Positions 1 through 64,000 of a DNA stretch of 64,000 nucleotides are shown one piece after another. A program made the position numbers and the translations under genes. Position 1 is the first letter of the stretch. The number at the start of each line of letters is the position of its first letter. This DNA comes from Cetorhinus maximus (lineage: Eukaryota), in assembly GCF_964194155.1 (NCBI RefSeq), contig NC_135888.1, positions 108,748,001-108,812,000 of the forward strand, written 5' to 3'. Under the pieces are notes generated by a model that was given only the letters and a program-made list of their open reading frames with translations, ran no database searches and was not told where the DNA came from.

Positions 1-218
1 CACACAAATCCATCACACATCCACAGGGATGGTGGCTGTTTTAAGGGACAATGCCACTAACTCTCACACATGCCATCAATCTCCATCAGGCTCAAATCCT
101 CTGGAGCTCGCGTCCTATCTTGCCTATGGCTCCACTCACCACACAAACATTCCATGCAGTGCCATGTGTCCTGCTCACTCTCTCTCCATTTGTTTCCATG
201 CAGGAGAAGCATGCTCAC

Positions 219-425
219 GGTCTGGAATGCGCTGCCTGGGAGGGTAGTGGAGGCGGGTTGCCTCACATCCTTTAAAAAGTACCTGGCACGTCATAACATT
301 CAAAGCTATGGGCCAAGTGCTGGTAAATGGGATTAGGTAGGTAGGTCAGGTGTTTCTCATGTGTCGGTGCAGGCTTGATGGGCCGAAGGGCCTCTTCTGC
401 ACTGTGTGATCCTGTGATTCAGTGA
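219..425 (+). mobile_element. CR1 LINE 3' end inserted into the Harbinger ORF2 exon
   Basis: WNALPGRVVEAG...FKKYL C-terminal motif followed by the tail ggccgaagggcctcttctgcactgtgtgatcctgtgattc. Confidence 0.75.
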
Positions 426-1149
426 TCAGCAGGGAGAGGTCCCAGACCGGGGGCAGAGTGGCCCACATTAGGTCCCTTACTCACTTTGAGGAGCGTGCCA
501 TCGTGCTGACTGGTGAGGACGTGGGCCATTCCTGCAGCGATGGTGAGGTCGGTGGCGAACACCCACGTGAGGACCCTACGCCACAACATCCCTCTCTCAA
601 CACAAATATGAATGCTCTCTCTCCTGCTTTTGGCTTTGCTGCCATGCACTACTTATTTCTACTTTGGCTCACAGGGAGCTCTGCCAAGCGACCAACACCC
701 TCAGCCAGCCAGTCCCTCAGCTCCATCCATGTCCTCATCTTCAGCCAAGGGGACACCTCGTCCATTGAAGAGCGAGAAATAAGCAGCCTGGAAGACCTGT
801 CACAGCACTTACCCACACCCTCCACCAGCACAGAGACACACACCTCGGTGGGACCTAGATCTAGAGCAGGCTCGGATTCACAACCTGGTGGTCACTTCAT
901 GGACATTTCTACACAGCAGGAGGCAGGTTCAGCCGATCTCCCCCGTACTTGAAGAACTGCTGGGGAAGAGGCATCTGTGGGGCCTGAGTCAGATGACGAA
1001 CCTCTGGGTTTGGTCTTCCAACTCATCCTGGAGAGTCATCAGAGGGCGGGTGAACATCTTGCAAGGCTGTTGGAAGTCCTCAACAGAATGGCTCATGAGT
1101 CATAGGAGTGCGTCCGCCTGCTCTCTGATGAAGTGGTGCCCACATGTGG

Positions 1150-2510
1150 ACCCTCGTGCAAGCACTCTCCCACGCACAGGGATCCTTCCCGTGTCACACT
1201 CACCTCAATGTCCTGAGCATTTTGAATGCTGTCTGCTGGGGTTCCTTTTCAGTTGCCCATCTGAGCTGACCTGCATCTCCGCCCATCCACTGATCACACT
1301 CCCATGCAGCACCTAACCTCACCCACCACGACTGTTGCTTCACTTTTGATTTGGACAGCGTGGTCTGGATTTGCTTTTTTGTCAGCTCCCATGTCCTTTA
1401 CCCTCCCCCAGTCACCCATTTCCTTTTCCCATCACAATTAAATCCCCTGGCATCACCTTTCACCTTCCATTCATGACCTACCAGCCCCAACCCTTTTGCT
1501 TCGGGGATGTCCTGGTCAATATGTTCCCTTCCTTCCCGAAAATCCCACCCACATCCACGTTCACCTCCCCGACCTCCTCCTTCCCACAACCAGGGTCCAC
1601 CTCTGCCTCTGAGTCCCTACCAACCACCCTCGCCATTCCTTCTACCACTACCGTCAAACCCTCATTCTCCCACCCTACCGCCTCACTCTGCCCTCGGTCA
1701 TTCTCACCATTCCCTCATACCACGCCCAACCACAGTTGTCTCCCCAGGAGGCAGTCATGGACTCTCCCTTGCACATTCACCTGGACATCCCCCCCTCCGG
1801 ACCCTTTCCCCTCCTGGAACACCTTCCTGACCACTTAGTCCTCCCAATCCCCCGGATTCTTCCCCTGCTTAGTCCCTCCCCCTTCCTGACTCCCTCAGAG
1901 ACACTTACTTCTTCACCACCCTTGGTCCTTCCACCCCCCTTGACTCCTTCCTCCAGCCCTACCTCTTCCTCCAGCTTTACTCCTTCCTCCTCCCTGACTC
2001 CCTCAGACACCCTCGCTTCTTCCTCCAGTTTTACTCCTTCTCCCTTCCTGGCTCCTTCCTCCATCCTTACTTCTTCCTCCTCCCTTACTCTCTCCCCTCT
2101 CTGCACTCCTTCCTCCCCAGGACTCCCTTCAGTTTCCGCTCTCCTTCCTTCCCCTAGACTCTCTCCCTTCTCTGCACTCCTTCTTCCCCCTGGAATCCCT
2201 CCCCTCTCTGCACTCCTTCTTCCCCCTGGATTCCTTCCCCTCTCTGCACTCCTTCCTGCCTCCGAACTCCTTCCCTTTAACCATCGACCCCCCTTACATC
2301 TACCTCCCCAATTGCCATCTTCTCCCCCGTTACCCCTCCTCCCCATATTCCCTCCCTCTTTCCCAACCTCACCGCCGACACCTTCATTTCCCCCTCCCAG
2401 TCCCACCCCACCAACACCTTCATTGCCCCCTCCAACCTCACCCCTCTGACACATCTTCATCTCCCAGTCGATCCTGGACCTTCCCCTTCCAGCCCCTTTG
2501 ACCATTATCC
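1150..2510. repeat. C/T-rich low-complexity tract with diverged 18-bp and 33-bp tandem units
   Basis: Six-residue periodicity on the minus strand (VREEEE VRMEEG ARKGEG VKLEEE ARVSEG VREEEG) and repeated ctctgcactccttcttccccctgga units at about 2165-2250. Confidence 0.7.
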
Positions 2511-3204
2511 ATTGTGAGCATCAACAGTGACTTTCTAACTTCTGTGAGCTGCTTCACAGCAGAGCCATGTCCAAGAGAATCCACCCAGCATGCCATGGCC
2601 GCTCCTCCAGTGTGCCATTGCTGTCAGGCTCCAGCATTTTCTGCTCCTCGGATGTCCGCGATGTGAGCAACGTCCTGGCGGTAAGACCTGGCTTCTGCAT
2701 GTCACAGTTGTCAAGACATGTTCTGTACCGATGTGTTTTCCCACCGACGTGGGTGGATGATCCAGCGGGGGGGGTGATGAGTCCAGAGGACTGGCCTCAT
2801 AGTGAAATGCTGATGTTGCCGATATATTACAACGAGGTTCCCGACATCTGATGGCAGGGAACGCGTCCCACCATCGACAAGCTGAGCGGACGATTGCAAA
2901 CTGGTTTCATGACATTGCAAAACTGATTTTTGGCCTTCTCGCCGTGTTGTCTACTCACGCCACCGAACATGCCCGACGCCAGCGGGCACGGACAATTCCG
3001 CCCACTATGTACAACTTAGCAATAGCAATTATTTTAAACTCATTGAAAAAAACATTAAACTTCCAGCAATTAAGAAAACCTTGAATTCAAACTTACTATC
3101 ATTAATACAGGGCCAAAAAAAACCCAAGGGAAAAAACCATTTAAATGCCTATTAGATTTGTAAACAAACAAGAAACTGCATCACAGACATGTTCTGGCAT
3201 TATA

Positions 3205-6200
3205 TTCCAACACAGCAGCTGCTGGAATTTAAATTCAATTAATAAATCTGGAATTAAAAGTTAGTCTCAGTAATAGTGACCATGAAACCATTGTCGTTAA
3301 AAACCCATCTTGCTCACGAATGTTCTTTAGGGAAGGAAATCTGCCATCCTCAGTGGTCTGGCCCACATGTAACTCCAGACCCACAGCAATGTGGTTGACT
3401 CTTAACTACCCTCTGAAATGGCCTAGCAAGCCACTAAGTAGTACCAAACGGTTACAAGGTCGAAAAGGGATGAAACCAGGCAGACCACCTGATATCGACA
3501 TTGTCATTGGAAACAACAACGGCACACCCAGCCGTGTCAACCCTACAAAGTCCTCCATTCTAACATCTGGGGGCTTGTGTCAAAATTGGGAGACCTGTCC
3601 CACAGGCTAGCCAAGCACTCACGGAATCATACCTTACAGACAGTGTCCCAGACACCAATGTCCCTGGGTGTGTCTTGTCCCACCGACAGGACAGATCCAC
3701 CAGAGTGGCAGAATACTGGTATACAGTCAGGAGAGAATTCCTCTGGGAGTCCTCAACATTGAACCTGAACCCCATGAAGGATCATGGCATCAGGTCAGAC
3801 ATGGACAAGGAAACCTCCTGTTGGTTACCACCTATCACCCACCCTCAGCTGATGAATCAGTACTCCTCCATGTTGAATACCAATTGGAAGAAGCACTGAG
3901 GGTGGCTAGGGCAGAGGGTACTCTGGGTGGAGGATTTCAATGTCCATCACGAAGAGTGGACCGATAGTACCACTACTGACCGAGCAGGCCAAGTCCTAAA
4001 GAACATAGCTGCTCGACTGGGTCTACAACAGGTGGTGACGGAACCAATAAGGGGGAAATACCTACTTGACCTTGCCCTCATCAATCTACTCTACCTGTCG
4101 CAGATGCATATGTCCATGACAATATTGGTTGGAGTGATCACTGCACAGTCATTGCAGAGATGAAGGCCTGTCTCCACTTTGAGGATACCCTCCATCGTGT
4201 TGTGTGGCATCACCACCGTGCTAAATGGGATAGGTTTCGAACAGATCTAGCAAAACTGGGTGTCAATGAGGTGTTGGGGCCATCAGCAACAGCAGAATTA
4301 CACACAACCACAATCTGTAACTGCACAGCCGGCATATCCCCCGCTCTACAATACCATCAAGCTGAGGGATCAACCCTGGTTCAATGAAGAGTGCAAAGGA
4401 GGGCATGCCAGGAGAAGCACCAGGCATAACTAAAAATGACATGTCAATTTGGTGAAGCTACAACACAGGACTATTTGCATGACAAATAGCAATAGATAGA
4501 CGGAGGGATTCTACAACCAATGGATCAGATCTAAGCTCTGCAGTCATGCCACACCCAGTTGTGAATGGTGGTGGACAATTAAACAGCTCACTGGAGGAGG
4601 AGGCTCCACAAATATCCCCATCCTCAATGATGGTGGAGCCCAGCACATCAGTGCAAAAAACAAGGCTGAAACATTAGCAACCATCTTCAGCCAGAAGTGT
4701 CAACTGGATGATCTATCTCAACCTCCTCCTGAGGTCCTCAGCATCACAGATGCCAGTCTTCAGCCAATTTGATTCACTCAACCATATCAAAAAATGTCTG
4801 AAGACACTGGATACTGCAAAGGACATGGGCCCTGATAACATTCTGAGAATAGTAATGCAGACTTGTGTTCGAGAATTAGCTGCACCCCTAGTCAAGCTGT
4901 TCCAGTACAGGTACAAACTGGCATCTACCCAATAATATGGAAAATTGCCCATGTATGTCCTGTCCACAAAAAGCAGAACAAATCCAACCCGACCAATTAC
5001 CGCCCCATCAGTCTACCCTCAATCATCAGTGAAGTGATGGAAGGTGCCGTCGTCAGTGCTATCCAGTGGCATTTACTCAGCAATAACCTGCTCATTCTCA
5101 GAGTGGGTTCCGCCGGTGCTACTCAACTCCTGACCTTATTACAGCTTAGGTCCAAACATGGACAAAAGATCTGAACTCCAGAGGTGAGGTGAGAGTGACT
5201 GCCCTTGACATCAAGGCCGGATTTGACCAAATGTGGCATCAAAGAGCTCTAGCAAAACCGGAGTCAATGGAAATCAGGGGGAAAACTCTCTGCTCGCTGG
5301 AGTCATACCTGGCACAAAGGAAGATGGTTGTGGTTGTTGGAAGTCAATCACCTCAGTCCAGGACATCATTGCAGGAGGTCCTCAGGGTAGTGTCCTTGGC
5401 CCAACCATCTTCTGCTGCTTCATCTATGACCTTCCTTCCATCATAAGGTCAGAAATGGGAATGTTCACTGATGATTGCACAACAGTCAGCACCATTTGCA
5501 ACTTCTCAGATACTGAAGCAGTGCATGAACAAAGGCAGCAAAACCTGGACAAAATCTAGGTTTGGGCTGACAAGTGGCAAGTAACATTTGTACCACACAA
5601 GTGCCAGGCAATGACCATCTCCAACAAGAGAGAATCCAACCATCTCCCCTTGACACTCAATGGGATTACCATCAATGAATTGCCTACTATCGACATCCTG
5701 GGGCTCGTCATTGACCAGAAGCTCAATTGGACCAGTCATATAAATACTGTGGCTACAAGAGCTGGTCAAAGGCTGGGAATTCTGCAGCGAGTAACTCACC
5801 TCCTGACTCTCCAAATCCTGTGTACCATCTCCAAGGCACAAACAGTGTGATGGAACGCTCTCTATTTTCCTGGATGAGTGCAGATCCAATAACACTCAAG
5901 AAGCTCAATGCCATCCAGGATAAAACAGCCCGCTTGATTGGTACTCCATCCACTACCTTAAACATTTACTCCCTCCACCACAGACGCACAGTGGCAGCAG
6001 TGTGTATCATCTACAAGATGCGCTGCAGGAACTTATCAAGGCGTCTTCAACAGCACTTTCCAAACCTGTGACTTCTACCACGTAGCAGGGAAAGGTCAGC
6101 AAACGCATGGGAACATCACCTGCAAGTTTCCCTCCAAGCCACTCAACATCCTGCGTTTGAAATATATTGCCGTCCCTTCATTGTCACTGGGTCAAAATCC

Positions 6201-6359
6201 TGGAACGCCCTTCCTACCAGCATGGTGGGTGTACCTACACCACATAGGCTGCAGCAGTTCAAGAAGGCAGCTCACCACCCCTTCTCAAGGGCAATTAGGG
6301 ATGGGCAATAAATGCTGGCCTAGCTAGCGATACCCACGTCCCATGTGGGAGTAAAAAAA
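3205..6359 (+). mobile_element. Near full-length decayed non-LTR retrotransposon (APE + RT, CR1/L2 group); head partly truncated
   Basis: Frameshifted APE motifs (GDFNVHH, LLDLAL) and RT motifs (NYRPISL, ALDIKAGFDQMWH, GPQGSVLGP, FTDD). 3' tail gggcaattagggatgggcaataaatgctggcc...aaaaaaa. Confidence 0.9.
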
Positions 6360-6606
6360 CCCATTTCAATTTCTAATTTACCTCTTCCCCTTGGGATGTT
6401 CATTTGGCAATGGATGCAGATTTCCAATCCTTATGATATGGCAGTAAATTACTTGTCTAAATCTTGGTGCCAGATCTAACAGTGGAGTGCATATCCTGGC
6501 TCTTGCAGCCAAGTTGTATCTAGTCCCAGGGATCTGCAGCAGATGTGTCTGTTGATGGAGCACGCATCCTCTGCTCATGGCAGGGCACATTCATGTTCCT
6601 TGAAGT

Positions 6607-6790
6607 GAAAACAGAGAATGGTGGAAATATTTAGCATGTGAGGCAGCTTCTGAGGAGAGAAACAGAGTTAACATTTCATTCAGCCTGAAATGTTAACTCT
6701 GTTCCTCTCTCCAAAGTGCTGCCTTACATGCTGAGTTTTGCGAGCATTTTTTTTGTTTTTGTTTGATATTTCCAGCATTCGCAGTATTCT
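6607..6790. repeat. Fold-back relic of Penelope-like pseudo-LTR ends
   Basis: Imperfect inverted repeat centred on acagagttaacatttca-ttcagcc-tgaaatgttaactctgt. The arms resemble the termini of the Penelope element at 31003-32205. Confidence 0.6.
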
Positions 6791-7949
6791 CCTTATCGAT
6801 TACTGTCATATTCCTTGAGGGCTTGGGACGAAGCACATGTCTGATTACAGTCTCTCTTGTGGATTGTTGTATTGTACAGGCAGTCCTAGTATAAGATTGC
6901 ATTTTTCCGTCTTGTTCAGAATCCAAATGGCTATGAAATCAAGCGAGACGCTGTTGTTATTTTCTAACTTTAAAGAATTTAACTTGACATACAAGGTGAC
7001 AGTTGGTACCAGAAATAATGTATTAAGTTTTCATGCAACCTTTTTCTTTCTAGTAAGTATAACTCAAGTCAAAGAATCGAGGAGAAAATGAAAGCTCTTT
7101 CCAATGGCATCTCACTTTGATGTTGTCTGTAGTTCTCCTGAAAACCCTTGTAGAATGAATTATTTTATATAGTTTCCTTTTCTAGTATTCACTCAATCTG
7201 CCAGGCATCATTATGATACAGGCCAAAATAAAAGAGGTTCATTAACCATGTTAGAAGCGGATGTTAGGTCATCAGTGTATGCAGATGTGGCCTAATGCCT
7301 ACTTATGCTCCTTTTGCAAGTTTGGTTTGTGCTTGTTGCAGCCAGGACCAGTACTGATTGGCTCTGGGAAAACCAATGCATGGAATGAAAAAAAAAGGTT
7401 ATTACTGACCTTAATCACTGCAGGTCCCAAGGTCTCTGATCTTCCCAACTCTGACCTCCAGGCCCTCTCCATATCTACTTCTCTCATAGCCCCAACTCCA
7501 CCTCCTAGCTCCACTTTAACCCCCGATCACACTCCCAGCAGCCCCCCAACCACCCAACAAATGCTGCAACTTCCCCCAGCTTATGCTTTTTCCCGACCTC
7601 CTAACCATCCCCATCTCAATCTAAAGCCCAGCTGCTCCTCCTCCTCCAGACCCCTATGATTTTACCAAATCACTTATCTGAACATTGGTGTATGAATCTA
7701 TGTGGCCTCCTACTGCTGCACCTTCCATATGATAATAAGGTCTGAGACCCGAAATCCCAAGCTCCTCTGGTGCAGGCTGTTAGCACTTTGCAGATGAGCC
7801 ATCCAAACATGGACACTGTTGAATTTCTGGACCCTATTGTATAAGTTTTAAATATCAAATAATCTCTTTAACAGTTTGCCAGGCTTGTTTCCTCATCGGC
7901 TACTTCAGGTATAATCTTATGAACATTCCTACATGAAATGAAACACATA

Positions 7950-8628
7950 GGGGAGAATTTTCTCCCCATCGGAGGGGGGGTTGTGCGGGGGTGGGCAGGG
8001 GCAGGCGCAGACCCGATCAACACCCCCGATCGGGTCCGTGCCGCCATTTTACATGGGCGGGCTAATTAAGGCTCGCCCAGTGTGACCGAAGCGCTGTGCG
8101 CTCCCTGTGCGGGCGGGGGAGTTCCCTGAGTCGGGGCCTGCACTCTTTCGCGCAAAAGAGCGCAGAAATCTCTGTGCCTCAGGGAAATTAGTTTAAGTTT
8201 TAAACATCTAAATAAAGAAAATAAAAAATTTTAAGACATGTCCCCTCATGTGACACTGTGACATGAGCTGGGACATGCCAATGAATTTTTTAAAAAAAAT
8301 TTTATTCAATTTTTAAACACTTCATGAAACCTCATCCCACCCGTCGATGAGGTTCCATGAAAAATGCGAAGGCCGCCTGGGCTCTTCGCCTGCCGCCAAC
8401 CTTAAGGTTGGATGGGCAGCTCAGTTTATTAGTTTAATTAGTTTTTGAATGGCCTTAATAGGCCTTTGACAGTTCAGCGGGCACGCAGCCGAGTTGGCTG
8501 CTCGCCCGCTGAACAGAAAATCTAAATGACGGTTGGTGACTTCGGGATGCCCGCCCGAGTCACCCCGCGTCATTTTACGCCTTGTTGAGCGGGCACTGCT
8601 CTCGCTCGCTGAGCCAAAAATTCTGGCC
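7950..8628 (-). mobile_element. Harbinger-derived MITE, copy 1
   Basis: TIRs GGGGAGAATTTT / AAAATTCTGGCC, ATA TSD on both sides, ends homologous to the Harbinger at 42562-46030, central palindrome at 8237-8277. Strand is given relative to the Harbinger transposase. Confidence 0.85.
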
Positions 8629-10179
8629 ATACATTTCCCTCTCTCTGTAACCTGAACAATGAGCTTCCTGACTTTAGCTAATCTAATGCTATGTTCTTTA
8701 CAAAGAAAGCAAGGGTCTCATTTTATGTAGCTTATTTTAATCTTTAAAACATGTATCAAAAGTTCAAAATTCTTCATTAGTGAAGCACACACCCAACCCT
8801 TAGTGGCATAGGGTAGGTCTTGTTCAAATTTTCATCTCAACTCAAATTCGCTTTAGTGTTCAAGTTAACCTGTAACAGTTTGGTTTGCTGATGTATGCCT
8901 TAAAATTTTGATGGGGTTGAGGAATTGTATATTTTAATTTTAATTGTTTTAATTAAGATAACTGATTAATTATATTTTCCTTGTTTGCTAAATGAACTCA
9001 TATCCTTTCCACAAGGTGCTTTTGAAACTCATAAATAGTAAAAACAGTTAGTGCATAGTCTCTAGCTGATTATACTTTCCATTAATGCATTTTTCAATCC
9101 TTGTGGGTCTAGGAATTCATTCAGTTTTAATAATATGGAGGAAAATGTTGATGCTAGGCCTGTTTAATTAGTCAGTTACATTTGAATTCATGTTCATTAC
9201 AGAGAATACGCTGAGACCTAATGATCCTGCACTCGGGTCTGCGTTCTACGAGTAAGGTCTTTTTACACTGGGGATTTGTCTCAGCTTTTATACCAACTCT
9301 GGCTGCCAGTTCTGGCTGACGATTTGGCAGATGCAAAAATTGTTAATAACCTTGAGAAAGAGAACACAAGAAAAAAAATCCCTGGGAATATAAATGCCTC
9401 AACCCAGACATAGATATCAATTATTAAAGTGAATGAAATTTTACCATTATTCCTCCCAGGACTTGTACCTTTTACACTACCTGCTGCCACACAGACCTTG
9501 AAGTTCATTGTTCATGGAATAAAACTTGGGGGTCAATTTTAATCTTACACACTCTAAGGAATGTTCGAAACTCTCACCTTTGATCTTGGTGCAGGATGCC
9601 CAAATTCACAGATTTTCAGCCCTTGTGTTATGCTCCAAATGATACTTTTGTGCTGATTTTTGACGTACCCCTCTGGCTGACAGCTGAGTGCCTGCAAAAA
9701 ATTGGCCCAGAGTATTGTTAGGTTATTGAGCCGTCATAGCTGTTTCTGGTTGGATGTCTCAATATCCAGTTGGGATCATTAGATAACAATGAGAAGCTAT
9801 AACTTTTGGTTAATTTTCCCCTCCCTAACATGAAGCACTGAGGCCAGTTGTATGACTACCTAACCCCACCCTGGCTGAGGTCAGCTAACTCAGGCCTGTT
9901 CTGTTCTATTTACTTTAGCTGCACAACTGCCTTACCAGGTGAATATTAAGAGTTAATTCCTGCTGGTTCCACTAATGACAGCAATGCCAAATGTAAAGGT
10001 TGCCTGCAGCTAGCCAAGTTGCTATTTAGAGCACACTAGAGTGAATTTACCAAGGCACTGAAAATAGTAAACCTAGTTAGGTGGGATACAGGTTGGGGAA
10101 AGAGCTGTAGTACTGGTGAAGCTCAGTACACTTCTGAACCTTATCTATATTCTAAGGAGGGTGTGGGCTTGGTGAACTG

Positions 10180-11750
10180 GAATTTGTTTTGTTGCCTACT
10201 TTATGTTTTTGTTGATGAACATTTAACTTGAATCCACTTATAACTGGATGGAGACTGCCTAAAATAATTTTACTTAGGATCTGTAAATTTAGCAGAGAGG
10301 AGACTTTGCCTCCACCATTCGATTCAATTTGTGTGTTCAATGTCACTTTACTAACTAGTTGTTTTAAATATGCTTGAAATGATTTCTTTACAATAGACTG
10401 CAACATTTCTGTGACTACTGATGTCAAGCTAACAGATCTAGAATTTTCTGGTTCCAAAATCCGACCATGTGAAATATAGAACAGAAGTAATTTTCTACTC
10501 CTCTAGATCTGTCTTTTCTAATTAATGAACTGGTAAAACCATTAAACCACAAGCCCTCTACCTTTTGTTTCCTGAAATACTGTACTTGAGGAGGTCTTGA
10601 TTCCTATGAATATTCTAGCACTCCAGATATAATGCCCATTTTATTATTCTTTACTCTCCATAAACTCTGATATATATTCAATCTCTCCAACTAACAAAAG
10701 CAAGAACTTATTTTTCTATTGTTAAAAACTACTGTAATTCAAAATAATATTCTCAGCCATTTTTAACCTCAATTATTATTTCACAAATGCCACATTTTTT
10801 GAAGTCTTCATCATCTTTCCTAAAATGCCCATAGATAATTTTAATAATTCATAATTTTTTTCAAGTTTATGCATTTCCAAACATCTCTCCTTCCTTTTTT
10901 TTGTATATCTGTTATAGCATTGATATTTTTGTAACATTTGAATTCAACTTTCTTTAAGCAATTAGATCTACATTTTGATAATTTACCAACCGCATCTACT
11001 TGGTAAATTTAATTTAAATTCTCAGCGGTACATGCATAAAACATGCCATTCATTTGGTGTTTTTATGTTGGCATTGTTATCCAAATTGACTGTTTCATTT
11101 CAACTCTCATGGCTTTCAAAGTCAGTTTTCTTATAATCTACTTGAATTGTTTGAAATACAGAGAAAACAGTTTTTGAATTCTACCTGGGCACCCAAAGGC
11201 AATTGGGTGAGAATATCAATCTAACATTACAATGTACACTGTTCAATCTACCTCCATACCAGAGATTTCTAATAAATAGTCCTTCAATCTCATCATCATA
11301 GACTGTTGAGAAATTTTGTCATCCTTTTATTAAGAAGACCTAATGCATTGTTGAATGTTCTTAAAAAGCCAGTGATATTAAGCATCAGTCCTTTTTTCAG
11401 GTAAATCATTACTTTACATGAGAAAGCACAGGACAAGAAAATACATTTCAACCTACAAGCCATGAAAATTTGCCCTTTTATAGATTCTATCCTACTTAAC
11501 CTCTTGTGGTAAAATTCAGCTTAAGCACACCATGTTTTTCCAAAGATAATTGAGCAAATTTCTAGAATATTTATCCTCCCTCATATCTCATTCAGTAATT
11601 GTCACCTGGTGCCCTCAATATTCAACTACTCCAGTCCATTCCCCAACCCCACTCATGAACCATTATGTTCCATTGAGTGTTTGATCATTTCAGTCAACAC
11701 TTATTTCCAAAATATGTAAGCCCATTCTCAACCAGATATTAGTTTAGCTC
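10180..11750 (-). mobile_element. Highly decayed CR1 LINE fragment
   Basis: PENSRSVSLTSVVTEMLQSIVK resembles the CR1 RT motif PGNYRPVSLTSVVGKMLESI. Extent is approximate. Confidence 0.5.
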
Positions 11751-12644
11751 ATTTTAAGAGGGATGCATCATTAACTGCTTTTGATGGCAATCTCTCCTAT
11801 TTATTCATTGCCCTGTGGTGTGGAAATTCTTCTAATTAGCCTCATTTCAGGCTTGTTAACTTTAGCTGATATTTTCTAGTTAAGTACTGAAATCTACCTT
11901 ATATTTACATCATCCCTACCTCTCAGTATTTTAAATATGTGAATCATGTCCCTCCCCTCCCCTCCCCTCCCCTCCACTGCCCAACCCCTTCAATTTTATA
12001 ATCTGTAATGAAAACAAATTGAATTTTCTGAATTTGCACTTGAAATTTGAAAACTAGTCCTGGCATTATCCTTGCCCTTTGCCTTTTAACCTGTTTCCAG
12101 TATATCAATGTTCCTTTGAAGACAGCATGCCCAATTAATATTCCAAATGGAGCTTCACCAGTGAATAACAACATGCCTTGTTATCAAATGCCTCAAGACG
12201 CACCCTTATGTATGATAAACTTTGTTGATTATAGTTTTCAATTCTATTCATATGCTTTCTCTGCAACATAGTAAGGAAATCAACAATTCCTTGAGTAGTT
12301 GATGAGAACTCCAATGATTGTATATTAGGGAACAATGAGTCTGAAGCTGGTCTTTCACCTCAAGCAAGTTTATTCTTCAGTCAGCTCAACAAAGTGACAG
12401 ACTCCCAATTCCTTTCATTCCTGGAGTGTTACAGCTTTACTCATTTATGGATGAGCCAATGCCCATCACCTGTTTCAACAATGCAGTTGTCTTAACAATG
12501 TAATTGCCAGTTAACAAGATGATTGTTATTGTGCCTTGACAATGTAATTGCTGATACATTGAGAGTTGAAGCTATAGTTAGATTATGGTCACATCACTAA
12601 CTTTTTCTGGTTCTGATGAATAGGATCTGAAACATTAACTCTGG

Positions 12645-13243
12645 CATTAATTTAATGCCCTCCCCATGGTGAGTTTGGTGGCGGGGGGGCATATCGTCAG
12701 GTGGAAGGGTGGCAGGTGTAGACCATGCCACCTTCTCGCCTCCACTCTGACTTAGCCCACGGCAGGAAGGCCTGTGGACGTTTTTCCCACCCCAATGCCA
12801 ACTGAGGCCCTTAAGTGGGCATTTAACTCCCACTTAAGGGCCTTGTTCTGCCTCATCCAGCTGCTGGTATTAACTGGTAAATCCGGCACTCAATGCTTGA
12901 TCGAGGGACTCAGCATCAGAAAGGTGGGGGGCTGCTGAGAGACACCCATGTCCTTGCTGCTGAACCCCCAGCTCACAACTCCACCCAGCAAACTCTCCTC
13001 TCACAATCACTTACCTGTAGCTCGGGATCCAATGACCTTGGGAGGCAGCAGCCACTGTTTCCCAGGTGGCACTGCCACTCAGAGCTGGTAGCCTCTGATT
13101 GGCTGGCAACTCTAGTAGGACGAGACGTCTGCCCCCAAGCACTTAGTATGGTGGGCCTTCCTTAAAAGAGGTGACATTGGACTCTTGCCAGCTCTCCAGC
13201 CAGTTGGAAAGACCCCCATCGCCTTCATGAACCACCACCCCCA
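12645..13243. mobile_element. Degenerate GC-rich non-autonomous DNA element (family B)
   Basis: Shares cacttacctg...gggatcc...ctgattggctggcaactct blocks with 25891-26590, 39278-39990 and 62149-63500. Confidence 0.5.
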
Positions 13244-13519
13244 GTCTCTATCCAAAGATGCTTGCTGACCAGAAGTTTATTTTCCCTGTTGGCAGTAAAA
13301 GTCTTAATTAAAATTATCTTAGAATGGTCTCAACTTAGTTACTTATAGGTGGGGGCTCACAGCACAAAATTTCCACTTGTCTGGTAATGGATCAATGATC
13401 TTGCTCTAAGGTCACAAAGATAGCGAGTGCATGAAATAAAAATGTCACATAGATATTGCGGAGCTGCCTTTTGGAGTTTCGGATTATTTGCTTTGGTGGA
13501 GAAATTTCCACCAAATGAA

Positions 13520-13855
13520 ATACTTTTGAAGCATAGTCACTTTAGTAGTAAGCTGGGAAATACAGCAGCTAACTTGAACACAGTAAAGTCTCACAACAAT
13601 AAAATAACAATGAGATAATCTGTTTCTGTTCTGTTGCTTGAGGGATAAGTATTAGCCAGGACACAGGGAGAACTCTCCTGCACTTTTTCAAAATGGTGCC
13701 ATGGGATCTTGTACAGCTGCCTGAGGGCAGAATGGGGCCTTGGGTTAACGCCTCATCCAAAAGACAGTACTGCACCCGGGTATCAGTCTGGATTGTATAC
13801 TCGAGTTTCCACAACCTTCTGGTTCAGGCAAGATTACTATCACTGAATCACAGTT
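13520..13855 (-). mobile_element. DeuSINE (SacSINE1/AmnSINE1-like)
   Basis: Reverse complement matches the Deu-domain pattern (tcttttggatgaggcgttaacccaaggcccc...aagatcccatggcaccattttgaaaaagtgcaggagagttctccctgtgtcctggctaatacttatccctcaa). Confidence 0.75.
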
Positions 13856-14079
13856 GACATTAATGCTTAATCTGACCTAAAAAGTGTTTAATCCAGAAGA
13901 GAATTTTAAATTTGTTGAAGTTTCATTTTTCAGTATTAGTCCAGCATATTGCAACAAACAAAATTGCACATATAAACTTTACAAAGAAAGGTCTCTATCA
14001 GGCACTTTTAATTTTGAAGCTCAATGAGAGTGAAGCTCTCTGCACAAGAGATTAAACTTTATATTTTTTCTTTCTATAG

Positions 14080-14328
14080 TGTACTTGGGCCAGGAGGCCC
14101 TGTATGGAGCTTGTGAAAAGAACTACTGTGGCCGTGGGCAACAATGTATCATCAGTAAAGAGACTGAGCTGCCCGAGTGTGTGTGTATACAGCAGTGCAA
14201 GCCCAATTATATACCAGTTTGTGGCTCTGATGGGAAGTTTTATGAGAATCACTGTGAACTGCATCGTACTGCCTGCCAACAGAGAAAGAGAATCCACATT
14301 GTAGACAATAAAGAGTGTTTCTTCCAAG
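14080..14328 (+). CDS. FSTL4: Internal coding exon (FOLN + Kazal domain) of a follistatin-like protein, most similar to FSTL4 (FSTL5 is the alternative)
   Basis: Acceptor ttttttctttctatAG at 14078-14079 and donor GTAAGC at 14329. 249 nt, phase 1-1. Translation ...GACEKNYCGRGQQCIISKETELPECVCIQQCKPNYIPVCGSDGKFYENHCELHRTACQQRKRIHIVDNKECFFQG has the 10-Cys follistatin spacing and the PVCGSDGxFYENHC motif of FSTL4/5. From memory, P-x-Y-I/V-P and CGRG fit FSTL4 better than FSTL5. Confidence 0.88.
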
Positions 14329-16334
14329 GTAAGCCACCGTGTAGCAGCAAACATGAAGTTTAACGATGGATTATCATTGTTCAATGTTTCCTTGTGTTCA
14401 CTTCCAAAAGCAGATGCAACCTGTCCTGGGAACCAGGATAAGAGCTCATAAAGCCACATGTGATTATAAGTAGTCCAGCCGCATTTGTGCAGTGATATTT
14501 TCTCAATTTATATCCTGCTTTGCTTATCATTAAAAAAAACATTTAATAGCTATGCCAAGGGCTTTCCAGAAATGAAAACGATGCTTGAAGTAGATAGTTG
14601 TCATAAGTTTGTAATAACAAAGGTTGATATTGGGCATGGGAGAATTCAACATGTTTTAGTAAAGTAGGACACACCATCAGTGGTAAAAATCAATAATTTA
14701 CTTCATCAGTGTTGAACTGAAAGCTGTAGATTTCCACTTGATTGATAATATCTTCATGACATTCTTTACCATTATGTACTGATCAATTATTTCTTTCATC
14801 TTTCAATATTGTTTCACGAACCTATAGCCATAATTAACTAGGTTGAGATCATTCTAAAATCATTTTGAATAGAAATTTTATTGTTGACAGGGAGAGTAAA
14901 CTTTCATTGTGTGCCATATACCTTGAACCAAAATGTGAAGGGACCATACTCAATCCCTTAAGGTTTAGTTTCAGAATGTAAGACAACTTAAGTCTAACCA
15001 AAAGCAAAATATAGTGGCTGCTGGAAAGGCATTAATGTCATCTCAATTGGCCTAGCAATTTTTGAAAGCTATAATGGACCAGAAAAACATAGCAATAGGT
15101 TAAATGAAAGCAGAAACCTTAATTAAACAATACCGTACCCAAAAAATTGAAATCTGAACCCTTTTCTCATGAAGTTATTGTTCTTTGTCGAGCAGTCTAA
15201 GCTCAGTCAAATGCACATAAAAAATGTTGGGAATGTGAAACGAAATAGTAAATGCTCTAAACACGCAGCAATTCAATCAGCAGAAGTGCCAACAGATGGC
15301 GTGTCTATTTCCCATTGGACATGTTGTTGACTCTGTTATGTCATCCAATTAATGCTGAAAGGCAGAGTTGTGAGTGAGTCATGATGTTGGATCTGCTAGG
15401 TGGTGTTGGGTCTGCTAGATGAATAAATACTATGTCAAACATGATATGACGTATTTTGTATTTATCTGTGCAGTAATACATTATCAGAGATTGTGTCGTG
15501 GAATATGGAAGATTATGTCATGTTCAGTTAATGCAATTAACTATTTGTCTTTTATGTGGCAATATTATCATGGTGACTCACAGGCACTATCACTAACACC
15601 ATGGGTACATTTTTTAGTCATGATGCTAAAGCAACAGGAATGAACTTTCTCCCAAGTCAAACCCTAGGAATTTTCCAGGGTTAACCGTTATAAAATATTT
15701 ATGTAAAACACTTGATCAATATCACTGGGAATTCTTAAAAGCATGTAAGCTGCATAAAGCGAAATGGATACAAATGTTGGTAAAAGTTGTTGCAATCTTT
15801 CCTAAAGTTGTCAGTGTTTTTAAAATATGGATGCATCTGGTGTGAAACCTCACCAGCTGTGGGCATGGATCAAAGATTCAATGCTATTGAACCTCAAACC
15901 CCTCATGTCTTGTCTAGAAAAGCTCTGCACTGGCAAGAGAGATTTGTGAAATTACATCTTATATTGCAGGCTTTCTGTAGACTGTACAGAACAAAATCAT
16001 GCTGATAATACATATTTAGGCAGGAAATAGAATCTGTGTGCAAGTATTGGAGCAGCACAGCCCCCACAACACCTGGTAGCTGTCAGAGTGGAAGTGCTGT
16101 AGTAAGCCTTTGATGCTAGAAGGATTCCTCTATGCGGCACTCTAGGGCAACCCCCTCAGGGAGCAGCAGGGACTGGCAAGCATACTCAATATTGTGTATA
16201 GTAAATGCAGTGCCTGGAAATAAAAATCAAAGAAGGTAGCTATGCTTAGAAAACTGCCAGTAAAGTAAGGCAAACCCAACAGTATCATTTGCCATGCATA
16301 TATCCCACAAAATGTCGCATTTAAGCTTATTCCA

Positions 16335-16900
16335 CATTTATTGAGGTGTAGGGAGGGAATTCCAGAGCTTGGGGCCTGGACAATTGAAGGCACAGCCACC
16401 AGTGGTGAAGCAATTATAATAGGGAATGCACAAGAGACAAGACGAGAATTAGAGGAGCACAGAAAACTTGGAGGGTTGTGGGGTTGAAGGAGATTGCAGT
16501 GATAGGGTGGGGCAAGGCCAAGGAGCGATTTGAAAACAAGGATCAGAATTTTCAAATCAAGACATTGCTTGACCTGGAGCCAATGTAGGTTAGCGAGCAA
16601 AAGGGCAATTAGGGGAATGGGACTTGCTATGAGTTAAGACGTGGGCAACAGAGTTTGGGATGACCTCAAGTTTATGGAGGATAGAATGTGGGAGACCAGA
16701 CAGGAGTGCACTGCAGTCAAGTCCAGAGGTGACAAAGGCATGAATGAGGTTTTCAGCAGCAGATGAGCTAAAAGGTGCAAAGTTGAGTGATGTTATAGTT
16801 GGAAATAGGTGGTCTTAGTACTAGCACAAACATGAGTTCGGAAGCTGATTTTGGCATCAAATGTGACACCAAGGTTGAGAGTAGACTGGCTTAATCTCAG
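16335..16900 (-). mobile_element. L2 LINE 3' ORF2 fragment
   Basis: LANLHWLQVKQCLDLKILILVFKSLLGLAPPY matches the L2 C-terminal motif LHWLPV..RI.FK.L...K.L.GLAP.Y. Confidence 0.8.
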
Positions 16901-19776
16901 CATTTTTTAAATTTATGCTTTCACAGGATGTGGCTGCCACTGGCTAGGCCAGCATTTATTGCCCATCCCTAACTGCCCTGAGAAGGTGGTGGTGAGCTGC
17001 CTTCTTGAACTGCTGCAGACCATGTGGTGCAGGTGCACCCACAGAGCTGTGAGGAAGGAAGTTCCAGAATTTTCATGCAGTGATAGCGAAGGAACGGCAA
17101 TATAGTTCCAAGTAAAAATGTTGTATGGCTTGGAAGTGAACTTACAGGTGGTGCTGTCCTTGTCTTTCTAGGTGGTAGAGGTCATGAGTTTGGAAGGTGG
17201 TGTCAAAGGAGCCTTGGTGAGTTGCTGTTGTGCAACTTGTGGGTAGGGCACATTGCAGCCACTGTGCATCAAAGGTGGAGGGAGTGAATCTTTAAGATGG
17301 TGGATGGGCTGCCAATCAAGCAGGGTCCTTTGTCCTGGATGATGTCAAGCTTCTTGAGTGTTGTTGGAGTTGCACTCATCCAGGCAAGTGGAAAGTATTC
17401 CATCACACTCCTGACTTGTGCCTTGTAGGTGGTGGGCAGGCTTTGGGGAGTCAGGAGGTGAGTTACTCGCCGCAGGATTCCTGACCTCTGACCTGTTCTT
17501 GTAGCCACAATATTTATATCACTGGTTAAGTTCAGTTTCTGGTCAATGGTAGCCACCCTCCCGCCCGGTTGTTAATAGTGGAGAATTCAGCAGTGGTAAT
17601 GCCATTGAATGTTAAGGCGGGATGGTTAGATTCTCTCATTGGAGATGGTCATTGCCTGGCATTTGTGTGGTGCAAATGTTATTTCCCACTTATCAGGCCA
17701 AGCCTGAATGTTGTCCAGATCTTGCTGCATTTAGACACGAACAGCTTTAGTATCTGAGGATTTGCGAATGGTGCTGAACATTGTGCAATTACCAGCAAAC
17801 ACCCCCACTTCTGACCTCATGATGGAGAGAAGGACACTGCTGAAGCAGCTAAAGATGGTTGGGTCTTGGACACTACCCTGAGGTACTCCTGCACCAATGT
17901 CCTGGGACTGAGATGATTCACCTCCAACAACCACGATCATCTTCCTTTGTGCTAGGTAGGACTCCAACCAATGGAGAACTTTCCCCCTGATTCCCATTGA
18001 CTTCAGTTTTGCTAGGGCTCCTTGATGCCACATTCTGTCAAATGCTGTCTTGATGTCAAGGGCAGTCATTCGGACCTCACCTCTGGAGTTTAGCTCTTTT
18101 GTCCATGCTTGGACCAAGGCTGTAATGAGGTCAGGAGCTGAGTGGCTCTGATGGAAACCAAACTGAGCATCAGTGAGCAAGTTGTTGCTGAGTAAGTGCC
18201 ACTTGATAGTACTGTCGACGACACCTTCCATCACTTTGCTGATGATTGAGAGTAGACTGATAGAGCGGTAATTGGTTGGGTTCAAATTGTCCTTTTTGTG
18301 TACAGGATATACCTGGGCAATTTTCCTCATAGCCGGGTAGATGCCAGTGTTGTAGCTGCACTGGAACAGCTTGCCTAGGGGCGTGGCAAGTTCTGGAGCA
18401 TGTCTTCAGTGTTATTGCTGGGAATATTGTCAGGGCCCATAGCCTTTGCAGTATCCAGTGCCTTCAGCCATTTCTTGATATCGTGTGGAGTTAATCGAAT
18501 TGGCAGAAGACTGGTATCTGTGATGCCAGGAATCTCAGGAGGAAGCCAACATGGATCATCCAGTTGGTACTTCTGGCTGAAGATTATTGCAAATGCTTCA
18601 GCCTTGTCTTTTGCACTGATATGCTGGACTCCCCCATCATCGAGGATGGGAATATTTGTGGAGCCTCCTCTTCCAATGAGTTGTTTAATTGTTCACCGCC
18701 ATTCATGACTGAATGTGGCAAGACTGCAGATGTTGTTGCTTGTGGGCTCGCTTAGCTCTATCACAAGCTGCTTCTGCTGTTTGGCATGTGTTGTAGCTTC
18801 ACCAGGTTGACACCTCATTTTTAGGTATGCCTGGTGTTGCTCCGGGCGTGCCCTCCTGCACTCTTAATTGAACCAGGGTTGATCCTCCGGCTTGATGGTA
18901 ATGGTAGAGTTGAGAATATGCTGGGTTATGAGATTACAGTTTGTGGTTTTATACAATCCTGTTGCTGCTGATGGCCCACAGCGCCTCACGGATGCCCAGT
19001 TTTGAGTTGCTAGATCTGTTTGAAATCGATCCCATTTAGCATGGTGGTAGCGGCACACAACATGATGGAGGGTATCCTCAATGTGCAGATGGGACTTCAT
19101 CTCCACAAGTACTGTGTGGTGGTCACTCCACCAATACCGTCACGGACAGATGCATCTGTGACAGGTAGATCGGTGAGGGGGATATCAAGCAAGTTTTTCC
19201 CTCTTGTTGGTTCCCTCACTGGCTGTTGAAGACCCAGTTTAGCAGCTATGTCCTTTAGGACTCGACCAGCTCGGTCAGCAGTGGTGTTACTGAGCCACTC
19301 TTGGTGATGGACATTGTAGTCCATTGTACCAGGGTTGATCTCCTGGCTTGATGGCAATGGTAGAGTGGGAGATATGCAGGGCCATGAGGCTACAGATTGT
19401 GTTTGAATACAGTTTTGCTGCTGCTGGTGGCCCACAGTGCTTCATGGATGCCCAGTTTTGAGTTGCTAGGTCTGTTCTGAATCTATCCCATTTAGCTTGA
19501 TGGCAGTGCCACACAACACAGTGGAGGGTATTCTCAATGTGAAGATAGGACTTTGTCTCCGCAAGAGCTGTCTGGTGGCCATTGTACAGATTCATCTCCG
19601 AAAGGTGGATTAGTGAGGACAAGGCCAAGTAGATTTTTCCCCCTTGCTGGTTCCTTCACTACTTGCCACAGAGCCAGGCTAGCAGCCATGTCCTTTTGGA
19701 CTCAGCCAACTGTCTCAGTACTACTGCTACTGAGCCACTCTTGGTGATGGACATTGAAGTCTCCAACCCAGAGTAC

Positions 19777-20157
19777 TTTTTTTTTATTAGTTCATGGGAT
19801 GTGTCACTGGCTATACCAGCATTTATTGCCTATCCTTAATTGCCCTTGTTCAGGGGGTATTTAAGAGTCAACCACATTGCTGTGGGTCTGGAGTCACAGG
19901 TAGGCTGAGCTAGACCAGGTAAGGATGGCAGATTTCCTTCCCTAAAGGGCATTAGTGAACCAGATGTATTTTTACGACAATCGGCAATGGTTTCATGGTC
20001 ATCATTAGACTTTTAATTCCATATTTTTATTGAATTCAAATTTTAACCATGTGCCATGGTGGGATTCAAACACAGGTCCCCAGAGCATTACCGTGGGTCT
20101 CTAGAATACTAGTCAGTGACAGTGACAGTGACAGTACCGCAATGCCACCGCCTCCCC
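19777..20157 (-). mobile_element. tRNA-derived SINE (~380 bp): LINE head plus LINE 3' tail, nested in a LINE copy
   Basis: Minus strand reads ggggaggcggtggcattgcggta...gactagtattctag...gtttgaatcc (A/B-box-like), body, then gggcaattaaggataggcaataaatgctgg...aaaaaaaaa. It splits the host LINE at gagtac|att. Confidence 0.8.
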
Positions 20158-20431
20158 ATTGTGTGGTGGGTGGTAATAAGCAGGAGGTTTCCTTGCCTAT
20201 GTTTGATCTGATGCCATGAGCTTTATGGGGTCCAAAGTCAATGTTGAGGACTCCTGGAGCAAATCCCTCCCGACTGTGTATCACTGTGCTGCCACATCTG
20301 CTGGGCCTGTCCGGTGGGATTGGACATACCCAGGAATGGTGAGCATGGTGCCTGGGACATTTTTGTCAGGTCTGATTCGATGAGTATGTCTCAGAGGGCA
20401 TTTAAGAGTCAACAACGTTGTTGTGGGTCTG

Positions 20432-21102
20432 CAGTCAATATCCTGGGAGTTACCATTGACCAAAAATTAACTGGACATCCATATAAATACTGTGGCTAGA
20501 AGAGCAGGTCAGATTTTAAGAATCTTGTGGTGAGTAACTCACCTCCTGACTCCCCAAAGCCTGTCCACCATCTACAAGGTGCAAGTCAGGAGTGTGATGG
20601 AATACTCTCCACTTGCCTGGATGAGTGCAGCTCCAACAATACTCAAGAAGCTTGACATCATCCAGGACAAAGCAGCCCACTTGATTGGCACCCCATCCAC
20701 AGACATTCATTCCCTTCACCACCGATGCATAGTGGCAGCAGTGTGTACCATCTACAAGATGTACTGCAGGAACTCACCAAGCCTCCTTAGAAAACACCTT
20801 CCAGATCTATGACAGCTACCATCTAGACGGACAAGGGCAGCAGTCACATGAGAACACCACCACCTGGAAGTTCCCCTCCAAGCCACTCACCATCCTGGCT
20901 TGGAAATGCATCGCCATTCCTTCATTGTTGCTGGGGCAAAACCCTAGAACACCCTCTCTAACAGCACTGTGGGTATGCCTATACCACATGGACTGCAACG
21001 GTTCAAGAAGGCAGCTCATCACCATCTTCTCAAGGCAATTAGGGATGGGCAATAAATGCTGGCCTAGCCAACGATGTTGACATCCCATGAATGAATTTTA
21101 AG
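20432..21102 (+). mobile_element. 5'-truncated LINE 3' fragment inserted into the head of the minus-strand LINE
   Basis: QVRSVMEYSPLAWMSAAPTILKKLDIIQDKAAHLIG followed by the family tail. The host head sequence stops at 20431 and resumes at about 21103. Confidence 0.85.
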
Positions 21103-21468
21103 AAGTTACATGTAGGCTAGACCAAGTAAGGATGACAGATTTCTTTCCATAAAGGACTTTAGTGAGCCAGATGGGTTTTTACAACAATTGACAACGATTT
21201 CACGTCCACCATTACTAAGACTAGCTATTAATTCCAGCTGCTGTGGTGGAGTTTGAACCCGTGGTCCCAGAGCATTAGCCTAGGCCTCTGTACTGCTAGG
21301 TCAGTACATTACCAGTATGCCACTGCCTGCCCCTATGTTGCCAGGGAGACTATTTGAGACTAATCCAAAAGGCCAGTCAGTATATTATCCTTGTTATTAA
21401 TGTGGTGCATATCTAGTTGTAAAAATCTCAGCCACATTTTAAGTTCCCCTCATGCTGGTTATAATACT

Positions 21469-22124
21469 GGGCAGGATTTTGCCCCCATTAGGGGGGAAGT
21501 TGAAGAGCGGGTGCATGGAGGCGCGCCTCCGATCAGCGCCCCCAATGGGGGGCGTGTTGCCATTTTACATGGGTGGGCCAATTAAAGCCCGCCCAGCGTG
21601 ACATCCGCACAGAAGCGCTATGCGCTCCCTGTGCAGGCGGAAGGGGATTCCCTGAGCCGAGAGTGCGCTCTTCCAGGCATGCGCACAAAAGAGCGTGCTC
21701 ATCTCCCTGAGGATTAGTGCTGCCTCAGGGAGATCGAAAAATATTAAAAATAGAAAATCAAAATTCCCTAACATGTCCCCTCATGTGACACTGTCACATG
21801 AGTTGGGACATGTCCATAAATTTTAAAACACTTTACTTAAAATTTTAAAACCTCATCCCGCCCGTAGACGAGGTTTCATACTTTTTCTAATGCCCGACAG
21901 GGCTCCTGGCCTGTCCCCTAATTACTTTAATGACTCTGTCAATGGCCTCAGTTGGCCATGGACAGGTCGGCGGGCGCACAGCTGATTTTACTGAGCCCCC
22001 GCCTACCTGAAAATTTAAATGGGGTGCGGTGACGTCAGGAGTTCCACCCGACATCACCGCATGTCATTTTACGCATCAGCGAGTGGGCCCTGCCCCCCTG
22101 CTCACCTATGGGAAAATCCTGGCC
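21469..22124 (-). mobile_element. Harbinger-derived MITE, copy 2
   Basis: TIRs GGGCAGGATTTT / AAAATCCTGGCC and core ctcatgtgaca-c-tgtcacatgag at about 21780-21802. Confidence 0.85.
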
Positions 22125-22214
22125 CCTGTGTCGCTAACCTTAGTAATCGGAAACTTACAATACGATCTCAATTTAAGTTAGCATGCATATATTCCTGAGA
22201 CGAAGAGTCTTATG

Positions 22215-23097
22215 TGTCACGAGGCTCTGCTCCTTTGTTTTTAAAAATATGACTTTTCAACTTTCAACTGACTGGAAATTTTGCAATTTGAATGGAGGCA
22301 GAACAAACTACTTTAAAAAATGCAAGGCCACAATCCAAGGTGAAGGTGAGAAACAAACAGATCACCCTCAGGGGAGTGTGAAGAGAGAGACATTTCCAAA
22401 AATGCAGACACCTATTGAAACTCGTATCTGTCTAAGGAAGAGACATTAAAGTGCAAAGTACTGGAATTTGAAACAATAGCTGCTACAGACGGACGCACCT
22501 AAACCCTCTTAAAAATGTACATTGGATGAAATATTTCAAGGCAAGGCTGCAGCCACTTGAGAGAGATTACAAGTGACACAGCTGGTGTCAAGAAAGCCTT
22601 CAGCAGATGAAACAGGCTGAAGGATGCTCTCTCTCTCTCTCTCTGTCTCCAGTTTGAAAAGCCAACTCCACCAGAAACCTACCAGTGAACCTAGGTCTTG
22701 TAATAATTGCAACACCTTCTACATCTGACCGCATCCATCAAACCAGCTGCTTTTAAAATCTATATCTCAAGGACAATCAAAGGACACTTAACCATATATT
22801 ATTTTACCTTTTTTCTTTTGGACTCCAACCACACAAGCTTGTATGGCTGCATGATGGCCGAATGCATGACGTTGCATTTTTATTATTTTTCTCAGGTTTA
22901 GTGGTTAATAAATCTCTTTCTTTGATTCAAGAAAACTTTGTTTAAGTGGCTCCTTAGTGCTCACAGCTTAAATAGTCAAATACATCCTGATTTGGAAAAA
23001 GTATACCCTCGTGAAAAAGAAACTTAAAGCTTTGTTGTGACCAGTTGATGAGGTTGAATAGAGGAGAGCCAGTTCACCCCTTCTTACTTGGTCTTAA
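22215..23097 (+). mobile_element. Probable solo LTR
   Basis: Starts TGTCAC, has AATAAA at about 22907, and tatg flanks both sides (22211-22214, 23098-23101). The 3' CA is not intact. Confidence 0.45.
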
Positions 23098-23569
23098 TAT
23101 GTATAAAACTGTATCACACTATTAGCAAGATCTCTAAACTGCAATATAAGAACTGGCTCTTGAATTTAGTTTGTTATGAGCTAAGTCTCCCTTTTTATAC
23201 TAAGACACTGAAGTGACACACATTGTAATATTGTGCTTATGTAAGTCAACTATTGCCTCCATATCACGCATGAATATTTTATAAGATACTGAATTAAACA
23301 AGAAACCCATCTTAGTAATTCTGTAGGCACTCTAGTTTTTGTGCTCACCGAATTAGAAAAATAAAGTTAACGGACATCCATTTGACATCTTATAGATCAG
23401 AGAGAGTTGAAAAGCATGCCTAATGCAACTTTTCCAGCAAACAGATTGTAAAAAAAATCCTTGGAGTGTGAAATTTTCCTTGGGAAGGAAAATGACCAAT
23501 TGAAGACGAATATCAGAATCGGATCGAATACTGAACGCTCTTGGAAAGGCATCAGGAGGTATCTGATTC

Positions 23570-23790
23570 CATAAGACTAAAAGTCAAGGAGGAATAGTGC
23601 ATCAGACTCACTGAAGTTGTCATCTGAGACTTTGATTAGGGTCTTTTCACTGTTGTGAAAAGGGCACAAACTTGATTGGAGTGTTACAAATGGAGTTATA
23701 GTAAAGATGGTCATGAATTTGGGAGGCGACAACACATTCAAGGACTTTGGAGGGAAAGGTATTTTGGAGATATAAATAGTGAACAGTCCT
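23570..23790 (-). mobile_element. L2 LINE RT fragment
   Basis: LQSSLCPFHNSEKTLIKVSDD...LFLLDF resembles L2 QSGFRP.HSTETAL.KV.ND...LLDLS. Confidence 0.6.
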
Positions 23791-25890
23791 GGCAAAGAGA
23801 ACAAGGCTTGATGTGCTTAGTGTGATCTGATCAGTTCTGACAATGGTTTAAACCAGTTGTCTGCCAGGTAAACTGAATTCTGTGCCCCTTGGACATGAAA
23901 GAGCAAAAATGGCCCTCATAGTTGGGGGAATGACCAGGGTATGCGAGAGTATGGGTTTTGCTGTGGGCAAGCACATCAAGTGGCGATGAAGGAGTGGTTG
24001 AGGACATTTAGCTGTGGAAACATTATGATGAATGAAACTTCAACTGAAAATGCAAACTCTTAATTTTGTCAGGGACTTCCCCCTGATTGGCTTTTAGGAA
24101 TTGCAACACAGCAGTTCAGGGCTGGTTTCCTTCAATATTACGAGTATTTATTTTCCTTATTATTTTATCACATTATCAAAGCTGATAGACCTATTACTGG
24201 CTTGTGCAATATAATTTGCCAATCTTTTTGTCTCTTTCTCCACACTGATACCACGGGCCAAATTTTCATCCGGCCTCAGGAAAACCTGACCTCCACACTT
24301 TTGTGAAATGAATGCCCTCCCTATTTGTGACTTTATAAAGTATTTTTGTCTTTCCACATGGGAATTGGGTCAGTATATTTTGTGAGTTACTGTGGAGTAT
24401 GTGAGGAGTGTGGATCCAGAGACAGGCTGGTTAAAAGGCCCTCCTTGGTTCTCCAACACAACAGACCAGCTCCTAACACTGTTTAAAGGCCCCCTAAACC
24501 TCACTCCTCATCCTTCACACCCCACCCACCCACATGCCATCCCATTCAACCTCACATCTCTCCATGCCAGCTTGCATTCCCCATGCCACCTCTATATAAC
24601 CCAGTATGTAATATGTACAATTCTCAGGAGCCATGAAATAGCAATGGGGATTACTTCAAACTCATTGGAAAAGCATTAAACCTCTTAACAATCTAAGAAA
24701 ACCCTGAACTCAAACTATCATTAATACTGGACTAAAAAACCCAAACAAGGGAATAAAGATTGCAATCCTTTAGGTGTCAGTTAGGTTTTCAAACAAACAA
24801 GAAACCACATCAAAGACATATTCTGTTATTTTCGACTCCTAAACGTCTCAAAAGTTCTTGGTTCAATAAGACCACCCACTGAGTTGAAGCTTTTGAAATC
24901 CATCCAAATATTCTTAATGGAATAGTTGTATTAACAAAAGCTTCCACTGACAGAACAGATATATGTTTCCAATTCAAATCAGAGTTTAATAGTGGAGGAG
25001 AAATGCAGACCATTTTTTTTGGTCTTCAGAAGTAGGTCTATTTTTTGGTAGCAGCTAGATCTGCCAGTACAATTAAATCAAAGCACAAAAGCATTAGAGC
25101 AGAGGGTGCTTTTTTTTTACATTTTTAAACTACTATGGTATTATTTCCATTGAAAAAGTACTGTGATGCATGTGAACTATTACGCAATGATGGTCAATAT
25201 AAGATCAATTTACTTTTGCAGGAAAGTTCCCTATAATGAATCACTGCATTAAATTACATCTACATTACAATATAGCGTATTATAGTGACATTTGAAGGTG
25301 TCAAAACATTCTACACTTGCCTTTCAGAATGCTCCTAATCCCTCAACAAACTCTCAACTCTGGCATGCATTTAATGGGCTTCCAAAACCTCACACCACCA
25401 GATAAAAATGGAGTGCAGGAGGAAATCCAATTTTCATCTTCCATTTAAAATGGGGAACCCAACCTCAGCCGGGGATGAGAGAGGGTCATGGTGTGCATTT
25501 TGCACACTAAGCCATAAGAAAATAACGCAGAATCAGGAATGCAGTGGAAAATCAGATTTCCTCCAAAAGAATCAAAGTGTGCTCATTTGCACAGCAAAAC
25601 GTGCCCCCAGACCCAGGCGAATATTTGCCCTCACATTTCACTAAGGCAGCCATTCTTCTTATTCTTTCATGCCCATATTTTGGATCATCATATATTTGCA
25701 AGTGTCCAGTGCCTCTGCTATTTGACTCACAGCAGAAATGCTTGCTGGTTTTCACCCCTCTGATATTCCCAGTCCCAGTTTAGCCAAGATCTACTTAATG
25801 ACTATCAGAACCAATATATTTAAGGCAAAGAGCTGTTGAGATTAATTTTTTTTATCTTTAAGTTGCAGAGTCATTTGAAGTGCATATATT

Positions 25891-26590
25891 GGGTTGAATT
25901 TAATTTAGTTTAATCCTGCCCTAGGGCTGGGCTGGGATGCGGGGCAGAGACATATAATCAGGTTGGAAAGTGTGGGGTGACGTGTCCGTCGCTTTCCTGA
26001 GTCCCCCAATTAAGTCAGGGGTGGGGAAGGTCGATGTCAGCCTTCCTGCTCTTTGGCCAATTGAGGCCTATAAATGGCCAATTAAGGTCCTCATCCCTCT
26101 GTTGCTGGGATCCCACCAGTGACAGGGAAGGGGAGGGTCTATATGCCATGTGGAGAGGCTGCAGGGTTAGCAAGGCAGCCTGCCTGCTGGCTTGGGGTAG
26201 ATCCTGCTGATTGGGCATGCTGTGGCCCATGGAGCACCTGTAGTTGTATGGGCCAGCCCCGCTGAAGCTTCTTCCGACCCTCCACACTGACACCCTCGCC
26301 GGGGTCTGCCAGACTGGCCCCGATGAGCTTGCTCCACTCACCTGTGTTCTGGAGATGTCCAATGTTGCTGCTATTCTGGGCCTCCTGCAGTGCCAGCAGT
26401 GCCCACCACTCCCTGTCATGCTTCTGGGACTGAAGAACTGCCAGCCCCCTGATTGGAAGTGGGCTCTTTGCCTTCAAAGGCATGGTAACTCTAATGGCAA
26501 GCAATTAACCGCCTGATTGACATTTGATCTTGTTGGTGTTGCGTGAGGTGGCCATGGTGGCATTGCCCCCGGCTTTCTGGATGGTGGACA
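25891..26590. mobile_element. Degenerate GC-rich non-autonomous DNA element (family B)
   Basis: Begins gggttgaattt (TIR-like) and shares internal blocks with 39278-39990. Confidence 0.55.
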
Positions 26591-26800
26591 TGGCCATCGA
26601 ACCGGCCATGAAGCCCAGCTCGTTGTGTTGAACCTCACGTTGTGCGTCTGCGAACATGATGAAGCCATCCAATCCTGCCAGAGGTATAGAGGAATATCTG
26701 AGCTGAAGCATGGTTCCACCCTGTTCCAAAACGTTATTGTGAGAATGCAAGAATGCCTTTTCTTGTTGGGCATGTAGATGCCTTGAACATTATCAATGGA
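26590..26800 (-). mobile_element. Decayed RTE-clade LINE fragment
   Basis: Frameshifted pieces HLHAQQEK, HNNVLEQGGT, RIGWLHHVRR and HNELGFMAGS occur in the same order as RTE C-terminal motifs (LYARQEK, NNEVLERAG, RLRWLGHVRR, YGELATGS). Confidence 0.5.
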
Positions 26801-28049
26801 TTATTTGTTGAGATTTAGAGTTGGGCATGGTCATGTAATGGTATTCTGGGAAAAGTAGTGGTGATTTTGATAATCAGGGTAGAATGCCTGAGGGAAGGAA
26901 GAAACATGGTCTGTAATAAAGTAGAGCATGGTCTGTAACAATTATTTGTTTTTCTTTATCACATATTGTCATCATAACTAATGGTGTTTTACTACGTAAA
27001 TTCTTCTCTGCATCAGAGAGCAAGTTATGGTAAAATTAAGAATATTCACACAGCTTTTCAGAAATCTGCAGAACACTGAATAATTCCTGAATGGATTATT
27101 TTTTCTTATTTCGCTTTTGTTAATGACTCAGAGAGAGGGGAACAGTTTCTTTCAAGGCCTTATCCTGTACTTTGACCATTAAATGAAAATTACACTCATA
27201 GGCTTAGATTACACTGAGAAACCTGGCCCCAAAATTGCATGTAATCCAGTTGCTTTGGACTGACACAGTGTTGTATGTGCCAATTACAGCAAGACAAGTT
27301 ATTGATGCCTAACTCATGCTGTAACATTAGCATATCCTGCCACATAACATGTTTAGTATGTATGTGGCAGGTTCTCAGTGATTGCATACCAGTTCAATCC
27401 ATTTCATTCAATCCCTTTTAATAAATTTAAGCTCCTTAAATTTTAAGCAACAAATGCTGCAGCTGGCCTTCTGAACGGACTATTTGTGAACGTTAAATGC
27501 CTTATGAGACCTTTATCTGCATTTTTCTCAGTACATCTGGCATTATTTGAATGGTTTAGCATCAGTAAATGTAGGGAAATGGCGCGGTGAGGTAATTTAC
27601 CTCAAAAATCAAACAAAAAACAGACAGTTTTAATCCAGCCTGCCACATTTAAATTGCGACATACTCAAGGTGGTTCAATGCACCCCACTATTTCCTCTGC
27701 TTCTACCTCCATATAGCCCCCAGGAAACAATGACACTAGTAAAATAGTATTGTGAAAGCCAGTACAATATCTGAGAGATGGTACATGGAAATCAAAGAAG
27801 TAACAACATGGGAATAGGCCATTCAAACTAACTAGCTCATGGTACTATTTACTCTCCACACGAGAAAATAATCTTAATCACACTTGCCTTGTCCCTACAT
27901 CTCAGCATTGGTGGAGGTCATAGTTTCTGGAATATCTTCTTGCCTGCAGGTGTGTCTGAGAAGATGTATTTTGTTTTCAGAATGGCTTTAAGTCCAAGTG
28001 AGTACAGTAAAATATCAAGGAATTTTCAGGGAAGTAACGGATTTATCTA

Positions 28050-28500
28050 TGGAAGTCCTTTTATTCCTGTGATATGAAGAAGAGCCTAGGATGGGTGCTA
28101 GAAGAGCGAGGCATCACAGAAGATATTTACCTCTGGCTGGTGGATACCTACTCAATGTGATTTACTAGTCTGGGAGCTCGAACCTTGACTGCACACTGAT
28201 AATGTATCAGAAGGCTGTGCTTCTGCTATTAGGGAGTCATGCCAGCTGCCAACTGAAGAGTTGCAATCCATGTTGAAAAGTAGCACATCATTATCAATGA
28301 ATGTGATTACAGTCCTGAACCTTTATGGCTCCACGTTCTTCCAGGGTACCCCAGATGACCTTATTCATATCAGTCCATCGCTGGATTCAGAAGAAGGGAG
28401 CTCCTTACTTAATCTCATTCTCAATGGACCCTGTAAAACAAGGGGGAAAGTAACCAACCTTTTATAGACAGGACGGATTCTCCCTGATACAGGGTGTTTT
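28050..28500 (+). pseudogene. Decayed Harbinger transposase fragment
   Basis: VITVLNLYGSTFFQGTPDDLIHISPS resembles VTVALHFYASSAFQGSVGDLCGVSQ in the element at 43275-43622. Confidence 0.5.
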
Positions 28501-28593
28501 TGGTCTTTATTATGGAATGCAAGGCCTCATCTGGGAATCCCTTCAACTCTATCACCTGGAAGAGGTTCTATTCAATTATTTTGCAAATATTAT

Positions 28594-29285
28594 GGGCCGG
28601 ATTTAGCCCATGCTGGGCGGGTGGGAGCGGTCGGGAAGTCGACCGCCACCCGTGATCGAGGCCGGAAGGCGATCTCACCCTGGTGGGCCAATTAAGGCCT
28701 GCCCATCATGAAATGCGAGCAGCAGAGCTCAGCGCTGCCCGTGCGTGCGGGGGAAGGAGGGTGAGGGGCGAACACAAACATTGCGCATTCGCGCAAGTGC
28801 GCGCTTCACAATCTCGCTGAGGCACAGAGCTGCCTCAGGGAAATGAGGAGTTTTTTTAAAAAGAAAATGAAGAATTGAAAAATGTAATAAAACATGTCCC
28901 GACATGTGACCCTGTCACATGAGCAGGGACACGTTATTAATTCAATTTTAAAACTTTTATTTTATTTTTATTTGCTTTTGAAAACCTCTTCCCGCCCGTG
29001 GATGAGGTTTACAAAAAAATGTATAAGGCCGCCTGGCCTTTTCACCTGCCCGCCAACCATAAGGTTGGACAGGCAGTGAAAAATGTAACTTAATTGATTC
29101 TTTAATGGCCTTAACAGGCCTTTTAATTGTCGGCGGGCACGCTGCCAACCCTGGCGTGCGCCTGCCGACCGAGCTATCCTGCAATTGTGCGTTGATGTCG
29201 GGACGCTCGCCCGACGTCAACGCACGTCATTTCACACTTGAGCGGGTCGGGCACATGCCCGCCCGCCAAGCTAAAAACTTAGCCC
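28594..29285 (-). mobile_element. Harbinger-derived MITE, copy 3
   Basis: Degenerate TIRs GGGCCGGATTT / AAAACTTAGCCC, palindromic core catgtgaccctgtcacatg, colinear with copies 1 and 2. Confidence 0.8.
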
Positions 29286-31104
29286 TTATTGTGTCCAGTC
29301 ACTTCATTTTGCATATTATGAAGCTGCTCTGACTTATTTATATTTTGTTAATCAATCATTCCTGCATTGATGAGCCAAAACATTGCATCAAGGCAGTTGA
29401 CTGGAGACAAACGATGCTGCCTGAAGCTTTGACTTACAAACCTTCTAAACCATTCTCACTGAACAAGGGGTGATAGATATAATTAGGAATTAAAACAATT
29501 TGAATTGTTATTCAGTAGACAGTCGGAAAACGAAAGTCCCATTTCACCTGCTTTCTCGGATCTGATGAGGCCCGACAGTACAGACTCTCAAGGGTATCAA
29601 GATGAATTGTGGCCAGCTGCATGTTGCCCCACTGTACCATTAAAAAAGGCTTAGTACTAGCAGCAGAATGGAGGAATGCTGCAAAGGAAATATATTTCGT
29701 CAGGTAGAATTTTGCATGTGATTTTGAAGATGCGATTGAGCAATAAAAGACCTGATAATAAAGATGAATGCCTGGAGATTGTAGTAGCTGCCTTTACTGT
29801 AGGTAATCTCTGCTTTGACCAACTGACTCTGGACAATTTGTCTCGTTTTTAATCTCCCGCTGCATTGTCTGTGTATCTCTTGAAGAGCTGAAGCACTTTC
29901 TCCTCGTATGCACTTGAAGATCTGATAGTTCCCATTCCCACCTTTATGTCAGCTGGTGATTATCAGAAAACATTTTCTTTGCAAGGAGAAAACAATTGAA
30001 AAAGGTACAACATTTAACAGCACAGTGAGAATGATTTCAGGTGTAGGCTAGCAGCAATTACTTCTCTTCTGAGTATGGCATGACCACACTTTGTCAGCGA
30101 TATAGGAATGCTGGGCAAGAACTGTGTGCATTTGGGGAGAGGTGTATGAAGTTTCCTGAGAATATTTACCATCACAGATTTTTTTGGGACCTGATCGATG
30201 TGGAGATGAGTCATACTTTCAGTATTCTTTCAGGCTGCACAAGAGTACTTGTATCTTCATTTACCTTGGCCAGACTTGTGAGATCAGTAAACTGTTTCCT
30301 GCACTGTGTGGCCATGTGTGCGGGAATAGAAGTGGCACTGACTGGCTGAGCTACCTGCACAACCATCTGCAAATTTTAAAGAGATAATGATAAAACTCAT
30401 ATTTTTAAAAAATGAATCACTGCAATGGTGTTAGCAACACCAGCAACAACACTGCAGCTTCCATGTTTCCAAAGAAAGTTCTCCTGTTTTTTCAGACTTT
30501 AGGGTTTTTGCAAACTTCTAATAAGGCAGTAAAAGTCCAGGATCACCTTTGAAATGTATCATCCAGATATAAGGTAACTTCTTCATTTTTATTTTGAGAG
30601 TCAACCACTATGACTATTTTCTGGATCAATCATAGGAAGGACGTGTATTCCTCTGGCTGCAGTCACTTGGTGCTGCATTGTGCTTGATAAAGAACTCAGG
30701 GGAGTAAATGAAGCAGTTAGCTGCATGAGCACCTGAAATCAGCTTTGCCTAAATGAGTAATTGGAATGTTTTTGGATTGGCCAGGTTTCAGGAGAAAATA
30801 TAATACTTAAGTTATTTTTTTTCTTACATTTGTCCATCCATTGGGCTGAAGGTGAGATGAAATGTGATAGATATAAACATATAATTTTATTGAGAAAATA
30901 TACCTATTAAAATGAATGCCATTCATGTTGTGCTAGTGTAAAGTGGATGTTTACCTCATGTCCCATCAACCAAAGATCGAATCAGGTTAGTTTTTGACCA
31001 AGAGATAAAAACAAAAAACTACTGCGGATGCTGGAAATCCAAAACAAAAACAGAATTACCTGGAAAAACTCAGCAGGTCTGGCAGCATCGGCGGAGAAGA
31101 AAAG

Positions 31105-31143
31105 AGTTGACGTTTCGAGTCCTCATGACCCTTCAGCAGAGCT
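31105..31143 (-). ncRNA. Minimal hammerhead-ribozyme-like motif in the pseudo-LTR (variant core)
   Basis: Minus strand reads agct-CTGCTGA-a-GGGTC-atgag-GACTC-GAAA-CGTC-aact. A second copy lies at 32105-32143 (+). The core differs from canonical CUGANGA. Confidence 0.5.
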
Positions 31144-31521
31144 GAGTATAGTTAGGAGAGGGGTGAAATATAAGCTGGTTTAAGGTGTTGGGGGGGGGGT
31201 GGGGGGGGAGAGAAGTTGAGGGGGGGGTGCTTGTAGGGACAAGCAAGCAGTGATAGGAGCAGATAATCAAAAGATGTCACAGACAAAAGGATCAAAGAGG
31301 TGTTGAAGGTGGTGATATTATCTAAGAAAATGTGCTAATTAAGAATGGATGGCAGGACACTCAAGGTACAGCTCTAGTGGGGGTGGGGTGGAAAGACTGA
31401 CAAGGTATTAGTTGTAGATTTAAAAATAATGGAAATAGGTGGGAAAAGAAAAATCTATATAAATTATTGAAAAAAACAAAAGGGAGGGGGAAGAAACGGG
31501 GTGGGGATGGGGGGAGGGAGT

Positions 31522-31860
31522 TTAAGATCTAAAGTTGTTGAATTCAATATTCAGCCCGGAAGGCTGTAAAGTGCCTAGTCGGAAGATGAGGTGCTGTTCC
31601 TCCAGTTTGCGTTGGCCTTCACTGGAACAATGCAGCAAGCCAAGGACAGACATGTGGGCAAGAGAGCAGGGTGGAGTGTTAAAATGGCAAGCGACAGGGA
31701 GGTTTGGGTCTTTCTTGCGGACAGACCGCAGGTGTTCTGCAAAGCGGTCGTCCAGTTTGCGTTTGGTCTCTCCAATGTAGAGGAGACCGCATTGGGAGCA
31801 ACGAATGCAGTAGACTAAGTTAGGAGAAATGCAAGTGAAATGCTGCTTCACTTGAAAGCA
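31522..31860 (-). pseudogene. GIY-YIG endonuclease domain of the Penelope-like element (RT absent)
   Basis: FTCISPNLVYCIRCSQCGLLYIGETKRKLDDRFAEHL...VACHF...EQHLIFRLGTLQPSGLN. Confidence 0.9.
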
Positions 31861-34800
31861 TGTGCTTTCACTAGAGCTGTACCTTGAGTGTCCTGCCATC
31901 CATTCTTAATTAGCACATTTTCTTAGATAATATCACCACCTTCAACACCTCTTTGTTCCTTTTGTCTGTGACATCTTTTGATTATCTGCTGCCATCACTG
32001 CTTGCTTGTCCCTACAACCACCGCCCCCCCCAACTTCTCTCCCCCCAACCACCCCCCCCCCACCTTAAACCGGCTTATATTTCACCCCTCTCCTAACTAT
32101 ACTCAGTTTTGCTGAAGGGTCATGAGGACTCGAAACGTCAACTCTTTTCTTCTCCGCCGATGCTGCCAGACCTGCTGAGTTTTTCCAGGTAATTCTGTTT
32201 TTGTTTTAGTTTTTGACCAAGGCTTTCAACAAATGTTGCCTTGTAACAAAACCATCAGAATATCAATGCATTTATGAAACTTTCTCTTTTTAAAGTCAGC
32301 TTTAAGATCTTTCAAAGCTTTAATATTGTTGCAGTTTAGTAGTGTCCAATATTCTATTTCTATTTTGACATCACATTAGCGCGCTACATACACAGGTATC
32401 TTGTATCCTGGACATGGGAACTGGCTGAGGAAGTTTGAACAAGAAGAAAATACACTTTGTGATTAGTGGCTGTGGGCATTTGAAACAAATTGATTAAGAA
32501 GTGGAAAATAGAACTAAAAATAAAATATAAAAGTTGGTGGCCAGTAGTATTCAGATAATACTCCTGACAAGTTATGATGGGTCAGTTAAATACCAGCGGT
32601 TGAGATGGTATATTTTGCTTAACAAAATGAGCATTGCCTCAACATTGTTCAAGGGCAAAAAAAAAAGCACAAGTTCAATTGGTAGCAGTGTGAACAGTAG
32701 TGAGAGCACAACTGAACTTAAGTGACATTTATGGAGAAAAGATTCCCATTAAAGCACTGCACACAACTGCAGCCACTGCAGCTTTAACTAGGTTACTCAA
32801 GGTCACATTAAGTCGTTAAAAAGTTGACAGTTTGCTTATATTTAGAACAGAAAGAGAGAAAAAAAGGAAATGAGAGTCAGGGAAAAATAGAAAGGATGAA
32901 GACAGAAATGGATGTGAGCCATGCAGGGGAGATTGAGTCAAAGATAAACAGAAGGATGATGGTTAGGAGCCAGAAAGAATTAAAGTGGGAGATGTGCAGA
33001 AGATCTTAAAGGAAGGAAACATTTTTTAAAAAAGAAAGACTTTTAGCCATGAGCAATACCACAGGAGGTCCTGGTGCTTTCTAAAAGGAAAGAGTGCAGC
33101 AGGAGTGAATAACATGGCAGAATGTACACTTTGCTTTCAATGTTGAACATTTCCTCGCCACTGTCAGTATTAAGCTCTCCCAGGTCAAATTAGATACCGG
33201 ATAAATGCAAGCTGTATTGGTCTTTGTGAATAAGAAGACAAATTTAGTGTCATTCTGTGAGCAGTTAAGTGCTCTGTTGCTATTCTCATCAGGAACTAGA
33301 TTGAAAGCTGGTAAACTCATTCCAAAAAGCATTTGTTAAACTGCAGCAAAAAGGTATTTCAGGGATATGGGCTGATTTTAAACTAAAGCTCTGGAGTGAA
33401 AAGATATTATGCTAACCTAAGACACCACCTAGGACTTTCTATTAGTACTTTTGATGCATTACGAGAGGAAGAAGAATTGCTTTTTAAATGTACAATTCTG
33501 GATTATTTCTTCACAGAAATGATGAATGCTTTGAGAAAGGAAAGACTGGAAAAAAAATTGAAAGGCATCAAAACCTTGATCACAAAAGCAAAAGAAAAAG
33601 CTTTTTTTAAAAATAGCTTTGTGCACCAACAATGCTCTTGAAAGTTGCAGGGCTTTATAATGTTAAATTATTATTTGTTTTTTCCAAATATAATTTGAAT
33701 TGTTTGCTCTATGAAATCGCAGCATCAATAGGCAAACCCTGAAATTGGTCCTTCGCCATAAAAATGCATAACAATTCTTATGATGGGCGATATCAATACC
33801 ATTTTTTGTTGGGGAACTAGGAGACATACAAGGGTAAGAGTCCCATTTTCTTCAACATCTTTTATAGACTACTACTATCTACTACTATCCCATTTTCTTC
33901 AACATCTACTGTTCATACTCTTCAGCCACTGAAGAGTATGAACAGTAGATAACCTGCTCTCAAGCTTCTGCCAATACCTTTATGGATCTGGTTGCCCCAG
34001 GGTGGGATGGTTAGGGGTGGTTGGGGGTGGGGTGGGGAGGCGCAAGGTAATGGAGGATGGTATCTCTCCTATGTTTCCCCTGGCACTCATTCGTCAACCC
34101 CTCCATACAACAGCCTAGTGAAGGCATAAGAGCCTCTTCAAAATAGGTTAGCATTGTTGGCTTTTGTGTAAAAGAGTCAGGGCAGGTGGGTGAGTGGCTT
34201 TAAATAGATATTAGACCAAATGTTATCTCTTAGATATTAGATTGAATAATGATCAGGGAAATATATGCAGAAATATAAACATTTTTAAAAAATAAATAAA
34301 ACAGCAGTAATTTAAAACGACAGAGTTGTGTGAAAACTCAAAGTTTTGAGGGAAATGGAGATATCTCTGCTGTTATTACATGTTTTTGCAAATACTTTGT
34401 TATGGAGGGAAATATTATTTGTATCTGTTGTTGCATGTTTCAAACTTTCCTCCACCAAAAACTAAGTCAAGTGCACAATTAAATTCAATGGAAGGAGGGA
34501 GGTAAACTAGTTGTATATTATAAATGGAGTGACTCAGTGTCATTAATAAATCATTTTCAATTTCATATATTATTTCATACCGCAGTGTATTGTACAGTAG
34601 AGGTGACCACAAGGTTTTCACAAACTTTTTGCTACTGTTGTGCTCCTTACACTATGAGAAGGGGGAGATTGTGAAGGTGACGTCCATCCATCTTCTGCGC
34701 ATAGCTAAATTTTCTTGAATTTATTCTGAAATAAATTTGAGATGTGACAATTCTGACTTCTCAAAGATCCATGGTTCATTGAGTTTCATCGCTATTCAAA

Positions 34801-36684
34801 TCTGGTCCAGACTTCAGAGCGAAGTTATTTTCTTCCTGTCAGCTGTGTGCAATTTTAATCCAGTCCCTTGCTGACAATTCCCCATAGCACATAAGTGCTT
34901 TGAATTGGGCACTGGTTGTCAAGACACCAGCGTTTTTATTTCAACCTCAGGTACATTAAGATATGAGAGATAGGGGTAGAAATTGGCTTTGTTGCATCAG
35001 TTTTATGGTTGGTTTATTTTAGGGATCAACATTTGGCACCGTCAGATGCCTGATCAAAGTCGAGTCGGACTTTTTTTCAAGCATCCTTGGGTAGCTGCTT
35101 AAAACAGGAGTTAGGCCCCTTCCTTGTGTCCTTGGACCATGTTAGGATCCCTTTTCCCAGCTTCACCCATAGCCAAAGAACTGGCCTCCGCCAAAAAGGT
35201 GAGTTTTATTTAAAGAGTGATGTGCGACCAGTAGGAGCAGGAGTGTTCCAACTGGGTCATCAGAGGTCCTGTCAATCATAATCACCTCATCCTCCGCTGT
35301 GTTCCCAAATGCCACACCACCCCCCACCGGCCCTCTTATACTGCACTTACCTGAGGATCACTGTAGTGAGACAGATTTAACAAAATTTGTTCTTGCACAA
35401 AGGTGAGTTGTCAGTGGAGGGGTAATGGACTTGCAGTTTGCCCAGGTTAGTTAGATCAAGCACGAGCCTGGGTGTAAATTGCAGTCACATCACCAATAGG
35501 AAAATAGGAATGCTAATTAAATGCTAACTAAAGGTTTTTGATGACATTCTGCTTCTACTCTTACCCAACCTACTATGCCACACATTACCTGTCAGCAATC
35601 TATATTGTGAAACCCTCCTATCAATCTTATTAATGGTGAAACAAACTCTGCTGTTCAGCAACCATACTAAATACGTACCTGAAGAAGAAAAACACAGGCT
35701 TTAGTACATCAGACCTGCAACGCTTCATCACATTAGCCATTGCTCACTTACTCACTTGCAAGCATCAGGCCAGAGACATTTGTTACAGGAGAATTAGAGA
35801 ATATATTCTAGATGTGTACTGGTAACCAGGAGCAGCTGCCCTGTTCTGGTGCCTTAGTTTTCTCAGGGAAGCAAATTACATAAATAGATCTAGAGAACTA
35901 GGCAGCATCTGTTGCATGCGTTATACATCTGTACACAACTGTTTGACCAATGTTACAGATGCCTAATGGAAGTCTGGAATGATCCTGTAAGATAAAAATT
36001 AAGGGTGGTGGTGACCTCCTCAACCATCACAAGCTGGTGCCTGTGGCTGAAGGTTTGTTTGCAGCAAGTTGTATAACTCTGTAATGGCTTCCTTTAGGAA
36101 GTGCATCCACAGGCACTACAGCTCAATAAACTACAAATGTGAAAACACATCCCTATATGGTAAAGTGAAGTGGTACCTTGCATGTGGGACTTCCTGCCTT
36201 CACTGCTGCCTCTTCAACCTGATCCCTCTCTGTTGCTCTTTCCCAAAAGTTAGAAGGGAATTCTCAATTGAAGAACCATCGTGTTCTGACTGAAGCGGGA
36301 GTTAGTGAAAGGGAGCAATGTCGGCTCTTCAAAAAAAGACACAAAGGCAAATGTGAAACTACTCAGTAACAGGAAAAGAACACCAAAAATGACTGAGAAA
36401 TTAGCTTTTAACCGCACCTGTAAACGTTCAATCTCAACTTTAAGTTCTCTCCTGCCATTTTCTTTGGTGACTAGCAACCCTGGCAATCACTTTCTTCATA
36501 CTAATGTGTTTATCACCTCTTTTGTTCACTTACCTCAGTTAATACCTGCTTACTTCCCTCCTCTATCAAAATCTTTCTCAAATTCTACTCCATTTCCTAC
36601 CACAACAACTTTCTTACCAACTTTTTAATCCTGCTATCAAAACTGCGCCTTAAATTGTCATTTCCCTTGTCTCACTAATACGAA

Positions 36685-37413
36685 TTGTGGTACAGAGGGA
36701 TTTGGGTGTTCTTGTCCCTGAATCGCAAAACATTAGAATGTAGGTACAGCAAGTAATTAGGAAGGCAAATGGAACATTAGCCTTTATTGCAAGGGGGTTT
36801 TGAGTAGAAAAGAGAGAAGTCTTACTGCAACTATGCTGGGCATTGGTGAGATCACACCTAGAGTACCGCATACAGTTTTGGTTTCCTTAAGGATGGATTT
36901 ACATGCATTGGAGGCAGTTCAGAGAATGTTCTCTAGGTTGATTCCTGGGGTGAAGGTGTTGTCTTATGAGGAAAGTCTGAGCAGGTTGGGCCTATACTCA
37001 TTGGAGTTTAAAAGAATGAGAGGTGAACTTATTGAAACGTTTAAGATTCTGATGGGGGTTGATAGGGTCAATGCTGAGAGAATGTTCCTCCTCATGGGTG
37101 AGTCTAGAACGAGGGGGCACAGTTTCAGAAAAAGGTGTCTTCCATTTAAGACTGAGAAGAGGACAAATTTCTTCTCTTCGAGGGTTGTTAATCTTCAGAA
37201 TTCTCTACCCTATAGAGCAATGGTGGCTGGATGATTGAATATATTCAAGGCTGAATTAGACAGATTTTTTTATTTACAAGGGAGTCAAGGGTTATGGGAG
37301 TGCTGGCAGGAAAGTGGAGTTGAGGCCATGATCAGATCAACCATATTGAATAGCAGAGCAGGCTCGAGGGGCTGAATAACCTATTCCTGCTCCTATTTGT
37401 TATGTTCTTATGT
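36685..37413 (+). mobile_element. CR1 LINE 3' fragment
   Basis: LEAVQRMFSRLIPGVKVLSYEESLSRLGLYSLEFKRMRGELIETFKIL...SRTRGHS and tail ctcctatttgttatgttcttatg. Confidence 0.9.
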
Positions 37414-39277
37414 TTTTAAAGTCTTCCTCACACCTCAATTTACCTTCTCTGCAAAGATATTGGTTCCAATTCCTGTTAAGTGAAGCTTTATGTTGTCATA
37501 TTTCATTCTGGTATCATCATGAAAAGTATTGGTGGTTACTAGAGTAGAACATCATGAAATCACATAAGGGAGGATTCTTTACAAGGTCACCTTGACCTAA
37601 GAGCTCAACACAACATTTGATGGATTTAAGTGTACATAAAATGTCCACCTTGATTATAGGTCAGTTCAATAGCATTTAACACACTGACTGTGGCATGAAT
37701 ATGGCTACGCAGGTTTTCACACAGTGACAATACCGATTTCATGTATGTGTGCATTGTGTGGCATACTGTGCTTTCACTGTTTCAAATATAATAGAATTTG
37801 GTAAAGGTTTTCTTCATTAAAGTGCCACAATGAAGGCGATATTTGCTAAGCAAAACAATACTTAAATGCTGAATATTTAACATGGAAATGCCCCAGTATG
37901 CTTTATAGAATTATTTTCTTTTTGTCAGTGCTGTTGTTTATGTAAGTAAACTGCCAACATAAAGTTCTGAAAGAGATGTGGAGGTCATTCAGAATTCTCT
38001 AGCCCACTTCATAACCACTCCTTGTGGAAGAAACTGCACATTCTTTGTGGCTGTACTTCATGTGAGATGGAGGTCAAAACAGACTGCACTGGAGGGAATT
38101 CATTCGTCTTCACCTGAAAAATGGCCAGAGGAATATTAAAATGCAGAAGTTGCTAATTTTGACTGCTCTCAAGCATAGATGCCAATTTTCTGACAGAAGT
38201 CCAAAGGTCATATCCACTACCTCCAACTGACTGACTTTCTTTATTTCCCTTTCTTTCAAAAGACCTTCTTAATTTTAAGGATTAGGATACTTTGTCTTAA
38301 AAAACACAGTAAACTGAAAAATATTGCTGTCCAGTTCACTTAAGCAGTCACATTGTTATACTTAATGTTTAGGCTTGGTGAAGGTTGTAATAATTCTTCA
38401 AAGGGTTTGTTGGTAGATTGGAGAATGTGGTATAAAATCACACACCCAAGAAAGATCTGTCTCTGGTTTATATTACTGGCTGTAATCTTTACCAGAGCAA
38501 TAGTGGTCTTACCATCTTACTCCCATGAAGAAAACACATTTTCTTTTTAAGTTTGTAGTATTTATTTCTGTAAATCTTGCTTATGGTATTAGTCTATTCC
38601 TCATTATGACTGACAAAGAAAAATTGCTTGTGATCTTGAGGGTATAATTAACTGGTCTTAGAATTGCAGTGAAATGTTACATACTCTGTACAGTACATGA
38701 CTAATGCTCATGGTCTTTGATAATCCAATTCATCTGATTTGTGGGATGTTTGGATGTCTTAATTGAATACTTTCAGATTCAGCAGGAGTAAGTTTCAAGA
38801 ATCACTAACATGTGCATGTGTTCTGATATCGGAGACCATAAACCTTTGAAGAACATCTTACATATAGTACATGGTGTGGTAGATTTAAAAATAGCATGCT
38901 AATTGAAAATATGAATGTAATTAAACAAGCATGGAATTTAAAAAAAAATCTGCTTGCATTCATGTGCATAATGTCAGGAATTAGCGTAAATATTCTTATC
39001 AAGTTCCTTTTTCCTCTATTTTACTATATACATAAGCCCACTTAAAATGAACAGGCTAACATGCAGAATTCAAATAACAACCTTGCTCACAGTAATTTTG
39101 GGCCCTTATTTACATGCTTTCCTGTTGTCCTTCATGATCTGTTTCATCGAGGAGCTGATGTAAGCAGAAGAAACAATTTGAGGGGAACGCTGATTAGATT
39201 AGGAGGGTGACCGGAATGAGAATTGTTTAAATGAGGATAACTGCATCTACACTGGCCCTGTGATGATCTTGACCCAA

Positions 39278-39990
39278 GGGCTGAATTCTAAGACCCCTGG
39301 GGACAAGTTGGCATGCGGGGCATGGTAGCTGTAAAATTAGGCACCATGTCATGGCACATTCCCAACACCTACCTCCCTGCCACCCCCACCTCAACCTCCT
39401 CTGCAATTTTCCCAGCAGTGGGGGAGGTGTCATGAGGCCCGCCCGCTCTCTGTGTGCCAATGGATTTTGCCCACAGTGACAGGAGGCCAGCGACAAGTGC
39501 CCATCCCGCCACGTTTCACTGGGTGGGCTGTTAGCTGGCAAAGGTGGGGAATGGTTGCCTCCTTTAGAGGCCCCTTGTGCCTATCAAAGCTCTCCCTCAA
39601 GGTCTTCTCCCTCCCCCTCCTTACTTACCCCCACCCCTTGCTCCCACCCCCTGTCTATCTAGGTCCCCCTCCCCCTTGACCCCCTTGCCAGGGCCTGCCA
39701 GCCTGGCCCAAGCAAGACCCCAGACTTACTTTAATGTCCAACTCTATCGCAACTTGCGTCTCTCTGCGACTACTGCAGGTCCAGAAATGACCACTGCTCC
39801 CGGTAGTGCTGCTGGCACCAGAAAGCTGCCATCCATCTGATTTGCCGGTAGCTCTCAAAGGCAGGACTTCCTCCCTGATGCGGGTGGAAGGCCTGCCTTT
39901 AACTCATTAAAGGCCCGACCGGTGGAGGCTCAACCCTGACATTTATGTTGGGGTGGGGGGCAGGGACACCTCCCATGTAAAATTCAGCCC
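39278..39990. mobile_element. GC-rich non-autonomous DNA transposon (family B) with intact TIRs
   Basis: GGGCTGAATTCTA ... TAAAATTCAGCCC. Confidence 0.7.
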
Positions 39991-40139
39991 TTAATCTGGA
40001 CATATAGATGCAGGTAATTTGTGACACCGCCTCGAGTAAAGGTATTCAAGATTTTTAGCAAAGACTCATGTTATCGCTTGCCGTAAGCAAGAGAAAGGTG
40101 ACTGTCTGTCCTTTTGGAGTTATTTGTGCCTTATAAAAA

Positions 40140-40435
40140 AGAAAGACTTGCATTTATATTACACCTTACACGACCTTGGCATGTCCCAAAGCACTTTACA
40201 GTCAATTAAATGGATCTTTGAAATGTAGTCACAATTCTAATGTAAGAACCATGGCAGCCAATTTGTGCCACAACCAGCAATGTAATAATAACCAGATTTT
40301 CTTTTGGATGTTTTTTTGACAAATAACTATTGGCCAGGTTTGCTGCTTTGCTGCTCTTCTTTGAAATAGTGCCACAGGGTCTTATATGTCCACCCAGAGG
40401 GCAGACTTGACTTAATATCTCATCCGAAAGATGCT
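40140..40435 (-). mobile_element. DeuSINE (SacSINE1-like), 5'-truncated
   Basis: Deu-domain-like core homologous to 13520-13855, plus an L2-like tail (tataaatgcaagtctttc on the minus strand). Confidence 0.7.
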
Positions 40436-40456
40436 TATTGGTACCACAAATACTAA

Positions 40457-41045
40457 GGTGGTGTAGTGATATTGTCACTGGACTGGTAATCCAGAGACCC
40501 AGGGTAATGCGCCGGGGACCCAGGTTTCAATCCACCACGGTGGTGGAATTTGAATTCAATAAAATCTGGAATTAAAAGTCCAATGATAACCATGAAATCT
40601 TTGTCGGTTGTCATTAAAATCCATCTGATTCACTAAATGCCCTTTAGGTATGGAAATCTGTCGTCCTCACCTGATTTGGTTGATGTGTGTATGACAACAG
40701 ATCCACAGCCATGTGGTTGACTCTGAAATGGCCTAGTAAGCCACTCAGTTGTATCTAACGGCTAGAAAGCTAATAGAAAGGAATGAAACCAGACAGACCA
40801 CCTGGCTCTGACCTACCAACCAGAAACGACAATGGCAAATCCAGCCCCATCAACCCCGCAAAGTCCTCCTTACTAACATCTGGGGGGTTAGTGCCAAAAT
40901 TGGGAGAACAGTCTCACAGACTAGTCAAGCAACAGCCTAACATAGTTATCCTCACGGAATTATACCTTAAAAATCATGTCCCAGACACAACCATCATCAT
41001 GTATGCCCTGTCCTGCCAGCAGGACAGAAGTGGTGTACAGACAGG
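40457..41045 (+). mobile_element. 5' end of the LINE family: tRNA-like head followed directly by the APE N-terminus
   Basis: A-box-like TGGTGTAGTGA at 40459, stem-loop CTGGA-CTGGTAA-TCCAG, B-box-like GGTTTCAATCC at 40523, then LVPKLGEQSHRLVKQQPNIVILTELYL. Confidence 0.8.
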
Positions 41046-41048
41046 AGG

Positions 41049-42160
41049 GCATTTATTGTCCATCCCTAGTTGTCCTTGAGAAAGTGGTGGTGAGCTGCCT
41101 TCTTGAAGCCGCTGCAGTCCATGTGGTGTAGGTACACCCACAGTGCTGTTAGGAAGGGAGTTCCATGATTTTGACCCAGTGACAAGTGAAGGAACGGCAA
41201 TATATTTCCAAGTCAGGATGGTGAGTGACTTGGAGGGGAACTTCCAGGTGGTGGTGTTCCAGGTGCTGTTGTTGTCCTTCTAGATAGTAGTGGTCATTGG
41301 TTTGGAAGGTGCTGTCTAAGGAACCTTAGTGAATTCCTGCAGTGCATCTTGTAGATAGTACACACTGCTGCTACTGTGCGACGGTGGTGGAGGGAGTGAA
41401 TGTTTGTGGATGTGGTGCCAATCAAGCGGCTACTTTGTCCTAGACAGTGTCAACTTCTAGATTGTTGTGGGAGCTGCACTCATCCAGGCAAGTGGAGAGT
41501 ATTCCATCACACTCCTGACTTGTGCCTTGTAGATGGTGGACAGGCTTTGGAGAGTCAGGAGGTGAGTTATTCGTTGCAGGGTTCCTAGTCTCTGACCTGG
41601 TCTTCTAACACAGTATTTATATGGCTAGTCCAGTTTAGTTTCTGGTCAGTGGATGTTGATGGTGCGGGATTCAGTGATGGTAATGCCATTGAAAGTCAAG
41701 GGGTGATGGTTAGATTCTCTCTTGTTGGAGATGGTCATTGTCTGGCAGTGCGTGACGCAAATGTTACTTGCCACTTGTCAGCCCAAGCCTGGATATTGTA
41801 CAGGTCTTGTTGAATTTGGATATGGACTGCTTCAGTATCTGAGGAGACGCGAATGGTGCTCACTTGGGCAATCATCAGCAAACATCCCCACTTCTGACTA
41901 TATGATGGATGCAAGGTCATTGATGAAGCAGCTGAAGACGGTTGGGCCAAGGATACTACCCTGAGGAACTCCTACAGTGATGTCCTGGAGCTGAGATGAC
42001 TGACCTCCAACAACCACAACCATCTTCCTTTGTGCTACGTATGACATCAAGCAGCGGAGAGTTTTCCCCCTGACTCCCATTGACTCCAGCTTTGCTAGGG
42101 CTCCTTGATGCCACACTAGGTCAAATGTGGCCCTGATGCCAACGGCAGTCACTCTCACCT
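41049..42160 (-). mobile_element. Inverted LINE 3' half (RT C-terminus and tail)
   Basis: RVTAVGIRATFDLVWHQGALAKLESMG...GVPQGSILGPTVFSCFINDL. Confidence 0.85.
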
Positions 42161-42314
42161 CACTGCAACCATCTTCATCCAGAAGTGCACAGTGGATGAT
42201 TTATCTCTGCCTCCCCCGAGACCCTTACCATCATAAGTGCCAGTCTAAAAGCAATTCAGTTCATCCCACATGTCAAGAAATGGCTGAATATATTGGATAC
42301 AGCAAAGGCTATGG

Positions 42315-42557
42315 TGTTAATCTCTTGTCAAATACATTGTTACGGTTTGTTGATTTCATGTCAATTACATTGTTAAGGTTAAAAGAAACAGGGGATGGGT
42401 ATTAATTTTCTTTAAGCACACATGAATAGGGGATAGCTGGAACACAGGGTTGAGTGGGAGGAGAGCTGTGAGACTAAACAGGTCAATAAACTCCTCAATA
42501 AAGAGAAGCTCTGTGTTTTGGTTTCCGCTTCACTGACTGGCGTGAATCCTATAAACA
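42315..42557 (+). mobile_element. Possible short solo LTR
   Basis: Starts TGT, contains two AATAAA, ends ...ataaaca, and interrupts the LINE. Confidence 0.4.
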
Positions 42558-43046
42558 TACGGGCCAGGATTTTACAGTCGGCGTGTGGGGTTGGTCCCGA
42601 CACGCCAGCGGGTAAAATTATGCGGATTAACGTCGGGCGTGTGTCCTGAAGTCACTGCGCGCCATCGCGATATTTTGGAAGGCGGGCACTATGAGGACGG
42701 AGGCGTGCCCGCCATTAATTAACAGGCCAGTTAAGGCCCTTGAGGCATCAATTGAATTCAATCTTGCGCAACCCGTGCGATTTTCAGGGTGTCGCATGAG
42801 CAGGTGGGTAGGCCACATTTTCAAAAACCTCATCCATGGGTGGGATAAGAGGGGTGAGTGGGCTCGCTACTGCGAGTTGTTAGAACTTTAGATTATTACT
42901 TACTGCTACTTGCTTGTGTGAACAGGACAATCTCATTTCGCTTCAGAGCTGCTTTAGCAGAAATAACAGGCTTCAGTTCAGCACTCCGAAGGAGTCATAA
43001 CACTTGGGGCCTTCCAAGTATCAGGCAGTCTTCCTTTACCCTGGGA

Positions 43047-44281
43047 ATGGGGACTGTGCTCTCCACTGGAGGCACCTCCTCTGAGGAGGAAGAGAGGGCC
43101 AGAAGTGGGGGGAGGCCAGGTGTCCTAATGCATCCTCCAGGGGAGCCCCCTGTGGGAGGACAGACGTAGGCACAAGGGGCACAGGGCCAACAGGAAGTCC
43201 AAGGTGGAAGGGGCCGCAGAAGTCGCCACTTTCCTCCTGCCAGGGTTTACAGGAGGCGATGCAGCTACCTCAATATGTCTGAGGTTCAATGCCGAAGGAA
43301 GCTCCGCATCTCAAGGGAGACTGTGACCTCCAGCTGTCAGATGATTGGCCCTGAGATCAGCTCCAACTGTGTTGGTGGACGCCCCAGGCCAGTGGCGCTG
43401 AAGGTCACGGTGGCCCTCCACTTCTATGCCTCAAGCGCTTTCCAAGGGTCGGTGGGGGATCTTTGTGGAGTCTCCCAAGCAGTTGTCCACAGTTGTGTCA
43501 AGCTGGTGACAGATGCTCTGTTCAGGTGTGCATTGACTTTTATTCACTACCGCACGGACGAGGTCAGCCAGGCAGAGCGAGCCAGAAGCTTTGCTGCGAT
43601 TGCTGGATTCCCCCACGTCTAGGGTGCCATCGACTGCACACATGTGGCCATCAAGGCGCCAGCGGGTGAGCCCGGTGCCTTCACTAACAGGAAGGGCTTC
43701 CACTCCATGAACGTGCAGATAGTGTGTGACCATAGGATGCAGATTCTGCAAATCTGTGCAAGATACCCAGACAGCTCCCATGACGCTTACAGCCTGAGAT
43801 ACTCCCAGGTGCCGAGGCTCTTCAGTACTCTAGCCCGGCTAGATGGATGGCTGCTGGGTGACAAGGGCTATCCCCGCAAAATGTGGCTCATGACGTCTCT
43901 CCGCCATCCAAGAATAGAGGCTGAGCAGCGGTACAACAGGAGCCACACCTCCACAAGGGCGGTGGTAGAGAGGACCATCGGTCTTCTCAAGATGCACTTC
44001 CAATGCCTGGACCGCTCAGGGGTGCACTGCAATACCCCCCAGATTGTGTGATACTGATAGTGGTTGCATGCTGCGCTCTCCACAATCTGGTGTTGGAAAG
44101 GGGGGACGCTGTGGAGCAAGAAGATGTTGACACAGCTGCTCTGGCAGCAGATGATGAGTCCAATAGTGAGTCCAAGGATGAGCACACTCAGGGGAACTCT
44201 GAGGGGATAGACGCTGACCTGGGCAACCTCCAGGGAGGCAGGGATACCCGGGAGGCTTTGATCCAATGCTCCTTCAGCTAA
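43047..44281 (+). pseudogene. Harbinger (HARBI1-like) DDE transposase, disrupted
   Basis: GAIDCTHVAI, FTNRKGFHSMNVQIVCD, SSHDAY, WLLGDKGYP, YNRSHTSTRAVVERTIGLLKMHFQCLDRS, ACCALHN. TAG stops at 43167 and 43620 and a frameshift near 44020. Confidence 0.92.
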
Positions 44282-44619
44282 CCTACCAAAGATGCACCAC
44301 AACCACATGCCAGGGCTGCAGGCTCCATACTCGATACCAGACAGGAACATTTGCTTGGTGAACAACATGCTCTATGTGCCATTTCAATAAAGTTCAAAGA
44401 CAAGCAAGTCACTCATAACATCATGGGTTACCCTTCACCTGCAGAACTAATGAAGCACCCAGAGGCTTGTTGAGAACCAACACATTTACTGGTGTGGAGC
44501 CTGGCATACACAAATCAAAGTAAATGTAAAGGTGTTCAACATCACACCAACTTAAAAAGAACTGAAAAGTGGGGCAAAAAAAACCCACCAGTGATAAGCC
44601 CGTGTTGTGCCTAAGGTGA

Positions 44620-45780
44620 TTTACATTTGTGGGTGCTACATCTACGTGCTCCCCCTCGCTGGCACCGGCATTGGGGACAGCCTGCTCACTCTGCTGTCCT
44701 ATTGGACTTGATACCTTGGTGGGCGTCCTCTGGCCTGTGGAGCCTGTGCTGGCCCCAACGAGATACTATCTGCTGATCTACTGCCCACCGAGATGCTGGT
44801 ATCTGTGCTGGTGCCTGCCTGGCTGAGAGGTTGTGGCACGGGTGCGTTTAGATCCTCCGTGTCCTCAGGGGTGAGCGGCGGCCCTTCAGGCTCCTGACCC
44901 CTAGAACCTTCTGGTGATCCTGAAAGGAAGAACAAGGACATGCGATTAGTTGAAGTTGTTGCTCTGTTACTGTGCATGCCTGGCACCCGTCTTTCTATTA
45001 CCAATGGGGATTCCATGTTGGAGGCTCACAGCAATATACAGACAGCAGTGGAAAGGTCGCTATGACAGACATTGTGACCTCAGTGCACGGCACTCTTACC
45101 TCCCTGTGGCACCCCAACTTCACTGCGGCTGGTTGATCTAGGCGCAGGGTGCCTGCCAGCTCCAGTGCCTCCTGCTTGTATTTGGTCAGGATTAGAAGGT
45201 GGGGCTGCCCTCCACCAGTCCGCAGCCTCACTGTGTTATTTTGGGATGTCTTCTCCTGAAAGGAGAGAGGAGCATTGATTAATCCACCCTGTACCGGCAT
45301 TGCCATTGCAGCCTGGCCACCCCCACCTGAGGAAAACCTTGCAGGGCTCAGCCGATTTGTGACCCTGGAGCAGCCAGACACTCATTCCAAGCAGCCAGGG
45401 CTCACCCGCTTGCCCAGATGCGGCCTCCATGACATTTGTCACTCACACTCTAAGAACTCTGAAGACCTGGGTGGTGGGGGGACGTGCCCAACTGCTGTGC
45501 GAAGTGACCCAATCCAACACGGTACTCACCCTTCCAGATCGCAGGAGTGCTTGCGGCACTGCACCCTGGTGCGCCTCACCACATCACGGGAGCTGACCCT
45601 GGATGTCACCTCATCCCAGGCATGTTTGGTGAGGCAGGGGGGCCTCCTCCTCCCATCCCTGGGGACGAGTATAACCTGGCGTGCTGCCACCTCCTCCAGG
45701 AGGGCAGCGAGACAGTCGTCTGAAAACCTCAGGGCTGACTGCCCCGCCGACCTGCCCTGTTCTGCAACGACGTTCTGCAT
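44620..45780 (-). pseudogene. Harbinger Myb/SANT-like DNA-binding ORF2, three exons (45780-45530, 45255-45100, 44919 to about 44620)
   Basis: RFSDDCLAALLEEVAARQVIL...KHAWDEV...QCRK; EKTSQN...RTGGG; GTSTDTSISVG. GT/AG sites at 45529, 45257, 45099 and 44921. Confidence 0.8.
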
Positions 45781-48700
45781 CCATACGGCAGTGCAAATTC
45801 AAAGGCAGCCTTCGCATGGCTGCCTGCGCCGTTTTTGAATAGGCTGCCAGGTCCAATGGTGACCCGGCGGACATTGAGCTCCCACCCCCACCCACCCCTT
45901 CCCGCTGACCCCGGAGATGCACATTATGCTGGGTGGGCCTTAGTTGGTCCGCCTGCGTAAAACAGCGGTGCACACCCGATCACGGGCGACGGTCCGGTTC
46001 CCGACCGCCCCCACTCGCTCCCGCCAAACCCATGGGATCTGACAACATGCTGGCAGTACTCAGAAGACTTGTGCTTCTGAAGTAGCCACGCCCCTAGCCA
46101 AGCTGTCCCAGTACAGCTACAACACTGGCAGCTACCTGACAATATGGAAAAATGCCCAGGTACATCCTGTTCTGAAAAAGCAAGACAAATCCAATATTGC
46201 CAGCTACCTTCCCAGCAGTCCACTCTCAATCGTCAGAAAAGAGTGGAAGGTGTCATGATAGTGCTACCAAGTGGTACCTACTCACCAATAACCTGCTTAC
46301 CAATGCTCACATTGAGTTCTGCCAAGACCACTCAGCTGCAGACAAGGACAAAAGAGTTGAATTCCAGAGATGAGGTGAGAATGACTGCCATTGACATCAA
46401 GACAGCATTTGACCAAGTGACCTAGGAGCCCTAGCAAAATTGTAATCAGTGGGAATAAGGGGAAAAATTCTTCACATATTGCATTAATACCTGGCATAAA
46501 GGAAGATGTTTGTGGTTGTTGGAGGACAATTATCTCTGCCCCAGGATATCACTGCAGGAGTTCCTTAGGGTAGAGTTCTAGGCCCAACCATCTTCAGCTG
46601 CTTCATTAATGACCTCTCCTCCGTCACAAGGTCAGAAGTGGGGATGTTCACTGATGACTGCACAGTGTTCAGTCCATTCACAGCTCTCAAATAATGAAGC
46701 AGGCCGCCCATGCTGGACAAGGTTCAGACTGGCTTTTTCCAAAACTCTTTCATGGAATGTGGACATCGTTGGCAAGGCCAGCAGTTATTGCCCATTGCCA
46801 TTGAGAACATGGTTTTGAGCCGCCTTCTTGAACTGCTGCAGTCCAAGTGTTGTAGGAACACCCACAATACTATTAGGAAGGGAGTTCCAGGATTTTGACC
46901 CAGCGACAGTGAAAGAACAGTGATATATTTCTAAGTCAGGATGCTGTCTGGTTTGGAGGGACATTGATAAGTGGCAAGTAACATTCGCATGATACAAGTG
47001 CAAGTCAACAACTATCTTCAATGAGAGAGTCCAACATCACCCTTGGCATTTAACAGCATTGCCATGGCTGAATCCACTAACATCAACATACTGAGGGTCA
47101 CCATTGACAAGAAACTTAATTGGATGAGCTACATTAACACTGTGACTACAAAAGCAGATCAGAGGCTTGGTATTCTGTGGTAAGTAACTCACCTTCTAAC
47201 TTGCCAAAGCCTGTCCACAATCTATAAAGCCCAAGTCAGGAATGTGACAAAATACTGTCCACTGGGTGAGTGTATTTTCTCCTGAAGAGAACTGATCCAG
47301 CAAATCATCCATAGAAATTTAGCATCAGATCTGCTGGGGACTGTGTTGAATGTGGATTTAAAAGAGCAAATGTAAAGAGACAATACTGTTGTTTAAGATG
47401 GTTTTGGAACCTTTCTTTTTCTTAGCACAGTCAGAAGGCTTTGTGCTTTAGCACTGCCATATTTATGACTCATCCACAGAATTGGGGCATGGATTTCTCA
47501 ATGGGAAACTTGCTCTACTTATACTTTCTAAGACAGAGGAAAATGTGGAGGAGAAGCATAGTTTTGGTAAGCTGTTCAAGGCTGCATCAGAAGAATACTG
47601 CATGCACTTGTCATTATCCTTTCAGCTGCATTTACAGACAGAAAAGCAGTTAGCTGGATTTGCCAAAGATGCCCTGTTCATGGACAGTCAAATTCAACAG
47701 GGAGACAGGAACAGACTTCTTCCACATACAGCAAGCTGACCTGCAACCAAACTCCTCCACAGGCAGAAGTCAACAAGCTTCAGCAAAGGAGCAATGAAGA
47801 CAAGCAGGAGAGGTCCAATCATTCTGCTGCACAATCTCTCATTAAGGAGACCATTCCTAAGTCTGCATTTGCATGAACTGTTGTTATGCTCTCAACAGAT
47901 ACACCATCATGTACAATGTCTTTAGCTCTTATTGAACCAATGAGTATTTCTCACCTGCCCATAACAGAACAAAGCCATTTTCATGAGAAAATTAATTCTG
48001 GCATTCCTGTGGTTTCCATAAAATTAACTGCAAACACTATTCTACCTTTTCAATCTAACCCAGATTGATGGGTGAATTTTGTTTCCGTGAATAATGACTA
48101 AGTGGTCTCAGGGCAGTTCCTAATAGATAGAGGCCACGGTATAAAACATTAACTCATTCCCACACAGGCAATAGCTAGCATGAGGAGTAAAAATGTCATA
48201 CCAGTGTCATGGAGCACTTTTACAGAGGTTTGTATTAAGGCATATTGCTAACACAGTAAAAGGTCCCCTGACTCGCTGTGCAATATACTTTTTCTACAGG
48301 TGCTCAGTGCTAAGCTTTGTGCCAAAAGAAGAAAAATGTTCCATTGCCAAACACTAAAACACCTCATCTTGATTAACAAACAATTCATCAAGTAAAACAA
48401 GAAATTGATTGCGATATTAACTCCAGTTAGAGTGCATTTGATCTCTGATTAGAATACCCAGCTCTAATTCCCAGCCTCTCTGTGCATGTTTCATCATTAA
48501 TCAACTGAGATCCTGGAGATTAATGGTAATGCAATATCTACCTCTGAGGGAAGGTGGAAACAGCCTCTATGAACTCGTGCCAACCACTTAGATGACTGCA
48601 TCAGTCACTAAATATGGAATTTGTCTAACTGCACTATGAGCGGGGTTAGGATGAAAAGTTGGCAAATGAAAGTTCAAATTTTGTTAATATTTTTGTCTGT

Positions 48701-49680
48701 TCCTTCCTTCCTCCTTTCCAAAGTGTTGACTTCTTTCCAAAGATACCAGGCGTACTGATATAGCTCGCCATGTTCCACATGTGTGCATGGACAGTAAGTC
48801 TAGCCATTTGATTATGAGGCAATGCAGACAAGCTCAATGCTATCCTCACCTTAACATCCACGTGCAGCAAAAGGCAGCTAGACAGCGGTCAACATTGTAA
48901 AACCATCCTTTTTCATCCCTTTCCACTCAGGGCTACTGAAGCCAAATGTAGTGTTAGCTCGTATGCTGGATGAGACCAGATAATTTAGTACAGAATTGGG
49001 AGGAATTTGAATTCCTCTTGATCTGTATGGCTCAGCTATTCCCATTTTTAAATGAACTATCTTAAATGGAAATGTTCTGAGATGCTCAGCTGGGTGGCCT
49101 GGTTGATGCATTGTCAGATATGTCAGATTAAAAAATGTTCAGATCAGTACTGAAACATATCAGATTAAAGTTTGATTTCAGTGACCTTTACTCAACTAAA
49201 TGGGGATACCCACCATTAAGCTCCAGAGAACCTTCAAAAAAAATCATAGAAATAATGGAGTATTAACCTGTACTGAGCCTTGAATGCGTAACCCTAGAAA
49301 TAGGAAGTGTTGTCTACAAGGAGCTAACTTCCCTAACTAGATCCCAATGACTAAATTCATAATCGATAGGCAGAAAATCTAGTCATTTTAATTCCATGAG
49401 AAAGGTCAGCCAGTCAATTCACATTTTAACTTACAGAGAAACATGTACGGTTCAACAAACTCTACATCCAAAATTATCATTAAGTTTTGCTGTTTAAAGA
49501 GTCCTTATGTAGAAACAATGGAATCAATAAATAATAATGTGAAATTGAAGTATTGTACAACAATTATCAGAATCCATGAAATGCACCTACACACCCACTT
49601 CACCCTGCTGACTCCCACTTAGTCTGGACATGTGCTATGCCACAAGCAATTGAATAGTAATTAAATAAAACCAAAGATAT

Positions 49681-52600
49681 GGCCGCAAAATTTGACTGTG
49701 TAGCACTGCTAGTTTTGGCTTTATGGGAACTTGGGGATGAACAAAATGTCAGGGGTGCGCTCCTAACAACATCCGGCACAACCCACGCCTATTGCCATGT
49801 TAGGAAGGGAGTTAGCATAGGCATCCCATGTGTGGACCAGGTGCATGTAGAGTGGGTAATTCCTGCCATCAATCAGCATCTAATCCTGATTTGGCACCAA
49901 GCCTGCACTTTTGGCCTTACAGGTCCTGTTAATGGCCATCCTTAAACACACACACAGCTGAACATGCATTCAGCTGTTTGAGGATCTCCTCTAATACCCC
50001 TGCAATGCAACTTTCAGATGAGGTGCTTTTGACTTTCTTTTGGTGCTGCAGAGTTAGTGGAAGTACTATGTACTGTGTTGTTGGAGGAGTTCACACAAGT
50101 CCTTTCAGCCAAAAGAGAGTGCTGCTAGATCGACTGGTATAGATTTGAAAGGATTCTGAGCAGAAAACTTGCTCCTGATTATGGGGTTATAGTTGCAGTC
50201 CATCTTGGGTTGCATGTGGCAGGGAGATTGAGCAGAGATAGCAGAGATGAGTAGCTGTGCACAAAAGGAAGAGGAGAAGGACTCTCAACAGAAAGCCTTA
50301 CCCACCTAGCGTCTTCAGTGAGCACATCCTCTACCTCCACCTCAGACAGGCATCTGTGATGGCTACACTTCACCAAGGAGGTAGTCACTGAACTATGTCA
50401 CCTCCTACAATTGACCTGCATTTGTAGAACTGAGTGAGAACAGCTCTGCCCAAGGCCATCAAGCTCACCATGCTCTGTAATTTCTATGCCAGTGGCTCCT
50501 TCCAGGTTAGGGCTGGCAACCTCACCAACATTTCCCAGTTCACCATGCATCACTACATGCAGGAGACCCAGGGTAATGCTCTAGATACCTGGGTTTGAAT
50601 CTCACCATGGCAGGCGGTGAAATTTGAATTCAATAAAATCTGGAATTAAAAGTCTAACAATGACCATGAAACCATTGTCGATTGTTGTAAAACCCATCTG
50701 GTTCACTAATGTCCTGTTGGGAAGGAAATCTGCGTCCTCACCTTCTCTGGCCTACATGTGACTCCAGATCCGAGTAATGAGGTTGACTCTTGAATACCCT
50801 CTGAAATGGCCTAGTATGCCACTCAGTTATATGCAACCACTAAAAAACCAATAAAAAGGAATGAAACCAGGCGGACCACCTGGCATCAATCTACTCACCG
50901 GAAACAACAACGACAAACTCAGCCCTGTTGACCCTGCAAAGTCCTCCTTACTGGGGGCTTGTGCCAAAATTGGGAGAGCTGTCTCACAGACTAGTCAAGC
51001 AACAGCCTTCAGTATCATGCCTTAAAGATCATGTCCCAGGCACCACCATTACCAAACCTGGGTATGTTCTGTCCCATCGGCAGGACTCCTCCAACAACAC
51101 AGTACATAGTACTTCCACTAACTCTGCAGCACTAAAAGAAAGTCAAAAGCACCTCATCTGAAAGTTGCATTGCAGGGGTATTAGAGGAGACCCTCAAACA
51201 GCTGAATGCATGTTCAGCTGTGTGTGTTTAAGGATGGCCATTAACAGGACCTGTAAGGCCAAAAGTGCAGGCTCGGTGCCAAATCAGGATTAGATGCTGA
51301 GGTGGCAGCACAGTAGTGTACAGTCGGGAGTGAGTTACCATGGGAGTCCTCAACATTGACTCTGGCTCCCATGAAGTCTCATGGCATCAGTTCAAACTCC
51401 TGCTGATTACCAGTACCGCCCCACCTTAGCTGATGAATCAGTGCTCCTCCATGTTGAACACAACTTGAAGGAAGCACTGAGGATGGCAAGGGCGCAGAAC
51501 ATGCTCTGGGTGACGAAGTTCAATATCCATCACCAAGAGTGGCTCAGTAGCACCACCACACACCGAGCTGGCCGAGTCCTAAAGGGCATAGCTGCTAGAC
51601 TGGGTCTGCGGCAGGTGGTGAGGGAACCAACAAGAGGGAAAAACACACTTGACCTCATCCTCACCAACCTGCCTGTCCCAGGTGCATCTGTCCATGACAG
51701 TATCGGTAGGAGTGGCTATCGCACAGTCCTTGTGGAGACAAAGTCCCATCTTCACATTAAGGATACCCTCCATTATGTTATGTGGTGCTACCACCGTGCT
51801 AAATGGGATAGATTTTGAACAGATCTAGCAGCTCAAGACTGGGCATCCATGAGGCGCTGTGGGTCATGATCAGCAGCAGAATTGTACTTGAACACAATCT
51901 GTAACCTCATGGCCTGGCATATCCCCCACTCTACCATTACCATCAAGCCAGGGGTCAACCCTGGTTCAATGAAGAGTGCAGGAGGGCATGCCAGGAGCAG
52001 CACCAGGCATACCTAAAAATGAGGTGTCAACCTGGTAAAGCTACAACACAGGACAACTTGCATGCCAAACAGTATAAGCAGCAAGTGATGGACAGAGCTA
52101 AGCGATTCCCCAATGAACAGATCAGATCTAAGTTCTGCAGCGCTGCCACATCCAGATGTGAGTGGTGGTGGACAATTAAACAACACACTGTAGGAGGAGG
52201 CTCCACAAATGTCCCCATTATCAATGATGGAGGAGCCCAGAATATCAGTGCAAAAGAAAAGGCTTGCAGCATTCACAACAATCTTCGTCAGAAGTGCCAA
52301 GTGGATGATCCATCTCAGCCTTCTCCCAAGGTCACTGGCATCACAGATGCCAGTCTTCAGCCAATTCAATTCACTCCACGTGATATCAAGAAACGGCAGT
52401 AGGCACTGGATACTGCATAGGCTATGGGCACTGACAATATTCCAGCTAAAGTACTGAAGACTTGTGCCCTAGAATTTGCCACGCCCCTAGCCAAGCTGTT
52501 CAGTTCTGCATCAACCCGGCAATGTGGAAAATTGCCCAGGTATGCGCTGTACACAAAAAGCAGGACACATCCAACCTGGCCAATTACTGCCCCATCAGGC

Positions 52601-54170
52601 TGCTCTCTGTCATCAGTAAAATGATGGAACGGGTCATTAACAATGCTATCAAGCAGCACTTGCTTAGCAATAGCCTGCTCACTGGTGTTCAGTTTGGGTT
52701 CTGCCAGGGTCAGTCAGCTTCTGACCTCATTACAGCCTTACTTCAAACATGGACAAAAGAGCTGAACTCCATAGGTGAGGTGAGAGTGACTGCCCTTGAC
52801 ATCAAGGCAGCATTTGACAGAGTGTGGCATCAAGGAGCCCTAGCAAAACTGGAGTCAATGGGAATCAGAGGGAAAGCTCTCTGCTGGCTGGAGTCATACC
52901 TAGCACAAAGGAAGATGGTTGTGGTTGTTGGAGGTCAATCATCTCAGTTCCAGGACATCACTGCAGGGGTTCCTCAGGATAGTGTCCTAGGCCAAACAAT
53001 CTTCAGCTGCTTCATCAATGACCTTCCTTCCATCATAAGATTAGAAGTGGGGATGCTTGCTGATGATTGTTCAATGCTCAGCACCATATACAACTCCTCA
53101 GATACTGAAGCAGTCCATGTCCAAATATAGCAAGACCTGGACAATATCCAGGCTTGGGCTAACAAGTGGCAAGTAACATTCGCGTCACACAAGTGCCAGG
53201 CAATGACCATCTCCAACAAGAAAGAATCTAAACGTCACCCCTTGGCATCCAATGGCATCACCATTGCTGAATCCTCTACTATCAACATCCTGAGGATTGC
53301 CATTGACCAGAAACTGAACTGGACTAGCCAGATAAATACTGTGGCTACAGGAGCAGGTCAGAGGCTAGGAATCCTGAGACAAATGACTCACCTCATGACT
53401 CCCCAAAACCTGTCCACCATCTACAAGGCACAAGTCAGGAGTGTGATGGAATATTCTCCACTTGCCTGGATGAGTACAGCTCCAACAATGCTTAAGAACC
53501 TTACACCATCCAGGACAAAGCAGCCCACTTGATTGGTAGCACTTCCACAAGCATTCACTCCCCCCACCACCGACAAACAGTGGCAGCAGTGTGTACCATC
53601 CACAAGATGCACTGCAGAAACTCACCAAGGCTCCTTAGACAGCATCTTCCAAACCCACGACCACTACCATCTAGATGGACAGGGGCAGCAGATAAATGGA
53701 AACACCGCCACCTGGAAGTTCCCCTCCAGGCCACTCACCATCCTGACTTGGAAATATATCGCCTATCACTGGGTCAAAATCCTGGAACTCCCTCTCTAAC
53801 GATACTGTGGGTGTACCTACACTACATTGACTACAGCGGTTCAAGAAGGGAGCTCACCACCACCTTCTCATGGGCAATTAGGGATGAGCAATGAATTCTG
53901 GCCTAGCCAACGATGCCCACATCCCGTGGATGAATTTTAAAAATTCACTGAGGCTCTGTATTCAAGGAGATGGGACTGCATGCTTGTGGTTTTCAGATGC
54001 CACATCTCAATGGGGAGATGTATTGGAAGCACAAACAGTTCCACTCCCTGAATTCGCAGTTGGTATGCGACCACACACAAACCATGTTGATGAATGCCTA
54101 CTATGTCAGATCAAGCGATAGTGCTTGTTTCTCAGATGTGCATTGTTTTTCCCACTCTTCACCGTAAAGC
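49681..54170 (+). mobile_element. Older Harbinger relic split by a LINE
   Basis: LHFTKEVVTELCHLL...IKLTMLCNFYASGSFQVRAGNLTNISQFTMHHYMQE before 50565, resuming as TEALYSRR at about 53946. Confidence 0.65.
50561..53943 (+). mobile_element. Near full-length APE+RT LINE with partial tRNA-like head (best-preserved copy)
   Basis: Head gagacccagggtaatgct...gggtttgaatctc, APE ORF 51381-51818, RT ORF 52462-53130 (GVPQDSVLG, ADD), family tail at 53872-53943. Confidence 0.92.
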
Positions 54171-54479
54171 TACACTGCCTGACCAGCAGCAGGTCTTGGG
54201 TACATAAAAGCATAATGACAGAGCAGAGGGTTGGAATTAAGGAAGAGGGTGTGGGTGGAAAGCAATCTTCTTAAAGCCAGTTAGGGATGTTCTGTAAATG
54301 CAGGCCTTGTCAGCAATGCTTACATTCCATGAATGAATATAAAAATGTGATGCATACTCACATTGTTTCCAGCTTGTTCTTCATGCCTGCATACCAGATT
54401 GCAGGATAAATTTGAAATGTGATTTGAGAAAGTGAAAAAGTCAGGAACGTATCATCATTCTGGATGGTTTCAACAATGG

Positions 54480-56685
54480 CAGTTGTGAGGCCTCAGTAGT
54501 GAAGACTGATGCAAAATACCTATTCAATTCATCTGCCATCTCCTTATTTTCCATTATTAATTCCCCAGAACAACGTTCACTTTGTTAATTATTTTCTTTT
54601 TTAAATATCTTTAGAAACTCTTAGTATCTGTCTTTATATTTCAAGCTAGCTTTCTCAGTGCTCTATTTTTTTCTCTCATTGATCTTTTAGTCACTCTTTT
54701 CTGTTTTTTTTAATATTCTGTCCAATCTTCTGACCTTCTACCCATTGTTATGCAATTATAAACTTTTTCTTAGTTAACCATAGATTGTGGGCCCTCCCCT
54801 TGGAATTTTTCTGTCTCATTGGAATGAATCTATTCTGTGCATTCTGAAATATCCCATTAAATGTCTGCCACTGCATTTCCATTGATCTATACCCTAACCT
54901 AATTTGCCCGTTCACTCTGCTTTCATGGTCTCATAATTGCCCTTATTTAAGTTTAAAATACTAGTCTTAGACCCACTCTTCTCTTCCTCAAACTGAATGT
55001 AAAATTGAATCATATTATGATCGCTGTTACCGCAAAGCACCTTCACTATGAGTCATTAGTTACTCCTTTCTCATTGCACAACAACAGGTCTAGTATAACC
55101 TGCTCTCTGGTTGGCTCCAGATGTCTAAGAAACTATCCTGAAAACATCCTATGAATTCCTCATCTAGCCTACCTTTGCCCATTTGATTTTTCCAGTCTCT
55201 GTGCAGATTAAAATCCCCCTGATTATCATATGAACATATAGGGGAGAATTTTCACATCGGCCTGTGGAGGCGGGCCCCACACGCCGACACGTAAAATGAC
55301 GCGCAGTGATGTCAAACTGTCAAAAGCCTGTTGAGGCCATTAGTTAACTAATTAAACTAATTCTCAACGCTGTCCGTCCAACCTTAAGATTGGCGGGCAG
55401 GCGAAGAGCCCAAGCAGCCTTCGTGTTTTTCACGAAACCTCATCCATGGGCGGGATGAGGTTTCATGAAGGTTTTATAAATTAATAAATATATTTTTCTC
55501 ATTTCATGAACATGTCCCAGCTCATGTGACACTGTCACATGAGGGGACATGTGTAAATGATTTTTAAATTTCTTTATTAAAAATTCTTATTATAAATTTA
55601 ATCTCCCTGAGGCAGCTCCATGCCTCAGAGAGATTTCTGCACTCACTACCTGTGCACATCACGCTGGGTGGGCCTTAATTGGCCCACCATGTAAAATGAT
55701 GGTGCGCAGCTGATCATGGGCGCCGATCGGCTCCACACACCCCCCACCCCGCGCCCGCTCCCGACCGGCCCGCCCGACAGGGAGAAAATTCTCCACATAA
55801 AATAGGAGCAGAATTAGGCCATTCGGCCCCTCAACTCTGCTCCACCATTTAATAAGATCATGGCTGATCTGTATGTGTTTGGACTTCCACATTCCCATCA
55901 ACCCCCAATAACCTTTGATTCCCTTGTCTAACAAGAATCTATCTGCCTCAATGACCCCGCTTCCACTGCCTCCTGAGGCAGAGAGTTCCAAACTCGCATA
56001 ACCCTCTGAGTGAAAAAAATTCTCTTCATCTCTGTCCTAAAAGGGCGACCCCTAATTTGAAAGCAGTGCCCCTAGTTCTGGACTCACTCACAAGAGGAAA
56101 CATCCTTTCCACATCCACCATTGGTGCATTCTTAGTTTTTTTCTGTCTGTCCCTTCCTGCCATTCTCTGACCCTCATTTCCCATACTACTATTTTCCTCT
56201 CTTGTCTCTACTCTTTAATATACCACATCTTTCCACATTTGACCCCTTGCTCCCACTGTTTAGTTTAAAACCCTCTCTACTTCCCCAGTTTTACTGTTCA
56301 CAAGAACACTTGTCCCAGCATGGTTCAGGTGTAGACCATCCCAACAGAACATCCCCCACTTTCCTCAGCACTGGTGTCATTCCTATCTTCGTACATTTCT
56401 GGCAAGCTCCCATTATTTCTTCCCTTATACCCCGTCCTATCACGTGGTTAATGTTAGGGGGCTTGTACACCTTGCCCACAAGTGACTTTTTGTCTTTATA
56501 ATTTCTCACCTCTACGCAAACTGCTTCTACGTCCTGGTTTCCTGAACTTAGGCCATCCCTCTCTATTATGCTAATACCATCATTAATTAACAGAACCACC
56601 ACTCCACCTTTTCCTAGCTTCCTGTTCTTCCTAAATTTCATGTACCCTTCAATATTCAGGTCCCAATCTATGTCATCCTCCAGCC
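54480..56685 (-). mobile_element. Cluster of decayed CR1 LINE fragments
   Basis: CR1 tail at about 55797-56120 and APE-like KGGVVVLLINDGISIIERDGL...VEAVCVEVRNYKDKKSLVGKVYKPPN at 56291-56641. Confidence 0.7.
55241..55796 (+). mobile_element. Harbinger-derived MITE, copy 4 (internally deleted), inserted in a CR1 tail
   Basis: GGGGAGAATTTT ... AAAATTCTCCAC with ATA TSD and core ctcatgtgacactgtcacatgag. Confidence 0.85.
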
Positions 56686-57279
56686 ATGTCTTTTCCTTTC
56701 CACTTCTTCCACCACTGCATTGGACAGCCTGGGAGCCCTCTCATTGCTGCACCAATGTCCCTCTTTGTTCTGAGAAACTCTTTCAAAGGGACTTCTAACT
56801 CCTTTAGGAGGTGCAGGCTGGTTTTAAGAAGTGCAGAGTAGCCTCGCACAAACTTGGGCCTCCTGCTGAGCATGCAGCCACTGAGCAGCGCATTCAGTGT
56901 TGGACTGTATGCCACAATGGTGGAGATGCTGCCTGCAACACTTGCCTTGGATGCGGAGCAATTGCGCATCGTGATCCCAGTGCTCACCAACAGGCTTTAT
57001 CCAATTTTTAGCCCTGTATGTAGAAATATGGCCAGAATGTATGGCTTTAAAATGGGGACTGAATCATATCTAGTCAAGCAGTGAAAGATTTATTTGCTAA
57101 TAAATTAAGATAATAAGTTGTCCATCTAGGCTCAGTGTTCTCACACTGAAGGCCATGGCTACAAGCACCACTCCAGGTATTAGAAAGACAGTGCTGCAAT
57201 GTCAGATGAGATTAAAAACCAAGGCTGATCTAGTTTACTTTTCATAATATATCATAAACTGGGAAAATAACATTATCCT

Positions 57280-58280
57280 AATTTAGACTGGGTAAATACT
57301 GATGTAAAAGGGGAGGAATTCCTGAAATGCATTCAAGATAACTTTCTTTATCATTGTGTTCCCAGTCCAACTAGCAAGGTAGCAGTGCTAGATCTGGCTC
57401 TGGGGAATGAAATGGGACAGATGAAGCATGTTTCAGCAGGGAGCATGTGGGAAAGAGTGATCATAATGTCATTAGTTTTAGAGTAGTTATGAAAAAGGAC
57501 AATGAACAATCTAATGTAATAATGCTGAATGGGAGCACAGCTAATTTCAATGAATTGAAAAGGTCTCTTGTCCAGATGGGTTGGAATGAAAGACTTAAAG
57601 GTAAAACATAAATAAGTAATGGGAAACATTTAAAGAAAAGATAGTTTGGGTAAGGACTAGACATAACCCATGAAGGGGCAAAGAGAAAAGTCCAAACCAG
57701 GAACTCTCTGGACAACTAAAGATTCAGAAATTGAAATTAAACAGAAAAAGGGGACTTATGGTAAATATCAGGCGCATTACCCTGTAGAGAATCAATCTAA
57801 CTACAGAGAATACAGAGGAGAAGTCAAACAGGGAATAAGAAGGGCAAAGACAGTAAATGAGAATAGGTTAGTGGGTAACATAAAAGGGAGACCAAAAAAA
57901 TCTTGTATACACATTTAGACAGTAAAAGGGTAGTCAAAGGAATGTTGAGGCCAATTAGGGACCAAACAGGAGATTTATCAATGGAGGCAAAAGGCGTGGT
58001 TGAGATACTAAATTAACATTTAGCAGCATCCTCTTTGCTGAAGGCAGATATACTGTCTCAGTAAAGGAGGAGGTTGTAGAGATATTGGATAGGATGAAAA
58101 TAGAGAAAGAGGAAGGACTTAAAAGTTTGGCAGTGCTCAAAGTAGAAAAGCCACCTAGTTTGGATGGGCTGCATCCTAAGTTACTGAGATAAGTAAAGGT
58201 TGAGATAATAGAGCTGGCCACAATCTTCCAATCCTCCTTAGATATGGGAACAGTGCCAAAGGACTGGAAGATTGCTAATC
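57280..58280 (+). mobile_element. Decayed CR1 LINE ORF2 fragment
   Basis: gcagtgctagatctggctctggggaatgaa (AVLDL.LGNE) and gatgggctgcatcctaag...gtgccaaaggactggaagattgctaat (DGLHP...VPKDWKIAN). Confidence 0.75.
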
Positions 58281-58489
58281 ATAACAGCTCGCTGCATCAC
58301 CAATCTGACTATGCCCTCTGAAGTTCTGTATTGGATTTGTGATTGGTTGTGTGACAAAAACAAATATTATAACTTGAAAAGTCAGATTGCCACTCCGTGC
58401 CCACTGACCTACGACAGGTAAGTTTAAAGGTCCGATTGAAATTAACAGGCCAGGGAGAAGGTAAGTGCCTAAGGTAAGTGGATAGGATT

Positions 58490-59270
58490 TGAGGGGTAAG
58501 GGGGATCAGGGGTCGGGTGGAGATGGGAGGAGGGGGTTGGACATCAGGGTGGTGGGGGGGTTGGACATCTGTGGGATGGGGGGGTCAGACATGGGGCTTG
58601 GGGCGGTGCCAGACACCAGGGGAGAGTGGGGTGGGAGGAACACTGGGGGGCTGGAGGGGTGACCTGGACACCGGCGGAGGGGGGTGGGGGGGGGGAGGGG
58701 GGGAGGAGGGTGGGGATGTTTGGACACTAGGGGGTTGGGGCAGCGGGGTCAGGCATCGGTGGGGTGTTGTGAGGCTGGGGGTTTCAGGCATTTGGGTGGG
58801 GTGGAGACATCAGACATTCGGGGGGGATGTAGGGGGCAATAAATATTCATGGGGGCTGATGGGCGCTGGACAATCAAGGGATGTTTGGACATTTGGGAGA
58901 TGGGGGGTGTCAGAATTTTGGGGGGTGAGGGTGTTAGGCATCAGGGGTGGGATCTGGTCGGACCTTGGGGGTGGGGGTGATGCCTGGTTGGCCCTTCGAG
59001 GTAGGGGTTCGGTTCGGATCGGTGTGAGGGGTTGAGGATTGGGCCTGCTGGGTGGGGAATCTGGTCGGGTTTTGGGGCCTGGAGTCACGCCCCTGGAAGG
59101 GGGGGGTAGTGCTCGGGTGAGGAGTCCCATGGCAGGTGGGGGGATTCACATGGCGGGGTGGGGGGTGGAGAATATCATGGGGTGTTGGTTAGTCAGGGTG
59201 GGTAGTCCTCTGGGGGTGTTGGGGGTGTTTGTGGAGTCCCGTGGGTGGGGTCAGTCTAGGTCTTTACAAT
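58490..59270 (+). repeat. G-rich low-complexity tract, probably the interior of a non-autonomous DNA element
   Basis: Dense GGG/GGGG runs with recurring ggaca(t/c) motifs. Confidence 0.6.
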
Positions 59271-61102
59271 AGTTATCCAGAAGCTAGAAGAGATTTTAAT
59301 TCTTCTAACTTTTTCTGAGTAACTATTGGTGTAGTCCTGTCGGAACCATCCGAAGTTTACATTTTAAATTGCATTTTCAGATGGTTCACAGCGCTGGGGA
59401 ATTCCCCAGAGGAAGTTTGCAGTTCTGGGCAATTGCCATGCAAATCCTTACCTGTGAGGTTTCAAGAAGGGTTCCCTAGCACATCTTTAGGTATCGCCCC
59501 CCCACCCAAATCCAACACTTTATGGCCTAATTGTCTTATTGATTTAAGCATTCAGAGGTTACAGAAAACGTCTCTGTAGCAGAACAACTGGAAACATATT
59601 ACTGAAAATATCTGCCTTTGTGAAAAGCAGTGTTAAAAATCTTGTCCTTTTCTATATTACTGGTAGCAAGCTGATTGTACCCAAGTGCAGTTTTAATATG
59701 TGTCAATTTCATTATCAATAACTCAGTAAATGTGGACGGCAATTTACCATCTGTAATGAAACAAATTCTTGACCCAGCGATAATCTGAATTATAGTTTTA
59801 CAGTATTTATTTAGTGTATTCAATTGTCTTTTACAGTTTCCCAGCAAACTTGTACTATTAGTGATGTGTAAATGGCGCTTTAGAAGTTTGACATATTGTC
59901 CTATATTCCTAGTTGGGTACCTATAGGACAGCGACAAAACATAGTTGTATTGCCCACTTTACTCGAATAATCCAATAAAAACAATTTGTTCTTGTCTCAG
60001 ACCTTTGTAATCTAGAAAAAGCCCCAAGGCACTTCACAGAGGTGTAATCAGAGTGGAAAACATGGACACAGAGGCAAATAATGATAGATTAACAAGTGTA
60101 TAGAAAAGCTTAGGAGAAGAGGTAAGTAAAAAAAAACTTCTCATCTCCCCTCAGGTTCTATTGTCAATTATCTTAAATCTGCATCTTCTGATTACCGACC
60201 GTCCTGCCAGTGAAAATAGTTTCTCCTTATTTATTCTTACACTCTTCGTGGCTTTACCTGCGACATTGGCTGCAGGGAGGATGGAATCAGTAAGGAAGTA
60301 ACAGAGTTTGTGGCTGAGGCAGAAAATGATGGCCATATTGTTCACAGTAATAAAAATCATGGGGAGGACTTGTCTGATTGCCTTCTGGGGCCCTTATGTT
60401 TCACGATTGTACTCCCTCCTGGTGCAATTAAATTGAAGAGATGTACAAGATGCTTTGAATTTCACTATTCCCTGCTGAAATTTTGTATGATACTTTAAAC
60501 CTTGTGCTTAAAACTTGAGTTATCTTGGCCACCAGAGAGTTCCTTGACTTGTCAACACCTTTATAAAATGGCAGTCTTACAGATGGTCTGAACAAGCTGC
60601 TGTGTACACAGTAGAGAATAAAGGATGGCAAGGAGCATTACTAGGCTGTAACAAGGTAGAAGGTTCATACTGAATTATAAATTACAGAACAAAGCTCAAG
60701 CAGTTTACACAGGTATCCAGAAATGTGACAGCCTGATAACACACTCGTATGACAATTTTCTGGTAATATAGATACAATTGATTTTTACATTTTTCTGTTT
60801 GGTTTTTACAATAATCACCCATAATGGATGGAAAGCTTTTATTTTCATGTGACTTCAAACTATATTACAGGAAGGAAGGAGTCTTTCAGCATTATGATGC
60901 GAGAGCAGTGGAATAACAGAGTCAGCACTTATATTTTGCAGATCCAGCAATGCACTGCCTAAAACAGTGCTGATTGAGGGAAATCTAAATCATATCGAAG
61001 TGAAGTACCATTACCACTTCCAAAATTAATAAATCACCACAAATGCGCACACAACCTTCCCCTTTCTAACCAGCTTAAATAGACATAACCCTTTCTCTCG
61101 CC

Positions 61103-61125
61103 TATATATATATATATATATATAT
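61103..61125. repeat. (TA)n microsatellite
   Basis: About 11 TA units. Confidence 0.95.
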
Positions 61126-62011
61126 GAGAATATATTCTTGAAAAATATCTGTGTGCTAATCCACTGCAGCAAGTGTCGGTAGGTGTGCTTACAGTTCACC
61201 ATACAGCAAGTTTTTGATCTTGGCTAGATTTCATACTGAGACTGAGCATCTCAACAAAGGGGGACAGTGAGTGTTCAAGAGGGGACTGACCATTTATACA
61301 GCAGCATTGGCAAAAACTTGGTTTACTTAAAAAAATGATTGAAACACAAGTTTGCTATGGCACAGGTCATATTTCATAACATTTGTCATGAAGGTAAAAT
61401 AAAACAGACGCCATTTAAAAATACGCTTTCATGCAGTATTTAAAATTGAACACATGATTAAATTTCAGTTTTTGTTTCACACATTAGTTATAACTGAATC
61501 AGGTTGGTCCTGATAAATAGGCAGGCTCTACCATCATGCTTACCTCCTGCTATTTAAATTGTTAGTAAAGGGGCCATCCTGGAGCGATTAAGGCAATGCA
61601 TGTACTTCTTATAAAATTGATCTGTTGTTATTGTTATCTAAGGATGCAGATGAGATTATAATTAGCGGCATGAATGAATTGATTCAAGTATATTCTACCT
61701 GTGTGATTATAATTTCTGTGCAGGCTTTGTGCACATATCAAAGGTAATGTTCCCTTTTATCACCAGATGAGAAAAGAGCAATAGCAAGTTGGCCTCCATT
61801 TTGCACACACCACATTTTCATTTCTATTGATTTCAATGGAAAAGAAGATAGGGTGAAATGCATAATAAGCACTGATCCATTATCACTCATCTCTTGGCGA
61901 ATTCTTAAGTTGAAATGAGCCTTTTATTTTTTATGTTAAGTTTTTACTGATTTCACTGATGAGTTGGACCTTTAGATTATTCCTTATTAACTTTTATCTA
62001 CAAAAGGGCCA

Positions 62012-62125
62012 ATAGAACCATAGAACCATAGAACACTACAGCACAGAAAACAGGCCATTCGGCCCTTCTAGTCTGTGCCGAAATATTATTCCGCTAGTCC
62101 CATTGACCTGCACCTAGTCCATAAT
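62012..62125 (-). mobile_element. CR1 3' tail with (atagaacc)n terminal repeat
   Basis: atagaaccatagaaccatagaacactacagcacagaaaacaggccattcggccc. Confidence 0.7.
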
Positions 62126-62148
62126 GTGTCTGACTTCCCAGGATCTCT

Positions 62149-63500
62149 GGACAGATTTTAGTGGAAACCTCTGGATGGTTGCGGGGAGCTGGAAGAATCA
62201 GGTGGGAGTTCCTGGCCGGAATTTTATGTTCGGTGTGCGGGTGCACGCCCGACATGCCCGAGCACGATATGACGTGTAATGACGTTGGGCATGCATCCCG
62301 ACATCATCGCGCACTCGCGTGATATTTCATTCGGTGGGCACGCACCAGAGTCAGCTGCATGCCTGCCAATAATTGAAAGGCCTATTAAGGCCATTAACGA
62401 GTTAATTAAAATCAAATTTACGCTGCCCGTCCAGCCTTACGGTTGGCGGGCAGGCGAAAAGGCAAAGCGGCCTTTACATTTTTTAGGAAACCTCATCCAC
62501 GAGCGAGATGAGGATTCCTAAAGCAAATAAACATTACCTAAAAACTTTATTTTTGAATTAAAAACATGTCCCAGCTCATGTGACAGAGTCACATAAGGGC
62601 ACATGATTTTTTAAAATTTTGTTGTCTTTAATGATTTTTTTAAAAAGTGCTTCAATCTCCCTAAGTCAGGGAGGCCGAAGCGCTCTTTCACATGCATGTG
62701 CGAACTGTGCGCCAGGCCCACTCCCCCTCCTCCCTCCGCCCACACAGGTAGCGCTGAGCACTGCCGCTCACAATCCACGCAGGGTGGACCTTAATTGGCC
62801 TGCCCGCGTGAAATCGCAGAGCGGACCTGATCGCGGTCAGCTTCCCAGCTGCTCCCGCCGAGCCCGCCCGACGAGGGAAAAATTCTGGCCACTGCGCCCG
62901 ATCCCTGGCAGCGGGAAAACTGTCCCGAATTTAGGCAGCAGGAATGGCCTAACTTAATGCCAATTACCCCTGAGCCCTTCAGGATTTAATGGTGGCTCAG
63001 GGGATTAATGAGACTCGCGCCAGTTTCCCAGGCCTCCCAAAGGCCGCCCAGCAACTTTGGGTTTACCAGTGCCAACCAGGAGGGTCCCTCATTGACAGGC
63101 ACTCAGTGCTCGATCGAGTAGCCTGGTATTGGAAAGGTGGGGTAGTGACTTTTGCCCTTGCATTTGACGCCCCTGACCACCTCGACGCCCTAACCCCATG
63201 ACCCCCATCCCACCCCACTCACCTGTCTCCAGGGATCCAGCAATGATCCCTGGTGAAGGTTTCAGACCAATAATGACAGCGGCCATTACTTCCGGCCTCT
63301 GATGGCAGCTCTTGGAGGCAGAATGTCCCACCCGACTGGGACCTTGATCACTTGTGAAGCCCAGCGCTGTCCAGTTAAGTGCCTCCCGGACAGAAGAGAC
63401 GTGAGCTCCCACCATTTCTCCAACTGGTGAGCTGCGAGGGGGAATCCCAGTCACATGAATTAAATTCCACCTTCTGTTTCTGAGGGTCATGAAATTTCAT
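62149..63500. mobile_element. Family B non-autonomous element hosting MITE copy 5
   Basis: actcacctgtctccagggatcc...ctctgatggcagctct blocks shared with the other family B copies. Confidence 0.5.
62214..62890 (+). mobile_element. Harbinger-derived MITE, copy 5
   Basis: GGCCGGAATTTT ... AAAATTCTGGCC. The left ~300 bp is colinear with 42562-42850 and the right ~100 bp with 45930-46025. Confidence 0.85.
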
Positions 63501-64000
63501 TCTGTGTGCTTTGTTCAACTTAAATGAAGCTAGCAGGTGGAGCTAAAAGAAAATTGCACATGTGATGGCCATAGTTAGACAATGAGCAGCTAGTAGGTTC
63601 CCAGTTCTCCCGTTAAATTTTCCATTTATCCAGCTTTTTTCCATTTCTTGCCTTTTTTAATAAATCTCTCCTCACCCTTCCAGCCACTTATCTCTTTCTA
63701 TCCCAGCTGCAACACTTTTCTGTTGCATCTACAAGATCCACAATGCTAGTTTGTTCTAGTTTAAAGCAAGTGATTCCAAGTCTCCTGGGTATGCAGCCAA
63801 TATACCTACAATGCAGTAATTTTTCTTTGAAGCATCTGAAACTATCCAGAAAAGCTAACTTAGTTTCATTTGTTACTTTTAAATAATATATGAAGGTTGA
63901 AAAGTATTTAAAAATCACATCATCAGAGAAAGGAACTGGGCAAGTCTAAGTCATTTTGCAGTTCACATGTGAGTATGATGTGTTATTATAATAAATATTT

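Follow-up and report, generated by a model that had tools for sequence, protein, structure and literature searches.

We present an analysis of the non-coding head that opens a LINE copy at position 40457 of a 64-kb window (the whole stretch of DNA analysed) and of the family to which that copy belongs. The copy is a Zenon, and its tRNA-Ser-like head is probably the internal Pol III promoter of a 3.29-kb LINE with a single ORF, as a tRNA-like head combined with an avoidance of T runs makes a Pol III reading likely, in the manner of SINEs. Conventionally, LINEs are coding elements transcribed by Pol II and SINEs are non-coding elements transcribed by Pol III. It can further be proposed, tentatively and at somewhat less than an even chance, that elasmobranch Zenon behaves as an autonomous SINE, transcribed by Pol III over 3.3 kb from a tRNA-Ser-derived promoter, recoded against T-runs, translated without cap or in-frame AUG, and spawning SINE families by internal deletion.

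The 40457 copy lies on the plus strand and comprises 600 bp from the 5' end of a 3.29-kb single-ORF LINE, now decayed. Its tRNA-derived head (40457..40541; element positions about 9-95, with the first G-run lost), the majority form of which aligns to the tRNA-Ser(GCT) of locus L213, contains an A box at 40459..40469 reading TGGTGTAGTG / TGGTGTAGTGA (family majority TGGCGTAGTGG), an anticodon-like stem-loop CTGGA-CTGGTAA-TCCAG at 40478..40494, a long variable-arm (extra) hairpin at 40498..40517 and a B box at 40523..40533 that reads GGTTTCAATCC (GGTTCGAATCC / GGTTCAAATCC in the family). Among the motifs claimed for this head in the first-pass annotation, the A box, the stem-loop and the B box are in place but the extra hairpin is degraded, and the B box quoted there, GGTTTGAATC, is that of the copy at 50592 instead. 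The head is followed by a non-coding body common to the LINE and its short derivatives (40542..40750; positions about 96-315), by a LINE-specific linker with an Arg-rich lead-in (40751..40868), where an overlapping uORF of 36-46 codons starts from an out-of-frame AUG at 40783, and by the decayed start of the endonuclease (LLTN...ILTE, 40869..41028; LLTN codons at 40869, ILTE at 40948), the copy breaking at position 598. The LLTN codons lie 412 bp downstream of the head start, in agreement with the earlier estimate of about 400 bp and no room for an ORF1.

The window is C10:108748001-108812000 of a 4.0-Gb genome. A majority sequence built from 20 loci of this genome measures 3,291 nt and consists of the head (1-95), the non-coding body (to 315) and one frame between stops at 299 and 3227. 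This single frame of 975 codons encodes an endonuclease and a reverse transcriptase and contains two internal stops, both located at CpGs, of which one is reverted when more copies are included; it is preceded by about 300 nt of non-coding sequence without an ORF1 and followed by a 3' UTR of about 65 nt and an A-rich tail, majority and copies alike finishing in GAATGAAT-A(n). Pfam searches with single-copy pieces gave Exo_endo_phos_2 and RVT_1 over the cut-off, with matches in four of the five pieces. The family makes up 8.2% of 40 blind 10-kb stretches of the genome and is absent from 13 of them. The nearest distant reverse transcriptase matches are 26-39% identical, and the named ones belong to lepidopterans. 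A search for full-length homologous proteins returned one chimeric gene model only.

By its sequence, the element is identified as elasmobranch Zenon (CR1 group), which was catalogued in 2026 (PMC13343379); the available part of that paper reports Zenon in sharks and rays, describes all Zenon elements as lacking ORF1 and ending in a poly-A tail, and states that they are not deposited in repeat databases. A 16-mer of the element is present in 5 rows of its supplement, and over the first 400 nt the elasmobranch consensuses given there are near identical by eye to the element, head included. CarCar_Zenon-1, RhiTyp_Zenon-1, HypSab_Zenon-1, ScyCan_Zenon-1 and SquAca_Zenon-1 measure 3,244-3,314 nt against 3,291 here, and the elasmobranch Zenons, SquAca_Zenon-1 to -3 among them, share the single ORF and the A-tail (PMC13343379). 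The A and B boxes are kept by eye in five published elasmobranch consensuses, the variable arm being lost in HypSab, while the hagfish and coelacanth Zenons listed in the same source have no such head in their first 400 nt and do contain T4+ runs. The absence of ORF1 noticed in the first-pass annotation is therefore borne out but is not unusual, being a known trait of Zenon. Whether the arrangement had already been catalogued can be answered in part: the element with its head is in PMC13343379, but the head is not recognised there, the word "tRNA" occurring 0 times in the available text and supplement and "polymerase III" not occurring in the text. Nor are T-run avoidance, the missing AUG or short derivatives of elasmobranch Zenon described in what is available of that paper. 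The literature searched did not describe any Zenon as tRNA-headed or as transcribed by Pol III, and Repbase, Dfam or subscription journals may already record the head. Thus, the element and its missing ORF1 are already known, and what seems not to have been described is its tRNA head together with the avoidance of T-runs.

A tRNA derivation of the head, with its A and B boxes, is supported by sequence comparison. The A-box consensus is TRGCNNAGYGG, and the two boxes of the head stand at tRNA spacing. With default settings, ARAGORN found no tRNA in the 64-kb window, and an Rfam search of the window and of one good head matched no tRNA either; at other loci, individual heads do pass as tRNAs in default ARAGORN, and at a relaxed threshold all four subfamily majority heads were called as long-variable-arm tRNAs whose anticodon reads AGT or GGT. 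When compared with genuine tRNAs of ten types from this genome, a set in which Thr(AGT), Gln and Leu genes are not included, the head matches best to tRNA-Ser(GCT), itself a long-arm tRNA (score 72, z 10.5 against shuffles). The tRNA similarity claimed earlier stands on the Ser(GCT) match and the relaxed calls, against a negative Rfam result. A tRNA-Thr origin, which the first-pass annotation had favoured, was rejected, as the scores for Ser(GCT) (66.5/72.0) and Ser(AGA) (57/58.5) exceed those for Thr(TGT) (51/50), and the "Thr" of the head is best read as a drifted anticodon. Across 98 heads the 5' edge is sharp: the majority fraction is 0.32-0.43 upstream versus 0.65-0.76 over the first G-run, and conservation sets in abruptly where an AT-rich flank gives way to this G-run, which precedes the A box by 10 nt.

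A scan of the sense strand for T4+ Pol III terminators, already suggested in the first-pass annotation, found 0 in the 3,291-nt majority, which has 15 A4, 11 C4 and 8 G4 runs. In the ORF, 4 T3 runs were counted versus 13.0 +/- 2.6 expected from 5,000 synonymous shuffles, 0 of which were as low (observed/expected 0.31), while A, C and G runs match expectation; this shuffle test rests on the majority sequence. The 0 T4 runs of the ORF versus 2.2 expected (P 0.07) are not significant alone against codon shuffles, and near-terminators of the forms TTTVT/TVTTT number 0 versus 4.1 expected (P 0.01). Eight stop-free single-copy pieces point in the same direction, with summed counts of 3 T4 runs versus 10.5 and 31 T3 runs versus 39.7, one of the eight being individually significant. 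Nine other LINE stretches of the same genome have 32 T4 runs in 3,177 codons when summed and T3 ratios of 0.79-1.02, although one of these controls, of 295 codons, is likewise T4-free; L049a (frameshifted) and L050 and L120 (redundant with L118) were excluded from these LINE-stretch and single-copy sums. The more distant controls were 67 non-redundant ORFs of at least 400 aa from 80 metagenome loci with related reverse transcriptases, after 6 loci had been set aside as redundant and 7 for want of a usable 400-aa ORF. T4 runs occur in 67/67 of them, with a median T3 ratio of 0.99 and a lowest of 0.74; these controls are mostly T-richer (1/67 as low), are 22-41% identical and are not established as Zenon members. 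None of the 80 distant ORFs was seen to be preceded by a head with A and B boxes, though many of the contigs may lack the 5' end. Phe accounts for 18 of the 975 codons (1.8%) as against 3.0-7.4% in the 67 distant ORFs, and across the aligned part it is higher in 36 of 41 distant homologues. The scarcity of T3 and absence of T4 runs fits selection against Pol III terminators. The dinucleotides TT (80 versus 99) and TA (99 versus 117) are low too, so a broader bias may contribute to the scarcity of T runs.

The mechanism envisaged would begin in a shark/ray ancestor with a template switch onto tRNA-Ser, or onto a tRNA-headed RNA, yielding a headed LINE. Transcription by Pol III would then begin at the 5' G-run, continue through the entire element, which is free of T-runs, and end in a genomic T-tract downstream; the resulting RNA would be copied by target-primed reverse transcription. 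Its uncapped RNA would have to be translated without an in-frame AUG, by a non-AUG start or by re-initiation or frameshifting from the overlapping uORF. An uncapped Pol III RNA of 3.3 kb is a poor mRNA. The first in-frame AUG of the majority ORF lies at 540, beyond LLTN (431) and ILTES (512), and none precedes the endonuclease, while an out-of-frame AUG at 348 opens the overlapping uORF, which is of variable length. As a conserved peptide this uORF was rejected, for its stop varies and 40 of 108 copies differ at 454. There is also an in-frame AUG-GCC-UAG at 293-301; amber read-through from it into the ORF, or a UUG start at 314, is weakened by an in-frame TAA at 317-319 in 23 of 109 copies and, by eye, in SquAca_Zenon-1 as published. 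The linker falls into length classes of 30 (62/89) and 27 (12/89), which would suggest a conserved frame, but it measures 28-32 by eye in the published consensuses.

The difficulty of explaining how a Pol III RNA is translated lends weight to an alternative that is unlikely but a serious contender, in which the head represents a 5' UTR acquired by capture, and Pol II produces the LINE RNA, either from an element internal to the body or by read-through; the boxes would persist since the short derivatives need them or exchange them with the LINE, and the T-poor strand would have some other cause. LINEs are established as Pol II transcripts (PMC10886601 and PMC5786205, as far as these are available), the A-rich tail is present, and the generally low TT and TA would suit this alternative. 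It is countered by a T3 depletion that goes beyond the 67 distant and nine local controls with A, C and G runs normal, by a 5' edge at the expected start of a type 2 Pol III promoter, by the maintenance of the boxes in five species, as judged from the published consensuses, and by the short forms having no ORF, so that selection on them cannot shape that of the LINE. Contigs from four runs (guessed to be RNA) cover head and ORF, but such contigs cannot show start, strand or level. Should the Pol III promoter reading be true, a major vertebrate LINE would carry a tRNA promoter across sharks and rays, with Pol III stops purged from a 2.9-kb frame, which would break the textbook LINE/SINE split and make it testable whether translation of a Pol III RNA suffices for retrotransposition.

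Two abundant short forms of 370-400 nt join head and body to the LINE tail at junctions 315/3216 and 292/3217; only these derivatives are short and non-coding as SINEs are, the LINE itself being 3.29 kb and protein-coding. The heads are of two types, O and Y, both of which are found on the LINE as well as on a short form, and the tail states follow the type. Over head and body, LINE-Y and SINE-Y differ at 8 of 292 sites and LINE-O and SINE-O at 9 of 302, while cross pairs (O versus Y) differ at 15-26 sites plus 10 gap bases. In a tree of 48 heads (12 per group, drawn from 51, 27, 16 and 12, the O and Y groups being defined from the same heads), O separates from Y with LINE and SINE heads mixed on both sides (SH-aLRT 97). 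Further junctions are seen in older short copies, in some of which linker bases peculiar to the LINE adjoin the tail at varied points. The short forms thus look like repeated internal deletions of the LINE that track its subfamilies. Under the proposed mechanism, such deletions, retaining promoter and tail, would have produced ready-made SINEs, apparently several times, and a SINE could be born in one step when the middle of a headed LINE is deleted.

Rather unlikely is the reverse order, though compatible with the use of Pol III, in which a tRNA-headed SINE with a Zenon tail came first, the LINE acquired its 5' 315 nt, and later exchange of the body keeps the heads alike. The abundance of the short forms, whose exact junction 20-mers number 5,282 and 5,649 versus 2,762 for the LINE junction, would suit this order, as would the frequent module exchange among SINEs (described in the available part of PMC5499810) and an AU test that, at p 0.07, stops short of formally rejecting monophyly of the short forms. 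It accommodates less readily the several distinct junctions, some containing LINE-only linker bases, and the agreement of the younger short form with the younger LINE in head and tail, and it has against it the documented repeated internal deletion of an insect Zenon (Persaeus, PMC6740152, as available). Capture of a ready-made SINE by the LINE, which the first-pass annotation had considered, accordingly fits less well than its reverse, for the short forms resemble LINE deletion products; with the insect Zenon as precedent, it is simpler to read the short forms as repeated deletions of the LINE.

According to the available part of PMC6740152, the Persaeus SIDEs from lepidopteran Zenon likewise arose by repeated internal deletions that keep the 5' UTR and the 3' end, but they neither show homology to tRNA nor carry a Pol III promoter, whereas the deletion products here are tRNA-headed and therefore look like ordinary SINEs. 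RTE-1_DAn and related elements are also autonomous LINEs with a tRNA-like sequence, one that matches many SINE2 families; they belong to the RTE clade and receive, in what is available of PMC5786205, a passing mention with no analysis of position, promoter or terminator. Bov-tA, CoeSINE4 and SINE2_Gav have the same order of head, LINE 5' part and LINE 3' part, but in them the head was added to a deleted LINE, while here the full-length coding LINE is already headed; the same partly available paper (PMC5786205), in its list of clades from which SINE bodies derive, does not include the CR1 group. SacSINE1 / DeuSINE of sharks is a tRNA-headed SINE of similar size with an L2-type tail (PMC5499810, PMC4824008, both in part); its Deu domain is unlike the body here by eye, the SacSINE1 sequence itself not being part of that comparison. 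A SacSINE1/Deu identity of the body was dropped since the Deu alignment is unlike it by eye; no resemblance by eye was found to the Deu, Meta or UCON3 domains, and a check for four short Deu motifs found none of them.

The head is the element's own 5' end, and head and LINE move together. With an internal endonuclease query, 19 of 29 other loci extend to the tRNA head, and the remaining 10 break at scattered positions (188-649) with unrelated DNA upstream; none of these 29 has a different 5' UTR, an arrangement that would speak against a single unit. An exact 20-mer spanning the junction of body and ORF (linker) occurs 2,762 times genome-wide, a lower bound on the number of LINE copies, versus 0 for the reversed control; the earlier views that head and LINE are one unit, and that their recurrence exceeds chance adjacency, can both be upheld on a junction fixed in thousands of copies. 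Target-site duplications could not delimit the unit, since none are detectable: among 31 complete copies, one has matching 7-nt flanks, versus 0.8 expected. Short or absent target-site duplications are usual in the CR1 group. Chance adjacency, or insertion of the LINE at a fixed site within SINE copies, might be entertained given the dense nested repeats of the window, but is almost certainly wrong in view of the single fixed junction in thousands of copies, the co-variation of head type with ORF subfamily, full-length copies without a second tail, and blind-sample 3' fragments without a head+body block at their break.

Four LINE copies of the window had been reported to share one head. All are one family, but the A box and the anticodon arm are present only in 40457+ and 21331-. 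The copy at 3204..6359 (plus; positions 82-3290), almost full-length and of the older head subfamily, lacks both because it starts at element position 82, the tRNA head being largely missing, and the copy at 50563..53943 (plus) lacks them because it runs from position 46 to the 3' A-tail; the latter is split by a 210-bp insertion at 51087-51295. The 21331- copy, of the older type with full head and body, occupies 21104..21331 (minus; positions 2-249), resumes at 20437-20165 and 19779-19322, and reaches the endonuclease only across a 660-bp inverted insertion plus a deletion. Inserted into its body is an inverted 3' LINE fragment at 20435..21096 (plus; positions 2619-3283), and nested in the LINE copy is a short head+body+tail derivative of the younger type and the 292/3217 junction class at 19778..20156 (minus), the fifth head of the window. 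LINE body and 3' end, with the reverse transcriptase domain, follow at 16912..19322 (minus; positions 838-3286). Beyond the 40457 copy lie a younger 3' fragment of the same LINE in opposite orientation at 41049..42163 (minus; positions 2112-3246, 91%) and an internal remnant at 42164..42314 (plus; positions 1597-1751, 77%), likely the 40457 copy continued.

Other repeats were observed around these copies. Directly upstream of the 40457 head and opposite in orientation, 40150-40440 (minus) contains a decayed SINE fragment, Deu-like by eye with an L2-type tail, which we presume to be SacSINE1-like. A decayed PIF/Harbinger-type transposase lies at 43270-44280 (plus; DDE_Tnp_4 match at 43623-44018, 4e-27), and a fragment similar to it by eye is found near 50330-50560. 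An inverted duplication of 228 bp (49863-50090 / 51085-51308; 96.5% identical) flanks the 5' part of the 50563 copy, includes a few LINE bases and points to a local inversion or rearrangement of recent date.

Larger internal deletions are frequent in the family (L034, L038; also L031, L049, L184, L187), and L034 and L038 resume at an identical position, hinting at an amplified deleted subfamily. Pieces of the ORF are fused into annotated shark gene models (protein matches P0001, P0024 and P0032; zinc-finger and exoribonuclease entries), likely as annotation chimeras or exonisation. Of practical consequence, with the family at about 8% of the sampled genome, is the mis-calling of its heads as tRNA genes: default ARAGORN calls fall on family heads as Thr-AGT or Ser-ACT (L046:5104-5178, L080:2244-2336, L231:931-1013), and such heads may inflate the high shark tRNA counts reported in the available part of bioRxiv 10.1101/2025.06.08.657570. 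Within L121-L150, tRNA genes stand in dense tandem clusters (C36, C26 and C11 of this genome), with decayed 3' LINE fragments between some of them.
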